Source: Promethearchaeota archaeon (GTDB lineage: Archaea > Asgardarchaeota > Lokiarchaeia > Sigyniarchaeales > SOKP01). From it: DNA of 64,000 bases. Below the pieces are notes generated by a model. That model worked only from the letters and a program-made list of their open reading frames with translations, searched no databases and had not been told where the DNA came from. The stretch lies in assembly GCA_019057795.1 (NCBI GenBank), contig JAHLWS010000079.1, positions 36,155-100,154 of the forward strand, written 5' to 3'. The position numbers were made by a program, and so were the translations under genes. Below, piece by piece: positions 1 to 64,000 of the stretch (within the stretch, counting starts at the first letter, position 1; each line of letters opens with the position of its first letter).

Positions 1-2
1 TC

Positions 3-1010
3 CAAACGCTTTTAAATGAAGAGCAAGTGAATTTCTTGCTGAATTTTAGAAAGCCTAACTTAACATTTCAGGAGTTAAAAGAAAAAACAGGGATGAATGA
101 CACTAATCTAATGGAAATGTTAAATTCCTTAATGGATAATGGAATTCTGATGGATGTGCCGATTGAAAACACGAATATAATGGAATATCGTCTATTGGCA
201 CCAGTTGCAGATACATTTGAATATTCTCTCATTAAATTTGATCGTCCAATTGAACAAAAAAAGAAATTAGCACTGATTTACGAGAAAATGTTTAAAGAAG
301 CAACTGAGTTGACTCAAACTAATTATGAGGGATTATTACCGATATTTAAAGATAAAATTCCTATTTTTGCCAGGATTATTCCAATCGAAAAAGAATTGAT
401 CGTACCTCAAGAAAAAGTATTACCTTTACTTGAAGCCTCTAAAATTATAGATGAGCAAGATATAATATCGATCTCCGAATGTCCTTGTAAGCTGGAAAGA
501 GCTCTCTTAGGCGATCCTTGTAAAACAGCAAGTGATATATATAGGTGCCTTCATTTTGGAAATTTTGGTCGTTATTTTATTGAACATAATCTTGGTAAGC
601 CGATCTCAAAAGACGAAGCAAAGCTAATTTTAAAGGAAGCAGAAGAAGAGGGACTTGTTCATAAGATTTTTCATGATGATTTCAGTCTCGATAAGAAAGA
701 AAATGCGATATGCAATTGCTGCAAGTGTTGTTGTATTCTTTTTCAGAGCTATTATCGTGGAGTTTTTGCCTACCATACTTTAACTTCCTACATCGCGAAA
801 ATAGATGAGAGTAAATGCGTAGGGTGTGGAATATGTGTCAAAAAATGTCCAATCGAGGCAATTACTTTGATAGATGGGATAGCCCATGATGATGAAAACA
901 AATGTATAGGTTGTGGAGTCTGTGTTCACCATTGTCCCGAAAATGCTAGGACCCTAGAACGAACAGAACAAAGAGAAATCTATCTTCCACCGTTAATCAA
1001 AGATCAATAA
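3..1010 (+). CDS. 4Fe-4S dicluster-binding protein with N-terminal HTH-like region (5'-partial)
   Basis: Two CxxCxxCxxxCP ferredoxin motifs at the C-terminus plus CPC and ICNCCKCCC; frame is open from position 3, so the true start is probably outside the window. Confidence 0.8.
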   Translation, partial: QTLLNEEQVNFLLNFRKPNLTFQELKEKTGMNDTNLMEMLNSLMDNGILMDVPIENTNIMEYRLLAPVADTFEYSLIKFDRPIEQKKKLALIYEKMFKEATELTQTNYEGLLPIFKDKIPIFARIIPIEKELIVPQEKVLPLLEASKIIDEQDIISISECPCKLERALLGDPCKTASDIYRCLHFGNFGRYFIEHNLGKPISKDEAKLILKEAEEEGLVHKIFHDDFSLDKKENAICNCCKCCCILFQSYYRGVFAYHTLTSYIAKIDESKCVGCGICVKKCPIEAITLIDGIAHDDENKCIGCGVCVHHCPENARTLERTEQREIYLPPLIKDQ

Positions 1011-1038
1011 TTTTTCCCTCGATAGTCCATTCAAGATT

Positions 1039-1067
1039 GAGTCCATTAGAATGAAATCCAATGGAAT
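1039..1067. repeat. 29-bp imperfect palindromic site, copy 1 (direct repeat of 3882-3910)
   Basis: GAGTCCATTAGAATGAAATCCAATGGAAT; 25/29 identical to copy 2; internal TCCATT...AATGGA dyad. Confidence 0.75.
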
Positions 1068-1119
1068 TTTATTAAAAATAATCTAAAAGGAGGATAATGA
1101 GATGTTTCTTCTTTAAAAT

Positions 1120-1644
1120 CTAACGAGCCTCTACGATATCTTTAAGCGCGTCTTCAACAAAACAGTATATATCTGATGACAAATACATGACTTCATTGAT
1201 TTTTTTCAGGTATTGTAGGGCTTCAGGTAGTCCAAATAAGTTACGCTTGAATAACTCTATAAGAATCCCTAACGTCCCAGAGACTTTAATGCCTAATTTA
1301 CGAGCGAAGATTCTAGCTTCTTCGTCATCTAATAAAATAATTTTTACTTTTGGTTGTAATGATATAATAATTGCATTAATTTCTCCTTCATGTAATTTTG
1401 AACTAGTTATTTCTGTATTGCTCTTTTTAATTGCTTCTACTTTAATTTTTTCATTAATAATGGTACGTTCAAGAACAAAAGCGTCGGAGTGTCCTTGTTC
1501 TTTACCTTTTACAATTATTTCATTATACACCGATGGGGGAATTAAGATTAAATCATAAAGCTCAAAAACTAAATCAAGTAATCCCGCTAGTGTAAGATGA
1601 ATTAATGGACCTGAATTACTTACCGCTACTCTCATTGATTTCAC
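1120..1644 (-). CDS. PIN-domain (DUF3368/VapC-like) toxin
   Basis: VSNSGPLIHL, LHEGEINAI, LLDDEEAR and GTLGIL motifs; overlaps the upstream antitoxin gene. Confidence 0.85.
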   Translation of the reverse strand: MKSMRVAVSNSGPLIHLTLAGLLDLVFELYDLILIPPSVYNEIIVKGKEQGHSDAFVLERTIINEKIKVEAIKKSNTEITSSKLHEGEINAIIISLQPKVKIILLDDEEARIFARKLGIKVSGTLGILIELFKRNLFGLPEALQYLKKINEVMYLSSDIYCFVEDALKDIVEAR

Positions 1645-1918
1645 GTTCTAATTCTTGAGTGGAAATTGGAAAGGGGACGTTTGCTTCACGTAAAATGTGT
1701 AAAAAGGAACGATAAGATTCATCACAATATTCAGCAGCTTTCCAAACAGTCCATTCTTTCGTTCTCACCTTTTCTAAAGCTTCTTTTCTCTTTAACTCCT
1801 TGATTCCTAATTCAAGAGCTTGACGTGCAACATTAGATTTATCTGTTTTGAGTTTTTTTGCGATATTCTCAAGCTCTTCATCTTCTTTCTCATCAATGCG
1901 AACCGATAGAGTCTTCAT
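1616..1918 (-). CDS. UPF0175-family antitoxin (RHH + HTH)
   Basis: MKTLSVRID ribbon-helix-helix N-terminus and TVWKAAEYC HTH; directly upstream of the PIN gene. Confidence 0.85.
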   Translation of the reverse strand: MKTLSVRIDEKEDEELENIAKKLKTDKSNVARQALELGIKELKRKEALEKVRTKEWTVWKAAEYCDESYRSFLHILREANVPFPISTQELEREINESSGK

Positions 1919-1923
1919 GACTA

Positions 1924-1931
1924 TGTATACA
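1924..1931. promoter_or_regulatory. TGTATACA palindrome, probable antitoxin operator
   Basis: Just upstream of the antitoxin start; the same palindrome (TTGTATACAA, 5212-5221) precedes the 5261 TA operon. Confidence 0.5.
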
Positions 1932-2166
1932 ATATCTTAATTTGTATATAAATATGATTAAAAATTAAAAGATAATTTGAGAAGATAATTAATGATTCAT
2001 ACTATTTGGGCATAATCTAATCAAATCAGAACTTTTCTATATAGGTTATAAAATCTAACTGGAAGGAGGGTATAGCTGGGAAGTTTATTTCTTACGTTTT
2101 TTGGAGCCTTTCTCGCACCAGGTCTAACACTGTATTTAAAAGCAAAACTGATTTTTTCATAATAAA

Positions 2167-2325
2167 TCAGTAAAAGCAGTAAGTGGCAGATGGAATTTTA
2201 GAAATAACTATATCCTGATCTTCATATTTTTTTGCCAGTTCTAGAATGACTTTCATTTCTAAATTTCTCTCAATGATTTCATCATCCTTCATTATAACCC
2301 ATTCTCCACTTAATTCTTCTGTCAT
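2167..2325 (-). CDS. Small DUF5678-like protein (52 aa), not in ORF track
   Basis: Manual translation MTEELSGEWVIMKDDEIIERNLEMKVILELAKKYEDQDIVISKIPSATYCFY*; GEWV..D.II pattern. Confidence 0.6.
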   Translation of the reverse strand: MTEELSGEWVIMKDDEIIERNLEMKVILELAKKYEDQDIVISKIPSATYCFY

Positions 2326-2550
2326 ATTCACTCAACTTGGTTTTATTTTATTATTGAAAAGAAGTTCCCAATATATTATTATAACAGAATTATTTAACTG
2401 ATAAATATTTATATCTGAAGGCTTATAATATTTTCTGAATACTTAAAAATTCAAACCAACCATGATATTGGAGAGCTTCAACGCTCTATACACTATTGAT
2501 ATGAAATGATATCATTAAGTATTTATGCTAGCATTGCTATATTAATCTTA

Positions 2551-3063
2551 ATGAAAATTTTCATATATGATGCTTGCTCTCTAATTTATTTAACGAAAAT
2601 TAATGTTAAAGAAAAATTAGTACAATTAGGGTCAGTAAACGTTAGTCCGATAGTAAAGAGTGAATTAATTTCAGAAAAAGAAAAATATTCTGATGCTAAA
2701 GTGCTAAAAGAAAACTTAGATAAGAAAATAATTGAAGAAATGAAACTTGAACGAGGAATGAGTATTTTTTCAAAAGATGTAGGTAAAGGAGAAAATGAAT
2801 CTATACAATTATGCTTACAAATCGATGCAACTTTAGTAACAGATGATCACCACGCAGTAAATATAGCCTCAAATGCAGGATTAAAACCCAAAACATCAGA
2901 AATAATCTTAATTGATTTACTGAAGGAAGGGATAATAAGCTATGAAGATTTCAAAAATTATTTTAGAGAACTAGCACAAATTAAGGTATTAAAACCCGAA
3001 ATTGTGCTATTTTTTACTGATACAGCTATGGAAATAGTTAAAAATAATTCAAAAGGAGGATAA
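2551..3063 (+). CDS. PIN-domain toxin
   Basis: MKIFIYDACSLIYL, GKGENESI and LVTDD motifs; the ATG at 2551 fits the family start better than 2506. Confidence 0.85.
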   Translation: MKIFIYDACSLIYLTKINVKEKLVQLGSVNVSPIVKSELISEKEKYSDAKVLKENLDKKIIEEMKLERGMSIFSKDVGKGENESIQLCLQIDATLVTDDHHAVNIASNAGLKPKTSEIILIDLLKEGIISYEDFKNYFRELAQIKVLKPEIVLFFTDTAMEIVKNNSKGG

Positions 3064-3067
3064 AAAA

Positions 3068-3355
3068 ATGACAAAACAGATGAATTTAAGGTTAGATGAG
3101 GAATTAATCAAGGAATTTGAAGAACTCGCCGAAAACGAAAACCTTGACCGCTCAGCACTAATAAAGAAAGTATTAATAGAAGGAATTCAACAAGAACGAT
3201 TCAATTTTGCTATAAAAAAATATGTGCTGAAAGAAATTTCACTTGAGAGAGCAGCAGAAATCGCAAAAATATCTATTCATGAGTTAATTGCCAAAATTAC
3301 CCAATTAGGAATTCCATCCAATTTGACTATAGAGGATTTCAAAAAATTAATATAA
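3068..3355 (+). CDS. UPF0175-family antitoxin
   Basis: QMNLRLD RHH, LDRSALI and ISLERAAEIA motifs. Confidence 0.85.
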   Translation: MTKQMNLRLDEELIKEFEELAENENLDRSALIKKVLIEGIQQERFNFAIKKYVLKEISLERAAEIAKISIHELIAKITQLGIPSNLTIEDFKKLI

Positions 3356-3419
3356 TTAAAGTAGTTGACTAAATACCAAGCTTTTCCAACCAATCATTCG
3401 AATCAATACTTGAGTGTAT

Positions 3420-3548
3420 ATGGTTGAGTTTGCTGGTATAATCGGATGTGAATATATTTCAAATGTAAAAAAGTATGCTGAAGACAGTTGGATTTCAGCA
3501 GATGTTATCCAAGAATATATAGAAAAGGGTGAAAAATTTGGGAGATAA
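3420..3548 (+). pseudogene. C-terminal remnant of a PIN/DUF3368-like toxin
   Basis: 42-aa frame ending YAEDSWISADVIQEYIEKGEKFGR overlaps the next antitoxin start, as a toxin tail would; no catalytic N-terminus. Confidence 0.4.
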
Positions 3549-3855
3549 AATTTCAATTATATTACCAGATGATTTAAAAGAAGAGATTGACAAATTAAGA
3601 GATTTGATTCACGAAGATCAATCCTCATTCATAAGAAAATTATTATGGAAAAGTGTTACCCATGAAAAGTTGGAAATTGCATTAAAACAATATCTTAGTA
3701 ATAAGATATCTCTGGGGAGGGCAGCTGAAAATGCTGGAATATCCATATGGGAAATGCTAGATGAATTAAAAAGCAGAAATATAATGTTGAATTATAAGAT
3801 TTCGGAAACAGAATTAGAAATTGAAAAAATATTAAAGAAATATAAAAAAATTTAG
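3529..3855 (+). CDS. UPF0175-family antitoxin (toxin partner truncated)
   Basis: ISIILPD RHH, DQSSFIRKLL and ISLGRAAENAGISIWEM motifs. Confidence 0.85.
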   Translation: MKNLGDKISIILPDDLKEEIDKLRDLIHEDQSSFIRKLLWKSVTHEKLEIALKQYLSNKISLGRAAENAGISIWEMLDELKSRNIMLNYKISETELEIEKILKKYKKI

Positions 3856-3881
3856 ATTAAAAAATAGTACAACTCCATCTC

Positions 3882-3910
3882 GAGTCCATTATACTGAAAC
3901 CTAATGGAAT
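3882..3910. repeat. 29-bp imperfect palindromic site, copy 2
   Basis: GAGTCCATTATACTGAAACCTAATGGAAT; TCCATTA-N10-TAATGGA dyad. Confidence 0.75.
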
Positions 3911-3959
3911 GCACATTCAAAAAAAATAGGGATTTATTAATTAAATAGAAAAAGATTTA

Positions 3960-4095
3960 CAGTTGAATCGACTAAGAATTCTTAAAGCGTAAGGCTTAAA
4001 TCTTGATTTTTAAACGTTAATTGCACATTAATGGCACAGCAATCAGCCAAGCTTTTCAACAAGGCGCTCGAAACCTTATGGAGTCGATACAACTG
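3960..4095 (-). ncRNA. Putative structured RNA downstream of the DIP1984-like gene
   Basis: Ends pair as a 14-bp stem with one mismatch (3960-3973 with 4082-4095); internal hairpin AAGG/CCTT; six phased 7-nt units at 3981-4022; strand inferred from neighbours. Confidence 0.55.
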
Positions 4096-4157
4096 CTCAC
4101 CTAAAATAATGACAAATGAAATCGATTAATTAGATGAGTGTGATTATATATTTGGGG

Positions 4158-4691
4158 TTATTCTATGAGTTGAGTGTTTGCATTGTGAATTTCTAAAATA
4201 TTTTCGAGCTTCATTTTTCTCTCTTCTAACTTTTTTATAAGAAATTCTAATTGCAAATCTGTTAATTGCGCAACTTCTTTTTCCTCTTCTTCGGTGGTCG
4301 CAATTCGTCTACGTCTGAAACCAAATGAATCTCTTTCGTTAATAGTATCGAGTTGTGCTAGTTCACTTCTAATATCATCAATTACTAGTTTTAATCTTGA
4401 TAATGTCATAGTTCTATCGTCTACATCAATTTCAGTATGAATATTAGTTCTCATTATTCTTTCTCGTAAATTGCTAATTTTTTCGGCAATTACATTTATT
4501 TCTTCTGAAATATTCTCAAAGTTTACAAATTTGGATACTTCTTCGACATTCTCTTTGAGATCCTCTAAAGTGCTATCTTTAGGAATAACTACAAAGAAGT
4601 TTTCTCTTCTCATTTTGATTTTTCTCTTAAGCTCGTTTTTCAATTGTTTAACTTGTTTTAACGCTCCTGAAATATTCAATATCTTTTTCAC
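4158..4691 (-). CDS. DIP1984-like long helical/coiled-coil protein
   Basis: ISGALKQVKQLK...LRERIMRTNIHT...MTLSRL...LENILEIHNANTQL pattern recalls DIP1984-family proteins; GGAGGTG at the GTG start. Confidence 0.55.
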   Translation of the reverse strand: MKKILNISGALKQVKQLKNELKRKIKMRRENFFVVIPKDSTLEDLKENVEEVSKFVNFENISEEINVIAEKISNLRERIMRTNIHTEIDVDDRTMTLSRLKLVIDDIRSELAQLDTINERDSFGFRRRRIATTEEEEKEVAQLTDLQLEFLIKKLEERKMKLENILEIHNANTQLIE

Positions 4692-4723
4692 CTCCTTTTT
4701 TGATTTTTTATATATTTCATTTT

Positions 4724-4796
4724 TACTCCCGACATGATTCGAACATGTGTTTCCGAGTCCAAGGCTCGGTGTAATTGGCCCCTATACTACGGGAGT
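4724..4796 (-). tRNA. trnQ: tRNA-Gln(UUG), atypical (C33)
   Basis: Cloverleaf: acceptor ACTCCCG/CGGGAGT (A1-U72), anticodon stem CCGAG/CTCGG with loop CCTTGGA, T arm ACATG-TTCGAAT-CATGT, discriminator A; no intron, no encoded CCA. Confidence 0.85.
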
Positions 4797-5030
4797 TTGT
4801 TTTCTAAATATAACTATCATATTAATTTTCGTAGGAACATATCCTAAATTCAAATATCCTATTGTTGGTTCATCTGATCCCTTTGAAAGCTAAATCCATA
4901 TGAATGTATCTATTAAAAAGCTCTAATATTCTCGTTTAATACTTACATAGATGGTGATAACAAGTATTATATTAAACTCGTGGAATCTAAAAATGCAGAA
5001 AGCAAGATAAGAAAGATCATTGTTAAAAAC

Positions 5031-5124
5031 GAGACGAGCTTATTGTATTTAATGGATAGAGCATTCGCTAAAGTTAAACCCTCTCTGCAGGGTGGGGGGT
5101 TGCAAATACCATGTATCTCGGCTC
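5031..5124 (-). ncRNA. Putative ~94-nt structured RNA (Y-RNA-like architecture)
   Basis: 5' GAGCCGAG pairs with 3' CTCGTCTC; second stem ATGGTATTT/AAATACAAT; ACCCT/AGGGT hairpin; C6 tract; T-run after the 3' end; BRE-TATA about 30 nt upstream. Confidence 0.5.
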
Positions 5125-5153
5125 ATAATATTAATAAGATCAATTCGTTCGCA

Positions 5154-5188
5154 TATAAATTTTTCGATCATAATTTCAATTTATGATC
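5154..5188 (-). promoter_or_regulatory. BRE-TATA (GAAAAATTTATATG) with adjacent GATCATAA-N7-TTATGATC palindrome
   Basis: Archaeal promoter consensus positioned for the minus-strand ncRNA/tRNA unit; perfect 8-7-8 inverted repeat at 5166-5188. Confidence 0.5.
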
Positions 5189-5260
5189 TAAATATTAATT
5201 TTTTTTGATAGTTGTATACAATCGTAACTTATTTAAGTATATTGTTGTATATATTAATTA

Positions 5261-5767
5261 ATGAGATGGATTTTAGATGCATGTACTCTCATCTATTTAA
5301 TTAAAGCGAAAATTTTTACAAAATTTATGGAAATCATAAATTATCCCGTAGTAATAGATTCCAGTGTTTATCAAGAAGTTGTAATTGATGGTAAAGCAAA
5401 CAATTATCCAGATGCAATTGAAGCTGAAAGGCTTTTGAATAATTATAGAATTCCCATTATCTCTATTGATGTGTCAAAAGAATTATTCCTTTTCGTTGAT
5501 CCTGGGGAAACGAGTTGTTATCTTTTAGCGATGGAAGATGGTATTTGTTTGACATCAGATGATAGAGCATATCGAAAATTTATGAAAGAGAATTTAAAAG
5601 CAATGAAAATTGATTCTTTTTATTTTGAAAAATTCAATGGAAATCACATAAAAGAAGCTGAATTTCTAAAAATCCTAAATAAATTAGAATCAGTGAATGC
5701 AACAAAGCCAAAATCCATATTATTTTTTATGAAAAAACTTCAAGAGAAAAAAGATGATAAAAATTGA
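5261..5767 (+). CDS. PIN-domain toxin
   Basis: WILDACTLIYL, VYQEVV, DPGETSC and LTSDD motifs. Confidence 0.85.
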   Translation: MRWILDACTLIYLIKAKIFTKFMEIINYPVVIDSSVYQEVVIDGKANNYPDAIEAERLLNNYRIPIISIDVSKELFLFVDPGETSCYLLAMEDGICLTSDDRAYRKFMKENLKAMKIDSFYFEKFNGNHIKEAEFLKILNKLESVNATKPKSILFFMKKLQEKKDDKN

Positions 5768-6090
5768 CTGATGTAGTTTCAACCAGATTAGATGAAAAAG
5801 AAATTGAAGAATTAAACAAGATCTGTAAAAAAGAACGAATGGACCGTTCTTCTTTAATTCGAAAATTTTTACTTGCTCAAATTGAAGAATATAGATTGAA
5901 AGACGCAGGTGAAAAATATAGAAAAGGATTAGTAAGCTTAGCAGAAGCAGCCATCTTGGCAAAAGTATCGATTTATGTAATGATGGATTATGTGGATCGC
6001 GAGAAAATCCAACCTCCCTCTTTAACTGATGTTGAAATGGAGGAGGAATTGAAGTGGGCTAAAAAATTATTTGAAGAAATGAATCAATAA
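5764..6090 (+). CDS. UPF0175-family antitoxin
   Basis: VVSTRLD RHH, MDRSSLIRK and VSLAEAAILA motifs; overlaps the toxin stop. Confidence 0.85.
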   Translation: MTDVVSTRLDEKEIEELNKICKKERMDRSSLIRKFLLAQIEEYRLKDAGEKYRKGLVSLAEAAILAKVSIYVMMDYVDREKIQPPSLTDVEMEEELKWAKKLFEEMNQ

Positions 6091-6261
6091 AACACTGAGA
6101 ATAATTTCTTTTTTTATTTCTTTAGATTGTAGATTGTATTTGTGAAAGTCTAGAGAGGTTGGATTGGGAAATAGCTAAATTATTCAATTTTATTCAATAA
6201 TGAATCGAAAAATTTGTGGGAATCTAATTAGGAGTAGAAAATATTGAATGAAGGACCCCAT

Positions 6262-8469
6262 CTAATTATCGAAATATAATAACATTCCTTTTGATTGAAG
6301 TGAAAGTCTAGCATTCAAGTAAGAAATTGATGATTCTGCCCCTTGATTCATGTTTAGAGAAAACTCTCCAATACCATCGTGGCAACCACCCGTTAATTCG
6401 TTATAAACTTCTTGATTCAGAGAATTTTTTCCAAGGAACCAATTAAATGCTTCAATTGCGAGTTTCATATACCTATTCTCTTTAGTGGTATCATATGCAA
6501 CAATTAATGTTTGTACCATTGAAGCAGCATCAACTGGTTGTTGGTCATAACGAGCATTATGCCCATTTTTATGATACCATCCGTTCTGACCAACAGTAGC
6601 AAATTTTCCGTCTTTAAACGAAATAGAAATGAGAAAGTCTAAAGATTCTTTGGCAATTATTAAATATTTGTCATCTTTAGTTGTTTTATAGCAAAAAAAA
6701 AGAGCCTCAGGCAATTTACTATTTGAATAAGTAAGGTAATTTTCGAACCAGTGCCATTTCTCACTATTACAATCCTTATAGAGCTGGGATAGATAATCGG
6801 CTAATTTTTTAATTCTAATCACTTCAGAATTTTTTATTACATTATAGAAATAGAGTCCTATCAAAATAAAAGAAATTGCTCTTGGAGATCTAATCTTGTC
6901 TACAGCTTTTTTCGCATCTTCAAAAATCAGTTCTGCTTCTACTCTTAATTCCATTGGGATAATTTTTGTAGCAATTAAATAACCAAGAGCCATCATTGCT
7001 CTTCCATGGGCGTCCTCGCTCCAATGCTCGAGATTTACAATCTTATTGTAATTAACAAAATTATACAACTTATTTTCATTTTTGTGGACATACTTTATAA
7101 AATTCAGATAAATTTTCATCAATTTCAATTTAGTATTATCTTTAAATAACTTATAATATAGCGTACAAGCTAATAAGGCTCGAGCATTGTCATCTAGAGT
7201 ATATCCCGATAATTTATCTGGTTTTGCATAATTTGCAAATTGTATTATTCCAAAATCATCCGTAAGATTCATAATATGATCAAACTTGATTTCTGGATAT
7301 GACATTTCACATTTTTCTAAATCATGATTAACTCGCTTGAAAACATTACAATAAGATATTGCTACATTTGGCCATATCATGCACCTAGAAAATGAATAAT
7401 TGTTTCTTTCCATTTCTTCTTTTAAGAGGGGATTTGATAATATTTTTATTAGAGCATTAGTATATGAATTAGGATCTCTGAATTTTACTAAAAGACCTCT
7501 TTCAGGTGTAATAATATCTTTAGCATAAATGAAAGGTGTAGAGATAATCGCTCTACCGCAGGCTATTGCGTACGCCAAAGTGCCACTAACAATCTGATTA
7601 GGATTCAGATTTGAAGAAATATAGATATCCGTTGCTAGTAGAAATTTTACTATTTCTTCTAGCGTCAAGTATCTATCATAGAATTTTACATTTTTTTCGA
7701 GATCAAACTCCTTCACTTTTTCCTTGAGAAAATTTCTATACTTTTCTCCTTCTTTTTTCCTTACTACGGGATGTGTTTCGCCAATTATTAAATATAAAAT
7801 ATTAGGATATTTTTTAACAACCTCAGTTAACGACTCAATTACATATTCACAACCTTTTCCGGAGTTAATAAGGCCAAAAGACGATAATACAATTTTATCA
7901 TCGATACCCATTACTGTTTTTTCTTTTATACTCTCATCAAATGACACTGTTGGCGTTCCATGATGTATTACAATTATCTCTCTTTTAATATCATAATCTT
8001 TTCTTAAAATATCGATCCCCTTGTTAGTCATAACAACTAAATAAGAAGATTTTTTTGCTAGTTCACGAACGATTTTTTTTAATTTATCCTCTGGATTTGG
8101 GATAACTGTATGGAATGATATAACGACTGGTTTTTTTACAATTTCTAGAAATTTTATTAAATAATTTCCATATTCTCCACCAAAAATACCAAATTCGTGT
8201 TGTATATTTATCAGCTTTATAGCATCTATCTCATTTACTCTTTTCGCAGCCTTTTTATATGCTGAAATATCATTATCAGTAATATCAAATAAAACATCTT
8301 CAATATTTTCATAATTACAATCGCTATTATTATTAATAACGATTATTTTTGATTTTATAGAAGGAGAAAATTTCTTATCCATTGCTGTCATTAAATCTTT
8401 TGTAAAAGTAGCAATACCGCACATTCTGGGAGGATATGTGGCCATATAAAGGATCCAATTAGATTCCAT
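6262..8469 (-). CDS. GT4 glycosyltransferase fused to a C-terminal glycoside-hydrolase-like helical domain
   Basis: TYPPRMCGIATF, QHEFGIFGG and SGTLAYA (GT-B); GYTLDDNARAL, DQQPVD and NQGAES in the C-terminal half. Confidence 0.85.
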   Translation of the reverse strand: MESNWILYMATYPPRMCGIATFTKDLMTAMDKKFSPSIKSKIIVINNNSDCNYENIEDVLFDITDNDISAYKKAAKRVNEIDAIKLINIQHEFGIFGGEYGNYLIKFLEIVKKPVVISFHTVIPNPEDKLKKIVRELAKKSSYLVVMTNKGIDILRKDYDIKREIIVIHHGTPTVSFDESIKEKTVMGIDDKIVLSSFGLINSGKGCEYVIESLTEVVKKYPNILYLIIGETHPVVRKKEGEKYRNFLKEKVKEFDLEKNVKFYDRYLTLEEIVKFLLATDIYISSNLNPNQIVSGTLAYAIACGRAIISTPFIYAKDIITPERGLLVKFRDPNSYTNALIKILSNPLLKEEMERNNYSFSRCMIWPNVAISYCNVFKRVNHDLEKCEMSYPEIKFDHIMNLTDDFGIIQFANYAKPDKLSGYTLDDNARALLACTLYYKLFKDNTKLKLMKIYLNFIKYVHKNENKLYNFVNYNKIVNLEHWSEDAHGRAMMALGYLIATKIIPMELRVEAELIFEDAKKAVDKIRSPRAISFILIGLYFYNVIKNSEVIRIKKLADYLSQLYKDCNSEKWHWFENYLTYSNSKLPEALFFCYKTTKDDKYLIIAKESLDFLISISFKDGKFATVGQNGWYHKNGHNARYDQQPVDAASMVQTLIVAYDTTKENRYMKLAIEAFNWFLGKNSLNQEVYNELTGGCHDGIGEFSLNMNQGAESSISYLNARLSLQSKGMLLYFDN

Positions 8470-8765
8470 TCTAAATCACAATTAAAAAATGAATACAACT
8501 AGCAAAAAAAATGGGATTTACTTTTTTCATTAGAAATAAGACAATTATCTTATAATCTTGACACTTTTAAATTTTTAGATAGTATCGTTCCTAATCTTAT
8601 TTGATAAGGTTCAATTTCTTTGAATACAATGACATTAAACTTCTGATCTTTAATAATACAGAAAAACAGCTCCATAATATGAAATTCGATAAATTAATTT
8701 AAGAAAAGACTAAAATATTAAAAAATTTAAGATCTTAGATAATAGAAATAATTTTTTGTTAATAG

Positions 8766-9980
8766 TTACCTTATAGATCTAATGAATAAATCATCTGAAT
8801 CAAATCTACACAGAACTTTATTTTCCCTTGTTAGCCAACCAATTGCCATCAGTAAAACTTTTTCGTTTTGATGCAATAAATTCTGAAGGTGAGTTAAACT
8901 TTGTTCTTCTTTAATTGTAAGATTATAAATCTGTCCTGCTAAAAAACCAATCCCAACTTCTACTTCAGACGCCAAGAGTTCGTGAAGAAGTTTATGTAGA
9001 TTTACCGATGCTACGGCTATTCTCTTATCAGCGGCACCATAATAAATATATAGTCTCTCTCCAAATATTGCGGTGCCTGTGGGGAAAACAACATTATTTA
9101 CATCTCCAACTTTTTCAAAATCTTCGATTGGCGAAAAAAGAGGTTTTTTAAGTCGTCCTATTACCTTAAACGGATCGTTTTTATCAAGGAGGGCGGCACT
9201 TGCGTGATACACCTTACCTTTATTAGAATCCTCTACAGAATGATATAACATGAGCCAACCTCTATCAGTTTCTATCAATGGTGCTCCAGCACCGATATTT
9301 CTTGATTCGTATCCAAATTTTGGCTCTATTACAACATGTTCACCTAATGTTTTTAGATAATCCTTCCAGAAATCGGTTGTCAAATCTTTAAAATCATCGA
9401 AATAAACAATTTGAATATCAGGTAATACTCTATGGAACAGTGCGAACTTATTATTAAATTTTTTTGGTATAATGAATGAATCTTTTTCCCATAAGAGTAC
9501 ATCTTCGCCAACGACATCCTTATAATATGATATAAAGAAATAATACCTTTCTTTAAGTTTTGATAAGCGGAAAAAATCCCCTGCTTCATCATATCTCATT
9601 TTAGGCGAAATTATTCCATGCTTTTCCCAATTTTTTAAATCTTTACTAGTTGCGTATGCTATTAATGCATTTCTTCCATCATAGGCCGTGTAAAACATGT
9701 AATATGTACCATCAAGAAAAACAATTCTAGGATCTTCTGTACCATGGATTTCATAATCATGTTCAGGAAACAAAATAGGGCTATTTCTCCTTTCTACGAT
9801 ATTCAAGGGCCCTTCCAATTTACAATAACCAATACTTGAATAATTTCCTTCTTTTACAGCGCGATAGAACATATGTAATGTATCTCCTTGCTGAACCACC
9901 GTAGGGTTTAATACAGCTTGATTTTCAAACTCGTTCCCAGTTGCTTCCAAAAGAACTCTTTCTCTTCGTACTATTACCAT
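8766..9980 (-). CDS. GH130-family glycoside hydrolase/phosphorylase with C-terminal DUF2582-like winged helix
   Basis: VLNP, EDPRI, KD, NVVFPTG and YYGAAD motifs; tail IGFLAGQIY...MAIGWLTRENKV. Confidence 0.8.
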   Translation of the reverse strand: MVIVRRERVLLEATGNEFENQAVLNPTVVQQGDTLHMFYRAVKEGNYSSIGYCKLEGPLNIVERRNSPILFPEHDYEIHGTEDPRIVFLDGTYYMFYTAYDGRNALIAYATSKDLKNWEKHGIISPKMRYDEAGDFFRLSKLKERYYFFISYYKDVVGEDVLLWEKDSFIIPKKFNNKFALFHRVLPDIQIVYFDDFKDLTTDFWKDYLKTLGEHVVIEPKFGYESRNIGAGAPLIETDRGWLMLYHSVEDSNKGKVYHASAALLDKNDPFKVIGRLKKPLFSPIEDFEKVGDVNNVVFPTGTAIFGERLYIYYGAADKRIAVASVNLHKLLHELLASEVEVGIGFLAGQIYNLTIKEEQSLTHLQNLLHQNEKVLLMAIGWLTRENKVLCRFDSDDLFIRSIR

Positions 9981-10105
9981 AATTTGGTATAACGATCTCT
10001 TTCTTATTAATTCATGGATATTCCTTTATTATCCCTTTATTATCCAAAATTCTTGATTATTAGTAATTTTTGGTTAAAACACTCATAAAAGCTTTATAAA
10101 TTAGT

Positions 10106-10741
10106 TTGAATATTTTAATACAGATGAATTATAGATTCGTAAAACTAATATATCCTTATAAATCTAAAGATGGAAATTTAACGCGTATTTCATCGTTAAA
10201 AGTTTATTTAAGAAATAAAAGCAATACCATTTATGATATTGTAGATCAGTATGAAAAAGTATTAGGTCCAAAAATAAAAGAGACAATCAAAGAAGTTAAA
10301 AAACTAGTTTTATTGAGAGAAATTATTAACCTCCATAATATTAATGGCATTAAAAGCGTGAACCAGATAAGAACAATGGTTAAACAAATAAAATCTGGAA
10401 AAGAAATCCTATCTCCACATGGATTACCAAATATTAAATTAGTAAAGACATAGCAATCGGAATGGATTCTATTTGATGGACACCATTCTTTACTTTCTTA
10501 CATGATTGCTGGAAAGACATATTTACATGAGGTCCCTCATTTTGTTATTGAAGACGAGAATGGTCATGTAAATGATAAAGAAATTCTTATATTTTTTGGA
10601 ATTCATTCCAAAATCTTAAATGATTCTAATTGGAGAAAATTTGTAATAAATTGGCAAGCACCGAAAGAAAGACAATTGTGTAAACGAGAGCAAAAAAATA
10701 TGGGTGAGCTCTTAGATTCAATTAGTGTTTTTTACAATTAA
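10106..10741 (+). pseudogene. ParB/sulfiredoxin-like protein split by one in-frame TAG (10451-10453)
   Basis: ORFs 10106-10453 and 10502-10741 share a frame; read-through gives ...LVKT*QSEWILFDGHHSLLSYMIAG with the DGHH motif. Confidence 0.65.
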
Positions 10742-10759
10742 ATTTTCAGCCTTATTTAT

Positions 10760-10852
10760 TTAAGGAATATTGAAAAAATAGCAGAAGAATTAATTGAAAC
10801 ATGGGTTGAAGATTTAGTAATAAATAAAACTTATTTAGGCTTAAATTTCCAA
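10760..10852 (+). pseudogene. Fragment of an MjaI-family restriction endonuclease
   Basis: Translates LRNIEKIAEELIETWVEDLVINKTYLGLNFQ, matching the W..DLVI.KT..GL.FQ pattern I associate with MjaI-type enzymes; no start codon or rest of gene. Confidence 0.5.
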
Positions 10853-10994
10853 ATATCATCATTTATAAACGAAAAAAGTGTAATATTAGACAGAGATCAA
10901 AAGAATTAATGATTGAAAGAAAAAATCCTTGAAGTTATCCAATTTCCGAACCAAAGGAATATTTTTTAAAATAATAACCATTTCTTTTTATTGA

Positions 10995-12290
10995 ATGAAC
11001 CTACCCGCAATCATATTGATTTTGGTTTTATTTTCGATTTTGATGGCTTTTTTTTCTCAGAACAAGATAGATTATTTCCCTATTGCATTAATCGTAGGAA
11101 CCATCGCAGTAGTTTCAATGACCACGCTTGGTAATGTTGAAGAGATAGAAATTCTTGGATTTATCAATTTTAACACGTTAATCTTTATATTTGCAATGCA
11201 GATAATCATCTATTTTGCAACTTATAATCGAGTTTTAGAATATACCGCGATCAAATTGATTCATATCACGAAAGGGGATAACCGATTATTTTTCATTATG
11301 ATTTGCGTGTTTACAGGTACCATGGTAGGCTTTATCGAGGATGTAACTCTCTCGTTGATAATGGTTCCTTTGATATACAGAACATGCCGAATTTTAGAGA
11401 TACCTGCTGGTACATACATGATGGGGATGACCATTACTATAAACATCGGCGCAATACTCACGCCTGTCTCGAGCTTAAAAAACTTGATAATTGGCCAGGA
11501 ATTTGGGTGGGGTTTTGGTGAGTATCTTGCCAATATGGGTATTCTGTTTTTAATCGCGTTAATATCCACCATTTTCTTGATGGATAAGTTCATATTAAAA
11601 AAAGAAGAAAAACCAACTGAAAAAAACAAGGAGATACTATTATCAATGCTCGACCCGGGAATTGTAATTCGGGATAAAAGATACTTTTTAATGACAATTA
11701 TAATTATTCTAGCCACTTTCGGCTTCATGTTCTTAGGATTTGAACCTGCCCTTGTCACGATCATATCTGCCGCTATACTTCTTCTTATTCACTCTAAGAA
11801 ATCTAAGTTTTCGGATATTAAGAACGATATCGATTGGAAAATCATCATTACATTTGCGATCTTGTTCATTCTTTCGAATTCTTTATCATATTTTGGCTTT
11901 TCAGAGTTGATCTCCACAGGTTTGGTAAGTTTGTTAAATAATAACATTTATCTGGCCGTGTTGATAACATTGGGTGCCACTACTCTCTTGTCCGCATTTC
12001 TTGCGGGTACACCCGTTACCATCATCCTTCTCCCGATTTTTTCGGCAATCATAGGAGAAGGTTTCTTTCCTAACCCGATTATTATTGCTTTCATCGGCGG
12101 CGTTAATATGGCAGGTAATTTCCTACCGCAAGGTTCTGCATGCGATCTTCTCACCCTGAATTTGGCAAAAAAATACAAAGTGGTGAATTTGGATTACAGA
12201 CGCTTACTAAAAAATGGCGCACTTTTCGCAACGCTTCACTTTGTCATCATTTTGGGATATACAATGGTGTACACTTTAATATTAAGTTAA
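10995..12290 (+). CDS. ArsB/NhaD/SLC13-family ion transporter
   Basis: Polytopic membrane protein; NIGAILTPVSSLKNLII and GNFLPQGSAC motifs. Confidence 0.8.
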   Translation: MNLPAIILILVLFSILMAFFSQNKIDYFPIALIVGTIAVVSMTTLGNVEEIEILGFINFNTLIFIFAMQIIIYFATYNRVLEYTAIKLIHITKGDNRLFFIMICVFTGTMVGFIEDVTLSLIMVPLIYRTCRILEIPAGTYMMGMTITINIGAILTPVSSLKNLIIGQEFGWGFGEYLANMGILFLIALISTIFLMDKFILKKEEKPTEKNKEILLSMLDPGIVIRDKRYFLMTIIIILATFGFMFLGFEPALVTIISAAILLLIHSKKSKFSDIKNDIDWKIIITFAILFILSNSLSYFGFSELISTGLVSLLNNNIYLAVLITLGATTLLSAFLAGTPVTIILLPIFSAIIGEGFFPNPIIIAFIGGVNMAGNFLPQGSACDLLTLNLAKKYKVVNLDYRRLLKNGALFATLHFVIILGYTMVYTLILS

Positions 12291-12334
12291 GAGACTTTTA
12301 GTTTTATAAATAAATTCCCTACTAACAAGACAGA

Positions 12335-13225
12335 TTATTGTGCTAACTTCTCTTTTATTTGAGCAACCAATTTTTCGCTTTCTTCAGAATCAGTTAAAAA
12401 TTCAATATCTAAGGGTGATGTAATCCCTAATTCTAATTCAACGGCTCTTTTAATTTGATCTTGTTCAAAAATCGATCCGTCTGTAACCTCTGGTGTTGTT
12501 CCAAGAATTCGCAATATTGCGACTCCCACGGCGTCAATAGCTATTTTATCTGTGCTAGAAACAAATACATTTGCTTCTACGCGCGTACCTTCAATAGGTC
12601 CACGATCGACAAATGTAATAACCCCATCCATAACGATCAGGTCAGGTTTATAAACGCAGTTAATCTCTGCTATCATTTCCCTTTGATACTTTGAGGAGTG
12701 TAACTCTGACATGTTTTTTTTATTGACTAATCCTACTGCGTTTTTTAGCGAGATAGTAAATTGCCCACCATACATGTGAGTTTTTAAGCAGCATGTTTCA
12801 ATAATACATTCTGCTTCGTCGTAAATTTTGGCAAAAAGGAATCCTTCTTTCCAATGATTACCATCAGGGTTTTTATGGGCATACTCATCCTTGCTTACAT
12901 CTGTTAAATCAACTATTTTAAATCCTAATTCTTTTGCTAAAGCGTTTAAACCTTTTTTCTCGAAAACCTCTGAAGTTTTCGCTGGACCAGCTCGCTCCGC
13001 AAGTGTTATCGATTCTGCACCCATTTCCTTTAGCTTTAAAACGAGTTGCTTCACAGTTTCCATTGAGCTTGAGGCAGGAGGAGGATCGGCAGTATTAAAA
13101 TTTGGTTTAAGAATTACGTTTTTGCCCTTAACGGGATTAATATCTAATAATTCGATGGACTTAGTTACGCCATATACGCGATCTTTAGTCGAAACAACTG
13201 CTACTTTAGTCATTATATCCACCAT
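12335..13225 (-). CDS. DUF362 family protein
   Basis: VILKPNFN, LKTH, TISLKNAVG and DLIVMDG motifs. Confidence 0.85.
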   Translation of the reverse strand: MVDIMTKVAVVSTKDRVYGVTKSIELLDINPVKGKNVILKPNFNTADPPPASSSMETVKQLVLKLKEMGAESITLAERAGPAKTSEVFEKKGLNALAKELGFKIVDLTDVSKDEYAHKNPDGNHWKEGFLFAKIYDEAECIIETCCLKTHMYGGQFTISLKNAVGLVNKKNMSELHSSKYQREMIAEINCVYKPDLIVMDGVITFVDRGPIEGTRVEANVFVSSTDKIAIDAVGVAILRILGTTPEVTDGSIFEQDQIKRAVELELGITSPLDIEFLTDSEESEKLVAQIKEKLAQ

Positions 13226-13605
13226 ATATTAAGTAGCTAATTGGATGAATACATTAAAATTTGACTGTTTTAAAAATAATATATATTGAAAAAGCAATTA
13301 TTTCTGCGATGAATTTTTTGCTGGCTCTGGTTATACCAAAGTAATATTTCTGAAAATGACGACACATCGGAATTTACATCTTCAATTCATTGATAACGGC
13401 GGAGTTTCTTTACCAGATGATCCTAGATCTCTTTGGAATGAGACTCAGTCGATATTATATGTTCGGTAAATTTTTATCTCTCTAAAATACAACTATAGTT
13501 TATAAATAATAAGTAAAACCTTGATATATTTTAAAATATAATCGTAATTAGAATGAAAATTGAACTATTAAGGTAACCACTAAGAATGAGTTGATAACAT
13601 AAATT

Positions 13606-14442
13606 ATGAGTATGGAAGGAAAGATTTGTATAATAACCGGCGCAAACTCTGGCATTGGTAAAGCTACAGCTATTGATTTAGCAAAAATGAATGCTACAAT
13701 AGTAATGATGTGTCGTAGCAAAGAGCGTGGAGAAGAAGCGCAAAAAGAGATAATTGAACTCACCGGTAATAAAAAAGTGGATTTGCTTTTATGCGATTTA
13801 TCTTCTCAGGAATCCATACGCAAATTCGTTTCCGAATTCAAGAGTAAATATCAGAAATTACACATATTAATAAATAATGCTGGAATTATGCTCTCAAAGC
13901 GAGTAATATCCGTGGATGGATTTGAAATGAATTTTGTCGTGAATTACCTTGCGTCCTTTTTATTGACGAATTTATTGCTTGATGTGTTAAAAAAGAGTGC
14001 TCCAAGTCGTATTATAAATGTAAGTTCTGCAGCGCATAGAATGGCAAAAATGGATTTTGACGATCTTCAGAGCGAAAAAAGGAAATACCGCTTATTTAAA
14101 ATATATGGAACCTCAAAATTAGCATTGATGCTATTTTCTTATGAATTAAGCAGAAGATTAGAAGGAACCAGTGTAACTGTTAATACCCTCCATCCTGGTG
14201 TTGTTAATACTAATTTAGGTCAAGATCAATCCTCATTTAGCAGGGGATTCGCCAAGCTCTTCTTTAAAAAACCGGAAAAAGGTGCAGAAACATCCATTTA
14301 TTTAGCATCGTCGCAAGAAGTAGAAGGGATAACAGGAAAATATTTCATAAAAAAGCAACAAAAACAATCTTCTGAAGAATCTTACAACGAGGATTATGCT
14401 AAGAGGTTGTGGGAACTTAGCACAGAAATGACACGCCTCTAA
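13606..14442 (+). CDS. Short-chain dehydrogenase/reductase (retinol-dehydrogenase-like)
   Basis: TGANSGIG, NNAG, YGTSK and HPGVV motifs. Confidence 0.9.
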   Translation: MSMEGKICIITGANSGIGKATAIDLAKMNATIVMMCRSKERGEEAQKEIIELTGNKKVDLLLCDLSSQESIRKFVSEFKSKYQKLHILINNAGIMLSKRVISVDGFEMNFVVNYLASFLLTNLLLDVLKKSAPSRIINVSSAAHRMAKMDFDDLQSEKRKYRLFKIYGTSKLALMLFSYELSRRLEGTSVTVNTLHPGVVNTNLGQDQSSFSRGFAKLFFKKPEKGAETSIYLASSQEVEGITGKYFIKKQQKQSSEESYNEDYAKRLWELSTEMTRL

Positions 14443-14599
14443 AATGAATAATGTAGGAAAACCTATTTTATTTTTCTTTTCATTCTTTTGAAATTAACTA
14501 TAAGTTAGTTTGGAACTCTTCAATAATATTAACAAAATAAAAATTTAAGAACAAATTGAGATCAAATCTTTTTTATATTGGAGTGTTTTATCTTATTTT

Positions 14600-15757
14600 A
14601 TGAGTATCCTAAACTTGTTCATTGAAATTGAGCTTAAACTTAAGCAATACAAGTTACAGTTTGTATTTCTATTTTTATTTTGGTTTGGCGGTTTCATTTC
14701 TTTCATTATTATCGAACCCAATCATAGTTTGTATGAATACATCCTATACTCCTTGACTGTACGCCGTCCAGTAAGTGCTGTGGATTTCACTAATTTTTAC
14801 GCATTATTGTGGCCGATTTTATTAGAGGTGATTGTTTTTGGATTTATCATGGGGGAATTAATGGAAAAATATAACCCTGTTATTACCAGTAGAATTCTTG
14901 CTAAATACAAGCGCAAACATACTGTAATCATTGGATTTAACCATATATCTGAGAGGATAATTGAATATTGTGTTGATAATAAAGAATCATTTTGTATCAT
15001 AGAGGATAATTTAGAATTAGTCGAAGATTTAATCAGTACGGGGTATCCAGTAGTCGTTGGTGACCCTACTGAGACATCTAACCTTGCATATGCGAGCATA
15101 AAGCGAGCTAGGGAAATTTTTATAAATTCAGATGATGTTAGAATAGTAATAATTTGCACAGAAAAGATCCGCAAGGTCAACCAAATATGCCCAATTTACG
15201 TACGCGCATTTGAAGACCACGTGCAAGAATATCTTAAACAGCCGCCTTTAAACGCAATTCCATTTTCCACTTCAAAATGGGCAATGGATGGCATCCATAA
15301 ATGGACCAAAAACAAAACAGGAAAGGCAATTGTAATTGGACACGATAGTTTAACCCATCGAATTGCACATCACATTTCTTTGAATCCAGAGAGAGAAATA
15401 TTCCTTTTTGACGATATACACGATGGCATTGAGTTTGTGGTAAATCCGAACTTACATATCATAAATGAATTCGCTTGTTTTTTAAGTGATTTACTACAAC
15501 ATGTAAATTTAGACTATGTGACCCAGGTATTTATTTGTTGGAAAGCTGATTCAGAATTTGATGAATCGTTGTATTTAACTTCAAAACTTAATCTACGATA
15601 TCCACATATTAAGATATTTGTGCGAATATTTGACGAAGAATTCATAGATTTAGTTGAAAAATATAATGCAAAAACCTTTTCAACTTCTAACAACGCGTTT
15701 AAAATGCTCCAAAAAGTAGTTGCTTCTAATTCCGCAATTGCTCATAAAAATTTTTGA
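14600..15757 (+). CDS. Two-TM channel-like protein with tandem TrkA-N/RCK domains
   Basis: Two N-terminal hydrophobic helices, HTVIIG and VVVGDPT Rossmann motifs, second KAIVIG domain; no GYG filter. Confidence 0.65.
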   Translation: MSILNLFIEIELKLKQYKLQFVFLFLFWFGGFISFIIIEPNHSLYEYILYSLTVRRPVSAVDFTNFYALLWPILLEVIVFGFIMGELMEKYNPVITSRILAKYKRKHTVIIGFNHISERIIEYCVDNKESFCIIEDNLELVEDLISTGYPVVVGDPTETSNLAYASIKRAREIFINSDDVRIVIICTEKIRKVNQICPIYVRAFEDHVQEYLKQPPLNAIPFSTSKWAMDGIHKWTKNKTGKAIVIGHDSLTHRIAHHISLNPEREIFLFDDIHDGIEFVVNPNLHIINEFACFLSDLLQHVNLDYVTQVFICWKADSEFDESLYLTSKLNLRYPHIKIFVRIFDEEFIDLVEKYNAKTFSTSNNAFKMLQKVVASNSAIAHKNF

Positions 15758-15782
15758 TAGATGTAACTAAAATAGGTATTTC

Positions 15783-16847
15783 TTAAAGTTTTGAACCACA
15801 AACCTCACAATATACAGATAAACCCTTCATTTTTTTCTTAATAAGCTCTGGGGGTAATTGTTCCTTGCAGTCAGGACAAGCTTGGGGATATTCGGCGTTT
15901 TCAAATTCGGATTTTATAGACGCGCTTTGTTTAGTAGTCGATGAGTCTATTTTTGGTTCCTCTTTGTCGATTGGGATTTGCTGTGGTTGAGCGTCGATTT
16001 TACTTAGTGTTTGAGTTAGATCTGTCGTTTTTCCCTTGCTTAACTTGAAGAGAGTCATATTTTCTTTTGAAGCTGCAACCAAAAACACATCTTCATTCGG
16101 TACAGTAGAGATGTTAGAGTTAGCAAGACAAGAAATTTTAGTATCGAGCTCATATTCTCCAATAATTTCTTTATCGGAATTAATTAGTTTTATAACCCCG
16201 CTATTATACCCCACGATCATAGTAGGTTGGTTGTAAAAATTACAAAATGTTAGACAGGTAGGTTGATTATCTAATTGAACAAATAATTTCGAATTCCCTT
16301 TATTATCGACATTAACGATCTTCCCGGATTTTAATAGGACAAAGATTTTCCCTACATAATCGTCAGATAGGTAACCAATGGTGCAATCTACGATTAATTC
16401 CTTGGCTTTAAACTCGAGAAAGCTTTTCCCTTCATTGTCTAATCCAACTAATCGTTGATCTTCCAAGCCAACTAAAATCTCACTTCTATTATCCTCCCTT
16501 AAATCCCCCGTTTCCATACATATTACAGGAGACTTTAAATTTGTTGTCCAAATTGGATTTCCTTTTATATCCATTACGTATACTGTTCCATCTAACGAGC
16601 CTGATATTAATTCTATGTTTTTCTCTTTACTGACTGAAGCTATGTCGAAACAAGTTATGTTCGAAGAGAATTCAGTGAGGAATACTTGCTTACCGTATAA
16701 ATCAAAAGCCTTCATTTCAGCACTAAATGAACATCCTATTACTTCCGGCTCAGAATCTCCTATTAAATTTGCTATTATGCAAGAATAGACTGCTCTTTTA
16801 AAACGGTGGCTCCATATTGGTCGTACATTAATTAATTGCGTTGACAT
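15783..16847 (-). CDS. Beta-propeller protein with C-terminal zinc ribbon
   Basis: Repeated D....ELI.GS.D blades; CPDC...CEVC. Confidence 0.7.
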   Translation of the reverse strand: MSTQLINVRPIWSHRFKRAVYSCIIANLIGDSEPEVIGCSFSAEMKAFDLYGKQVFLTEFSSNITCFDIASVSKEKNIELISGSLDGTVYVMDIKGNPIWTTNLKSPVICMETGDLREDNRSEILVGLEDQRLVGLDNEGKSFLEFKAKELIVDCTIGYLSDDYVGKIFVLLKSGKIVNVDNKGNSKLFVQLDNQPTCLTFCNFYNQPTMIVGYNSGVIKLINSDKEIIGEYELDTKISCLANSNISTVPNEDVFLVAASKENMTLFKLSKGKTTDLTQTLSKIDAQPQQIPIDKEEPKIDSSTTKQSASIKSEFENAEYPQACPDCKEQLPPELIKKKMKGLSVYCEVCGSKL

Positions 16848-17011
16848 TTGTTATCTCCATATAAGAAAATAAATTTTATTATTCCATAATTCTAGTAGAT
16901 TTAATCACTTAAATAAATATTAGAGAGTTATATTGGAATTTTACAACTCTAATCGAAGTAATAAAGTTGAGTAATTCAAAGGAACAATTGCTTTAATCGC
17001 AAGTACAGGCT

Positions 17012-17464
17012 CTATTCTATATCCTCTTTAACTTTTTTCACTAACTTTTTAAAAGCCTCTGTTAAGTTACCTATTTCTGTATTCTGCACATCCACCTCTT
17101 CATCAAAATCTGTGTCAATCTCTTCAAAAGAAACCGTTTTTAGATCGTGTGTGCATAACTTTAAAGCTATGTTAGTTAACTTATGGATTGGTTTTACTAC
17201 CGAGTCAGCTAGTTTTAAACCTACAAAAAGAGTTATTACGATAATTTCCCATAGTGAGACAAATATTATAGCCAGCTGTATCTCTAAGTTCTCAACTATT
17301 TTCGCTTGTTCTGCAGGTGTAGCACTAATTATGCTAGTACCGATCAAATTATTAAATATTGCTGCGGTGATAGCAATACTTCCTAAGGAAATTAAGCACA
17401 AAATAATGAAACTCATAAGAATTTGTTGTCTAATTCCAAATTTGCGTTGTTTTTGTGTAGCCAA
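17012..17464 (-). CDS. Small 2-TM HAMP-domain protein without an output domain
   Basis: Two TMs, VVKPIHKL and EIGNLTEAF. Confidence 0.75.
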
Positions 17465-17466
17465 TT

Positions 17467-19194
17467 TTATCCCTCCTCCGGCATGAAACCTTCTATTTCA
17501 GATGACGCCATTATTTCCTTAACTGTTTTAAAAGCAATTTCTATTCGCTTTTGAACGTTTTTAGCAGAATAAATGGTGATATATTTACCAAATGGGGTGG
17601 CACTAACCATTTCTGTCATTTTATTATGATGTTTTTTAAGTTCGGGACCAATTCCTATTAAAATAAAATTCAGGGGTGGTTTGATAGTTTTAATTAAACT
17701 TGCAATCTTTTTTGGATTATATTTTCTACTTTCGTTGTCTTCTCCATCTGTTAAAGTTACGACCCATTTCTGGCGTTCTTGAGTTTCTTGACCATGAATA
17801 ACTGGTGCCTCTCTCAACATTTCTATCGCACGTGCTATTGAATCGTATAAGCGTGTATTAAATGGTAAGGCTTTCAAATTATTAAAAATTTGGGCAATAT
17901 CAGAAATACCACTTTTTTTCTCAGTCAATTTTAGATGTATTAATGTGTTCGAATGGAAACCTATAATTGCTATTCGATCTCCAATATTAATAGTTTCATC
18001 AAAAACTCCTAAAGCTCCCCTTCGAGCTGCTGACATTTTATCCCATTCATGCATGCTCCCAGATTGATCTATTACGAATATTACATCTTTTTTACGAACG
18101 AGTACGACATTTATCTTTGAAAGCTCGTTCTCAGCTTTATGATGGAGTGTTGTATTTCCTTTACTTTCATACAATTTAACCAATGCTTCAAGAATATTTT
18201 TCATTAATGGAAAGTTTCTAAGACTTTCAGCAAATTTCAAAGAATCTTTAAAATGCTCTTCTGCTAATTCCGGATTGTTCTTTAATAAGGTAAGTCTTCC
18301 TAGTTGAAACTCATCTTCCGCTAATCCAATATTATATTCCCATTTACTGTCTAGCTGAATCGCCTTATCGAGGTACTCTTGAGCTAGATCTAACTCATTC
18401 TTAAGCATGTGAAGTATCCCTATATTTCTGTTTCTTGAAGCTATTCCTTCCTCATCTCCCATTTCCTTATCAATCTCGAGGGCCTTGTTAAAATCATTCA
18501 TTGCATTTGTCCAGTTTTCTTCTGAAAGGAAAAGAAGACCCCGATTATTGTAGCGAGGACCTAAACCCGCCATATCATCGTGTTCTACACCAATCTCAAT
18601 GGCTTTATCGTAGGATTCCTTAGCTTTAGTAAAATCGCCCCAATTTCTATATATATTTCCAAGGTTATTCAAACACATTCCTTGTCCATGGTGTTCTTTT
18701 GTCGATTTAAATAATTCTAAGGCTGAATTGTAGTTTTTGAAAGCGAGAGCCATATCTCCTTGATAATAACTTATATTCCCCAAACGCATTACTACTAATA
18801 AATTTTGAAAGGATTGGGCGAGAATACCAAGCTCGTTTCCTCTGATCTTGCCATCAATAAGAATTTCTTGAGTTAAATCTCCTTCAGTAATATTTTCTAT
18901 TGAATGGGTTAAATCGATAATAGGTAACGTAATGCTTCTGGCGATTATAGTTACCGCGAAAAGCACTATGATAATAATTCCTGCCGCAACAAGAGAGAAA
19001 GTTATAATCATCGGCACCTTAAGTACTTCAAGTTGAGTATAACCCAAACCAACAAATTCGTCAATATTCGTAATTAACATTAACAATAATACTAATGTTA
19101 AAATTATAAACGGAATTAAAATACAAACGACCATAGTCTTCATGATACGTTTTTTTAACGACTTGCTTTTAACTAATCTTTGCTCAATCTCCAT
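17467..19194 (-). CDS. Membrane protein with 2TM-HAMP-TPR-vWA architecture
   Basis: ITLPIIDL...[13 protein letters not shown]; NNLGNIY and NNRGLL TPRs; DQSGS, T and LTDGEDN MIDAS motif. Confidence 0.85.
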
Positions 19195-19229
19195 TAAAAT
19201 CGTCTCTTTTTATTTGTGATATTTTAAAA

Positions 19230-19967
19230 TTATGTTCCTTTATCTATTCCTTCATAAATTAGAAATATGGATGTAAAAATACCGGCTTTAACAATAGCTA
19301 AACCGATCAAGGGAAGACCTGAAACAGCCGCATCAATAATTCCAAAAAAAGATCCCATTGTTAGCCCTATACCCAAAAAAAATCTCCTCCATTTAACACT
19401 TTTGTCATCCAGTTTTAACCCAGTCATAATAACAATAGGTCCTAGAAATACCATCATAATAACCAACATCACTCCCAGTGTTAACATTGCTGCACCTCTA
19501 ATTCCTGTTTCAGGTAAACCACCACCCTCAGATGGATTCCAGGAAGTAGAAACTGAAGGGTTGGAATAGACCAAAAAAGCAAAAATAACACCCAGTATTA
19601 CAAATATACCCGTAATAGGGATTTTGTACCGACCATCTTTGTATAAATCCGAAGAGATATACGCCCAAATAGGTATTCCTAAAGCTGGTCCCCATGCATA
19701 TGCAAGAACTCCAATATTTGGGTCACCAGCTGGGTACCCTAATGGAGGAAATCCTAATATCATTAATAAAAAACTTGCTGAGACGCCAAACCACGCTTGA
19801 AAAAGTGAGATCAAACCAATTCCGCTTAATATAATATTTTTTTTAACTTTTTTGTTTGGTGCTTTTCTTGCATGCTTGAAAATGAGGATAAACCCTAATA
19901 TATAACCACTAAGAATAATTTCTAGACCAGTAATTCCATTCAATATATCAATATTCGGAAGAGCCAT
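19230..19967 (-). CDS. Seven-TM membrane protein
   Basis: Seven hydrophobic segments counted by eye; no soluble domain. Confidence 0.65.
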   Translation of the reverse strand: MALPNIDILNGITGLEIILSGYILGFILIFKHARKAPNKKVKKNIILSGIGLISLFQAWFGVSASFLLMILGFPPLGYPAGDPNIGVLAYAWGPALGIPIWAYISSDLYKDGRYKIPITGIFVILGVIFAFLVYSNPSVSTSWNPSEGGGLPETGIRGAAMLTLGVMLVIMMVFLGPIVIMTGLKLDDKSVKWRRFFLGIGLTMGSFFGIIDAAVSGLPLIGLAIVKAGIFTSIFLIYEGIDKGT

Positions 19968-20245
19968 TTAATTTAACGCCTTTTATGTATTAAGATTTTA
20001 AATATAATTTTAGTATTTAAATCTTCTACCATCTTTGTTAATAAAACTATCTCTTTTACCACCAAAAATACCACTTTTTGTTAAATTTGCAGGTAAAATG
20101 ATCATTCTACCTTAAATAAACCTATTAAATATGCTAGTAATTGTTATATAGGTATTTTAATTACTAAAATCTGCAAAAAATGAAATAAGACTATTAAGTG
20201 ATAGTGACTAGCTTTATTTAATTAATATTACATAGAATAGATAAG

Positions 20246-21178
20246 ATGGATAAAAATAAAATAGTCCAAGATTTTTACGAAAAATTAGAAGCTAAGGGTT
20301 ATAAAGGAAAAATTGTCTCTGCCAAACACATTCCAGAGTTGCAAAGGTCTATCAAGAATTTTCACGAACAAAAGTTATTGGATCCAGAATTCTACGAAGA
20401 GTACAAGAGCTATTTCGAATTTCAACCAGAAGCGGAATTCGGCGAGATTAAGTCTCTCTTTATTATAACTGTACCACAACCTCAATACAAAGTTATTTTT
20501 CATTGGAATAACAAAGAAGTTCCTCTGATCGTTCCCCCTACCTATTTACACGGTATGGCTATAATAAAAAGAATTAAAGCATTTCTAACGGAAATTTTAA
20601 AACCTCCGGGTTATAATGTAGAATTTGCTCGAGTTCCTCAAAAAACTCTTGCAGTGCGTGTTGGATTAGCAGAATACGGTAGAAATAACATTACTTATGT
20701 GCCCGGTATGGGTAGTTTTCATCGACCTTCTACATTTTATTCGGACTTCCCTATTGAGCAAGATGACTGGCAGGAACTACAAATGATGGATTTATGTAAG
20801 GAATGCTCCGCTTGCGTTCGAAATTGCCCAACTGGAGCCATCCCTACCGATCGGTTCCTCTTACGCGTCGAACGATGTTTGACTTTTCACAATGAACATC
20901 CCGCAGACGTTCCTTTTCCGGATTGGATCGATCCATCTTGGCACAACTGTTTAGTTGGATGCATACATTGCCAAAAAGTATGTCCTGCAAACAAAAAAGT
21001 CATAAATTGGGTAGAACCAGGACCCACATTCAACGAAGAAGAGACAAAATTGCTCTTGAGCGGAAAGAGCGTAGAACAGCTTCCTGAAGAAACTAGAAAA
21101 AAAGTTGAAAAGCACGACTTAGCTAACTATTTAAATGTTTATCCTCGGAATTTAGGTGCTATTCTTAATCGAGAATAA
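20246..21178 (+). CDS. QueG/reductive-dehalogenase-like Fe-S (cobalamin) protein
   Basis: AVRVGLAEYGRNN, CKECSACVRNCPTGA and GCIHCQKVCP motifs. Confidence 0.8.
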   Translation: MDKNKIVQDFYEKLEAKGYKGKIVSAKHIPELQRSIKNFHEQKLLDPEFYEEYKSYFEFQPEAEFGEIKSLFIITVPQPQYKVIFHWNNKEVPLIVPPTYLHGMAIIKRIKAFLTEILKPPGYNVEFARVPQKTLAVRVGLAEYGRNNITYVPGMGSFHRPSTFYSDFPIEQDDWQELQMMDLCKECSACVRNCPTGAIPTDRFLLRVERCLTFHNEHPADVPFPDWIDPSWHNCLVGCIHCQKVCPANKKVINWVEPGPTFNEEETKLLLSGKSVEQLPEETRKKVEKHDLANYLNVYPRNLGAILNRE

Positions 21179-21285
21179 TTTAGAGATATATTTTAAAACA
21201 AGAATGCCCGATAATAATTTAGATGTAAAATTTTCGAATAAAATAAGTTTAAATATTATTTTATCATTTATTCTAAAAGAAAACG

Positions 21286-21672
21286 ATGATTACACGCTCG
21301 AAAAGAATTACTAAATCGCATAAGTTTTACGTTTTAATAATAATTCTGGTAATTATTGTAAGTATTGGGAGTATACCTATAGTAATTCTCGCGTTTAGCA
21401 TTTTTGAAACAATTAAAGGTAGTTCAGGGCTACCCTGTGAGGAGCTTCCTGATATCGAAACTGTTAGGCAAATTATAGAAGATCATCAGGATTCTATTGA
21501 AGAGATTGAAAATACAAGTCCTGGAAATGTGTGGGTTGAAATAAATGAGAGATGTGATGGAAAGGGAGAACTTTTCATTTATTACGATACAATTTCTACA
21601 AAGAATAAAATAAAAGAAATAATTGGTGGAGATACTTTTTTCGGAGTACCATATAGAATGTTTAATGTTTAG
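21286..21672 (+). CDS. Membrane-anchored hypothetical protein
   Basis: N-terminal TM followed by an acidic soluble domain ending FFGVPYRMFNV. Confidence 0.65.
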   Translation: MITRSKRITKSHKFYVLIIILVIIVSIGSIPIVILAFSIFETIKGSSGLPCEELPDIETVRQIIEDHQDSIEEIENTSPGNVWVEINERCDGKGELFIYYDTISTKNKIKEIIGGDTFFGVPYRMFNV

Positions 21673-21748
21673 GCGTAGAATTTCATTATTCTTTTTGAAT
21701 CTTGAAAATTATTTTCCTAAAACAAATTTTTCCTAGTATTTTAAGCGT

Positions 21749-22159
21749 TTATGAATTATTTTTAATTTTAAATATTGAAAATGTTCCTATTGCTTTAGCG
21801 ACTAATTGTTCATCATTTATAATTTCTGATTCCATTGTAGCAATTTTTTTACCTTTATGGATTACTTTTGTATCGCAAATGAGAGCGCCTGATTTAACGG
21901 CTTTAAAGTAGATAATTTTAATTTCTATAGTTGCGCAAAGTTCATTTTTATCTAAATTGGAATAAAGCGCAGCCCCCATACCAGTATCTGCCATCGAATA
22001 TAGCACACCACCATGGACGACCTTGTGAGGATTTAACAACTTGTCAACAACATCTAAAGTGCATTGAGAGTATCCATTCTCGAATTTTGTAAAACTCAAG
22101 CCAAGTAAATCCCCAAATGGGTGGAATCCTTTTAAATTCATAGGAAAATTTTTCGGCAT
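21749..22159 (-). CDS. PaaI-family hotdog thioesterase
   Basis: NPHKVVHGG...ADTGMG motif. Confidence 0.9.
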   Translation of the reverse strand: MPKNFPMNLKGFHPFGDLLGLSFTKFENGYSQCTLDVVDKLLNPHKVVHGGVLYSMADTGMGAALYSNLDKNELCATIEIKIIYFKAVKSGALICDTKVIHKGKKIATMESEIINDEQLVAKAIGTFSIFKIKNNS

Positions 22160-22276
22160 ATTAAGGTTTAATAAAATAATGTTTAAGAATGTTCTGTTTA
22201 AAGCTGCTTTTTACTTTGGTTTTAACCTTCTCTCCTATTGGTAACAAACTTTCTAGATTTCAAAATATTTAAATAC

Positions 22277-22297
22277 GATATAGGATAGTACTATATC
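22277..22297. promoter_or_regulatory. GATATAG-N7-CTATATC inverted repeat, probable MarR operator
   Basis: Directly downstream of a TTTAAATA box and upstream of a three-gene operon ending in MarR. Confidence 0.5.
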
Positions 22298-22343
22298 AAA
22301 CAATATAATTAAAATTAGTATACAAGATTGAAAGTATATCTAG

Positions 22344-22691
22344 GTGAATGTAATGGGAAAAATGTTATCGTTTTGTGGCATAAATTGTGCCGAGTGTCAA
22401 GCATATTTAGCAACCCAAAAAAACGACGAAGAAGAAATAAAAAAGATTGCAAACGAATGGTCAAGTGATGCGATGAAGTTCACACCCGAGGAAATTTATT
22501 GCGACGGGTGCAGTAAGGAGGGACGACATTTTAGCTGGGTTCCAAACTGCGATATTAGAATTTGTTGCATAGAGAAAAAATTAAACAATTGCGCTTACTG
22601 TGAAGATTATATTTGCGATATTCTGAAAAATAGTCTTGATAAATCTCCGAGTGCTAAACAAAATATAGAAGAAATTCGACAAAAATTATAA
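22344..22691 (+). CDS. DUF3795 cysteine-rich protein
   Basis: CGINCAEC, CDGC, CDIRICC and CAYC motifs. Confidence 0.85.
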   Translation: MNVMGKMLSFCGINCAECQAYLATQKNDEEEIKKIANEWSSDAMKFTPEEIYCDGCSKEGRHFSWVPNCDIRICCIEKKLNNCAYCEDYICDILKNSLDKSPSAKQNIEEIRQKL

Positions 22692-22713
22692 CTAAAATTT
22701 AAAGGACAAAGAA

Positions 22714-23193
22714 GTGAAAGAAGTGATAAAAACAGATTTGGAAGAAGCTAAAAAATCGGGATTAAAATTAATGGAAGAATCAAAAGCTGCAATTCTAACA
22801 ACAATTGATCCAGATGGTTTTCCAATAACGCGAGCAATGTTTAATCTAAGAAATAAGGAGCAATTCCCTGAATTTTCAGAATTTTTTGAAAATCAACAAA
22901 ACCAATTTACAATCTACATTTCAACTAATACTTCTTCAAGTAAGGTTGCTCATCTAAGCAAAAATCCTAAGATGTGTGTATATTTCTGCGATGCAGAAGA
23001 TTTTAAGGGTTTTATGTTAGGAGGTTCAGTAGAAATTGTTGATGATATGGAGTTAAAGAAGACTATCTGGTTAGATTGGTGGACACGATATTATCCAGAA
23101 GGAGTAGAAGATCCAGATTATACACTACTTCGATTGGAGCCAAAAAACGCAAAGTATTATTATAAATTAAATCAGGTAAATTTTGAGTTATGA
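22714..23193 (+). CDS. Pyridoxamine-5'-phosphate-oxidase-like FMN-binding protein
   Basis: LTTIDPDGFPITR, STNTSSSKV and DPDYTLL motifs. Confidence 0.85.
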   Translation: MKEVIKTDLEEAKKSGLKLMEESKAAILTTIDPDGFPITRAMFNLRNKEQFPEFSEFFENQQNQFTIYISTNTSSSKVAHLSKNPKMCVYFCDAEDFKGFMLGGSVEIVDDMELKKTIWLDWWTRYYPEGVEDPDYTLLRLEPKNAKYYYKLNQVNFEL

Positions 23194-23657
23194 GTGAGAA
23201 CATGAAAGATCAGCGTGAGGGTGGATTCCTCATAGCAAAAATACACCAAATCACAAATAGAATCTTTAAACAGATGTTAAAAGAATATGGAATTAAAGAG
23301 TTAAACCCAGGACAAGGGCGGATATTATTTGCTCTTTGGCAGAATGATAATATATCGATACGTGAACTGTCACTAAAAACTCAATTAACTAAATCTACGT
23401 TAACAACAATGCTAGATAGGCTTGAAAACGCAGGTTTTCTGAAGCGAAAGAAAGGTAAAGATAGAAGAATCGTCAAAGTCAAACTTTCTGAAAAGAGTAT
23501 AAATCTTCAAAAAAAATATGTAGAAGTTTCAAAAAAAATGACTGAAGTGTTTTACGGAACGCTAACCGAAGAAGAAATAGATGAATTTGAAGATTATTTA
23601 AGAAGAATATTAGATAACCTAATAAAAGCTAAAGATTTTCGAAAGGATTCAAAATAG
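23190..23657 (+). CDS. MarR-family transcriptional regulator
   Basis: QGRILFALW, KSTLTTMLDRLE and DRR motifs. Confidence 0.9.
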   Translation: MSENMKDQREGGFLIAKIHQITNRIFKQMLKEYGIKELNPGQGRILFALWQNDNISIRELSLKTQLTKSTLTTMLDRLENAGFLKRKKGKDRRIVKVKLSEKSINLQKKYVEVSKKMTEVFYGTLTEEEIDEFEDYLRRILDNLIKAKDFRKDSK

Positions 23658-23858
23658 AAGAATTATATTTTCTTTTTTTTTCTTTATTATTATTTATTTT
23701 TTATATTTAGAAGTTAAAAAAGTTATTGAACTACCATAAATTAAGAAATAATTGATAAATATTGGTCTATACTTTTTTTAAATTAATTAAGGAATTATAG
23801 ACTTTAATTATCAAATAAGAATTAAAATAATATAAAAATAGAATTTGTTGAAATCAAA

Positions 23859-24434
23859 ATGAAAGCGTTAATTTTAATTGGAAGTAAAACGGACGACAAT
23901 GAATCAGCGAAGATTCACGAAATAATGCTGGAAGAGCTTAAAAAGTTAAATTGGGATGCGACTTCAATAGGTCTTGAAGATAAAAATATTGCGTATTGTA
24001 CTGGTTGTTTTGGATGTTGGGTTCAAACGCCCGGTGAATGCATAATTAAAGATTATGAAGAAATCATTGTAAAGAAGATGGTTCACAGCGATCTTATCAT
24101 ATACCTTACTCCAATAATTTTTGGGGGGTACTCGTCAATTCTAAAGAAAGCATTAGATCGCCAAATCTCTCGGGTTTTACCTTATTTTACGAAAATTGAT
24201 GGGGAAGTTCACCACAAAAAGAGGTACGAAAAGGAACAATCGTTATTAAGTGTAGGAATTTTAGATAATCCTGATGCTGAAAAAGAGGAAGTTTTTAAAA
24301 CTTTAGTTGCTCGCAATTCAATTAATATGTGGAGCCCATATCACAAAGCGATGATATACACAAGAGGTCAAGGTTCGCTAGAGTTTGTTAATAATTTTAA
24401 TAAAGCATTAAGAGAGGTAGAGGCGATTTTATGA
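23859..24434 (+). CDS. Iron-sulfur flavodoxin family protein
   Basis: CTGCFGCW...C and TPIIFGGYS...DR motifs. Confidence 0.85.
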   Translation: MKALILIGSKTDDNESAKIHEIMLEELKKLNWDATSIGLEDKNIAYCTGCFGCWVQTPGECIIKDYEEIIVKKMVHSDLIIYLTPIIFGGYSSILKKALDRQISRVLPYFTKIDGEVHHKKRYEKEQSLLSVGILDNPDAEKEEVFKTLVARNSINMWSPYHKAMIYTRGQGSLEFVNNFNKALREVEAIL

Positions 24435-25108
24435 AAAAATATGAAAATGCTTTATTACTTGTTGGTAGTCCTAAGGGCTCATTAAGCAGTTCTGTTTCTC
24501 TTGGAAATTCCTTAACCTTAAGTTTAGAAGAATTAGGGTTATCTATAGATACGGAATATCTTTATAAACTCGTTAAAAAAGAAGATGGACAGAAAAAATT
24601 AATTTCTAAGGTGGAAGATGCTGATCTCATAATTTTAGCGTTCCCTCTTTATATTGATTGTTTGCCTGCTGGGGTTATTAAAGCGCTAGAACTCATTGCT
24701 ATTTACAGACAATCAATGAGCAATCCGAAAAAACAAGGATTTGTCGTGATAATCAACTGTGGTTTTCCAGAAACACAGCATAATAATGTTGCGGTGTCAA
24801 TCTGTAAAATTTTTGCTCGTGAAGTAGGATATGAGTGGAAAGGTGCTTTAGCGCTTGGAATGGGTGGAGCATTTGGTGGTAAATCCTTAGAAGAACGCGG
24901 AGGAATGGTGAGAAATGTAATAAAAGGATTTGATATTGCAGCGCAAGCTTTATCCGAAGGAGAAAAGATTCCAGAAGAAGCTATAGAGCTTGTAGGAAAA
25001 AAGTTCATGCCCATTACCCTATATACAAAAATGGGAAATCTAGGTTGGAACATCCAGGCAAAAAAATTCGGAGCTCGCAAAAAAATTCGAGATCAACCTT
25101 ATTTGTAA
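24431..25108 (+). CDS. Flavodoxin-like protein
   Basis: GSPK, FPLYIDCLP and NCGFPE motifs; ATGA-coupled to the previous gene. Confidence 0.8.
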   Translation: MKKYENALLLVGSPKGSLSSSVSLGNSLTLSLEELGLSIDTEYLYKLVKKEDGQKKLISKVEDADLIILAFPLYIDCLPAGVIKALELIAIYRQSMSNPKKQGFVVIINCGFPETQHNNVAVSICKIFAREVGYEWKGALALGMGGAFGGKSLEERGGMVRNVIKGFDIAAQALSEGEKIPEEAIELVGKKFMPITLYTKMGNLGWNIQAKKFGARKKIRDQPYL

Positions 25109-25322
25109 TTCTTTTTATTTAAAATTTTTAAATTTAGTTTTTCGGGAGAACCATGATGTGGTTATTCATTATTCCCTTTTTTGTGGCTCTTATTATGAAC
25201 TAATTCAAAGTTATTCTTTATAAAAAAATCAATTTCTAAACGTTTAATTGTTTAAATGTTTTATTTTGGAGTAATATTGGATAAAAAAGTATATAATTAA
25301 AATATAAGAGTGATGATTAAAG

Positions 25323-26699
25323 ATGTCAAAATATGATGTTGTTATAATTGGTGGTGGAGTTGGAGGTACAGCTTCTGGAGCTATTCTGGCTTCTAATGGA
25401 TTAAATACTCTCCTTATCGAGAAAAATCAATTTATTGGTGGTCGTTGTAGTACATATGAAAAAGAGGGTTTCAAAATAGATATAGGTGTGCATTCCTTTG
25501 GAAGAACGAGTAATGGTCCCCTTGGAACAGTATTAAAAATGATTGGTATGGAAGATGCTATTGATTGGGTTCTAGCGCGAAATCCAGGACCGGTACAGTA
25601 TTATCAGGGGAAATTTTGGAAATTTCCTAAAGAACTTGAAAAATTAATTCCTCCCTCCGATTTTTCCAGCCTTATAAAAATACTTAGAGACATAATGCGA
25701 ATAAAGGATACAAAAGATCTTGATAATATTAGCATTAAAACATGGTTATCAAAATATTCCGATAATAAACTTGTCCACTCGTTTATTAATATTCTCTGCG
25801 GTTTATATTTTGTAGTTTCTTACAACGAGGCTTCTGCTGGTGAATTTGTGAGATGTTTATCTTCACTTGTGCAAAATAGGAGTACTGGGTATCCTAAAGG
25901 CGGATGTATAGCAATACCTCTTGCTTATGCTAAAGCCATTGAAAAATTTGGGGGTACTGTGGAAACAGGGGTCACGGCCAAAAAAATTATCATCGAGGAT
26001 GGAAAAATCCAAGGCGTTGAACTCGATAACAATAAATTTATTTCATCTCAATTGGTCATTAGCAATGCAGGGATAAAAGAAACAATAAATAATATGGTTG
26101 GTAGAAACTATTTCGATAAAATATATCTTGAAAAAATTGACAAACTAAAGTATTCGATGAGCGCTTTTTCTCTTAAATTGGCATTAAAAAAACCAATAAC
26201 TCATTTTAAAGTAATTAATTCAATGTCTCTAGACTACGAGGAAAAAGTTAGGTCAGTTTTGGAAGGAGAAGTCCCTGACAAAGTAGATTTATTCGTTCCT
26301 ATCCCTTCGAATTATGACCCAGAACTAGCACCAAAAGAAAAGCAACTAATTATCGCGGGAACGGCAGTACCTCGGGAAAATTTTGAAAGAAATAGAGAAA
26401 AATGGATAAGTAGTACAATGGAAACTCTTGAAGAAATGTTCCCAAAATTCCAAAATAACTTAATGTGGATGGAAGTCACGACACCAAAAGATATCGAATC
26501 AATAGGCGGAAAAGAAGCATCCGTTGTTGGGATATCACAAACTGTAGATCAGACAGGAGTAAATAGACCCGCCACATCTCTACCAATAAAAGGGTTATAT
26601 ATAGTTGGCGGAGACGCAGGTGGTTGGGGAATTGGAACTGAACTAGCAGCAAAAAGCGCTATCGATTGTTCAAAAATCATATTAAAACAAAAAAAGTAA
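25323..26699 (+). CDS. Phytoene-desaturase-like FAD oxidoreductase
   Basis: GGGVGG, EKN..GGR, YPKGG and GLYIVG motifs. Confidence 0.85.
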   Translation: MSKYDVVIIGGGVGGTASGAILASNGLNTLLIEKNQFIGGRCSTYEKEGFKIDIGVHSFGRTSNGPLGTVLKMIGMEDAIDWVLARNPGPVQYYQGKFWKFPKELEKLIPPSDFSSLIKILRDIMRIKDTKDLDNISIKTWLSKYSDNKLVHSFINILCGLYFVVSYNEASAGEFVRCLSSLVQNRSTGYPKGGCIAIPLAYAKAIEKFGGTVETGVTAKKIIIEDGKIQGVELDNNKFISSQLVISNAGIKETINNMVGRNYFDKIYLEKIDKLKYSMSAFSLKLALKKPITHFKVINSMSLDYEEKVRSVLEGEVPDKVDLFVPIPSNYDPELAPKEKQLIIAGTAVPRENFERNREKWISSTMETLEEMFPKFQNNLMWMEVTTPKDIESIGGKEASVVGISQTVDQTGVNRPATSLPIKGLYIVGGDAGGWGIGTELAAKSAIDCSKIILKQKK

Positions 26700-26943
26700 T
26701 TAAACGCATATCGATAGGTTGGAATATCCAAGCAAAAAATTCGAAGCACGTAAAAAAATAAAAGACCAAAACAGAAACTCTCAAATAAGGTTTTGAAACA
26801 GATAAGTATATAACATTCACAAATACTAAATAGATATTAGGGAAGTGCGTCACTTTTTTAATCTTTTGGTATAAGAATAGTGCTTAACAAGTTTTTTATC
26901 AACTAACAGCGTTAATTCAGACCTTATGTGGAGAATTTGACTT

Positions 26944-27483
26944 ATGGAAAAACTTAATTTGGCGTTCAAAATGTGTATATTTGGAGATTCAGGTGTTGGT
27001 AAATCAACATTGATCAACCGATATATTACAGCCAAATTTGATCATGACCTAAAGCCGACTTTAGGAGCAGCAATTTTGATGAAATTCATAGAAACGGAAA
27101 CTATGAGAATAACACTTCAAATTTGGGATTTTGCCGGAGAGGAAAGGTTCAGATCTCTTTTACCTAGCTATGCTCAAGGATCTTCTGCAGCTATTTTTAT
27201 GTGCGACATTTCTAATCGCGATAGTATTACGAATATAGATAAATGGCTTTTGACATTTAACGAAGGAATGAACGTTCGGAACCCAAAATTCCCCTTAATA
27301 GTAGTTGGTGGAAAATTAGACTTAGAAGAAAAACGATCTTTTAGTAAGAAGGATATTGAAGATATACTTACAGTACGAAAAGAATTTGATTACATCGAAT
27401 GTTCTTCAAAAACCGGAGAAAATGTGGATTTGCTATTTCAAACTATAGTCGATAAAATGTTGATTTATGGAAACCATCTATAA
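26944..27483 (+). CDS. Rab-like small GTPase (eukaryotic signature protein)
   Basis: G1 GDSGVGKS, G2 PT, G3 WDFAGEERF, G4 GKLD, G5 CSSK; no C-terminal prenylation motif. Confidence 0.9.
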   Translation: MEKLNLAFKMCIFGDSGVGKSTLINRYITAKFDHDLKPTLGAAILMKFIETETMRITLQIWDFAGEERFRSLLPSYAQGSSAAIFMCDISNRDSITNIDKWLLTFNEGMNVRNPKFPLIVVGGKLDLEEKRSFSKKDIEDILTVRKEFDYIECSSKTGENVDLLFQTIVDKMLIYGNHL

Positions 27484-27566
27484 GATAGAATCTAATCTCA
27501 ATTTTCCTTTTCGGCATAAATTAACTTTTTTAGTAGTGGATCTTTTAATTTTATAAGAAGGAAGGG

Positions 27567-27662
27567 GAAAACATTTGGGAAAATGCCGAATGGACCGTAC
27601 AGGCACGAAAGATAATTAAAGCTCTTAAGCATTTCCCAGAAAGCTCTAAAATAATTCTAATA
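27567..27662 (+). pseudogene. 5' fragment of a histidine-phosphatase gene homologous to 29446-29541
   Basis: ENIWENAEWTVQARKIIKALKHFPESSKIILI versus ENIWENAEWTVQARNIVKALNKFPVDSKIILI; start ATG replaced by AAG. Confidence 0.8.
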
Positions 27663-27784
27663 GTAGTTAGATTAACTAATAAAATTTTATTAATCCAATT
27701 TTCTACCATATTTTAATAAATTAACATATAAAATAACATATGACTAAATTTTAAATTTCAAAAAAATAAAATATTAATTGAACG

Positions 27785-29350
27785 ATGAAAGAACTAGAAC
27801 AAGATTTCGAGCCCTCGCCTGAATTTCACTTATCAAAAAAGAAATTTTTAATTAATTTAATCAAATTAATCCCTAAAATGAGAAAGATGAGAAAGCGAGC
27901 AGAAGAATTCCTATCAAATTTGAGCGATCCTAAACTTCATGTTGAAGCTCCTTCCTTAGAAACTATTAAAACAGATTTAGAGGTTATTTGTAAAGAACCT
28001 CACAGGAGAATAGGAACGAAACAAGGAAATATAATTGAAAATTTTTTAGAACGTAAATTAAAAGAATTAGGGCTGGAATCAGTAAAAAAGGAACCAATTG
28101 ATATTATAAATTGGGTTGCAACGAATTGGAAATTAAATATATCGAAAGATAGAGAACAAATTGAAGTTCCTTGTTTTTACGTGTTAAATACGGGTTTTAC
28201 CGATAATGAAGGAATAGAAGCTTCTTTAGTTTACGTGGGAACTGGGCAAAAAAAAGATTTTAAAAATATAGATGTAAAAGGTAAAATTGTAGTTGCCGAT
28301 ATTGAATTTCCAACCATGCCTTTTGGAAAATTAATAAAGCTAGCAAAACCGTATTATGTTTCTGATCCTACTAATATTATCGATGAAACGACAGAACTTG
28401 TTTTAACTTTTGCATTATCAAATTTTCCCCCCCAATCATTGGGAGGAAAACCTAGAGAAGATTCTGTATATTGGCGAGCATTTAATGGTGGAGCCTTGGG
28501 ATTAGTTCTCATTTTAAGAGACTACCCTTCAAATGTGAATAGTCATTGGGGGCCCTACGATGGCGCTATGAAACCAATTCCAGCTTTATATGTGGGAAAA
28601 TATGATGGCATAAAAGTTAGAGAATTAGCACAAGCTAAAAATTCTCATGGAACCTTAATTCTCGAAGGATATAGCGAAACGACTAAAGCTCATAATGTAT
28701 GGGGTATTCTACCAGGAAATTCTGAGGAATTAATAATGATCTCAAGTCATCACGATTCGGCGTTTAAAGGCGCGTCCGAAGATGGAACGGGTGTTGCTAT
28801 GGTATTAGCTCAATTAAGGGCGTGGTCAAAAATTCCTAAGAGTGAAAGACCTAGATCTTTATTGTTTTGTTTATCAGCGGGACATCTCTACGGAGGGATA
28901 GGTGCTGAAAAATTCGCCCGGAAATATAAAAACAATTTATTAAAAGATGTACTAGTAGACGTGAATCTAGAACATTTATGTGCTAGAGAAGTCATAGAAG
29001 ACCCTCTAACGCATAATTTTAAACTAACTAAGAATTTAGCGTTAGGTGCTGTATTCATTTCACAAACCGAAAGTCTAGTAGCGCTTACAACTAAAGCTTT
29101 TAAAGAACATAAGATTGAAAATATGCTATTAGTTCCGGATAATTTCTTTGCAACGCCTCCGATCGGTGAAGCGGGACATTTTGCTATTCATGGAGATTTA
29201 AAAGTTATACATTGGATTAGATCTCCTTATTATCTACTTACAGCAGAAGATACACTAGATAAAATCGATATGAATAAATTACACCCCACAGCTCAATGTG
29301 TATCTGATCTAATCAATTCCTTAATGTATCTACCAAAAGAACAATTTTAA
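27785..29350 (+). CDS. M28-family peptidase with PA domain
   Basis: HRRIGT, PA insert, SSHHDS and GASEDGTG motifs. Confidence 0.8.
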   Translation: MKELEQDFEPSPEFHLSKKKFLINLIKLIPKMRKMRKRAEEFLSNLSDPKLHVEAPSLETIKTDLEVICKEPHRRIGTKQGNIIENFLERKLKELGLESVKKEPIDIINWVATNWKLNISKDREQIEVPCFYVLNTGFTDNEGIEASLVYVGTGQKKDFKNIDVKGKIVVADIEFPTMPFGKLIKLAKPYYVSDPTNIIDETTELVLTFALSNFPPQSLGGKPREDSVYWRAFNGGALGLVLILRDYPSNVNSHWGPYDGAMKPIPALYVGKYDGIKVRELAQAKNSHGTLILEGYSETTKAHNVWGILPGNSEELIMISSHHDSAFKGASEDGTGVAMVLAQLRAWSKIPKSERPRSLLFCLSAGHLYGGIGAEKFARKYKNNLLKDVLVDVNLEHLCAREVIEDPLTHNFKLTKNLALGAVFISQTESLVALTTKAFKEHKIENMLLVPDNFFATPPIGEAGHFAIHGDLKVIHWIRSPYYLLTAEDTLDKIDMNKLHPTAQCVSDLINSLMYLPKEQF

Positions 29351-29436
29351 ATTTATGTTATAGAGGTTTAAAAGCGTTTACTTTTTCGATTTGCTAAAAA
29401 TAACTTTTTTAATTTTATAATTTTTAATTATGTAAG

Positions 29437-30153
29437 ATGTATAAAGAAAACATTTGGGAAAATGCTGAATGGACCGTACAGGCGCGTAATATCGTTAAAG
29501 CTCTTAATAAATTTCCTGTAGATTCGAAGATAATTTTAATTCTGCGACATTCCCACAGAAATAATCCCTCTGAATTAGTGAAATTACATGAACTAAGGTT
29601 AACTCCTCAAGGACATCAAGTAGCTAAGATATTTGGTCAAAAATTACCTAAAGAGAGAGCAATCAGGCTGTTTCACAGTCCTGTAGGCCGCTGCCAAGAA
29701 ACAGCAGAAGATATTTTAACTGGATTTGAAGATGCTGGAGGAAATGGAGCGTTAGATGGGGTACTTACGCCTCTATTTTTCGCGGGAACTGCTCCAAAAT
29801 TTTTCCAAGATATTATTATGAAAAATTCTCATCTTGATTTTATGTTTCGTTGGGCTGTCGGTCTCTATTCTCCAGATTTAATATCTCCACTTCAAACTTA
29901 CTGTCAAAAGGCGGCAGAGACCATTTGGAACGGTATCAACGATGCTCCAGAGAGAGGGATCGATATTCACATAACGCACGATGTTTTTTTAATGGCATTA
30001 CGATTCGGATGGTTTGGAATACCTCCTGACGCGCAATGGGTTTCCTTTTTAGGTGGAATCGCATTCACTTTAACCGAAAATAAAATTAAATTGTTTGTTA
30101 AAGATCGATTTATCTCGATGAATGTTCCCTATTGGTGGAAAAACCGAACTTAA
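29437..30153 (+). CDS. Histidine phosphatase superfamily protein
   Basis: LRHS, LTPQG, SPVGRCQETA and ITHD motifs. Confidence 0.85.
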   Translation: MYKENIWENAEWTVQARNIVKALNKFPVDSKIILILRHSHRNNPSELVKLHELRLTPQGHQVAKIFGQKLPKERAIRLFHSPVGRCQETAEDILTGFEDAGGNGALDGVLTPLFFAGTAPKFFQDIIMKNSHLDFMFRWAVGLYSPDLISPLQTYCQKAAETIWNGINDAPERGIDIHITHDVFLMALRFGWFGIPPDAQWVSFLGGIAFTLTENKIKLFVKDRFISMNVPYWWKNRT

Positions 30154-30162
30154 TTGTGCGAT

Positions 30163-30627
30163 TTAAAACTCATACCTACATTTAGTGCAGACCCGCTTTT
30201 TCGCGTAAATTCTTACTGGCACGTAGCTAATCAAACGCGTTTTATCATCAACTTCTTTGATGGCGAAACCCATAGCTCCACATTTAGGACATTTTCTTTT
30301 ATAAGTAGAATGGCTATTGCTAGGTGAGGTTGCTAGAGATATTTGCTGATTAGGCACTCTTATTGTATTTATTTGTTGATTCGCATGTTGAGGCGGACTT
30401 AATTGTTGTTGAGGTGGATTTAATTGTTGTTGAGGTTGACTTAATTGTTGCTGTAGATTCTGAATTCGAGCTCTTAATTCTGCATTCTCGTCTTTTAATT
30501 GAGATAGTTGTATTTCTCTTTTTTCCAGAAGAGTAAATAATTCTGTAATTTGGTTTTCCAATATGCTAAGTTCTTTTTCGTCTTCAGGTGATAAGCCCTC
30601 TATGTTTTCATACATCATTTTTCGCAC
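30163..30627 (-). CDS. Coiled-coil, Q/P-rich linker and zinc-ribbon protein
   Basis: Heptad N-terminus, QQQLxxP repeats, CPKC...CTKC. Confidence 0.75.
   Translation of the reverse strand: MRKMMYENIEGLSPEDEKELSILENQITELFTLLEKREIQLSQLKDENAELRARIQNLQQQLSQPQQQLNPPQQQLSPPQHANQQINTIRVPNQQISLATSPSNSHSTYKRKCPKCGAMGFAIKEVDDKTRLISYVPVRIYAKKRVCTKCRYEF
30386..30448. repeat. 3 x 21-bp coding tandem repeat
   Basis: TGTTGAGG(C/T)(G/T)GA(C/T)TTAATTGT three times, encoding QQQLxxP. Confidence 0.85.
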
Positions 30628-30818
30628 ACATCACATTTTTTACAGAAATGTATTTTGTCGCTACATAAAATTTAGGTTAGTTTGACATAAATAGTTTATT
30701 AAAAATAATCCTAAAAACCAATAACTTAATTACCATTATCTTAGGTTCTAATGACTATAAATTGTTTTTTATGGAGTTTTACAACAGTTTTATAAATTAA
30801 CCATCAAAATATTAAATT

Positions 30819-31766
30819 ATGAAAAAAAAATACTACTTTCTCATTTACTTTATTCTCATTTTCATCGCGTTATGGGTAATCTATCTACCACCTTGGGAAC
30901 AATCTTTAAAAAATTTGATCGTAATAAATATAATCATTTACATCATACGCAAACCAATGAATAGCTTTGCTGCGTATTTATTCAAAAAGCGCTCTTATCG
31001 AACTACTGTTTCAATTGCCATAACTATTATATGGAGCATTTTCTTATTCTGGTTATTGTATGTTATTGAAGATACTTTATTTTTCGCCATAGTTCCATTT
31101 TTAATCGTTGCTGTGTCGTTAAATTTTAAAAATATTATTAATAATATGGCTTCAGGAGCGCTTTTGTTATCGTCAGGGAAATTTGAAATAGGGGATTTAA
31201 TAGAAACCAACGGTATACAAGGAATAGTAAGTGAAATCAATTTAAATTATACTAAAATACGGGAATTTGACGGAGTTGAGATTAAAATTCCAAACAGTAA
31301 TGTTTTCGGTTCTACTATAGTGAAGTTCACTCACGATAAGTTCAAAATATTCGAACCGTTAAATAAAGAAGAATTTCACAAAAGTAAGTACTATAAAGAA
31401 TATATTAAGATGATAAATAAGATCTTATCAGCGAAGATAAAAACAACTACCTACATCAAAAATATAGAAATTTTAGGGTCCTTAGACCCAATAAAACTCG
31501 ATGAGCTGTTACTGAAAGTATTTAACGCTTATGAATCAATATTCGGCATCAAACCCGATTATGCTGTTGACACCACGAGATTTGGACGTGTTCGCGTTGC
31601 ATTGTATGTGAAGTCAGAGAACCCGGTAATTATTTTGAACTACTTGGATTCTTTTCTTAGAGACATTCTCTTTGCTTTATATCCCGATAGAATTTATAAG
31701 GATTGGGATAAATACCAAGAAAGTCTTGCTGATTTAAAATTAGATGACGAGGGTGATGAAAAATAA
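30819..31766 (+). CDS. MscS-family mechanosensitive channel
   Basis: NMASG, FEIGDLI, G.V.EI and IPNS motifs. Confidence 0.85.
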   Translation: MKKKYYFLIYFILIFIALWVIYLPPWEQSLKNLIVINIIIYIIRKPMNSFAAYLFKKRSYRTTVSIAITIIWSIFLFWLLYVIEDTLFFAIVPFLIVAVSLNFKNIINNMASGALLLSSGKFEIGDLIETNGIQGIVSEINLNYTKIREFDGVEIKIPNSNVFGSTIVKFTHDKFKIFEPLNKEEFHKSKYYKEYIKMINKILSAKIKTTTYIKNIEILGSLDPIKLDELLLKVFNAYESIFGIKPDYAVDTTRFGRVRVALYVKSENPVIILNYLDSFLRDILFALYPDRIYKDWDKYQESLADLKLDDEGDEK

Positions 31767-32659
31767 GCGCAATCTTTAATAGTGATCTTGAAGCGTTTAT
31801 TTTTGTTTTTATCATTGCCATCTCATTGGTTATTGTTAACAAGTTTTTATCGGATTTGTTTAGTCGAATAGGGAAAATCCCTATAGTAAAAAAAAATAAA
31901 TTAATTTTTGTAATTAGAATAGCGTCGATATTAACTCTACTTTACTTTGTAATGAATGGATTTCCCTCGTTCACGACTCTCCCCCCTGAAACTACTGCAA
32001 TAGTAACGGGTGCATTAAGCACAGCTTTAGCGTTCGTAACAAGCGGAATTTTTTCTAATTTTGTTGCAGGTGTATTATTATGGATTATAGATCCTATTGA
32101 TATTGGGGATGTAGTTAAAATTTCTGGCCATAAGGGCGTAATAAAGTCTATTTCGCTTACAAAAGTCGTTATTGAGACGTTAGACCGCATTATCGTAGAA
32201 ATTTCCAATTCTGATGTTGTTTCGTCAATAGTGCTAAACTATACAATAAAGCCCAAATCAAGAAAGAAATATTTTCACTTTAAAAGACAAATTCGAGCTC
32301 CCCAAGATGTCGGCAACGCTCGATTAGACATTGATGCTTACAACGAGGTTATTAGAAAACAAGAAGAGAACGACATCAAAAACTTCTTTAACTCGTTTTC
32401 TGAAGACCGCAAAAAGATAATTCATTCTTACACTTTCAAAATGCGAGTTCCGTACGGAGAATTCCGTATCAAGATAGACCAATTTAATAGATTATGCGAT
32501 AAATACGGAGAGATCTTTGGTTTTAGACCACACTTTCATGTTTTAGACTTTAGCAACGAAATTTTTGTAAAATTCAGAATTTTAACCTTGGATTCCAATA
32601 AATTATTAAAATTTCAACGACAATTCGCTAAAGATCTCTATAAAATTATCTTAGGTTAA
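31763..32659 (+). CDS. MscS-family mechanosensitive channel, second paralog (probable ATA start)
   Basis: NFVAG and IDIGDVVKI motifs; frame opens at ATA 31763 overlapping the previous TAA, after GAGGGTGA, completing the first TM. Confidence 0.8.
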   Translation: MSAIFNSDLEAFIFVFIIAISLVIVNKFLSDLFSRIGKIPIVKKNKLIFVIRIASILTLLYFVMNGFPSFTTLPPETTAIVTGALSTALAFVTSGIFSNFVAGVLLWIIDPIDIGDVVKISGHKGVIKSISLTKVVIETLDRIIVEISNSDVVSSIVLNYTIKPKSRKKYFHFKRQIRAPQDVGNARLDIDAYNEVIRKQEENDIKNFFNSFSEDRKKIIHSYTFKMRVPYGEFRIKIDQFNRLCDKYGEIFGFRPHFHVLDFSNEIFVKFRILTLDSNKLLKFQRQFAKDLYKIILG

Positions 32660-32789
32660 TTGGAGTTCAAGTTAAAACAATATATATTATTTTTTTCCAT
32701 TTTTTCATGAAGAAGTTCAAGTAAAAAATTAAATTATATATTATGTTGATATAGTTTAGAGCAATTATTTTTGTAAAGGTAGTAATAAT

Positions 32790-34154
32790 ATGGATATAGA
32801 TAAAAAAACTAAGATATTGCCCTTAATTAAACAGTTTCCACACGTCTACAACGAATTACTTAAGTTATCGCCTAAAATTAAGCGACTTAAAAATCCAATA
32901 GTAAGAAGAACTATTGGAAAAAGCGCTACAATAAAAGATGTTTCAAAACTAATTGATGTTGATTTGAACAAAATTCTCCAAGTAATTGAAGCATCGATGG
33001 GTAAAACTTCAGAAGAAATAGCGGAATTAAAAACTCAACGAAAAGAACAATTAAAAGAGCTTGTAATTGACATGCACAAGGGAGCGGAGCTCGAGGGCCT
33101 TAAACAACGGTTTAAAGAGATTTTAGTAGATGTATCGCCGGCTGAAATAGGTGAGATGGAACAAAGCTTAATTGATGAGGGGATTCTGAAAGCAGATCAA
33201 ATTATTGAGTTATGTGATATCCATGTAGAATTATTCAAAGATACATTGGAGGAAAAAGAACCTCCAGAAGCAGTCTCAGGGCACCCTGTCCACACTTATA
33301 TGGAAGAAAATAAGATCGCAAGGGATTTAATTCAGAAAATACGTTCTGCTGCCGAAGAGAATAAATTAGAAATATTAAAAGAATTAGCAAAATTAGAGAT
33401 TCATTATACTCGCATTGAGAATCAGCTTTTTCCAATACTAGAGAATTTGGACATTTCTGGCCCACCTCAAGTATTGTGGGCAGTTCACGACGAAATTCGA
33501 GCTGGCTTTAAAGAAAAAAAACTTGAAAATATCGAAGAGCTCATAGAAAAAGTGGATGAGATGATCTACAAAGAAGAGCATATTTTATTTCCAATGGCGC
33601 TTGAAAAATTTAAAGAATCAGATTGGGCTCGTGTTAAACGTGGCGAAGAAGAAATTGGTTATGTTTGGGTGCGCCCTGGAGATAAATGGAAACCAGTAAC
33701 GCCTGGTGATGTTCATGCCCCTGAGATCAAGTTAGAATCCTCAAATTTGCTTGATTTAGATACGGGTAAGTTAACTTTAGAGCAAATAAACCTGCTGTTA
33801 AAACATTTACCTATTGATATCTCGTTTGTTGATGTTAACGACGAAGTAAAATATTATTCTGCAACTGACGACCGTATATTTCCAAGAAGCCCAGCGGTCA
33901 TAGGGAGGAAGGTTCAAAAATGTCACCCCCCAAAATCCATGCATATCGTAGAGGATATTGTAGCGAAATTTAAAAGTGGAGAAAAGAGTGTGGCCGAATT
34001 TTGGATACAACTCGGCGATAAATTGGTAAATATACGATATTTTGCAGTAAGGGATGCCCAAGACAAATACATCGGTACATTAGAAGTATCGCAAGACATT
34101 ACTCACATTAAATCGATAGAAGGAGAACGACGCTTAGTCCAATGGGGAGAATAG
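32790..34154 (+). CDS. DUF1858/DUF438-hemerythrin-PAS protein
   Basis: LCDIHVELF, GHPVHT, HY..ENQLFP, KEEHILFP and CHPPKS motifs. Confidence 0.85.
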   Translation: MDIDKKTKILPLIKQFPHVYNELLKLSPKIKRLKNPIVRRTIGKSATIKDVSKLIDVDLNKILQVIEASMGKTSEEIAELKTQRKEQLKELVIDMHKGAELEGLKQRFKEILVDVSPAEIGEMEQSLIDEGILKADQIIELCDIHVELFKDTLEEKEPPEAVSGHPVHTYMEENKIARDLIQKIRSAAEENKLEILKELAKLEIHYTRIENQLFPILENLDISGPPQVLWAVHDEIRAGFKEKKLENIEELIEKVDEMIYKEEHILFPMALEKFKESDWARVKRGEEEIGYVWVRPGDKWKPVTPGDVHAPEIKLESSNLLDLDTGKLTLEQINLLLKHLPIDISFVDVNDEVKYYSATDDRIFPRSPAVIGRKVQKCHPPKSMHIVEDIVAKFKSGEKSVAEFWIQLGDKLVNIRYFAVRDAQDKYIGTLEVSQDITHIKSIEGERRLVQWGE

Positions 34155-34221
34155 CTCCTATTTAAAATAAATTTATTTAATTTTCTTTGATTTTCCACTA
34201 ATAAATCTATTTTTTAATTTT

Positions 34222-35268
34222 TTAAACCTCTTCTGTTGTTAGCCCAGACAATTCCTTTCCGCAATATGGACATATTTTTGCGTTGGAATCAATCTTTTTC
34301 TCGCAAAATTGGCAATTTACTTTTAAACCCCTACGCAATAAGACGCCCGTTCCAGTAGATAAATCGTTGAGGAAATCTTCAACTGTATCTTGATTAACGA
34401 TCAAGTAGTCCCCATTTATTAAGAACTTAAATCGTTTTGCCCATTGGAACACCTTTTCCGTAAAAGTCTTTTCGTCCATGTCTAACGCAATACGCATCAT
34501 ATCAAGCCTTAGCCGATTTGAGACTTCCATCATCGATTTGACCCGTTCCATTCGTTCCTTGTCTTCTTTTTCTAATCGGATTTGCTCTGATGTTTTATAT
34601 ATCTTCGCTTGGTGTATAATTTCAAATAATTTTTTCGTTTTTGATTTATCTTTTATGTACAAACCCAATTGTTTTTTGAGCGCTATATACGAATAAATTT
34701 TGTTTTGATTCGTTTGAATCTTTACAGATGGACCCAAATTGGTATCCTCTTTTATAATTCTTAGAATATTCAATATAGCAATTTGGTACGTCGTTTTCTC
34801 GTTAAATGGCTTAAAATATAAATAATTTTCGTTTAAAAAAATAATCCCTTTTAGCGTTTCAGATGCAGAATTTTCGCCAATGGAGCTGTCGGCCATAAAC
34901 CCGCCCTTAATTTCAAATAAAATCGGGCTTTCCTCTTTGTAAGTAATCCTTGTTAGTTGTCTAAAAAGTTCTTCTGTTGATTTTTTTGACGTAGAAAGCG
35001 AACTATTTTCTTTTTTATGAGGATAAAACGTATAAACGATTCCTTGGACGGTTATTAATTCGATCGTTGGAAGATTTAATCGATTTCTTATAGAAAAATT
35101 TTCAATATCGCGTATTCTCAATTGAAATAATATGTTATCTTTTTCGGATTTAAAAGAAAACTCCTTGTCAGTTAAGGTGATGGTACCTCTGGATTTTTTT
35201 AAAACGAGAGCCAAGTATGAAGTCTGGCCAGTAGTAAAATTACCAAAGGATTTGAAAAGGTTTACCAT
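34222..35268 (-). CDS. Tandem PH/GRAM-like domains, helical domain and zinc ribbon
   Basis: Two GxI.L....F.FK repeats; C-terminal CQFC...CPYCG. Confidence 0.6.
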   Translation of the reverse strand: MVNLFKSFGNFTTGQTSYLALVLKKSRGTITLTDKEFSFKSEKDNILFQLRIRDIENFSIRNRLNLPTIELITVQGIVYTFYPHKKENSSLSTSKKSTEELFRQLTRITYKEESPILFEIKGGFMADSSIGENSASETLKGIIFLNENYLYFKPFNEKTTYQIAILNILRIIKEDTNLGPSVKIQTNQNKIYSYIALKKQLGLYIKDKSKTKKLFEIIHQAKIYKTSEQIRLEKEDKERMERVKSMMEVSNRLRLDMMRIALDMDEKTFTEKVFQWAKRFKFLINGDYLIVNQDTVEDFLNDLSTGTGVLLRRGLKVNCQFCEKKIDSNAKICPYCGKELSGLTTEEV

Positions 35269-35530
35269 TTCAAGTTCTATAATATAATTTTAGCAATATA
35301 TAATTTGATATAATAAAAATGATTTTACTCTAATTCTATTTGAGTATTTTAAATTTTATAAATTATAATAAAAAAAATGTAATAAAAAAAAAGGGGGAAA
35401 TTCAAAAACCAATAAAAAGTAAAAATTTTCTCCCATTCCAAGAGCATTTTGTGCGTTTCTATTATTCTGATATTTCCTTTAATATATATTTATTTTTGAT
35501 GCGTGTTCTAAACTACTACTACGTTAATAC

Positions 35531-35808
35531 TTAATAACGTTTTGATCTATAATCCTCGCGCGGTCCTCTTTCGACTATAGTTAAGTCAGTTGCTTGAGGC
35601 CCTTTCTGGCCTTCTGTGATCTCAAATTCTACGATATCACCTTCATAGATGATCTTAAATTCGTTATCATCTCCTTTGATTGCTGAGAAGTGAACGAATA
35701 TATCACCCGAACCATCTTCACGAGTTATAAATCCAAATCCTTTTCTAGAGTCTTTCTTTATAGAAATTCTTTTCTAGAGTCAAACCATTTTACGGTTCCT
35801 TTTACCAT
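35531..35808 (-). CDS. csp: Cold-shock domain protein (82 aa once the 29-nt insert is removed), not in ORF track
   Basis: [13 protein letters not shown]|[21 protein letters not shown]...GQKGPQA; intact RNP1 and RNP2; the unspliced frame stops after 16 aa. Confidence 0.9.
35743..35771 (-). other. Candidate 29-nt BHB (tRNA-type) intron in csp mRNA
   Basis: CU-CUAG-AAA-AG on both strands forms h-B-H-B-h'; closing UUUCU/AGAAA hairpin; canonical cuts remove exactly 29 nt and restore the frame. Confidence 0.65.
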
Positions 35809-36274
35809 TGAACTTACACTTATGTTTTTATTATGTTTACCAATATATTATATACTTTTAAAGCAAAGTTTTTTAAAATTTTTTAAAGAAACTTTTGTTA
35901 ATAATAGTAGTAAAAGATAAAAAATCTTCGCTTTTTAAAATGCTGTAATTACAAGTAAACAAATTGAAAACTCGTTTTGTGATTTTGATCTTAAAAAATA
36001 TATTTAAAAACTGACTGATTTACTTCTTGGTCATTGGAATCCAATTGTTGAAAACTTCTTAGAGATTCTTGGATTAATTTGAAATCAATATCAATTTTCT
36101 GATTTAAATGTTTAATTGTCATAATAAGTTTAATAAAGAAATTTTGCATTAATTTTTTATTTTCAAAAATTACTATGGATGGTTTTGATAAAATATTAGT
36201 GAAATACGAATGTATTGATAAATTAAATGGTGAAAGAAGGAAATAACAACTAGATATTATTAATTACTTACTTA

Positions 36275-37933
36275 TTAAAATTCTTTACAGATCAAATATA
36301 ATAAAGTAGAAATTGTATCGTTTGTACAGTCTATTATTATGTTCTTATAGTTTTCCTTCCAATTTGGAGTTTTATATTTTGTAATAAATCTTTTATTAAT
36401 TTTTTCTTTAATTTTTGTCCTTGACCAACTAGGAAATTGTTTTTTAATAATATTTTCTTCAATATATTTCAAACTTTTATCTTGTATCGCTAAATCCTCT
36501 GCTAATTCAATTAATCTTCGTGTTTTAATTCGATTCTTTGTATAAAATTCCTTTATTTCAAAAGAATCTGTAAAGAAATTAGAAAGTTGTTCTAATTGAA
36601 AAAAATCACTTTTTCCATAAGAATATAACTTAAAACCTTCGTATGTCGCAAGTAATTCATTAAATAAGTCCAGTTGATTTTGATAAAAATCTAAGTCAAA
36701 ATTTAAACACTCAAATTTGATAATCTTTTTCCTAAAAAATTCACAATCTTCTTCGCAAAAATGACAAGGGAGAGTAAATATATTAACATTGATGTCAAAT
36801 CCTTTTCTAATACCTTTCCATATAATATTAGTTATGATACAAGGAAAATTAAAAATTCGTTCAATTTTACCATTTGGATAACAAATATGGGTATATTCAA
36901 CATCAAGAACTAAAAATCTTGATTTTTTGAATTTTTCGAAATTAAATAAAGTTTGGTTTTCATTAAGAAAGTTTCTTAGAAATTTTTGTGTTTCTTTGAT
37001 TACTTTTTGTTTAATATCTTCAATATCCCCCTTATAATTAGTTAAATACTTTAGATTTAGCTTTTGTTCTTCATTAACATTATATTGCTCCAAATTATCC
37101 CTATTCGATATTAATAAAAACAAACGGATGAATTCAAATATTAATTTCTTTTTTATAAAATATAATGCTTTTTCTTCATATCTAAAGTAATCTTCAGATT
37201 CAAATGGATTAAACTCATTAATTAATTCGTAACATTGAGAGTACCAGGGCTCCGAATTCAGAGGATTTAAATCATTTATATTAAAGATACCTCTCAAAAA
37301 TTTACTGGATGAATCAACAAAAGGGAAAAAAATGGAAGGTAATAAATCCCCCTTCATAAATTTTAACTGAATATTAGGTAAAACATTTTCAGTAATATAT
37401 TCTGTTTCTTCGAAACACCATAATTCTAAATTTTTATGTTTCTTTAATGTGTCTATCATTATTTTTTCAAGATTTTGGCAAAAACAATCATCTGGTATAC
37501 CAAAAATAGAACAGTATAGAGGAATTTTTTCGAATATTTTATATACAAATCCATTTACTTCGACAAAATATCTTGCACAACCTGCAAGAGTACCAAAAAT
37601 ATTTTTCTCAATTCCTAATTTTTTTTTTTTTGAAATATTATTTTCTTGATTAAATTTTAACGGTAAACATTTACCAGGATGGATATCATAAATAATTCTA
37701 ATATTTTCTTTATTTTCCGCATATGAGATTGCCCAAAGAAATGGGATCTCATTAATTGGCTCATTATTTAATTCTTGATTTTTTCGGGGCCATTCTTTAG
37801 CTTTTATATGTGAAAGTATAGTGACGATTCCGAGTTTATTTTCATAAAGGTACTGAGCTATCTCTATAAGTGAAAATATTTCTTTTAAATCTTCTAAGAA
37901 TCGTTCTTCTTTTTTTAAATCAATTTTTATCAT
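36275..37933 (-). CDS. Protein with C-terminal DEDD/RNase-H-like 3'-5' exonuclease domain
   Basis: VLDVEY (ExoI), SYGKSD (ExoII), SLK and CTND (ExoIII); N-terminal half unrecognised. Confidence 0.55.
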   Translation of the reverse strand: MIKIDLKKEERFLEDLKEIFSLIEIAQYLYENKLGIVTILSHIKAKEWPRKNQELNNEPINEIPFLWAISYAENKENIRIIYDIHPGKCLPLKFNQENNISKKKKLGIEKNIFGTLAGCARYFVEVNGFVYKIFEKIPLYCSIFGIPDDCFCQNLEKIMIDTLKKHKNLELWCFEETEYITENVLPNIQLKFMKGDLLPSIFFPFVDSSSKFLRGIFNINDLNPLNSEPWYSQCYELINEFNPFESEDYFRYEEKALYFIKKKLIFEFIRLFLLISNRDNLEQYNVNEEQKLNLKYLTNYKGDIEDIKQKVIKETQKFLRNFLNENQTLFNFEKFKKSRFLVLDVEYTHICYPNGKIERIFNFPCIITNIIWKGIRKGFDINVNIFTLPCHFCEEDCEFFRKKIIKFECLNFDLDFYQNQLDLFNELLATYEGFKLYSYGKSDFFQLEQLSNFFTDSFEIKEFYTKNRIKTRRLIELAEDLAIQDKSLKYIEENIIKKQFPSWSRTKIKEKINKRFITKYKTPNWKENYKNIIIDCTNDTISTLLYLICKEF

Positions 37934-37942
37934 AATTATCTC

Positions 37943-39019
37943 TTAAAATAATTCTATTCCGAATTTACCACTCCCAAACTGAGATGGATCAATTCCTTGA
38001 GATTGCATTGATGGAGATAATATTTTTCTATTTTGACAGAAAGCATTATTTGAATCACTATATGAACAAGGTGAACATTCATCACAAAGGCAATCTCTAA
38101 TGCTAATAGCAAAATAATGTCCTAATGAATAAAGCATTTGGTGAATTTTTTTTAAAGCAATGTTATATCTGTATTTTTTGAATTTGTTTTTTTTCCAAAT
38201 CCATATTACGGCATTCTCCCACATTTTTAAATCAATCTTTTTTGAATAAGGGGGACAGGAAAATGTTTTTCCGTAGGATTTACAACTTTCTCTACATAAT
38301 GGATCTATTACTTTTATTTGATCTATTTGAATAATTTCAATTTTTTCATACAATTTTGGATGATCCTTAACAAATTGATTACAATATTCTTTAATTTCAT
38401 CAAAAGATGCTTGTTGAAAAATCTGATTGGAAGGATTTTTAATATGATAAATTTCAGATAAATTTTTATCGTTTGTGAAAATACATCCGCATCTATTTAA
38501 TGAATGAGCATCAGTAAGTTGAAAATCAAATCCAGCTTTAGTAAGTGTTTTAATACAATCAATCTGTACAGCTTCCATACTTATTTGTTTTAATGATGGT
38601 TTTTTACATTTCTCACCTTTTATACTTGAACAAGGTCGGCATTTCTTACATGAACCTCCAGAAAATACTACATTCTTATGCCCATTGAAACTAATTAGAT
38701 TATTAAGTTGTTGTGAAATTCTTTGAATTTCATATTCTTTTTGATTATTTAGAAATCTTAATTTAAATCTGGAATCTTCTTCATTGAATCTATATGAAGT
38801 AGCGAACAAAATTACCCATTTATAACCATTTTTCTTAATTTTTTTGTATTCAGAAAGGGAATAAGGAGGGCAAGAGTATTTTCTATTAAAATTCTTACAC
38901 CCAAATTTGCAAAAATACTTTGCTCTCTCATCAAAAATAATCTCATTAAATGGAACAGATTTAATGAAAGCAATATTGCTTTTATTAAAATAATTTTCAA
39001 CTTGATTCTTAAGATTCAT
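37943..39019 (-). CDS. Tandem DUF2284 metal-binding protein
   Basis: Two copies of C..(G/S)C..(F/Y)....SCPP, each followed by CxxC..C and SM...(G/Q)ID. Confidence 0.75.
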   Translation of the reverse strand: MNLKNQVENYFNKSNIAFIKSVPFNEIIFDERAKYFCKFGCKNFNRKYSCPPYSLSEYKKIKKNGYKWVILFATSYRFNEEDSRFKLRFLNNQKEYEIQRISQQLNNLISFNGHKNVVFSGGSCKKCRPCSSIKGEKCKKPSLKQISMEAVQIDCIKTLTKAGFDFQLTDAHSLNRCGCIFTNDKNLSEIYHIKNPSNQIFQQASFDEIKEYCNQFVKDHPKLYEKIEIIQIDQIKVIDPLCRESCKSYGKTFSCPPYSKKIDLKMWENAVIWIWKKNKFKKYRYNIALKKIHQMLYSLGHYFAISIRDCLCDECSPCSYSDSNNAFCQNRKILSPSMQSQGIDPSQFGSGKFGIELF

Positions 39020-40143
39020 TATTGATCACCTAAAAGATATTTAAAACAATTAGGATCAGGGGAAAAATAAATCAATTCTTCTAGATCTTTTGGTTCTATA
39101 TTAACTTCTTGACATAAAATTCTTTGAGCTACACATTTACCCCTGCATTCTTCAATATACTTACAACTTTTACATGGTTCATTAATTTTTTTATATCCTT
39201 CCATAACAAAATTCCTAAATAATTTAAAATTTTTAGAATACCATATCTCTTTAAAATTTTGGCTATATATATTGCCCGCATTAAATTTTTTAAGATTTTT
39301 CCAAGCTGGACACATAACAACATCTCCATCTGGAAGTATTAAAGGTGCATCAAAACCTCCTCTGCAATAATGGGTCTTCTCTAAATTAAACAAATGTTCT
39401 TTATTAAATAATAATAAGAAATTAATGGGATGTCCAATCCTAATTTCAATTTTTTTTTGTATTTGATTATTCTCGAGGATTGAAATCAGTTTTAAAGTTA
39501 ATTCTTTAAACTGCCGTTTATTAAGTATAAGTTTTTGATCATTACCTCTACCTTGAGGTACAAATCTTAAGAAGTGAATTTTTAGAAATCCTTTTTCAAT
39601 ACAAAATTTAATAATTTCTTCAAGATATTTAAGATTCTTTTTGAAAGGTACTATGTTTGCTTCATAAGAGAGATTATTTTTTCTTAATTTATCAATAGAA
39701 TCTTCAATAAGATTAAACGAATTTTTAACTCCATTTATTTTTTCAATAAGCTCTTTATTATGTCCTTGAATATTTAAAATAATAGAAATTCTATCCTTAT
39801 ATTGAGATAAATAATTGATTATATGGTCATTTAAACTAGATCTATTATTTTTTTTATCAATAATTATTCCCGAAGTATAAATTATGATAGAAATGTTTAG
39901 ATCTATTAAAAAATCAATCAATTCTTTAAATTTGGGGTATAAGAAAGATTCTCCTCCAGATAAAGAAACTGTATTTATCTTAAATTCATTTTTTACTTCT
40001 TTTATGATCTTAGCTAATTTTGAAAAATTAAGAAATTTATCCTTTTTTAAACTAGAATTACTACTACAATAGACACAGTGAAGTGTACATTTATGTGTTA
40101 ATTCAATACTTAATTCATTTAAACTATTTGTTATTCTATACAT
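39019..40143 (-). CDS. Radical SAM protein with SPASM domain
   Basis: CTLHCVYC and SGGE; CRGG, DGDVVMCP, CKSC...CRGKC and DPNC SPASM motifs. Confidence 0.9.
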   Translation of the reverse strand: MYRITNSLNELSIELTHKCTLHCVYCSSNSSLKKDKFLNFSKLAKIIKEVKNEFKINTVSLSGGESFLYPKFKELIDFLIDLNISIIIYTSGIIIDKKNNRSSLNDHIINYLSQYKDRISIILNIQGHNKELIEKINGVKNSFNLIEDSIDKLRKNNLSYEANIVPFKKNLKYLEEIIKFCIEKGFLKIHFLRFVPQGRGNDQKLILNKRQFKELTLKLISILENNQIQKKIEIRIGHPINFLLLFNKEHLFNLEKTHYCRGGFDAPLILPDGDVVMCPAWKNLKKFNAGNIYSQNFKEIWYSKNFKLFRNFVMEGYKKINEPCKSCKYIEECRGKCVAQRILCQEVNIEPKDLEELIYFSPDPNCFKYLLGDQ

Positions 40144-40325
40144 CTCGATTCTAACCACTCTTTATCTCTTTTATAGGCTTTTGGATTAATATCTTCATCA
40201 TCAACTCTAATAAAGAGACTTAAATCATCATTACCACAATTTAAACATTTTGAAATTAGGTGTAATCCTTCGGAACCACTATATACTTTATTACACTTAA
40301 GACATTTTAAACCCAATTTAATCAC
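40131..40325 (-). CDS. 64-aa zinc-ribbon/Cys peptide
   Basis: CLKC and CLNC; overlaps both neighbouring genes. Confidence 0.7.
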   Translation of the reverse strand: MIKLGLKCLKCNKVYSGSEGLHLISKCLNCGNDDLSLFIRVDDEDINPKAYKRDKEWLESRCIE

Positions 40326-41089
40326 CTTATATATTTTTTTGGAATTTCATCCAAAATATTTTTAGAATATATATTAGAATTATAAACTTTATGAATTAAA
40401 TCATACATATTTGATTTTGGATTCTTTTTCTTATATCTTTCATTATATCTGTAGAAATAACATTGCTTATTTTTAATACAAGTTTTGCAAAAATCTTTCC
40501 ATTCATCCATTTTTTTTTCATCCTTAAATAAATGAACTAGTTCAAGTGTCTCTTTTTGGTATAAATCACTATAATCTTCATCCTTACTCTGAATTCTATT
40601 AAGAAAATTATTTAATTTTCTATTCCATTTTTCGAGATGCCATGATACATTATGACCTATACCAATCGAATTATCTTTGAAAATAATTTCTCTTCTTTTT
40701 AATAAATGTATCTCTGATGCTTCAAATCCACATACAAATCCATTGTTATTAAATATTTTAGTCTCTTGATAATAGGTCTTACCAATTTTATAATATCCAA
40801 TGATATATCTCTTTTTTGTATTTTGATCTTGAGTTCTAAATATTATATATTTTTCATTTGTATCTCGCTTAATTAGACTCCTTACGCCTTTTAGATTACA
40901 GATTGAATTATAAGTATGGTTTTCAAAAACAGGAAATTCAAAATGGATTTTACCATCACTAAGTTTAAATAAAAATAGATTCCGATGAGCGAGATCATTG
41001 GATATATTAATAAAACATCCTTCTAGAAAAACTCTAGTTGAATAGTAATTAAACAAAACAATATCTCTATCGTAGTTGATATTTAACAC
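40322..41089 (-). CDS. Hypothetical protein, Nmad2/3-like (nucleotide-modification-associated)
   Basis: P.FE..TY...C....R, YIIFRT and RYIIGYY pattern; C-terminal CKTC...C; family call is from recall only. Confidence 0.4.
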   Translation of the reverse strand: MLNINYDRDIVLFNYYSTRVFLEGCFINISNDLAHRNLFLFKLSDGKIHFEFPVFENHTYNSICNLKGVRSLIKRDTNEKYIIFRTQDQNTKKRYIIGYYKIGKTYYQETKIFNNNGFVCGFEASEIHLLKRREIIFKDNSIGIGHNVSWHLEKWNRKLNNFLNRIQSKDEDYSDLYQKETLELVHLFKDEKKMDEWKDFCKTCIKNKQCYFYRYNERYKKKNPKSNMYDLIHKVYNSNIYSKNILDEIPKKYIR

Positions 41090-41523
41090 CGCTTACCGAA
41101 GATTTTTACCTTAATACTATATATCCTCATTTAATCATTTATATTTATTGCATAATTTAAAGAAAAAAAAGGTTAAAAATTAAACTAGTTAAACAGAAAT
41201 AATAAAACGAATAAAACTAAATTTAATTTATTTAAATTTAAAGATTGTAAAATTTTTTCCAATTCATCATAATAATTTGAATCTAATGGGAACAAGAGCT
41301 AGCATATAAACATCCAATAAAATTTTATATTCGATTAAAGCACATATCTATATCTGTACTCTTCACTTTAGAATTAGATACCATATATAATAAATTTTGT
41401 TAAATTTTGTTAAAAAAACACTATTAGAGATAAGATTTTTTGTAGTTTTTTAGCCTATATTTTATTTTTAAATATCAATTGAATTTTAAAAGTTATAAGT
41501 GAGATTTGATTTAAATATATATT

Positions 41524-42345
41524 ATGTCGTTTGCAGATGTAAATGGAACATCAATTTTTTACGAAGTTAATGGAGATGGATACCCTCTCGTATTACTTCA
41601 TGGTTTTGGCGCAAAAAAGGAAGTTTGGATGGCTCAAGTTGGTGCTTTATCAAAAGATTTTAAGGTCATCACTTACGATTGCCGTAGCTCTGGAAAATCA
41701 GAACGCCCTAAAGATCCTTATACGATAGATACATTAGTTGAGGATTTAAAAGGTTTATTGGATTTTCTAAAAATAGAAAAGGCTCATCTAATGGGTCAAT
41801 CGATGGGTGGTTGGGTAACTCAAAATTTTGTTTTAAAATACCCAGAGCGTGCCAATAAATTGATTTTAGTTGGAACTAATCATAAGGGAGCAGGTATTCA
41901 TATGATGGAAGGAAGTATGAATAACTTTTTTGAACTTCGGAAGGAGAATAAAGAGCAAGCTTTTTGGGACTATTGCAAATTAACGCATTATAGAGCTTTT
42001 ATAAAAGAAATGAAAGCAGACCCTCAAAAGAAATTTCATGGATTATGGTCAGCAGAGGATTTAATCAAAGAGACTACGGAAGATCAAATGACCCCCCACG
42101 ATTATAAGCTTTTAGCGGATGCAATTGATGCACACGATACAACGGACAAACTTTCCCAAATTACTCATCCAACTTTGTTAATCGCAGCTTCCAACGATAA
42201 ATTGTCTCCAAAATTGGTTATGGACGAGTTAAACGAAAAACTTCCAAATAGTAGAATAGAAGTCATTGAGAAAGCAGGCCATCACGTATTTTTAGAATAC
42301 GCTCCTCAGGTAAACAAGTTAATACTTGATTTTTTGAATGAATAG
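41524..42345 (+). CDS. Alpha/beta hydrolase
   Basis: LLHGF, GQSMGG, D and GH motifs. Confidence 0.9.
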   Translation: MSFADVNGTSIFYEVNGDGYPLVLLHGFGAKKEVWMAQVGALSKDFKVITYDCRSSGKSERPKDPYTIDTLVEDLKGLLDFLKIEKAHLMGQSMGGWVTQNFVLKYPERANKLILVGTNHKGAGIHMMEGSMNNFFELRKENKEQAFWDYCKLTHYRAFIKEMKADPQKKFHGLWSAEDLIKETTEDQMTPHDYKLLADAIDAHDTTDKLSQITHPTLLIAASNDKLSPKLVMDELNEKLPNSRIEVIEKAGHHVFLEYAPQVNKLILDFLNE

Positions 42346-42506
42346 GCTTAATTACTTCTTTTTTTTTTATTTTAATATTAATTTTTTAAGGTTTCAAATT
42401 TTTAATAACGATGTTTTTAAAATCTGTTGCACCAATTTTATTTAAGTAATAATTCACCATACCATAGATTAAAGAAAAATAACAAGATATTCGTGGATGA
42501 CTTTAA

Positions 42507-43052
42507 ATGGCAAGTTTGAACGAATTGACCGTTTCTCTATTGGACCGGTTAGCTAAAGAGTGCGGGATTAAATTTAAAAAAGGTACTAAGAAGCCAGAGA
42601 AAATTGCGACCATAGAAAATGCTGGTATTGAAGAAACACATCTTGAACAACTCCTAAATAAATATTTAGCACAAAAATCTTATCCAAGAAAGACTAGTAA
42701 AGACGCAATATCAGAGTTAAAAGGAAGAGTTAAATTACTGGAAGAACAGGTTAGGTTTTTAATGTCCGAGATAAGCGTGTCTGAAGTTTCTCTAACGAAA
42801 AAAGACGATCGCGATATAATTACCGTTACGACTGATTTAGCTGATATAAAAAAATTTATTAAATCTATTATTTCACCTGGAGAGTCTATTACGATAGACG
42901 AGTTGATAGAACTAAAAGAGATTCAAAAAATACCTTTAATCGCGTTAAAGCATTCTATTTACGACTTGATTGAGGAAGGCATATTTAATGGCGTGCCGGG
43001 TAATTCTAGGCAAAAAATAGGGGGGAAAATTGGTGCCTTAGTCCGGAAATAA
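42507..43052 (+). CDS. Hypothetical protein (small helical N-terminal domain, coiled coil, winged-helix-like C-terminus)
   Basis: Clean ORF with GTGGA RBS; no catalytic motif recognised. Confidence 0.6.
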   Translation: MASLNELTVSLLDRLAKECGIKFKKGTKKPEKIATIENAGIEETHLEQLLNKYLAQKSYPRKTSKDAISELKGRVKLLEEQVRFLMSEISVSEVSLTKKDDRDIITVTTDLADIKKFIKSIISPGESITIDELIELKEIQKIPLIALKHSIYDLIEEGIFNGVPGNSRQKIGGKIGALVRK

Positions 43053-43177
43053 GTTTTTACTTTACTTGATACTGTTCTTTTTTTACCTTATATAAAATAA
43101 GAATGTAAAACTTGCACCTTTTTTTTTATAATCTAAAGAGCTTTCTTTATTAAACATTTTATTCAAGACGATTACAA

Positions 43178-43987
43178 ATGGATTTAACTAACGAACAAAT
43201 TAGAAGATATTCGCGTCAAATAGTTTTAAAGGAAGTTGGAGGAATCGGGCAAAGAAAATTATTAAATTCAAAGATTTCATTAATTGGGTTAGGAGCTCTC
43301 GGATCTCCTGCCGCCTACTATTTAGCAGCAGCGGGTGTTGGAAGTTTACAAATAATAGATTTTGATATTGTGGAACTGTCAAATTTGCACAGACAAATTC
43401 TTCATTTTACAAAAGACATTAACAAGCAAAAAACTAAGAGCGCTGTGGAAAAACTTAACTTGCTAAACCCTGATTGTACCATTGAAATTATAAATGAAAG
43501 AATTACAGCCTATAATTCAAAAGATATCCTTAAAGGTTCGGACTATGTTATTGAAGGTTCGGACAACATCTCAACTAAAATGCTAATTAATGATACATGT
43601 ATAAATTTAAAAATACCTTTTACAATTGCAGGCGTTTTGAGATTCCACGGACAAATAATGACAGTAGTTCCAAAAGATAAAACAAGTTGCTATAGATGTG
43701 TGTTCGGTGATATAACTGAAGGCGATCCGAGTATGTCGTGTTCTCAAGCTGGAGTAATTGGGTTGGTGCCTGGCGTTTTAGGGTGTTTAGAAGCTAATGA
43801 GGCAATTAAAAGTATTTTAGGTATAGGTGAGCTATTAACAAACAAAATTATGTATGTTGATCTTTTAAGGAACAATTTTGATTTTATCGAAGTACATAGA
43901 GATAATAATTGTATCGCATGTGGCGACAACGCAAAAAACTTAGTCGAAATATTAAATTACGAGGGGGAAAATGTCTGCGATGAATAA
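43178..43987 (+). CDS. moeB: MoeB/ThiF/UbaA E1-like adenylyltransferase
   Basis: RYSRQI, GLGALG, SNLHRQ, CYRC, SC and CIAC motifs. Confidence 0.9.
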   Translation: MDLTNEQIRRYSRQIVLKEVGGIGQRKLLNSKISLIGLGALGSPAAYYLAAAGVGSLQIIDFDIVELSNLHRQILHFTKDINKQKTKSAVEKLNLLNPDCTIEIINERITAYNSKDILKGSDYVIEGSDNISTKMLINDTCINLKIPFTIAGVLRFHGQIMTVVPKDKTSCYRCVFGDITEGDPSMSCSQAGVIGLVPGVLGCLEANEAIKSILGIGELLTNKIMYVDLLRNNFDFIEVHRDNNCIACGDNAKNLVEILNYEGENVCDE

Positions 43988-44237
43988 TATAAAAAAAAAA
44001 AATGATGTTGAGTACTTAGATATCCGGGGAGAAGTATGCCCAATGACATTTGTACTTACTAAACTAACTCTGGAAAAGCTCGAAGAAGGTAGTATTTTAG
44101 AAGTTCACTTGGATTTCCCTGCAGCTCTCAAGAATATCCCTGTAAGTTGTAAGCGACAAAATTTAGCTAAAGTCATAAAAACAAAAGAATTGAATCCAGA
44201 AAAACACGAATGGATGCTATTATTAAAGAAGTTATGA
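43971..44237 (+). CDS. tusA: TusA/SirA sulfur carrier
   Basis: LDIRGEVCPM motif. Confidence 0.85.
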   Translation: MSAMNNIKKKNDVEYLDIRGEVCPMTFVLTKLTLEKLEEGSILEVHLDFPAALKNIPVSCKRQNLAKVIKTKELNPEKHEWMLLLKKL

Positions 44238-44264
44238 AAATCGGTAAATCGGTGAAAAAGTTAA

Positions 44265-45284
44265 TTGGAAGACTTTAAAAAAGGCTCCCCTTTAGGGCTA
44301 GGATTAATTTCTGGAGGTTTAGATAGTTTAATTGCTTGTTTACTTTTAAAACTACAAAATATTGAGGTAATTGGCTTAAATTTCAAATCTCCATTTTGTG
44401 TCTGTGATAAAGCCTATAAAAATTCCGAGTGCGGTTTAAATCTTTATTACGACAAGCTAGGGATAAAAACCTATTTTCTTCAAAAAGAAAACGACTATTT
44501 GGAAGTAATACGAAACCCTAAATTCGGTTACGGTAAAAATTTGAATCCATGTATCGATTGTAGGATTTATATTTTAAAGAAAGCTAAGAAATTTGCTGAT
44601 AAAATAAATGCTGATTTTATATTTACGGGAGAAGTGCTAGATCAAAGACCCAAGTCTCAGAATTTAAAAGCTTTAAAGACTATTGAAAAGGAGGCTTTTC
44701 TCGAGGGAAAATTGCTTAGACCTTTATCGGCTTTATTATTAAAACCTACTATTTTAGAAGAAAAAGGAATAATTGATAGATCTAAATTATTAGGTATAAA
44801 AGGACGAAGTAGAAAACTACAACTTGAACTTGCGAGATCTCATGGATTATTGAATGAATATTATGCTTGTGGAGGATGTCTTCTTACCGAAAAAGAATTT
44901 GCTAGTAGAATGAGAGATTATCTTAAATTTAATAAAATATTAACCATGGACGATGTAAGACTATTGAAATACGGCAGACATTTTCGGTTTAATCATTCTA
45001 AGATTATTATTGGAAGAAATAAATTAGAAAATGGTTTATTACTTCAGTTAAAAGGCCCAGATGACATATTAATGGAGGCAGCTGAAGTACATGGACCTAT
45101 TACACTTATTCTAGGCCGAATTGATGTGGAAGTAATCAACTTTGCTGCAAGTTTGACATTAAGGTATTCGGATGCGAAAAACTCACATGGAAAAATTATA
45201 TTCGGTAAAGAACCTAAAACTTTGACTGAACATTTAATAGTCGAAAAAGCAACTCAAGATTATTTAAAACCATTTCTTTTATAA
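44265..45284 (+). CDS. ThiI/MnmA-like PP-loop tRNA sulfurtransferase
   Basis: SGGLDS, NPCIDCR, TGEVLDQRPKSQ, GGCLLT and GRHFR motifs. Confidence 0.85.
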   Translation: MEDFKKGSPLGLGLISGGLDSLIACLLLKLQNIEVIGLNFKSPFCVCDKAYKNSECGLNLYYDKLGIKTYFLQKENDYLEVIRNPKFGYGKNLNPCIDCRIYILKKAKKFADKINADFIFTGEVLDQRPKSQNLKALKTIEKEAFLEGKLLRPLSALLLKPTILEEKGIIDRSKLLGIKGRSRKLQLELARSHGLLNEYYACGGCLLTEKEFASRMRDYLKFNKILTMDDVRLLKYGRHFRFNHSKIIIGRNKLENGLLLQLKGPDDILMEAAEVHGPITLILGRIDVEVINFAASLTLRYSDAKNSHGKIIFGKEPKTLTEHLIVEKATQDYLKPFLL

Positions 45285-45313
45285 TTTGAATAAAGATATC
45301 ACAAATAAGCTCT

Positions 45314-45601
45314 TTATCCTCCAGCTATGGCAGGTAATAAGTAAACTTCATCTCCCTCTTGAACAGTGGTGATCAAACCTTTAAAAGAACGAATATCTAT
45401 TCCATTTTTCCCTATAAGAATGTATTTATTTAATAAATCTGGAGTATTCATTACAGTATTTTCAAAATCTTTTCCAAATTTTAAGTTCAATTCTTTTAAT
45501 ACATCTTTAATGGTTGAGTTATCGTCAAACGACATTATAATTTCTTCTATTCCGGTAATATCTGCCAATAAAGATAAAAAGAAAATTTTTATATCAATCG
45601 T
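45314..45601 (-). CDS. MoaD/SAMP ubiquitin-like sulfur carrier (probable ACG start)
   Basis: C-terminal PAIAGG; first beta strand IDIKIFFLSLL lies upstream of the annotated TTG, bounded by an in-frame TAA. Confidence 0.85.
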   Translation of the reverse strand, partial: TIDIKIFFLSLLADITGIEEIIMSFDDNSTIKDVLKELNLKFGKDFENTVMNTPDLLNKYILIGKNGIDIRSFKGLITTVQEGDEVYLLPAIAGG

Positions 45602-45737
45602 TGAAAAAACCCTTTAAAATTATATTTCTCTATAATTTTCAATTCATAAATATATTAGAAATTTAGGTAATTATTTATTTTGATTATAAAATTTAAATAT
45701 TATCGCAATTATTGCGAATATTATATAATTAATTTTA

Positions 45738-46685
45738 GTGATTTTTATTAGAAATAATAAATTAAATATCGGACATTTGTCTACTGCTTACCATACTAAT
45801 TTCATCTTAATGGAAGGTGACGATTTAGAAAATGATCTTAAAAGAGATATCAATTGGATTCTTTTTGGGACAGGACCAGCTATGATCGAAGCTTTCAAGA
45901 ATAAAAAGTTAGATATTGGTTATATGGGATTACCTCCTGCAATTATTGGGATTGATAAAGGTGTTCCAATTAAATGTGTCGCTGGAGGCCATGTTGAAGG
46001 AACTATTATGATTGCTAAAAAAGAATACAAAGAAATGAATCAATTAGATAATAATATGGTTGAAGTTCTTTCTCAATTTAAAGGAAAATTAATTGGTGTT
46101 ACGAGCAAAGGTTCTATACATGAAGTTATTTTAAGTCATTTTTTAAAAAATTACGATTTATCTAATGATGTTGATGTTAAAAATTATGGACAAGCAGAAT
46201 TTATTGCTTTGAATATGAAAAAAGGTCTCTTGGACGCAGGTGTGGGAACCCCAGCATTAGCAGTTTTCGCTTCAACCATCTTAGATTCTCATATAATTGT
46301 CGAACCTAAGCATTTATGGGCTAACAATCCTAGTTATGGCATATTTCTTCACGAAAACTTAATTGAAAACTATCCAGATATAATAATAGAATTTCTTAAT
46401 CATCATAAAAAGGCTTCCTATCTGCTTAGAAACTCACAATCGTTAGCAGCAGAGAAGATATCTAAAACTTTTGAAATTATTGACAAAAATTACGCTGAAT
46501 CTGTTTTAAAAATATCACCAAAATACTGTATTTCCCTTTCAGAAAATTATATAAATGCAACAATGGAATTTGTAAAAACTCTTAAAAATCTTAATTATAT
46601 TAAAAAGGAACTTACGCCTGAAAACATATTTGACTCCACATTTATACGAAAAGTACACCCTGAACAAGATCATTATTCAATATAA
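45738..46685 (+). CDS. NitT/TauT/NMT1-type substrate-binding-fold protein
   Basis: GHLSTAYH, GPAM, DIGYMGLPP and GSIH motifs; no signal peptide or TM anchor. Confidence 0.75.
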   Translation: MIFIRNNKLNIGHLSTAYHTNFILMEGDDLENDLKRDINWILFGTGPAMIEAFKNKKLDIGYMGLPPAIIGIDKGVPIKCVAGGHVEGTIMIAKKEYKEMNQLDNNMVEVLSQFKGKLIGVTSKGSIHEVILSHFLKNYDLSNDVDVKNYGQAEFIALNMKKGLLDAGVGTPALAVFASTILDSHIIVEPKHLWANNPSYGIFLHENLIENYPDIIIEFLNHHKKASYLLRNSQSLAAEKISKTFEIIDKNYAESVLKISPKYCISLSENYINATMEFVKTLKNLNYIKKELTPENIFDSTFIRKVHPEQDHYSI

Positions 46686-46864
46686 AGTTTCTATTGGTTT
46701 AAGAATTGTTTAATTTGTAATTGAGCTATTATTCCTGAAAAAAATTTTTATAATATCAAAAAATTCTTTTGTTAAATTTCTGATAAAACTGATTTCAAAT
46801 ATAAAAATTTAGAATTTCAACTAAATAATGGATTATTTATATTTAGAACGCTTATTATAATATT

Positions 46865-47428
46865 ATGCGATTAGATGACATTGATAAGCAAATTGTAAGA
46901 GAATTGTATAACAATGGTCGTGAAAGCTTAACTACACTTAACAAAAGAGTATTTAAAATTGATCAAGAACTTATGAGCCATACGGGGATAAAGAAGAGAA
47001 TATCAAAACTCCAAGACACAGGAGTATTAAGAATTCAAGGTAATTTAAACGTTAGTAAGCTCAATTATAAAGCTATGTTTATATTACTTGAGATGCAAAA
47101 TTACGATGAGGTCAAAAATATTATAAAAGCTTATACAAATTGTCCAAGAGTATTTGTATTAGCGCAGATCAGTGGTCAATATAACCTTATTATGGGAATT
47201 TTGGGTCAAACTACGGAAGTTTTACATAGATATATAAATTATTGTGGCTCAACTAACAAAAAAGGAATTTTACATTCTCAGATTTTATTTGTCTCCCAAT
47301 ATGAAGCTCCAGAATATATTCCTATAAATCTATTTAGTAAAGAAAGTCAAGAATATAAATGTGGTAATATTTGTAACGATTGTGAGGCTTTTTTAGATGG
47401 TGGATGCGAAGGGTGCGGTAATTTTTAA
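46865..47428 (+). CDS. Lrp/AsnC regulator with Cys-rich C-terminus
   Basis: LDDIDKQI..L...GRES; tail CGNICNDC...CEGC. Confidence 0.85.
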   Translation: MRLDDIDKQIVRELYNNGRESLTTLNKRVFKIDQELMSHTGIKKRISKLQDTGVLRIQGNLNVSKLNYKAMFILLEMQNYDEVKNIIKAYTNCPRVFVLAQISGQYNLIMGILGQTTEVLHRYINYCGSTNKKGILHSQILFVSQYEAPEYIPINLFSKESQEYKCGNICNDCEAFLDGGCEGCGNF

Positions 47429-47631
47429 CTCAATTCTTTATTACAGTAAGGATTCATAAGATTTGACAAGTTTAAAATTTAAACCTTATCTTCTAAATTG
47501 TATTATTTTGAAACTGAGCATTATTCCATAGTTTAAATTACTCTATTCTCGAAAACATTAAATAAAAGTATGTTTTCTCATAATATGAATAAAATAATTA
47601 ACATTTTAATTATTTTAAAGTAGGTGGTTAA

Positions 47632-47889
47632 TTGATTATAGAAGATAAATACTATGTTGTTGATCATAAGCAAAAATTTGATTTAATTTCATTATCTCCT
47701 TCTAGCAAATTCATCTTATATTTATTGAAACAACGGGGACCCTTGAAACAGCAAGAAATCGTAGAAAAAACCCTTCTTCCTAAGCGAACAATTGCTTACG
47801 CTTTAAAAAAGCTTCAAGAGAAGAATTTTATAGAAAAATCCAAAGATTTAATAGATAAACGAGTAAGTATTTTCAAAATAATCGTTTAA
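47632..47889 (+). CDS. Small winged-helix (MarR-like) regulator
   Basis: SPSSKFILYLL, LPKRTIAYALKKL and DKR motifs. Confidence 0.8.
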   Translation: MIIEDKYYVVDHKQKFDLISLSPSSKFILYLLKQRGPLKQQEIVEKTLLPKRTIAYALKKLQEKNFIEKSKDLIDKRVSIFKIIV

Positions 47890-47931
47890 AAGTGTTTTAG
47901 CTACTTATGGTAACAATTAAAATAATCCGAT

Positions 47932-48306
47932 GTGAAGTTAATGAGTGAAGGACACAAATATATTTTATATGTTCAAACGAGTGATGATCCAGAAAGACAA
48001 TATTCACCGTTAGTCTTAGCGCAGACCGCTAAAGCAATGAATATTAAAGCAACAGTTTACTACCTAGGAACAGGACTGCGAATACTAAAACCGGGAGTGG
48101 CAGAAAAAATAAAAATAGGCGAATTTCCCAGTGTCAAAGAGATGATAGATAAAGCTCTGGAAATGGGAGTTGAAATTTTAGTTTGTGAAGCCTCAAAAAG
48201 AATGTTAGGATGGGAAAAGGTGGATCTTATTCCCGGGGTTAAAATAGTAGGAGCAGCAACATTAAATGACTTATCATTGGAAGCTGATGCCACTCAATGG
48301 TTTTAA
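47932..48306 (+). CDS. DsrE-family (peroxiredoxin-like) protein
   Basis: GVEILVCEAS and IVGAATL motifs. Confidence 0.8.
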   Translation: MKLMSEGHKYILYVQTSDDPERQYSPLVLAQTAKAMNIKATVYYLGTGLRILKPGVAEKIKIGEFPSVKEMIDKALEMGVEILVCEASKRMLGWEKVDLIPGVKIVGAATLNDLSLEADATQWF

Positions 48307-48380
48307 AGAGTGAACCATTAAAATTTTAAATGGAAAGAAGATATCTTGTCCTGTTATTTTTTAAAATAGAAAAAAAAAAA

Positions 48381-49247
48381 TTATTTATTACTTTTTTTCC
48401 AAATTACGATTGAAACTACGCTAATAATCGCAATTAGGGTTGGATATATAATTATTTCTAATAATGAAGGGTTTGCGTTGTAACCAAATAAAGCTTTTAG
48501 TAGTGCCCCAATAACTTCAAGCCATTCTGGAGTGAGAGGATTATTATCTGGAAAGCTTTCTGGTAAAATATGTTTAATATTCCATACTTCTTCAATAATA
48601 GGGTTAAGCGCTCCCGCTTCTATGAATTCGTGAATCCCGTATGTGATCAATCCAGCAGCAAATAAAATTAGAACTACATTTGTAATTTTAAAGAACTTTG
48701 ATAAATTTATAGTTTTTATACCATAGAACATAAGGATCCCAATTATGATTGCAATACCGATACCTATTGATGAACCAATAATTATACTCCCTTGATCTAA
48801 GGTTCCTAACGATGTAGCACCTACTAAAAGCAAAACCAATTCAATACCTTCGCGAATTATAACTACATAGGTTAAAATTAAGATTGAAAAACTCTTTCCG
48901 GTTGTTATGGATTGTTCCACCTTTTCATCGAGAGTTTCTCTCATCTTTGAACCCTCTTTACTTATCCATAAAATGAGTGTTATAATAAATATTCCAGAAA
49001 TAACAAAAGTATATCCTTCGAATAATTTTTCCAATATACCTGTAAATCCTCCCAATATTAACGAGAAGACAATAGAAAAAATAATACTGGAAATTACGGC
49101 AAGTATAGCTCCGATATACACGTATTTATAATAACTTTTTTGGTTTGTGCTCTTTAAATAGGATAAAATAATAACTATAATAATAACAGATTCTAAACCT
49201 TCTCTAAAACCTAAAAACATTGGTACTAGTAAATCAACGATAGACAC
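48381..49247 (-). CDS. FTR1-family iron permease
   Basis: Two REGxE motifs (REGLE, REGIE); polytopic. Confidence 0.9.
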   Translation of the reverse strand: MSIVDLLVPMFLGFREGLESVIIIVIILSYLKSTNQKSYYKYVYIGAILAVISSIIFSIVFSLILGGFTGILEKLFEGYTFVISGIFIITLILWISKEGSKMRETLDEKVEQSITTGKSFSILILTYVVIIREGIELVLLLVGATSLGTLDQGSIIIGSSIGIGIAIIIGILMFYGIKTINLSKFFKITNVVLILFAAGLITYGIHEFIEAGALNPIIEEVWNIKHILPESFPDNNPLTPEWLEVIGALLKALFGYNANPSLLEIIIYPTLIAIISVVSIVIWKKSNK

Positions 49248-49470
49248 TTTAAATAAACCTCATATTAATAATTTTGATACTACAATATATTAAGATTCAA
49301 TTGCTTTATAATGTTAAATAATAAAAAAAGTTGTCATGATATAATATAAGATAGATACAATTTTCACTTGATATTTGCATTCAACGGAGAAGTATGATTT
49401 ATAAAATATTAACGCTATATAAATAAGAAATAGCATTAAATAATCATTAAAAAAAAGTGATTTTACTAAA

Positions 49471-49839
49471 ATGGTTGTTTTTACTTTTATCGTATGCGCT
49501 GAACCTTACAAATTTGAAGCAATAGATACTATGCTTAACTTAGGAGAGGCAATCTTAAAGAAAGGGCATCAAATTTTGGGTATTTTTTTTTACGGGAGTG
49601 GCGTGTATAACGTCAAACGTGAAATAAATATAAGTTCAACCATGAGAAATCTACCCGAACGCCTTGAGAATTTTATAAAGAAGAATAGCCTAAATCTATC
49701 TGCCTGTAGTACATGGGTCAGCTTCACTGGGCTAAAGTCGGACGATTTTATTGAGGAAGCGCGTCAAGTGGGATTAGGTGGGTTGTCTGAGTGGATGGCA
49801 GAATCAGATAGAGTTATAGTATTTGGTCCAGGGGTGTGA
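49471..49839 (+). CDS. dsrE: DsrE/TusD-like sulfurtransferase subunit
   Basis: IFFYGSGVYN, SAC and GLGGL...SDRVI motifs. Confidence 0.8.
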   Translation: MVVFTFIVCAEPYKFEAIDTMLNLGEAILKKGHQILGIFFYGSGVYNVKREINISSTMRNLPERLENFIKKNSLNLSACSTWVSFTGLKSDDFIEEARQVGLGGLSEWMAESDRVIVFGPGV

Positions 49840-49843
49840 TTTA

Positions 49844-50212
49844 ATGGTTAAATCTGTGGTAATTTTATGCGAAGATTCTCCAATAGGTAAAAATTCTGCT
49901 TTCGAAGCAATCCGTATGGCTGCTGGAATTATGGCAGTAGGGGATTTAGACGAGTGCAAGATTTTATACATTGGTGATTCGGTCTATTTTTTAAGTAAGA
50001 ATTTTGATCCTGAAAAAGTTAACATGGAAACCCCCTCGAACATCTTTAGGTTGATGGAACTATCTGATTTCGAGGTTTACGCGTTAGACTCAGCCTTAGA
50101 AACAGCTGGTATTGAGCCTTCAGATTTGTTAGATTTTGACAACGTAAAAATTGCGAGCTGGAAGGAGATTTCAGCGTTTATTTTAGAAGCAGATGTGTTT
50201 TATAGGTATTAA
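49844..50212 (+). CDS. dsrF: DsrF/TusC-like subunit
   Basis: SPIG...EAIRMA and IGDSVY motifs; second gene of the triad. Confidence 0.75.
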   Translation: MVKSVVILCEDSPIGKNSAFEAIRMAAGIMAVGDLDECKILYIGDSVYFLSKNFDPEKVNMETPSNIFRLMELSDFEVYALDSALETAGIEPSDLLDFDNVKIASWKEISAFILEADVFYRY

Positions 50213-50221
50213 GATGGTATT

Positions 50222-50575
50222 ATGGTGGTACAGATGGAAGAGATAAAAAAATTGGTGTATCTTTTTGGATTTAGCACGAGAAAATGTACATCCATAGATA
50301 ATCTATTTAATATTGTAAAAGAACAGACTAAAGATAAAGCAAATATTACTGTTGTTTTAATCCACGATGGAGTTATAGGAACCTCTAAAAAGGGAGTAAT
50401 GCCCACTTCTTTAAATTTATTGTTAAATCTGCCCATAAATGTATTTGCGATGATACCCGATCTTTTAGCGCGGGGGATTGACCCAGACTCAGTTGACACA
50501 AGAATAAAATGTATTGAATACGATATTCTCGTCGATGTTTTAGCGAAAACTCCAAAGATAGCTTCGTGGATGTAA
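50222..50575 (+). CDS. dsrH: DsrH/TusB-like subunit
   Basis: LIHDGV, DLLARGI and C-terminal SW motifs. Confidence 0.75.
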   Translation: MVVQMEEIKKLVYLFGFSTRKCTSIDNLFNIVKEQTKDKANITVVLIHDGVIGTSKKGVMPTSLNLLLNLPINVFAMIPDLLARGIDPDSVDTRIKCIEYDILVDVLAKTPKIASWM

Positions 50576-50672
50576 CGGTTTATTTATTATATGATAAATT
50601 TTTATTGTTAGATATTTTTATATTCATTAAGTTTTATTTAAGTAAATCCAATACTTAGTAGAGTGATGTTTT

Positions 50673-51458
50673 ACGAAAATAATTGATTTAGAGGAAAAAT
50701 ATAACGGGCTTTATTTTATGTGTCTTGAAGATTGGAGCGACGAGATGAAAGAAGCTGGAGATCACAAGGAGCTTTGGTACAACAAAATGAAAGACAAAGG
50801 GCTTGGCGTTAAAATTGCTGTGACTGAGGACGACAAAGTAGTTGGAATGATACAGTATGTTCCTCTTGAATATTCAACCGCAGAAGGCGATAATTTATAC
50901 TTTATAAATTGTATCTGGGTGCACGGCTACAAAGAGGGCGTTGGGAACTTCCAGAAGAAAGGAATTGGTAAGCGTTTAATAAAAGCTGCTGAAGAAGAAG
51001 TAAAAAGTAAAGGTGCTAAAGGTATTGTAGCATGGGGAGTTACCCTACCTTTTTTTATGAAAGCATCTTGGTTCAAAAAACAAGGATACGTCAAAGTTGA
51101 TAAACAGAGTATTAGCGTTTTACTATGGAAACCTTTTTCTGACGATGCTATTGCGCCTAAATGGATTAAACAGAGAAAAAAGCCAGAAAAAATACCAGGG
51201 AAAGTCTATGTGACCTCCTTTATAAATGGCTGGTGTCCTGGCCAGAACATCGTTTTTGAAAGAGCAAAAAGAGCTTCTTCAGAATTTGGAGATAAAGTAG
51301 TTTTTACAGAAATAGATACATTCAATAGAGAAACTTTTCTAGAGTGGGGGATTTGCGATGCCCTTTTTATTGATGGGAAGGAGATTAGAACAGGACCCCC
51401 GCCATCTTACGAAGATATTAAAAAGAAAATAGGTAAACGAGTCAAGAAATTAAAATAA
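50673..51458 (+). CDS. GNAT acetyltransferase with C-terminal thioredoxin-like domain (probable ACG start)
   Basis: INCIWV, QKKGIG and GWCP motifs; frame extends to ACG-KIIDLEE after GAGTGA. Confidence 0.8.
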   Translation, partial: TKIIDLEEKYNGLYFMCLEDWSDEMKEAGDHKELWYNKMKDKGLGVKIAVTEDDKVVGMIQYVPLEYSTAEGDNLYFINCIWVHGYKEGVGNFQKKGIGKRLIKAAEEEVKSKGAKGIVAWGVTLPFFMKASWFKKQGYVKVDKQSISVLLWKPFSDDAIAPKWIKQRKKPEKIPGKVYVTSFINGWCPGQNIVFERAKRASSEFGDKVVFTEIDTFNRETFLEWGICDALFIDGKEIRTGPPPSYEDIKKKIGKRVKKLK

Positions 51459-51463
51459 TCTTT
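51411..51463 (+). repeat. 53-bp direct repeat, copy 1 (3' end of the GNAT gene)
   Basis: 52/53 identical to 52776-52828. Confidence 0.9.
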
Positions 51464-51478
51464 ATAAAGGCTTTAATT

Positions 51479-52027
51479 TTATGTGTCTGGTAAGCCCAAA
51501 TATCTTGGAGTTTTTTTTAAATATTCTCGGTAGGGATCACCATACTTGTTAGATAAAAATGCTTCCTCAAGTAAAACAGTCCAGTGAAAATATGGTATAG
51601 TAATGATGAAATAAATAAGGAAAATGATGCTCCATACTGATTCAGACCATCCCATCAAAGTCAGCCCCAAATAAAAGATTGTCCATCCAACATAAACTGG
51701 ATTTCTTGAAAAACGATGAATTCTCGTTATAGTAAGTCCGCGGCTGTGTGCGAACGAATACATTGCAAACCCCCCTATGATTATACCCATGATGTAAAAA
51801 AATAAACCAATGTAGAATAGAAATCCAAAATCAACGGGGACAAAGAGGCTAATTATAAATCCTCCTATTAGCCATACCATAGCGATAATAAAGATTTTTT
51901 TACCTTGAAATAAAAATTCAGGGTCATCAAACGGCTCTCCTCGTTTTTTATTAGCCCATACCTGCAAGGAATAGGCGATAACATAACCTATAATATAGAA
52001 AAGCCATAGATTATAGAGAATTGACAT
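51479..52027 (-). CDS. ICMT/PEMT-family membrane methyltransferase
   Basis: SRNPVY, EE..L and YG..Y.EY...TPRY motifs. Confidence 0.85.
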   Translation of the reverse strand: MSILYNLWLFYIIGYVIAYSLQVWANKKRGEPFDDPEFLFQGKKIFIIAMVWLIGGFIISLFVPVDFGFLFYIGLFFYIMGIIIGGFAMYSFAHSRGLTITRIHRFSRNPVYVGWTIFYLGLTLMGWSESVWSIIFLIYFIITIPYFHWTVLLEEAFLSNKYGDPYREYLKKTPRYLGLPDT

Positions 52028-52082
52028 AATTTTTTCACGAAATTTTTATATGATTATTCTAATAAATAATTAAAATTTAGAT

Positions 52083-52628
52083 TTACTTTTTTTTTGGCTT
52101 ACCTAAATATCTTGGTGTATTTTTTAAATATTCTCTGTAGGGATCACCATATTTGTTAGATAAAAATTTTTCTTCTTTTAGTACGCACCAGTGAAGGTAT
52201 GGAATGGTAACGAGGAAATATATGAAAAACATGATGCTCCAAATTGATAAAGACCAACCTATAAGAGATAGACCAAAATAAAAAATTATCCATCCTATAT
52301 AATTCGGGTTTCTTGAATAGCGATGAATTCTTGTTGTAGCAAGTCCGGGTTTCTGCGCAAAGCTATAGAATGTTGCCAATACGATAATTAGACCGATAAT
52401 GCAAAATATTAATCCAAAATAGAATTGAAGTTTAAAATTTACAGGTACAAAAAGACTAATTGCAAATCCTCCAAAGAGCCATATCATGGAAATTAGAAAG
52501 AGTTTTTTATCACTAAATAATAATTCAGGGTCTTCAAAAGGTTCTCCACGCTTCTTATTAGCCCATATTTGAAAAACCATAGCAATACCATATCCAATAA
52601 CATAAAAAAGCCATAGATTAATTGACAT
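52083..52628 (-). CDS. ICMT/PEMT-family membrane methyltransferase, tandem paralog
   Basis: Same motifs; start MSINLWLFY at 52628 by alignment to the paralog. Confidence 0.85.
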   Translation of the reverse strand: MSINLWLFYVIGYGIAMVFQIWANKKRGEPFEDPELLFSDKKLFLISMIWLFGGFAISLFVPVNFKLQFYFGLIFCIIGLIIVLATFYSFAQKPGLATTRIHRYSRNPNYIGWIIFYFGLSLIGWSLSIWSIMFFIYFLVTIPYLHWCVLKEEKFLSNKYGDPYREYLKNTPRYLGKPKKK

Positions 52629-52775
52629 TATTTTTTCACGAAATTTTTCGCCGATTATTTGTAAAATGAAAATCTTATTTTGCATTATTAATAGACACCT
52701 CTATTATAAATCTTTAGGTTAATTTTTTAAATGAATGGAATTATAAATTATTTCATCTAATTTCGTGAATATAAT

Positions 52776-52828
52776 GAAGATATTAAAAAGAAAATAGCTA
52801 AACGAGTCAAGAAATTAAAATAATCTTT
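52776..52828 (+). repeat. 53-bp direct repeat, copy 2
   Basis: Intergenic copy of the GNAT 3' end. Confidence 0.9.
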
Positions 52829-52899
52829 TTTTCATATACTTTTATTAATTCACAAGTTCTATCTTATAATTATTACTATCAAACAATTTTAAGATTATA

Positions 52900-54429
52900 A
52901 TGTCAAAAGTAAAGGATGCGTATAAGGAAATAGAAGGAATAATCGGTTCCGATTATATTTCAGACAAAGACTTTATGAAAGCTGCATATTCTCGAAATGT
53001 TGACCCGGCGTTTCCAGATAGATGGGCGGATATTATAGTTAGGCCAGAATCAACTGAAGAAGTCTCTGACATCGTGAAAATCGCTAATAAGTACAAAATT
53101 CCAATGACTCCCAGAGGTGGTGGCGCAGATCTCGTAGGGGGGTCCGTAAGCGAAGGTGGCATTCTAATAGACTTAACGAGAATGAATAGAATTATTGAAA
53201 TAAATGAAAAGGATTACTATTGCGAAGTTGAATGCGGAATCACCTGGGGTGCGTTGCTTTCGGAATTGCAAAAACAAGGTTTAACAACAGGAGTACTCGG
53301 TCCGGGGAGCGGCTATTCAGCCACTATCGGTGGTGGACTTTCTAATAGTACTGCAGGTTTTGGGTCGACAAAATACGGCGTTATTCCTGACATTTGTTTA
53401 GGTGTCGAAGTAGTTTTACCAAATCCACAAGGAACGATAATTAGGACAGGAGCGGCGGCCAATAAATACGCAAAGCCTTTTTGTAGATATGGAGTTGCTC
53501 CCGATTTTACGGGATTATTTATGGGGGATGTAGGAACTATGGGTATTAAGACTAGAGCTTTCCTACGATTGCATCCCGAGACGCCGTTTAAAGCGCAACG
53601 ATATTATATGTTAAAGAAGAACGATTATAATAAAGTTTCTGAGCTCATGTATAAATTACGGAAAGAAATACGCGACGGATTACACGATGTACTTGTAATC
53701 CCTGTTATTGTAGTTCAATTATTGGCAGGTATGGTGGAAAATAAACCCGTCAAAAGACCGAGATTAAATGGACCGGTCTTTTCAATATTAGTGGAATCTA
53801 CAGATGAGAGGGTGCTAGACATTTACCTTGAACAAATTGAAAATCTTATGAAAGACGATACTCGATCGTTTGAATGGCAAGAAATTGACCCAGAAGCGCC
53901 TTTATCCAAAGATTGGGAATTTAATTTAAATTATGCCTATCACTACTTTAATAAATTTATATCGGTAACCCCACCGAAAATATCGTGCACCACTTGTCAC
54001 AAAGTTCCAATTTCTGCTTTACCTAAAGTAGCAAATTTAAGCAATCAATTTGATATTAACTACCGGGATGAATTTCCACCACAAAGTATTGCATTATTTG
54101 CAACTGTTATATTTCTTTTACCTAACGGTAATTGTGTAGTTGTAGGTGGGTTCAATGCCGACAACATAGATGAACAACGCGAGAAATCCATGAAGATGTG
54201 GCACAAAAAGCTACGTCTTCAAGTTCGATATGGAGGCGTACATTATTGGCTTGGAGAAGCAATTTCTCAATCTATAGTTGAGGCTAATGCCTATACGCCT
54301 GAATTTATTCAATTTTTTAAAGATATGAAAAAAGCTGTAGATCCAAATTACTTGTTAAGCCCTAAAAAGTTTCACATGCACAGTTATGATCACGACCTAT
54401 CAGAACACTTCGTAGAAGAGGAAAATTAG
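52900..54429 (+). CDS. FAD-binding oxidoreductase (GlcD/VAO-PCMH family)
   Basis: PRGGG, IDLTRMN, ATIGG, GTMGI.T and DP...L.P.K motifs. Confidence 0.85.
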   Translation: MSKVKDAYKEIEGIIGSDYISDKDFMKAAYSRNVDPAFPDRWADIIVRPESTEEVSDIVKIANKYKIPMTPRGGGADLVGGSVSEGGILIDLTRMNRIIEINEKDYYCEVECGITWGALLSELQKQGLTTGVLGPGSGYSATIGGGLSNSTAGFGSTKYGVIPDICLGVEVVLPNPQGTIIRTGAAANKYAKPFCRYGVAPDFTGLFMGDVGTMGIKTRAFLRLHPETPFKAQRYYMLKKNDYNKVSELMYKLRKEIRDGLHDVLVIPVIVVQLLAGMVENKPVKRPRLNGPVFSILVESTDERVLDIYLEQIENLMKDDTRSFEWQEIDPEAPLSKDWEFNLNYAYHYFNKFISVTPPKISCTTCHKVPISALPKVANLSNQFDINYRDEFPPQSIALFATVIFLLPNGNCVVVGGFNADNIDEQREKSMKMWHKKLRLQVRYGGVHYWLGEAISQSIVEANAYTPEFIQFFKDMKKAVDPNYLLSPKKFHMHSYDHDLSEHFVEEEN

Positions 54430-54439
54430 GTGATTTAAA

Positions 54440-55240
54440 ATTAGTTTTAAGCGTTCAATAAAAGAGATAGAAGAGAGAAAAGAAAGGTTAAGGACGACGG
54501 AATTTAAAAGTGCTGAAATGATTACCGTTTTATGGGAGACTAAACCTGAGATAGTCGAAATGATTTTACCACCTCCTTTAAAACCTGTTAGCAGACCAGT
54601 AGTTATGTCGTTTATAGCAAATTACGCTAGTACCAATCAAGGATTACCGTATCTTGAAGGTGCTTTGACGTTAAGATGTGAATATAATGGCTTACAAGGA
54701 AATTATTACTTAGCTATGCCCGTAGACGACGATCGCGCGATGATTGGAGGGCGGGAGATTTTTGGATTCCCTAAAAAAATAGCTAAAATACATTTTCATC
54801 GAAAGGATAAAGATGTTGAAGCTTGGTCTGAGCGTCTAGGAGTTAAAAATATTGAAATTAAAGTAAATTTAACGGGTAAATTCAACGATAGCGAAACACC
54901 AAGTATCATAAAAGAGTTGGGTCTTCTTCCGGGAAGAAAGAAAAATACGATTAATTATAACTTCAAGTACTTTCCAGCACCTAATAAAAAGGGTTTTGAT
55001 TACGATCCGTGGTTAGTTAAGCAAGAAACTTCGGTTCGTCCAATATCAATGGAAATGGGTGTAGCTGAAATAAAGTTAAACTCAACTGAGCACGATCCAT
55101 GGGCTGAAGTTGAAGTTGTAAAGGTACTAGGCGCGTTATATCTTAAAACAGACAATACCATGCTTCCTGGAGAGGTTGTTGCTAAGGTAGATCAAAGAGA
55201 TTTTTTACCCTATTCGTTTCTCAAATGGGATTGGTATTAA
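54440..55240 (+). CDS. Acetoacetate decarboxylase-like protein (probable ATT start)
   Basis: YLEG and GREIFGFPKK Schiff-base Lys motif; frame opens at ATT-SFKR after AGGTGA. Confidence 0.85.
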   Translation: MSFKRSIKEIEERKERLRTTEFKSAEMITVLWETKPEIVEMILPPPLKPVSRPVVMSFIANYASTNQGLPYLEGALTLRCEYNGLQGNYYLAMPVDDDRAMIGGREIFGFPKKIAKIHFHRKDKDVEAWSERLGVKNIEIKVNLTGKFNDSETPSIIKELGLLPGRKKNTINYNFKYFPAPNKKGFDYDPWLVKQETSVRPISMEMGVAEIKLNSTEHDPWAEVEVVKVLGALYLKTDNTMLPGEVVAKVDQRDFLPYSFLKWDWY

Positions 55241-55276
55241 TTATATTACAAATCTATTATTTGTTAATATTGAATC

Positions 55277-56812
55277 ATGTCCAAAATTGATAATGTATAC
55301 AAAGAAATTGAAATAACGGTTGGAACAGAATATCTCTCCGATAAAGATTTCATGAAAGCTGCCTATTCTAGAAACGTTGATCCTGCCTTTCCTGATAGAT
55401 GGCCTGATATTATAGTGCGTCCAGAGAATACGGAAGAAGTTTCAGATATTGTAAAAATTGCTAATAAATATAAAATTCCTATAGTACCTCGGGGAGGAGG
55501 GGCCGATTTAGTTGGAGGTGCGACAATTGAAGGGGGAATCCTTATTGATCTTACGCGAATGAATAATATTATTGAAATAAATGAAAAGGATTTCTATTGT
55601 GAGGTAGAATGTGGAGTAACCTGGGGGGCTTTGTTATCAGAACTATACAAAAAAGATTTAACTACAGGTGTTCTTGGTCCCGGAAGTGGATTTTCAGCCA
55701 CAATTGGAGGAGGCCTTTCTAACAGTACCGCTGGTTTTGGGTCTACTAAATATGGTTTAGTTCCAAACATTTGCTTAGGTGTCGAAGTAGTTTTACCAAA
55801 TCCACAAGGAACGATAATTTGGACTGGAGCCGCAGCTAATAAGTACGCAAAACCTTTTTGTAGGTACGGCGTTGCTCCCGATTTTACGGGGCTATTTATG
55901 GGAGATGCAGGAACTATGGGCATAAAAACTAAATGCTCTTTAAGGTTATTCCCTAATTCGCCTTATAAGATACAGAAAAATTACATTCTTAAAAAGGATG
56001 ATTATAATAAAGTTTTTGAGTTAATGTATAAGCTACAAAAAGAAGTTAAAGACGGAATACACGATCTTTATATAAACCCACGCGTAGTAGTACAACTTTT
56101 AGCTTCCCAAGCTAAAATTAGACCCCCAAAAAGAGCTAGACTTAGTGGACCTGTTTTTATGTTTATACTTGAAGCGTTTGACGAGCGAATTTTAGACGTA
56201 TATATTGAGCAAGTAAATAAAATAATGACTAAAGATAACGTTGCAAGGCCTTTTGAATGGACAGAAATTGATATAGATCTAAAATTAGCTAAGGACTGGA
56301 AGTTTGATTTTAAATTTCCTTATAGCTATTTTAACAAATTTATCTCGTTAGCGCCTCCTAAGATATCCTGTACAACTTGTCATAAAATACCAATTTCGTC
56401 CATAGCAGATAGGAAAGAGTTAAACGAGTTGTTTGATAACGAAAATAGAGGTAATTTCCCGGCTCAAAGTTTTTCGTTATTCGCTAGATCAATCCACCTA
56501 TTACCTAATGGTCACTGTATTTTTGCTGGTGGTTTTAATGCCGAAAATGTGGATGATCAGCGTCAAATCGCTATGGATATATGGCATAAAAAGTTAAGGT
56601 ACCAAGTTCAGTATGGGGGTGTACATTATTGGTTAGGAGAATCAATCTCTCAGTCAATAGTAGAAGCCAACGCTTATACTCCCGAATTTCTACAATTTTT
56701 TAAAGATATTAAAAGGGTTTTAGACCCAGATTTTTTATTATCTCCAAATAAATTTCATATGTATAGTTACAATAATGATATAACACAAAATATTATTAAA
56801 AATAAAGAGTAG
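55277..56812 (+). CDS. FAD-binding oxidoreductase, paralog of 52900-54429
   Basis: Same motifs; near-identical N-terminal half. Confidence 0.85.
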   Translation: MSKIDNVYKEIEITVGTEYLSDKDFMKAAYSRNVDPAFPDRWPDIIVRPENTEEVSDIVKIANKYKIPIVPRGGGADLVGGATIEGGILIDLTRMNNIIEINEKDFYCEVECGVTWGALLSELYKKDLTTGVLGPGSGFSATIGGGLSNSTAGFGSTKYGLVPNICLGVEVVLPNPQGTIIWTGAAANKYAKPFCRYGVAPDFTGLFMGDAGTMGIKTKCSLRLFPNSPYKIQKNYILKKDDYNKVFELMYKLQKEVKDGIHDLYINPRVVVQLLASQAKIRPPKRARLSGPVFMFILEAFDERILDVYIEQVNKIMTKDNVARPFEWTEIDIDLKLAKDWKFDFKFPYSYFNKFISLAPPKISCTTCHKIPISSIADRKELNELFDNENRGNFPAQSFSLFARSIHLLPNGHCIFAGGFNAENVDDQRQIAMDIWHKKLRYQVQYGGVHYWLGESISQSIVEANAYTPEFLQFFKDIKRVLDPDFLLSPNKFHMYSYNNDITQNIIKNKE

Positions 56813-56823
56813 ATGGAAATAAG

Positions 56824-58038
56824 ATGACTGAAATAAATCCTAACGAAAAGTTTAAGCACTTAAGCAAGATTGGCCCGACAATTTTACAATGTATAAGTTG
56901 TGGAGATTGTCGAGAAGCTACAGATTATACATCAGATCCCCAAAAATGGGGCGTTTGCGTGGCAAGAGATCATACATCTGGCTTTGAAGCTTTCTTTGGA
57001 AGAGGAAAAATGCAAATTATTCGCTCTCTATGGCAAGGAAAATTAGAGCTGAGCAAAGATATGGCTGAAGTGATTTATCAATGTCCAACTTGTAACGCGT
57101 GCTCTGAAGCTTGCGCCTATGATATGGATAACGCAGTTATTTATGAGGCTTTAAGAGCGGAATTAATTGACGCGGGTTGTGGTCTGGAAGCACACATACC
57201 AATGAATCAGGCAATGGTTGAATTATTAAATCCATATCAGAGAGATAACAAAGAGAAAAAGAATTGGATTGAAAAACTTGATTTTAAGGTAAAAAATGCC
57301 TATTCTGAAAAAGCGGATGTGCTTTATTTTGTTGGGTGCACTGCTGCTCTAACTCCAGAAATTCAAGCAGTAGCTATAAACACAGCGAAAGTACTTCGTA
57401 AACTTGGAGTTGATTTTTCTATTTTTGGAGAACATGAAGTATGTTGCGGAAGCGTAGGTAAGAGAACTGGGGATTTGAAAGCATTCAATTCAGTGGCTGA
57501 GAAAAACTACGAGTTATTCAAAAAAAGTGGCGTTAAAACTATAATTACGAGTTGCGCGGGTTGTTACAGGACTTTAAAAGTAGATTACGCTGATATTATT
57601 GAGGACTTAGAAATTAGAGTGCTTCACACAATAGAGTACATCAAATCTTTTTTAGAGGAAAAAGATATAACTCTTAAGAATTTAGGGATTAATACGACCT
57701 ATCACGACCCCTGTCATACTGGAAGAAATTCTGGCCTTTCACCGCTTTACGAAGAACCAAGGGAGATATTATCAAAAATATCTAATTTAACCGAGATGAA
57801 AACGATTAAAGAGAACGCTAAATGTTGCGGAGCTGGTGGAGGCGTAAAGAAAGGCTTTCCCGATTTAGCATTAGAAATTGCTAAGACTAGAGTTCAGGAA
57901 GCAGAGGAGACTGGAGCAGATTATCTTGTGAGTATATGCCCTTTTTGTTATAGAAATCTAGCGGATGCGATAATCGCTTTAAATTCGAATATTAAGATGA
58001 TTGATCTCATGGAATTAATAGATCAAGCATTGCCATAA
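56824..58038 (+). CDS. GlcF/HdrD-like Fe-S oxidoreductase with CCG domains
   Basis: CISCGDC, CPTCNACSEAC, CCG twice, YHDPC and CPFC motifs. Confidence 0.9.
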   Translation: MTEINPNEKFKHLSKIGPTILQCISCGDCREATDYTSDPQKWGVCVARDHTSGFEAFFGRGKMQIIRSLWQGKLELSKDMAEVIYQCPTCNACSEACAYDMDNAVIYEALRAELIDAGCGLEAHIPMNQAMVELLNPYQRDNKEKKNWIEKLDFKVKNAYSEKADVLYFVGCTAALTPEIQAVAINTAKVLRKLGVDFSIFGEHEVCCGSVGKRTGDLKAFNSVAEKNYELFKKSGVKTIITSCAGCYRTLKVDYADIIEDLEIRVLHTIEYIKSFLEEKDITLKNLGINTTYHDPCHTGRNSGLSPLYEEPREILSKISNLTEMKTIKENAKCCGAGGGVKKGFPDLALEIAKTRVQEAEETGADYLVSICPFCYRNLADAIIALNSNIKMIDLMELIDQALP

Positions 58039-58124
58039 ATAAATAATCAATCCAGTAATTTTAAATTAAAAATTGAAATATTAATAATAGTATTAGTAAA
58101 AATCTAATTTGAGGTGAAAATAAA

Positions 58125-58916
58125 ACGAGTTTTTTAAGATCTTCGGGTGGGTTTATGACTAAAAGAGAAACCGCTGACTTCTACGACGCAGAAATGTTGG
58201 TCGTGTATTGGGAGACAAAACCCGAAATAATAAAACGATTGCTACCACCACCGTTAAAGCCTACGAGCAACCCAATTGCCTACGCGTTTGTCGCCTATTA
58301 TCCTAAAACAAATTTCGGAGTGACATATAACGAAGGCGCTCTTTTTTTAACTGCAGAATTTGACGGTGTAGAAGGTGGTTATTGTCTATCAATGCCGGTT
58401 ACAGACGACCAAGCGTTAGTTGCTGGTCGAGAAGTATTTGGATATCCAAAAAAAATGGCAGATATTTATTTTAAACGTGAAAAGAGAATCGTAGAAGGAT
58501 GGATAGAGCGCCAAGGAACGCGATATTACGAAGTGAAGGCAAAGCTGAACGGAAGATTAAATGCACCTGATGCTATGGAGCTTTTTACTGGCACAATTGG
58601 TGATGGCTCTGAAGTTGTGGCAATAACATATAATTTTAAGCATTTTCCTTCTCCAGATGGTAAGGGTTTTGATTACAACCCGCGGTTAATAAGAGAAGAG
58701 GTTCCATTAAGACCTAAGGAATTAAAACTGGGGAACGCAGAAATTACATTAAGATCATCTGAGAGCGATCCTTGGGGCGAAATAGAGGTGGAAAGAGTTT
58801 TAGGAGCTGCGTATTTAAAGGGAGATAACTCTATGAAAAAGGGATACGTTGTAGCCGAAGTAGAACAAGAAAAATTCTTTCCATATTCTTTTCTAAAGTG
58901 GGATATCGATATGTAA
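58125..58916 (+). CDS. Acetoacetate decarboxylase-like protein, paralog (ACG at 58125 or ATG at 58155)
   Basis: YNEG and GREVFGYPKK motifs. Confidence 0.85.
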   Translation, partial: TSFLRSSGGFMTKRETADFYDAEMLVVYWETKPEIIKRLLPPPLKPTSNPIAYAFVAYYPKTNFGVTYNEGALFLTAEFDGVEGGYCLSMPVTDDQALVAGREVFGYPKKMADIYFKREKRIVEGWIERQGTRYYEVKAKLNGRLNAPDAMELFTGTIGDGSEVVAITYNFKHFPSPDGKGFDYNPRLIREEVPLRPKELKLGNAEITLRSSESDPWGEIEVERVLGAAYLKGDNSMKKGYVVAEVEQEKFFPYSFLKWDIDM

Positions 58917-58963
58917 TTTAATTAATTTTAATGAAAATAAATCTCTTTTTTTCTTTTAATTCT

Positions 58964-59947
58964 TCACTTTTTTAAAGTAGTGATTGACCGGCTTTGTAAT
59001 ATGAAGATTTCATCGTTTTCTATCGCCCATTCAATGTCTTGAGGAAAATTGAATTCTTTTTCAATTTTTAATCCTAAATTATGAAGTTGGCGCAGTTGAT
59101 TATCGTTTAAAGAGCAAATTTTCCTTGATTTTGGATAATTTTCTACCAAAACAGTATGGGCGCCATCAGGGTTTTTTATCGATTTTTTCTTTTTTTTCCC
59201 GATAATCCTTTTTAAAACTTCAAATTTATTTTTCTTAATTGTAATAGAATCTGGGATAATTAAATTCTCAGCAATCGCATTACCAAGCCCCCATGTGGAA
59301 TTAATCAACATTTGGTTTGAATCGTTATTGACAACATTAGACGTAAATAAAACGCCTGATATTTGTGAATTAACCATTTTTTGAACAATAACTGCCATAT
59401 GAATATTCTTCAACGAGAAATTTACGCCTAACTTTTTCATGTGAAGCATATATAATATTGCACGAGGAGAAAATAAAGATGCCCAGCAATTTTTTAACGA
59501 TTGTAATAAGTCATGAAAAGTAAGATTATATAAATAGCTCTCTGCTTGTCCCGCAAAGGAGAATTTGCTTGAATCCTCGATTGTTGCTGAAGATCTTACG
59601 GCAAAAGATAAGTCTGTATCCTTCCCCTTAACCAATTTATCAAAAGCTCCTTCGATACTTTCTATTATTTTTTTCGGAATTTTTGATTCCAATATTAATT
59701 TCGTAATTTTGGCTGAATGGTGTAAAATTTCTTTTGGATTTAAGGTTTTTTCCAATAATTTACTCAATTGGTCGTAGTATTTCGATTCTTTAAGGAATTT
59801 CTTGAAACAATTTGTATTGATTATAAATCCAGGGGGAACTTTTAATTTCATCTTATTTAATTTGATTAAATTAGAACCTTTTCCCCCTAATAAAGCAGTA
59901 TTAGGCTTTGCCTCTGGAAAAAATACAACGAATTCTGATTCTAACAT
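58964..59947 (-). CDS. Stand-alone PEP-synthase/PPDK N-terminal ATP-grasp domain
   Basis: GGKG, VPPGF, AVRSSAT.ED, SFAGQ, DIEWA and LQSR motifs; no His domain. Confidence 0.9.
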   Translation of the reverse strand: MLESEFVVFFPEAKPNTALLGGKGSNLIKLNKMKLKVPPGFIINTNCFKKFLKESKYYDQLSKLLEKTLNPKEILHHSAKITKLILESKIPKKIIESIEGAFDKLVKGKDTDLSFAVRSSATIEDSSKFSFAGQAESYLYNLTFHDLLQSLKNCWASLFSPRAILYMLHMKKLGVNFSLKNIHMAVIVQKMVNSQISGVLFTSNVVNNDSNQMLINSTWGLGNAIAENLIIPDSITIKKNKFEVLKRIIGKKKKKSIKNPDGAHTVLVENYPKSRKICSLNDNQLRQLHNLGLKIEKEFNFPQDIEWAIENDEIFILQSRSITTLKK

Positions 59948-60152
59948 CGATGTTCTTTAAAATAGTAAATAATATAATTTGTTTACTATATTTTTAAATA
60001 TTTAGTTTTTAAGACAAGGTATTACAATATATATTTATTTTTAAATTTTAAAATTAAGTTATGTTTTTTTTAAAAATAACTTTAAAAATTAGCGATAAAT
60101 TTAAAAAATAATAGATTGATATTACTTTAAAAAAAAATATTAGTTGATTTAA

Positions 60153-60509
60153 ATGAAAAAAATTGGGGAAGGAAAATCATGTTCGTCCAATTCAGAAGCA
60201 CTAGGGGAATTTGTTTATATCCAATCTGTGGAAGATGTGATAAATATATTTGATGAGGCCGAAGGAAAAATATGTATAGTTGATGATGCGGGTACTACTA
60301 CTCTTGGGCCAATCTTATCAGATTTAGCAGGGGTATTATGTCCATTTGGTTCTGCGGGCTCACATCTTGCCATAGTTTCAAGAGAATTCGAAATACCTTG
60401 TATAATGAGTGTAGAATTTCTAGTAGACGATTGGTCATCACTGAATGGGAAAAAGGGAAAAATAGTTACGGAAAGTGAAGACAAGGGTATTATTTACTTA
60501 CTTGAGTAA
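60153..60509 (+). CDS. Stand-alone PEP-utiliser phosphohistidine swivel domain
   Basis: GSAGSHLAIVSREFEIPC motif. Confidence 0.85.
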   Translation: MKKIGEGKSCSSNSEALGEFVYIQSVEDVINIFDEAEGKICIVDDAGTTTLGPILSDLAGVLCPFGSAGSHLAIVSREFEIPCIMSVEFLVDDWSSLNGKKGKIVTESEDKGIIYLLE

Positions 60510-60567
60510 TTATCGAAATTATTTTCAATTTAAATTACAAATTATAAAATTTTAAGGAGTTGTTTAT

Positions 60568-61935
60568 ATGTTAGGTGATATTAGCGACGAAGAATTTAAT
60601 GAACTAATCGTCATGTTTTCTCAAAGCGTTCTAGAAAATTTCCAAACGCGAGGAGTAGTGGAAAGTAAAATATTTCCTGTAAACCATTACATTCACGTTG
60701 CTTGTTATATTTTATACGACCAATCTTACCAATATAATATTCTAAAAGAAGTTGCAAGCAAGATATCGCCTGAGGACATCGCCAAAAGATCGAAATCCTT
60801 AGGCTCAAGTTCAAACCACTTGAGTTTTTATTCTCTAATGATGTTGTATTTGCATGGTCGGGCTGAAATTATTTATGATAACCTTAGTAAAAAAAAGGCT
60901 GGCGAAACTAACATCGTTGTTGAGCCTGAAACGAAGAAAAAAGAAACAAAATTCATTATGGACTTTTGGAAAAGATTGAGCCCCAATTATCTCAATGAAG
61001 GGGAGCTAACGCTGAAAACAAAAAAAATAACGTGCCTTTCCGATGATTACATTGAAAACCTAAAAGAAAATATGATATCTATAGAACATAATAAAGATAT
61101 AATCAAGCAATTAAAACAAACCATCGCCCATCTAACCATCTATAGTTTCCTTTCCCAAGCCGAGTGTCGATTTAGCATTTCTGAGCAAGGACCATATTAT
61201 TTTGAAGACAACACTGATCCTTTAGTATTTAAAGAATTCTTAGATCTGCATACTGGTGACGATATGTTTGGAATAAATATGTCTGGAAATATGCCATATA
61301 AAATCACCAAGATTGCGCCAGTTCCAAATGTGATATTCGGGATGACGCTGAAAAATATGAACAAAATTGAATTTAATGATTTTGGCACTTTATTTGCCGA
61401 TCCCACCGATCTTTCTTCAAACATAACATCCATAGGAATTTGGACGAAAGAATTAATGCATCCAAAAGATCTTAGATATCCTGATAATTTATGTAAATTA
61501 AAACCCCTTACGCTTAACATCTTAACCGAACTATCGGAATTCGCAAAAAGTGCAACGAAAGAATTATATATTGATATATCGAAATGGAGCTATACTAAAA
61601 AATTGATGTTCGGGAGCAACCTTTACGTTAATAGAATCGCAAGTTCGTGCGCACAATTCGCTGGAATAGAAAATAATTTTAACTGGACTTGGGCTTTTGA
61701 CTATGCTGCGGGTAAACCATTGAAAACCGACTTAGTGAACAAAGAAAAAATAGATTTCTACATTGATGTATTAGGGACAAAAGTAAAGACTAGCCAAGAT
61801 GAAAAAGAAGGAACGAAAGTTGAGATTGCATCTATAGAAAAATACAAAGGTTTACATCCATTTCTTACGCGAATGTTTAGGGGTAAAAGACTCCGAAAAT
61901 TAGACCCATTTTATTATTTTTTACAAGATGAATAG
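60568..61935 (+). CDS. Hypothetical 455-aa protein, putative acceptor-binding subunit of a split PEP-utiliser, copy 1
   Basis: Co-oriented directly after the swivel gene; ESKIFPV..Y..VAC and ECR...GPY motifs. Confidence 0.6.
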   Translation: MLGDISDEEFNELIVMFSQSVLENFQTRGVVESKIFPVNHYIHVACYILYDQSYQYNILKEVASKISPEDIAKRSKSLGSSSNHLSFYSLMMLYLHGRAEIIYDNLSKKKAGETNIVVEPETKKKETKFIMDFWKRLSPNYLNEGELTLKTKKITCLSDDYIENLKENMISIEHNKDIIKQLKQTIAHLTIYSFLSQAECRFSISEQGPYYFEDNTDPLVFKEFLDLHTGDDMFGINMSGNMPYKITKIAPVPNVIFGMTLKNMNKIEFNDFGTLFADPTDLSSNITSIGIWTKELMHPKDLRYPDNLCKLKPLTLNILTELSEFAKSATKELYIDISKWSYTKKLMFGSNLYVNRIASSCAQFAGIENNFNWTWAFDYAAGKPLKTDLVNKEKIDFYIDVLGTKVKTSQDEKEGTKVEIASIEKYKGLHPFLTRMFRGKRLRKLDPFYYFLQDE

Positions 61936-62074
61936 TTAATGTCATCACTAAATAAGAAAAAGGGAAAAATAGTAACGGAAAGTGAAACCAAGGGTAGTAT
62001 TTATTTACTTGAGTAATTACCGAAATTATTTTCAATTTAAATTACAAATTATAAAATTATAAGGTGTTGTTTAT

Positions 62075-63442
62075 ATGTTAGGTGATATTAGCGACGAAGA
62101 AGTTAATGAACTAATCGTGATGTTTTCTAATAGCGTTGTAGAAAATATTCTAACGCGAGGAGTAGTGGAAAGTAAAATATTTCCTGTAAACCATTACCTT
62201 GGCGTTGCTTGTTATATTTTATACGACCAATCTTATCAATATAATATTTTGAAAGAAGTTGTAAGTAAGATATCGCCTGAGGAACTCGCTAGAAGATCGA
62301 AATCCTTAGGCCCAGGATTAAACCAATTAGCCTTTTATTCTACATGTATGTTGTATTTGCATGGTCGAGCTCAAGTTATTCATGATAACATCAGTAAAAA
62401 AAAAGCTGGTGAAACTAATATCGTTGTTGAGCCTGAAATGAAGAAAAAAGAAACTAAATTCATTCTTGACTTTTGGAAAAGATTGAGCCCCAACTATCTC
62501 AATGACGAGACACTAATATTGAAAAATAAAAGAATCACATACCTTTCCGATGATTATATTGAAAAATTAAAAGAAAATATGATAAATATAGCTGATAATA
62601 AAGATATAATCAAGCGATTAAAGCAAACCATCGCCCATCTGACCATCTATAGTTTCCTTTCCCGAGCCGAGTGTAGAATGAGTATATCTGAGCATGGACC
62701 ATATTATTTTGAAAACAACACTGAACCTTTAATATTCAAAGAATTTCTAGAACTACATACTGGTGACGAAATGTTTGAACTAGATATGACTGGAAATATG
62801 CCATATAAAATCACTAATATTGCGCCAGTTCAAAATGTGATATTTGGAATGACGCTTAAAGATATGAACAAAATCGAGTTTAATGATTGGTGCACTTTAT
62901 TTGCCGATCCAACCGATTTTTCTTCAAACATAACATCAATAGGGATTTGGACAAGAGAATTATCGCACCCAAAAGATCTTAGATATCCTGATTATTTAGG
63001 TGAATTAAAACCCCTCTCACTTAATATCTTAGAGGAACTGTCGAAATTTGCAAAAATTGCCACGAAAGAATTATATATTGATATATCGAAATGGAACTTT
63101 ACTAAAAGATTGCTTTTTGGGAGTCACATTTATGTTAATAGTCTCTTAAGTGTGTGTACCCAATATGCAGGTATAGAAGATAACTTTAACTGGACTTGGC
63201 CTTTTGACTATGCCTTGGGTAAACCACTTAAAACTGACTTAATAGACAAAGAAAAAATAAAGTTCTATATTGATAAATTAGGGAAAAAAGTAAAGACTAG
63301 TCAAGATGAAAAAGAAGCAGAGAAAGTGCAAATCGCAGCTTTAGAAAAATACGAAGGTGTACATCCATTTATGACGCGAATCTTTAGGAGTAGAAGGGCC
63401 CAAAAATTAGACCCGTTTTATTATTTTTTACAAGATGAATAG
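62075..63442 (+). CDS. Hypothetical 455-aa protein, copy 2
   Basis: Same length and collinear with copy 1, diverged but intact. Confidence 0.6.
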   Translation: MLGDISDEEVNELIVMFSNSVVENILTRGVVESKIFPVNHYLGVACYILYDQSYQYNILKEVVSKISPEELARRSKSLGPGLNQLAFYSTCMLYLHGRAQVIHDNISKKKAGETNIVVEPEMKKKETKFILDFWKRLSPNYLNDETLILKNKRITYLSDDYIEKLKENMINIADNKDIIKRLKQTIAHLTIYSFLSRAECRMSISEHGPYYFENNTEPLIFKEFLELHTGDEMFELDMTGNMPYKITNIAPVQNVIFGMTLKDMNKIEFNDWCTLFADPTDFSSNITSIGIWTRELSHPKDLRYPDYLGELKPLSLNILEELSKFAKIATKELYIDISKWNFTKRLLFGSHIYVNSLLSVCTQYAGIEDNFNWTWPFDYALGKPLKTDLIDKEKIKFYIDKLGKKVKTSQDEKEAEKVQIAALEKYEGVHPFMTRIFRSRRAQKLDPFYYFLQDE

Positions 63443-63591
63443 TTAATCATACTTACCAATACTTACCAATACTTAAAATATTCGTTTGGATCTTTATAGG
63501 ATTTTTATCTGGATATATATACATATATCTTGGAACTATTTCCTCAGTTTTTAACCGAAGTATATCCATTAAGGACGAAGAAAAGGTTGAT

Positions 63592-64000
63592 TCAAAATAA
63601 CTTCTTTTTGGGTTTAACTTTTAATAATATCAAGGGAGCTAACGCTAAGGTTGATAGCATTCCAGCGATTATAATTAAGGTCTCAATCGGAACAAAGGCA
63701 GATAAGTAAGTTCCAATGGGTATAAAAATCACGCAACTAAGTGCGTATGCTATTTTAAAGCATTGATATTTTAAAGTCTTATACCTGCCGTTATTAGAAA
63801 TCGTTATCATTAACGAAGCGTAGTTTAACATCATTACACCGACAATTACTTGCATAATCCCTTGGATAATCATAAAAAATAAAAAATCTGAAATCGCCAT
63901 CAGAAAAGTTAAAACAGCATATAATCCAACTGTAATAACGATGATCTTTTTTCGATTAGATAGCTTAAAAGCATACAATACTTCGTCTTGATTATCATCC
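63592..64000 (-). CDS. MFS-type membrane transporter, C-terminal part (5'-partial)
   Basis: Four hydrophobic helices; frame runs toward the window edge. Confidence 0.55.
   Translation of the reverse strand, partial: DDNQDEVLYAFKLSNRKKIIVITVGLYAVLTFLMAISDFLFFMIIQGIMQVIVGVMMLNYASLMITISNNGRYKTLKYQCFKIAYALSCVIFIPIGTYLSAFVPIETLIIIAGMLSTLALAPLILLKVKPKKKLF

Follow-up and report, generated by a model that had tools for sequence, protein, structure and literature searches.

A predicted bulge-helix-bulge intron in a cold-shock protein gene of an Asgard archaeon, with covarying inserts at the same site in relatives

A cold-shock protein gene (csp) of a Promethearchaeota genome (G000) is interrupted by 29 nucleotides (nt), positions 35743-35771, which are very probably a genuine bulge-helix-bulge (BHB), or tRNA-type, intron of the csp pre-mRNA; we infer cleavage and ligation at the locus from the sequence. 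The gene lies on the minus strand, at 35531-35808 of the window, the whole stretch of 64,000 nt that was analysed. A tRNA-type intron in an Asgard mRNA, as proposed in a preliminary description of this DNA, gains its main support from csp homologues that retain the BHB via compensatory changes. The assembly to which the window belongs is metagenome-derived (4.95 Mb, 31% GC, 87 contigs; scored 100% complete, contamination 7.5%), and its named relatives belong to the Promethearchaeia.

The interrupted csp gene and its BHB

Read without excision, the csp frame opens with the ATG at 35808 and terminates after 16 aa at a UAA (35760-35758), and the remainder of the cold-shock domain, past this stop, continues in a different frame. 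The 13-nt direct repeat GACTCTAGAAAAG occurs twice in the gene with a spacing of 16 nt. Excision of 35743-35771 in silico yields an 82-aa Csp ending in KRY, which is 99% identical to the intronless orthologue of relative G005, with one residue different. Exon 2 alone matches the Pfam CSD profile (positions 13-64 of 66, E=2e-19). The Pfam match and the restored frame bear out the earlier view of an otherwise intact 82-aa Csp broken at the start of RNP1, and the 16-aa peptide then expected from unspliced mRNA is what the frame gives. Besides the insert, the gene carries no second lesion. Four additional csp paralogues of G000 are all uninterrupted. The features of the gene and of its predicted BHB are as follows.

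35772-35808, minus strand: csp exon 1, 37 nt, encoding 12 aa and the first base of a Lys codon; it contains the stretch ATGGTAAAAGGAACCG
35743-35771, minus strand: predicted 29-nt BHB intron, from base 3 of bulge 1 to base 2 of bulge 2, holding the in-frame UAA
35531-35742, minus strand: csp exon 2, which opens with RNP1 (KGFGFI) and closes with the stop codon TAA at 35531-35533
Predicted spliced junction, minus strand: ...TGGTTTGACTCTAGAA joined to AAGGATTTGG, 29 nt shorter than the unspliced form
35740-35779, minus strand: hBHBh' core, CU-CUAG-AAA-AG ... CU-CUAG-AAA-AG, located by BHB search
35779-35778 (CU) with 35741-35740 (AG), minus strand: outer helix h, 2 bp
35777-35774 (CUAG) with 35748-35745 (CUAG), minus strand: central helix H, 4 bp
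35773-35771 (AAA) and 35744-35742 (AAA), minus strand: the two bulges, each 3' of the central helix
35770-35769 (AG) with 35750-35749 (CU), minus strand: inner helix h', 2 bp
35753-35766, minus strand: intron hairpin UUUCU / AUAA / AGAAA, extending h' (RNAfold, -1.5 kcal/mol)

The G000 element is a strict hBHBh', with h and h' of 2 bp each and h' lengthened by the 5-bp hairpin, and the stop codon sits within the AUAA loop. This matches exactly the geometry first described, namely 2 bp, a 4-bp CUAG helix and 2 bp, with AAA bulges and a cut after bulge base 2. A frame-restoring combination of H and h' arises in just 0.26% of shuffles of the 29 nt. Both strands of H lie within a 6-nt palindrome, UCUAGA (35772-35779 and 35743-35750), whose 6-bp pairing competes with the strict BHB register, and RNAfold at low temperature picks this 6-bp register over the 4-bp helix with 3-nt bulges. 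Minimum-energy folds predicted for 4-15 C include the H helix, whose probability declines from 0.96 at 4 C to 0.65 at 37 C, and the G000 BHB is the weakest of those found in its genus (g1).

In the proposed mechanism, the exon CUAG would pair with the intron CUAG between the two 3-nt AAA bulges of the csp transcript, and a heteromeric (alpha-beta)2 splicing endonuclease (EndA) would cleave after the second base of each bulge, leaving a 2',3'-cyclic phosphate and a 5'-OH. The exons would then be joined by RtcB, which would probably also circularise the intron. The 82-aa Csp would be encoded by the spliced mRNA alone, while unspliced RNA would give the 16-aa peptide. On the simplest reading, splicing would be obligatory and most likely constitutive.

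The insert is real in DNA, as two contigs independent of the assembly both contain it. A 130-nt contig from run X3, an independent study, covers 35669-35798 with 0 mismatches, spanning part of exon 2, the whole intron and 27 nt of exon 1. The separate metagenome contig L101 has an identical island end (the low-GC island upstream of csp is described below), exon 1, intron and exon 2 start. That the insert could be an assembly artefact, or that the contig could be a chimera joined at a conserved csp segment, might be suspected from the metagenomic origin and 7.5% contamination of the genome and from the gene itself, in which sequence of one csp clade gives way to that of another near nt 43; given the mismatch-free X3 contig and the identity of L101 from the island end through the start of exon 2, we regard this as extremely improbable. 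Intronless relatives, which read GAT AGC CGT at the insert site, co-occur in samples with the intron allele.

Same-site inserts in relatives, selection and the splicing machinery

We scanned for the csp insert pattern in the genus (42 genomes), in all GTDB species representatives, in the class (161 genomes) and in metagenomes. All scans together gave 7 distinct csp sequences with 29-31-nt inserts at one site, within 1 nt. Those other than G000 are six homologous inserts that span two genera and three csp paralogue groups, distributed as follows.

Genus g1: intron-bearing csp in G000, G014 and metagenome sequence L100; central helix CUAG/CUAG
Genus g23: intron-bearing csp in G155, G157, G159 and G160; non-palindromic central helices

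Cuts between bulge positions 2 and 3 give an intact Csp frame in all 7 sequences, reading in frame through ...WF(D/N)x(R)KG(F/Y)GFI, and the motif was found in the sole frame-restoring register. The central helices comprise CUAG/CUAG, UCGU/GCGA (twice), CCGC/GCGG and CCAG/CUGG. Pairing in H is intact in 28 of 28 cells and in h' in 13 of 14 (AU, GU, UA and GC types), with AAN and AAA as bulges. Each of the six homologous inserts has a hairpin at the position seen in G000, though of another sequence. The exon-exon helix h is reduced to 0-1 bp in g23, which corresponds to the relaxed HBh' form.

For the covariation test, cores were registered by BHB search and aligned gap-free; they are structure-fitted in this sense, yet the register is independently pinned by frame restoration. 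MAFFT alignments of the inserts were out of structural register and were excluded from the analysis. All four H pairs are altered on both sides among the registered cores, and the covariation score is 0.893 versus 0.363 +/- 0.074 for shuffled sequences (0 of 500 reach 0.893) and 0.03-0.25 when the partners are slid. Shuffle p values for single sequences range over 0.0008-0.019, with the six sequences of intact h' at 0.0008-0.0055 and L100, which has the h' mismatch, at 0.019. The four types of helix amount in effect to independent draws. A 31-nt intron is common to G014 and L100, and between its two versions the hairpin shows two fully compensated pair changes and one change from G.U to G-C.

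A same-site insert with a covarying BHB in related csp loci is thus found in six homologues, with double changes in the helix. These also answer the caveat, raised at the outset, that a chance 13-bp duplication would create such a motif by itself, as relatives lacking the direct repeat retain the BHB via compensatory changes. A target-site duplication is excluded because the g23 helices are complementary, not identical. We rejected target-site duplication or a MITE as candidates on the grounds that the g23 inserts have no direct repeats and that the 29-mer occurs as a single copy in the 4.95-Mb genome; having no other genome copy, it is therefore not a repeated mobile element.

The same inserts bear on programmed translational bypass, whereby the ribosome would hop the 29 nt between identical codons with no RNA processing involved. 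The repeated UCU AGA AAA of G000 provides matched take-off and landing codons, and the gap includes a stop and a hairpin. Known bypass elements (T4 gene 60; Magnusiomyces mitochondrial byps) are likewise short non-coding interruptions of an open reading frame that contain a stop and a hairpin. However, the two sides are complementary rather than identical in G155, G157, G159 and G160, which have no matched landing codon at the required distance, and this lack of matching codons in g23 excludes hopping. The codons match in G000, G014 and L100 merely because CUAG is palindromic. Pairing is the conserved property, and conservation of complementarity instead of codon identity places the csp relatives outside the bypass family. 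Overall, bypass appears very improbable.

The csp exons are, from sequence comparison, under purifying selection. Values of dN/dS for G000 against the intronless G009, G005 and G020 are 0.13, 0.04 and 0.08, respectively, and the two intron-bearing genes of G014 and L100 differ by dS 0.90 and dN 0.065 (dN/dS 0.07) with their frames intact, in agreement with the undecayed exons remarked on earlier. A 245-nt contig from metatranscriptome run X20 aligns over 35461-35705 (11 mismatches, 95% identity) and ends 38 nt before the junction. It derives from a close relative, whose csp exon 2 and 3' UTR it covers, and indicates that this csp type is transcribed in nature. It is the only RNA contig obtained, and no RNA read or contig extends across the junction; the likely source run, X1, gave no contig.

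These data also weigh on the possibility that the gene is dead: one csp copy out of five would have been knocked out by a 29-nt insertion or duplication in the recent past, its RNA would never be spliced, and the BHB would be a by-product of doubling a self-complementary 13-mer. The perfect 13-nt direct repeat of G000 is what a recent duplication would leave; the four intact paralogues mean that the interrupted copy could be dispensable; the insert is absent from the closest orthologues; and no RNA crossing the junction was found. Against this stand the six same-site inserts elsewhere, which lack long direct repeats and have covarying helices, including non-palindromic ones, the frames of G014 and L100, intact over a dS of 0.9 at a dN/dS of 0.07, the absence of a second lesion in G000 and the identical allele in independent samples. 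We therefore consider a dead gene improbable and retain the intron as the preferred reading.

The machinery for such splicing is encoded in G000. The EndA catalytic triad is Tyr..His..Lys. Two EndA genes (PF01974) with open frames encode proteins of 200 and 201 aa with 32% mutual identity, one with the Y..H..K pattern and the other without the His, and from sequence the pair fits a catalytic alpha and a structural beta subunit.

C69:74165-74764, minus strand: EndA gene (PF01974)
C74:72276-72878, minus strand: EndA gene (PF01974)

RtcB is present as one intact copy with an open frame (PF01139, contig C70), so the presumed EndA and RtcB machinery, with candidate alpha and beta subunits, is in place. 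The (alpha-beta)2 EndA of Asgard archaea has an L1 loop conferring broad specificity and accepts the relaxed HBh' form (PMC5829648), and the same (alpha-beta)2 type cleaves unconventional BHBs of cbf5 pre-mRNA between bulge bases 2 and 3 (PMC2738675). Broad specificity matters here because h is just 2 bp in G000 and 0-1 bp in g23.

Predicted folding and relation to known splicing systems

Beyond splicing itself, the preliminary description had proposed that the weak, AU-rich BHB may form at low temperature only and be melted by Csp itself, making splicing temperature-gated and autoregulated. With such a switch, as an alternative to constitutive splicing, the mRNA would be spliced solely under cold conditions or when little Csp is present, a temperature-gated negative feedback functionally akin to HAC1/XBP1; it extends the main reading (splicing is assumed), and its probability is not to be added to those of the other alternatives. 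In G000, the H-helix probability drops from 0.96 (4 C) to 0.65 (37 C), the host gene product is an RNA chaperone, and csp has acquired introns repeatedly, in three paralogue groups. However, the H probability stays at 0.88-1.0 from 4 to 37 C in G014, L100, G155 and G157 (about 1.0 in three of them), and in G159 and G160 the H helix is unpredicted at every temperature. Because the homologues fold at all temperatures (four of six) or at none (two of six), folding restricted to the cold is not a conserved property. In-frame stops are to be expected as a matter of course in AT-rich inserts. Cold-only folding thus fails among the homologues, and temperature-gated, autoregulated splicing is left unsupported, as predicted folding shows no conserved temperature dependence. 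We consider the switch unlikely, attractive though it is in view of the repeated acquisition of introns by csp genes. A broader proposal, doubtful to a similar degree, is that Asgard csp introns are non-neutral, moving by recombination from one allele or paralogue to another, with the flanking exon co-converted and in G000 together with the 5.5-kb island described below, and persisting through Csp-meltable feedback or cold control. If true, they would be an archaeal counterpart of the regulated tRNA-ligase splicing of HAC1/XBP1, in the closest relatives of eukaryotes.

Constitutive splicing of a BHB intron, our preferred reading, has its nearest precedent in cbf5, for more than 20 years the sole protein gene of archaea for which tRNA-type mRNA splicing is confirmed (PMC7714728, PMC2738675). 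Our literature search returned cbf5 as the only confirmed ORF-interrupting archaeal BHB intron, together with one 5' UTR case from Haloferax. The cbf5 intron of Crenarchaeota (Watanabe 2002; Yoshinari 2006; Yokobori 2009, PMC2738675) resembles that of csp in being a short intron within the ORF, with an often relaxed BHB and cuts between bulge bases 2 and 3, in hosts with (alpha-beta)2 EndA, and with a patchy distribution through gain and loss among relatives. In contrast to cbf5, csp is another gene, in the Asgard/Promethearchaeota phylum with cold sediment hosts, and its splicing is predicted; several sequence-unrelated introns occupy one csp site in three paralogue groups, whereas cbf5 reflects one ancestral gain. 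The host being a cold-shock domain protein, the site is not the catalytic Asp codon of cbf5, and the resemblance is one of mechanism, not of site homology.

Archaeal tRNA introns (Marck and Grosjean 2003; bioRxiv 10.64898/2026.10.13.758758) share with the csp intron the hBHBh' geometry, the size range and a part of the motif supplied by the exon, and those of Asgard tRNA genes, many of which are non-canonical, also share repeated gains at sites able to form the motif. The csp case differs from them in its mRNA host and in the codon constraint (Ser/Arg/Lys-Gly) on the exon part of the motif; failure of splicing would truncate a protein in csp, whereas it truncates a tRNA in tRNA genes. The BHB in the 5' UTR of Haloferax volcanii HVO_1309 (Schwarz 2020, PMC7714728) is a further instance of EndA acting on mRNA, as predicted for csp, but it lies in a UTR and leaves the reading frame uninterrupted, while the csp intron is inside the ORF. 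HAC1/XBP1 splicing (IRE1 plus tRNA ligase/RTCB) is likewise non-spliceosomal, joined by a tRNA ligase and frame-altering; its cleavage takes place at two small stem-loops by the dedicated, stress-activated IRE1, with proven regulation, whereas for csp the presumed nuclease is the housekeeping EndA. The mechanism is already known, and what is new is the gene, the lineage and the acquisition of several different introns at one site. With a 40-nt core and a 29-nt intron, the csp locus offers a compact substrate for Asgard EndA and RtcB on mRNA.

Acquisition of the intron and other interrupted genes

The csp intron occurs in 2 of 42 genomes of the genus and is not anciently conserved in this lineage. 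Type-2 csp genes (ending KDRRF/Y) are found in 76 of 135 family genomes, and among the 30 loci read, the insert is present solely in G157, G159 and G160. G155 has an intronless type-2 csp, but a different csp paralogue of this genome carries an intron whose hairpin is the same, AGAG...CUCU. One intron hairpin in different paralogues implies repeated hits on, or conversions of, the Arg-Lys/Gly boundary where RNP1 begins. The intron is probably of a class that is sporadically gained or transferred at this one csp site. Separately, four type-2 csp genes contain one or two in-frame stops inside exon 2 (G101:C358:1434-1616, G106:C27:43936-44127, G117:C4:191942-192124 and G119:C103:8560-8742), and these may be second-site introns or pseudogenes.

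In G000, the spliced coding sequence is a mosaic of two csp clades that switches near nt 43. Nucleotides 1-43, i.e., exon 1 and 6 nt of exon 2, show 0 differences from intronless G008 and 8 from G009, whereas nucleotides 44-240 show 46 differences from G008 and 11 from G009 (for the contrast with G008, Fisher p = 6e-5). The part of the contig that lies downstream of the intron aligns collinearly with G005, G009 and G020, at identities of 88-93%. The region upstream of csp in these closest relatives corresponds to window position ~41325, 5.5 kb away, and the island that lies in between in G000 is missing there between csp and the conserved upstream flank.

35809-41325, minus strand: low-GC island of ~5.5 kb, 20-27% GC versus 31-38% in the flanks

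The edge of the island is occupied by the csp promoter region together with exon 1 and the intron. This position of the intron, in a mosaic csp, suggests arrival by recombination, and the G000 intron most likely came by recombination with an intron-bearing csp allele; it would probably have arrived with the csp 5' end, beside the 5.5-kb foreign island. The island contains a five-gene radical-SAM/DEDD-exonuclease-like operon. For its last gene, the 135 family genomes contain a single relative, in G158 (genus g23; 67% identity); an intron donor was sought at this homologue, where no csp follows, and none was found. The 2026 preprint on Asgard tRNA introns (bioRxiv 10.64898/2026.10.13.758758) leaves the route of intron arrival open and does not mention mRNA introns. 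The csp data, with unrelated inserts at one site, one intron family in two paralogues and one copy at a recombination breakpoint, bear on how such introns arrive and spread.

Two further genes of G000 appear to be interrupted in the same way. The gene for Elf1 (C70, about 101392-101423, plus strand) carries an insert of 32 nt whose BHB combines the helix CCAA/UUGG with the bulges ACA and AUU; excision of the insert gives KIFTCPN/CGEKAIKVE and restores the zinc ribbon CPNCGEK. The sole uL11 locus (C73:108504-108824, minus strand) lacks the first 25 N-terminal domain positions in frame, and GPTGINIKDV is regained when a 28-nt insert with a GCAU/AUGC helix is excised. A putative second insert was noted upstream of the 28-nt one in the uL11 region (C73:108504-109000, minus strand). 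In hppA (H+-pyrophosphatase; C56, about 49950, minus strand), the frame is lost after GDTVGDPFK, and KDTAGPSIN follows ~34 nt on in another frame. Together with Elf1 and uL11, the csp intron and its six covarying homologues would extend tRNA-type mRNA splicing to the Asgard archaea, which among prokaryotes are the nearest relatives of eukaryotes, and ORFs in these genomes would not be correctly callable without modelling of BHB introns.

We scanned both strands of the 4.95 Mb for strict hBHBh' motifs with introns of 14-70 nt whose excision fuses open frames, using the mirrored geometry (bulges 5' of the helix) as a control. The counts were 120,923 for the real versus 120,565 for the mirrored motif, and no excess of real over mirrored BHBs was present after filtering by flank ORF length, absence of a downstream start, codon-usage log-odds and junction-spanning paralogue alignments. 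The size of the mRNA-intron class in G000 is not estimable, because chance motifs, adjacent genes and open alternative frames swamp the signal in this AT-rich genome. The csp candidate ranked first in the paralogue test of the genome-wide scan.

ARAGORN detected 18 tRNA genes in G000, 10 of them with introns, despite the completeness score of 100%, which suggests that many tRNA genes of this genome are too interrupted for detection. The same preprint (bioRxiv 10.64898/2026.10.13.758758) reports many Asgard tRNA genes to be interrupted beyond detection. Finally, csp paralogues across the family (e.g., G000:C21:66736-66802) have a conserved leader, AAATGGTTTTAAAA(T/G)TGGTAAAAGGAAC. It repeats AAATGGTTT of the coding GTAAAATGGTTT, located about 30 nt downstream, overlaps a TTG/GTG start and could be a candidate Csp-binding or cold-box-like element.

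Follow-up and report, generated by a model that had tools for sequence, protein, structure and literature searches.

Within the window, the 64,000-nucleotide stretch of DNA analysed here, five co-oriented and tightly packed open reading frames on the minus strand (41089-36275) form one cassette, g1 to g5. The first gene, g1 (40322..41089, 255 aa), overlaps g2 (40131..40325, 64 aa) by 4 nt; g2 in turn overlaps g3 (39019..40158, 379 aa) by 28 nt, or by 13 nt if g3 starts at the later ATG of its 374-aa database form. A 1-nt overlap joins g3 to g4 (37943..39019, 358 aa), and 9 nt separate g4 from g5 (36275..37933, 552 aa). The block is bounded by non-coding gaps of 466 bp on the left (35809-36274), where the sole ORF encodes a non-conserved 52-aa product, and 434 bp on the right (41090-41523). 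Its GC content (0.248) is lower than that of the remaining window (0.322) and of the genome (0.314), with values this low found in 1.5% of the genome windows of equal size, and the GC3 of its genes is 0.15-0.18. An earlier note on this DNA had described an AT-rich, tightly packed five-gene block with flanking gaps and Cys clusters in every product; the ORFs, their junctions and the GC content all confirm this description, and conserved Cys clusters were found in all five proteins.

Comparison with two sister genomes, G241 (L062) and G233 (L063), revealed how the cassette came to this place. Searches by blastn and local alignments showed flanks 90-96% identical and an empty site between the csp and alpha/beta-hydrolase genes: homology to G233 ends at about 35963 and restarts at about 41325 (G241) or 41431 (G233). 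The intervening ~5.4 kb (35964..41325) is therefore an insertion, which bears out the horizontal acquisition that the note had proposed. Its upstream non-coding part (41090..41325, minus strand), AT-rich and presumed to be the operon promoter region, has no similarity to the rest of the genome or to other cassette loci. The inserted segment, a bare 5.4-kb cassette without mobile-element genes, showed neither terminal repeats nor a target duplication, and no integrase or tRNA was found there. The gene set does co-occur elsewhere: other archaea carry the five genes in identical order at 16 complete loci and at numerous incomplete ones, a recurrence that makes the five-gene unit far more than a chance assembly. 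The records come from Asgard archaea, Thermoplasmata, Methanobacteriota, Methanoregula, Methanoperedens and Methanosarcinaceae. Occurrence is very patchy: g5 was found in 3 of the 400 Asgard genomes, and the 41 congeneric genomes besides this one all lack it. Sequence identities of the five genes co-vary across loci (rho 0.42-0.83), and flanking genes almost never recur from locus to locus. The five genes are thus one autonomous, horizontally mobile unit, independent of neighbouring genes. Neither g1 nor g5 had a match among 2.9 million IMG/VR contigs, g5 had none among PLSDB plasmids, and no family of PADLOC-DB v2 matched g1, g2, g4 or g5. PADLOC recognised no system, as the note expected of a novel one, g3 giving just a generic match to the pVip core, and no named system of such composition emerged from PADLOC, virus contigs, plasmids or the literature. 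The cassette is a rare block that matches no described system.

The N-terminal domain of g1 (~175 residues) has a PUA-like beta-barrel fold of the YTH/ASCH/EVE type, which places it in the PUA-like superfamily and is shared with archaeal McrB N-domains. Its most conserved loop, residues 48-65, is also the part of lowest model confidence (pLDDT 51-76). A helical domain follows, with the motif C201-x2-C204-x5-C210; this C-domain is an orphan domain. The proposal that g1 was an Nmad/PUA-like protein stood as to the fold and fell as to the Nmad2 and Nmad3 families. No Pfam model matched g1 at E<=1; the Nmad2 HMM (PF18753) had no match anywhere in the genome that contains the window (G000), and the Nmad3 HMM (PF18754) picked two other G000 genes, to which hhalign related g1 with probabilities of 5% and 0.4%, the 5% alignment covering just a 28-column 'IIGYY' hairpin. 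The small protein g2 is a zinc ribbon (CxxC...CxxC) that also has an acidic stretch and, at its C-terminus, a (K/R)EWLES motif, conserved in an alignment of 22 distinct orthologues; conservation spans its full length, with no leader/core split. It comes directly after g1 in all 21 g1-bearing loci, including two in which g3 is not next to it: L033, and L031, where g3 has been relocated to the opposite strand, after g5. No DUF2284 gene was detectable in L031. Gene order is also rearranged in L013, where a DUF2284 gene still lies within the cluster.

The central enzyme, g3, combines a radical SAM CX3CX2C motif with a SPASM domain carrying seven auxiliary cysteines, the motif for two auxiliary clusters (Pfam PF04055 Radical_SAM, 1.5e-21; PF13186 SPASM, 1.7e-12). 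All these cysteines are invariant among 27 sequences (C24/C28/C31; C265, C283, C329, C332, C338, C342, C371), and the sequence places g3 in the SPASM subgroup of the radical SAM superfamily. The best NCBIfam scores were those of MftC (6e-29) and PqqE (8e-28), with WgkB also among the matches; the closest PDB entry by sequence was PqqE (6c8v, 4.7e-8), and the SkfB structure was matched as well. Nevertheless, g3 is neither MftC (101 bits versus a cut-off of 265) nor PqqE (97 versus 381), nor any other named SPASM equivalog, all NCBIfam models scoring far under their cut-offs. It also appears not to be an RRE-dependent RiPP maturase, since g2 is not a leader-core precursor and no RRE is recognisable: the radical SAM core begins at residue 18, too close to the N-terminus to accommodate an RRE there, and no PqqD/RRE family was recognised in any cassette protein. 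PADLOC pVip models score about 1e-10 against g3, and the matches to viperin structures span its residues 18-102, but g3 is not a prokaryotic viperin either, as these matches are restricted to the radical SAM core and g3 carries SPASM. One relative, 31% identical, carries a fused MazG/dUTPase-like NTP pyrophosphatase domain (a borderline match, 22.1 bits for a cut-off of 22). Viral relatives (27-32% identity) are encoded within modules for nucleotide metabolism and replication, one of them with a DEDD exonuclease gene directly after it. The lack of an RRE, the MazG-like fusion and the modules of the viral relatives together hint at a nucleotide-type substrate. Radical SAM enzymes that act on DNA include phage M6 gp53 and spore photoproduct lyase (PMC8989533).

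Next to g3, the protein g4 is a tandem DUF2284 (PF10050, 5e-37, 127.6 bits versus a cut-off of 25, in two stretches), so that the predicted pairing of a radical SAM/SPASM enzyme with a double DUF2284 holds. In a genome search with DUF2284, the two repeats scored 94.3 and 42.4 bits. Each bears Cx3Cx8C(P) and Cx2Cx2Cx7-9C, ferredoxin-type motifs with all seven Cys intact in both repeats, and at least 14 Cys show >=95% conservation among 28 orthologues. A stand-alone DUF2284 gene in G000 lies within a corrinoid methyltransferase cluster, and corrinoid methyltransferase systems require reductive activation. The ferredoxin-type motifs, this corrinoid-cluster homolog and the retention of a DUF2284 gene in L013 point to g4 as a candidate redox partner.

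The last gene, g5, encodes a two-domain protein. Its C-domain (residues 337-552; 36275..36925, minus strand) is of the PolB/YprB-like DEDD 3'-5' exonuclease type, and a Cx2Cx3Cx11C cluster is inserted in it. It has an RNase-H-like fold with invariant D344, E346, D443 and D539, the hallmark of the DEDD superfamily, and the exonuclease assignment of the note is therefore upheld. The fifth DEDD catalytic residue, a Tyr or His that precedes the last Asp by four to five residues, was not located in the g5 sequence: the Exo III region reads C536-x2-D539, position 535, where the PolB Tyr is expected, is variable, and Y529 lies ten residues upstream. The N-domain (residues 1-335; 36929..37933, minus strand) contains the conserved cysteines C89, C119, C141 and C150 and a YCS-FG-PDDC motif, then long helices. 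A profile search of 1.84 billion representatives retrieved 25 proteins, all from its own family or fragments of it, and Pfam, PDB sequences and the Atlas provided no lead; as judged from these sequence searches, it is an orphan domain.

The surroundings of the cassette differ between loci. The window copy has csp, hydrolase and sulfur-relay genes as neighbours and is not in a defence island, and the L009 copy adjoins Hdr-like redox genes. In L006, a STAND NTPase lies upstream and PglZ downstream of the cassette; in L011, PLD-ResIII-DUF3427, HNH and PLD genes lie by it; in L031, a 5-hmdU DNA kinase gene adjoins it. A raw tally of 124 flank ORFs from 13 loci counted Holliday-type endonuclease (4), NERD (3), UvrD (3), HNH (3) and integrase (2) genes, the integrases being in two flanks, as well as EcoRII-C, BglII, Type ISP, Type IIG, Type I R-M, PDC-S41 (3) and AbiO (3). 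Restriction-modification, BREX-like, Gabija-like and helicase-nuclease genes occur in many cassette flanks. The location near defence genes suggested by the note was thus borne out by other copies, with their restriction, BREX-like and helicase-nuclease neighbours, and not by the window copy.

From the observed anatomy of the cassette, its folds, the conservation of its catalytic residues, its mobility and its independence from neighbours, we tentatively favour an autonomous, mobile module directed at nucleic acids, its most likely role being antiviral or anti-plasmid defence of anaerobic archaea. The direction towards nucleic acids comes from the PUA-like fold of g1 and the invariant D-E-D-D of g5; the action of g3 on a nucleic acid or nucleotide, like the antiviral role of the cassette, is our inference. 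In such a module, g3 would carry out the radical-based modification of a nucleotide or of a DNA or RNA base, and g4, with its four Fe-S-type Cys motifs, would be its dedicated low-potential electron donor. The pocket of g1 would hold the base and distinguish marked from unmarked nucleic acid, the g2 zinc ribbon being its putative constant partner in base reading. Rejected nucleic acid would be degraded 3'-to-5' by the DEDD domain of g5, whose orphan N-domain may serve for docking or regulation. Several points speak against the defence module. The window copy and L009 sit among housekeeping genes, the count of defence genes in the flanks is a raw tally with no matched background, the MazG fusion is a single borderline match, and no DUF2284 gene was detectable in L031; the fifth DEDD residue, which was not located, may also weigh against it. 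A 64-aa protein rich in Cys and Asp/Glu is encoded right before g3, the characterised SPASM enzymes of close score (PqqE, MftC, SkfB) all act on peptides or proteins, and no SPASM enzyme is known to modify nucleic acid.

These last points lead to the main rival, which we hold to be rather unlikely: g3 would be a SPASM maturase that cross-links or modifies g2 or another Cys-rich cassette protein with g4 as reductant, and the mature g1-g2-g5 would act on nucleic acid. Parallels would be QhpD with its small-subunit target QhpC, anSME with sulfatases and CrpC with CrpA, and the best relatives of known function, WgkB included, modify peptides or proteins. Archaeal SPASM enzymes have recently been shown to modify whole Cys-rich proteins (PMC13692751), and conserved Cys clusters are present in all five products. 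The features of g2 also suit this reading: it is small, its gene overlaps the g3 start, and the protein has four Cys, a stretch rich in Asp/Glu and a conserved EWLES at its C-terminal end. However, these four Cys form a canonical zinc ribbon, g2 is conserved along its length and not as leader plus core, and it stays by g1, not g3, in L031 and L033; the absence of any recognised RRE and the g3 relative with a nucleotide-pyrophosphatase-like domain (one borderline match) also argue against maturation. The alternative raised in the note, radical-SAM maturation of the 64-aa g2, is weakened, although it keeps some probability.

An accessory role in repair or in RNA/DNA modification outside immunity appears improbable. 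In that case g3 would reverse or install a base lesion or mark, g1 would recognise it and g5 would trim, for instance against toxins or damage in anoxic sediments. A conflict system would better account for the patchiness among Asgard genomes, for the insertion/deletion between near-identical genomes and for the recurrence beside restriction, BREX-like and helicase-nuclease genes. Still less credible is mobile-element cargo hypermodifying the element's own DNA to escape host restriction: the 5-hmdU DNA kinase gene of L031, the integrases in two flanks and the use of radical SAM enzymes by phage hypermodification clusters (PMC8989533) would agree with such counter-defence, but g1 and g5 matched none of the IMG/VR contigs and g5 none of the PLSDB plasmids, the window insertion carries no element genes, and self-modification needs neither exonuclease nor base reader. 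Finally, a RiPP, PQQ-like or mycofactocin-like peptide or cofactor pathway unrelated to nucleic acids, with g2 as precursor, g3 as maturase and g1, g4 and g5 for tailoring or processing, is very improbable: the NCBIfam models nearest to g3 are cofactor maturases (MftC, PqqE) and a small ORF directly precedes the radical SAM gene, but those scores amount to between a quarter and a third of the cut-offs, the zinc ribbon of g2 is conserved, the intact DEDD site and PUA-like fold are nucleic-acid modules, and the cassette has no protease, transporter, RRE or PqqB/C/D- or MftB/D/E-type gene.

The defence module that we favour can be compared with several known systems. PUA-sensor restriction systems that read modifications, namely archaeal McrBC with a YTH-like N-domain and the EVE/SRA/ASCH-nuclease fusions (VcaM4I, PD-T4-3), use PD-(D/E)XK, HNH or GTPase-driven endonucleases, whereas the cassette has a DEDD exonuclease, encodes reader (g1) and nuclease (g5) as separate proteins, and adds the radical SAM/SPASM enzyme and double DUF2284 as obligatory partners. 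Dnd/Ssp phosphorothioation and Dpd 7-deazaguanine systems, modification-based defences with Fe-S proteins, combine a modification module with a discrimination/nuclease module on a mobile island, the same logic as proposed here; however, the cassette has no component homologous to theirs (PADLOC negative), and its chemistry would be that of a SPASM radical SAM enzyme and its effector an exonuclease. The pVips, antiviral radical SAM enzymes that produce ddh-nucleotide chain terminators, share with the cassette the enzyme superfamily and, putatively, a defence context and a nucleotide substrate, but viperins lack the full SPASM domain of g3, and pVips work alone or with a kinase, without reader, exonuclease or DUF2284. 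Phage thymidine hypermodification clusters (5-HMUDK, aGPT-Pplase, the radical SAM isomerase gp53 and Nmad-domain genes) apply radical SAM chemistry to DNA bases (PMC8989533); the L031 copy beside its kinase gene recalls them, and the 'IIGYY' hairpin of g1 resembles that of an Nmad3-like G000 protein. Unlike these clusters, the cassette is chromosomal in archaea, absent from virus collections and devoid of its own hydroxymethylase, kinase or Pplase; gp53 is photoproduct-lyase-like while g3 is SPASM, and g1 fails the Nmad HMMs. PqqE/PqqA, MftC/MftA and QhpD/QhpC, in which SPASM enzymes modify small peptides or small Cys-rich subunits, are the best-scoring characterised relatives of g3, which likewise has a small Cys- and acid-rich ORF just upstream; the cassette differs from them in scores far under the cut-offs, in lacking an RRE or a PqqD/MftB partner, in the nucleic-acid modules among its other genes and in a g2 that follows g1.

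If the cassette serves defence, radical SAM/SPASM, base reader and exonuclease would together form a new enzymatic logic in prokaryotic immunity. A stronger form, more doubtful, would make it an immune-type system without precedent, one centred on a SPASM radical SAM enzyme that acts on DNA, RNA or nucleotides. Its further parts would be a private Fe-S reductant, a YTH/EVE-like reader encoded on its own and a proofreading exonuclease of the PolB type turned into the effector; such chemistry for marking self and non-self would be new, and its carriers would be Asgard archaea and methanogen relatives. Archaea have few characterised defence systems, and the folds of g1 and g5 recur, respectively, in the YTH-type readers and PolB-type exonucleases of eukaryotes, to which the Asgard lineage is related. 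DUF2284, a widespread Fe-S family without known role, would gain its first functional context, and should g3 instead mature its partners, a radical-SAM-matured nuclease complex would itself be unusual. The cassette also defines the N-domain of g5 and the C-domain of g1 as orphan domains, and the near-identical genomes with and without the cassette offer a natural pair for direct comparison.

The host of the cassette is a Loki-type Asgard archaeon with a 4.95 Mb genome, in which the window lies on contig C79. The cassette occupies window positions 41089-36275 on the minus strand and consists of five ORFs whose ends overlap or almost abut: g1 (255 aa), g2 (64 aa), g3 (379 aa), g4 (358 aa) and g5 (552 aa). 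No conserved ORF lies in the 466 bp and 434 bp that border it; a 52-aa ORF at 35991-36149 showed no conservation, and the non-coding ends had no match elsewhere in the genome or in other loci. With a GC content of 24.8% (GC3 15-18%) against 31.4% for the genome, the cassette is as AT-rich as only 1.5% of genome windows of equal size. The description of a five-gene, AT-rich operon in the earlier note was accurate in all details checked (ORFs, gaps and GC). A promoter scan used a sigma-70 model, which is uninformative for an archaeon.

Both flanks of the cassette are 90-96% nucleotide-identical to those of two congeneric genomes (G241 and G233), in which only 190-290 bp lie between the cold-shock gene on the left and the alpha/beta-hydrolase gene on the right, and the cassette is missing. 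Homology stops at ~35963 (G233) and restarts at ~41325 (G241) or ~41431 (G233), so that both sister genomes lack a segment of ~5.4 kb that here consists of precisely the five genes plus their non-coding ends. The cassette is an insertion at a site that is empty in two sister genomes, which bears out the horizontal acquisition proposed in the earlier note. It occurs once in the genome, and no integrase, tRNA, terminal repeats or target duplication was found at its ends.

A search with g5 retrieved 41 protein clusters (90% identity), with 7 loci in species-representative genomes (Promethearchaeota, Borrarchaeota, Thermoplasmata, Methanobacteriota and Methanoregula, plus a fragment from a Dehalococcoidia bin) and 37 in metagenomes. 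Its distribution is patchy: g5 is present in three of 400 Asgard genomes and in none of 41 other genomes of the same genus. The same gene set, which the earlier note had suggested seeking in other genomes, was indeed found in fixed order: tblastn with all five proteins gave 16 complete loci, and the order g1-g2-g3-g4-g5 is kept wherever the sequence suffices. Identity to the window copy co-varies among the five genes (rho 0.42-0.83). There is no conserved sixth gene and flanking ORFs hardly recur across loci; because the flanking genes differ in nearly every locus, the module is self-contained. The five-gene cassette is a real, conserved and horizontally mobile system, moving as a unit between archaeal phyla. 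A few loci are rearranged. In two of them (L013 and L022) g5 directly follows g3, with a divergent DUF2284 gene located after g5 in L013, and two others (L031 and L033) have the order g1-g2-g5, with a convergent g3-like radical SAM/SPASM gene downstream in L031. In all 21 loci having g1, g2 comes directly after it.

The protein g1 is PUA-like and not a demonstrable Nmad member. Its resemblance to Nmad2/3 domains, proposed in the earlier note, did not hold up, and membership in either family was rejected by Pfam, family HMMs and profile comparison. The Pfam scan of g1 gave no Nmad match, the Nmad2 HMM had zero matches over the whole genome, and the Nmad3 HMM matched two other genes but missed g1. 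When g1 was compared with these two genes by profile, the alignment was limited to a 28-column 'IIGYY' hairpin (5% probability), which probably prompted the Nmad proposal. One of the two encodes a true Nmad3 protein (192 bits) and lies on contig C33 of the same genome, in a small island (L078:564-6924) with several unknown genes and a 605-aa protein that by eye looks DUF262/GmrSD-like; the second, weaker one lies on contig C13 (L079:5110-5934) next to a 1110-aa protein. Both may represent further loci for nucleotide modification or restriction in this genome. The small g2 protein, a zinc ribbon, has an acidic stretch and ends in a conserved EWLES motif.

The third gene, g3, encodes a radical SAM enzyme of canonical type, in which all seven Cys of the SPASM domain are present. 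Among named families MftC, PqqE and NirJ2 come closest, with scores that reach only 1/4 to 1/3 of their cut-offs. Within its family, cassette orthologues of at least 44% identity are followed by a tail of relatives at 31-42%, some of which are fused to other domains (31-39% identity to g3). P0238 carries an N-terminal MazG/dUTPase-like NTP-pyrophosphatase domain (22.1 bits, cut-off 22), and P0214, P0215 and P0220 have a C-terminal domain of ~200 aa matching phage families only (phrog_22490, phrog_1485 and phrog_27321). Viral contigs encode full-length relatives (27-32% identity) among nucleotide-metabolism and replication modules (NrdD, ThyX, YfbR, NUDIX, RecA and glycosyltransferases). In one IMG/VR contig (L068:646-2924), genes for a DEDD exonuclease (Rv2179c-like) and then an anaerobic ribonucleotide reductase come immediately after a radical SAM/SPASM gene that shares 32% identity with g3, which gives a second, independent instance of radical SAM/SPASM and DEDD genes as neighbours. 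These fusions and viral contexts are weak but concordant hints at nucleotide or nucleic-acid chemistry.

The product of g4 contains two DUF2284 domains, each with the motifs Cx3Cx8CP and Cx2Cx2Cx7-9C. Sequence searches found no solved structure for DUF2284, and the literature on DUF2284, COG5423 or PF10050 yielded table entries only. The host genome also has two stand-alone DUF2284 genes, one of which (186 aa) is located, within C82:125536-129127, between two URO-D-type methyltransferase genes and the gene of a corrinoid protein that binds B12. Corrinoid methyltransferase systems require a low-potential reductive activator, and the location suggests a role for DUF2284 as their redox or activation partner. 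Because of this corrinoid-cluster location and the ferredoxin-type Cys motifs, DUF2284 may be an Fe-S electron-transfer protein.

Residues 1-335 of g5 are an orphan domain: when 1.84 billion representative proteins were searched with its profile, the 25 hits all belonged to the same family, as members or as fragments. Pfam, NCBIfam, PADLOC, PHROGs, PDB sequences and Atlas gave no lead for it, and the Foldseek and VIA matches of g5 span only residues 309-552. A comparison of this domain with g1 revealed no relationship.

The function of the cassette is very probably directed at nucleic acids. Our preferred, still tentative reading is an autonomous nucleic-acid-directed conflict module, in which g3 and g4 would form the modification half, with g4 as the private reductant of g3, g1 and g2 would form the reader half, and the DEDD exonuclease g5 would be the effector. 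It can be likened to modification/reader/nuclease conflict systems. That it represents a new kind of system, using SPASM radical SAM chemistry on nucleic acids for immunity, is possible but doubtful. All characterised near relatives of g3 act on peptides or proteins, which counts against a nucleic-acid substrate. We consider it rather unlikely that g3 instead acts as the maturase of g2, or of a different cassette protein, within a nuclease complex. The main evidence against g2 as its substrate is twofold: in rearranged loci g2 stays with g1 and not with g3, and its four Cys are those of a standard zinc ribbon.

An accessory repair or modification function is a reading to which we give little weight. 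Some cassette copies, among them the window's own and L009, sit among housekeeping genes. Other copies have different company. The one in L006 has a STAND-type NTPase gene upstream of it and the BREX-type gene PglZ downstream, L011 has genes for a PLD-ResIII-DUF3427 helicase-nuclease, an HNH protein and a PLD protein, and L031 has a 5-hmdU DNA kinase gene. In a raw tally of 124 ORFs flanking 13 further loci, made without matched background, the most frequent families were nucleases, helicases, restriction-modification enzymes, integrases and PADLOC candidates. PADLOC itself, as the earlier note had expected for a novel system, recognised no system in the cassette. Neither g1 nor g5 was found in IMG/VR, nor g5 among PLSDB plasmids, and GenBank phages gave a single weak match to g3; that the cassette is counter-defence cargo of a mobile element seems very improbable. 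Least probable of all is a RiPP or cofactor pathway, and g3 has no room for an N-terminal RRE.

Our literature searches, covering the gene combination, EVE with radical SAM and Asgard defence systems, found no description of the cassette; the sole radical SAM mention in a 2014 paper on archaeal 'dark matter' concerns a different arCOG. New here are the proof from empty sites that the cassette is inserted, the HMM result against Nmad membership, the finding that the N-terminal domain of g5 is an orphan, the continued linkage of g1 and g2 where loci are rearranged, the g3 relatives that are fused or viral, and the corrinoid context of stand-alone DUF2284.

Several minor observations accompany these results. 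A family of 484-557-aa proteins directly adjoins the cassette in three otherwise unrelated loci (L008:4861-6534, L025:6122-7576 and L039:5202-6698); the L008 member, the one scanned, has no Pfam domain, and the family may be the PADLOC candidate PDC-S41, tallied three times in the flanks. ORFs of 137-182 aa (L047:4505-5053, L048, L049 and L012:6286-6699) hold only the last ~150 residues of g5, lacking Exo I, and have no other cassette gene nearby; one comes from a Dehalococcoidia bin, and they look like decayed cassette remnants. A Borrarchaeota MAG (G305) has two different cassette copies on separate contigs (L003/L007 and L005/L010), with g5 42% and 41% identical to that of the window, which reflects either a genuine second copy or a mixed bin. 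Finally, the cold-shock gene of the window (35531-35808) contains, ~150 bp from the left edge of the insertion, a 29-nt insert that is missing from its otherwise ~93% identical counterparts in G241 and G233 (L062 and L063). A 12-nt direct repeat, TTTTCTAGAGTC, flanks this insert on both sides, and a duplication-type origin should be weighed against an intron reading.
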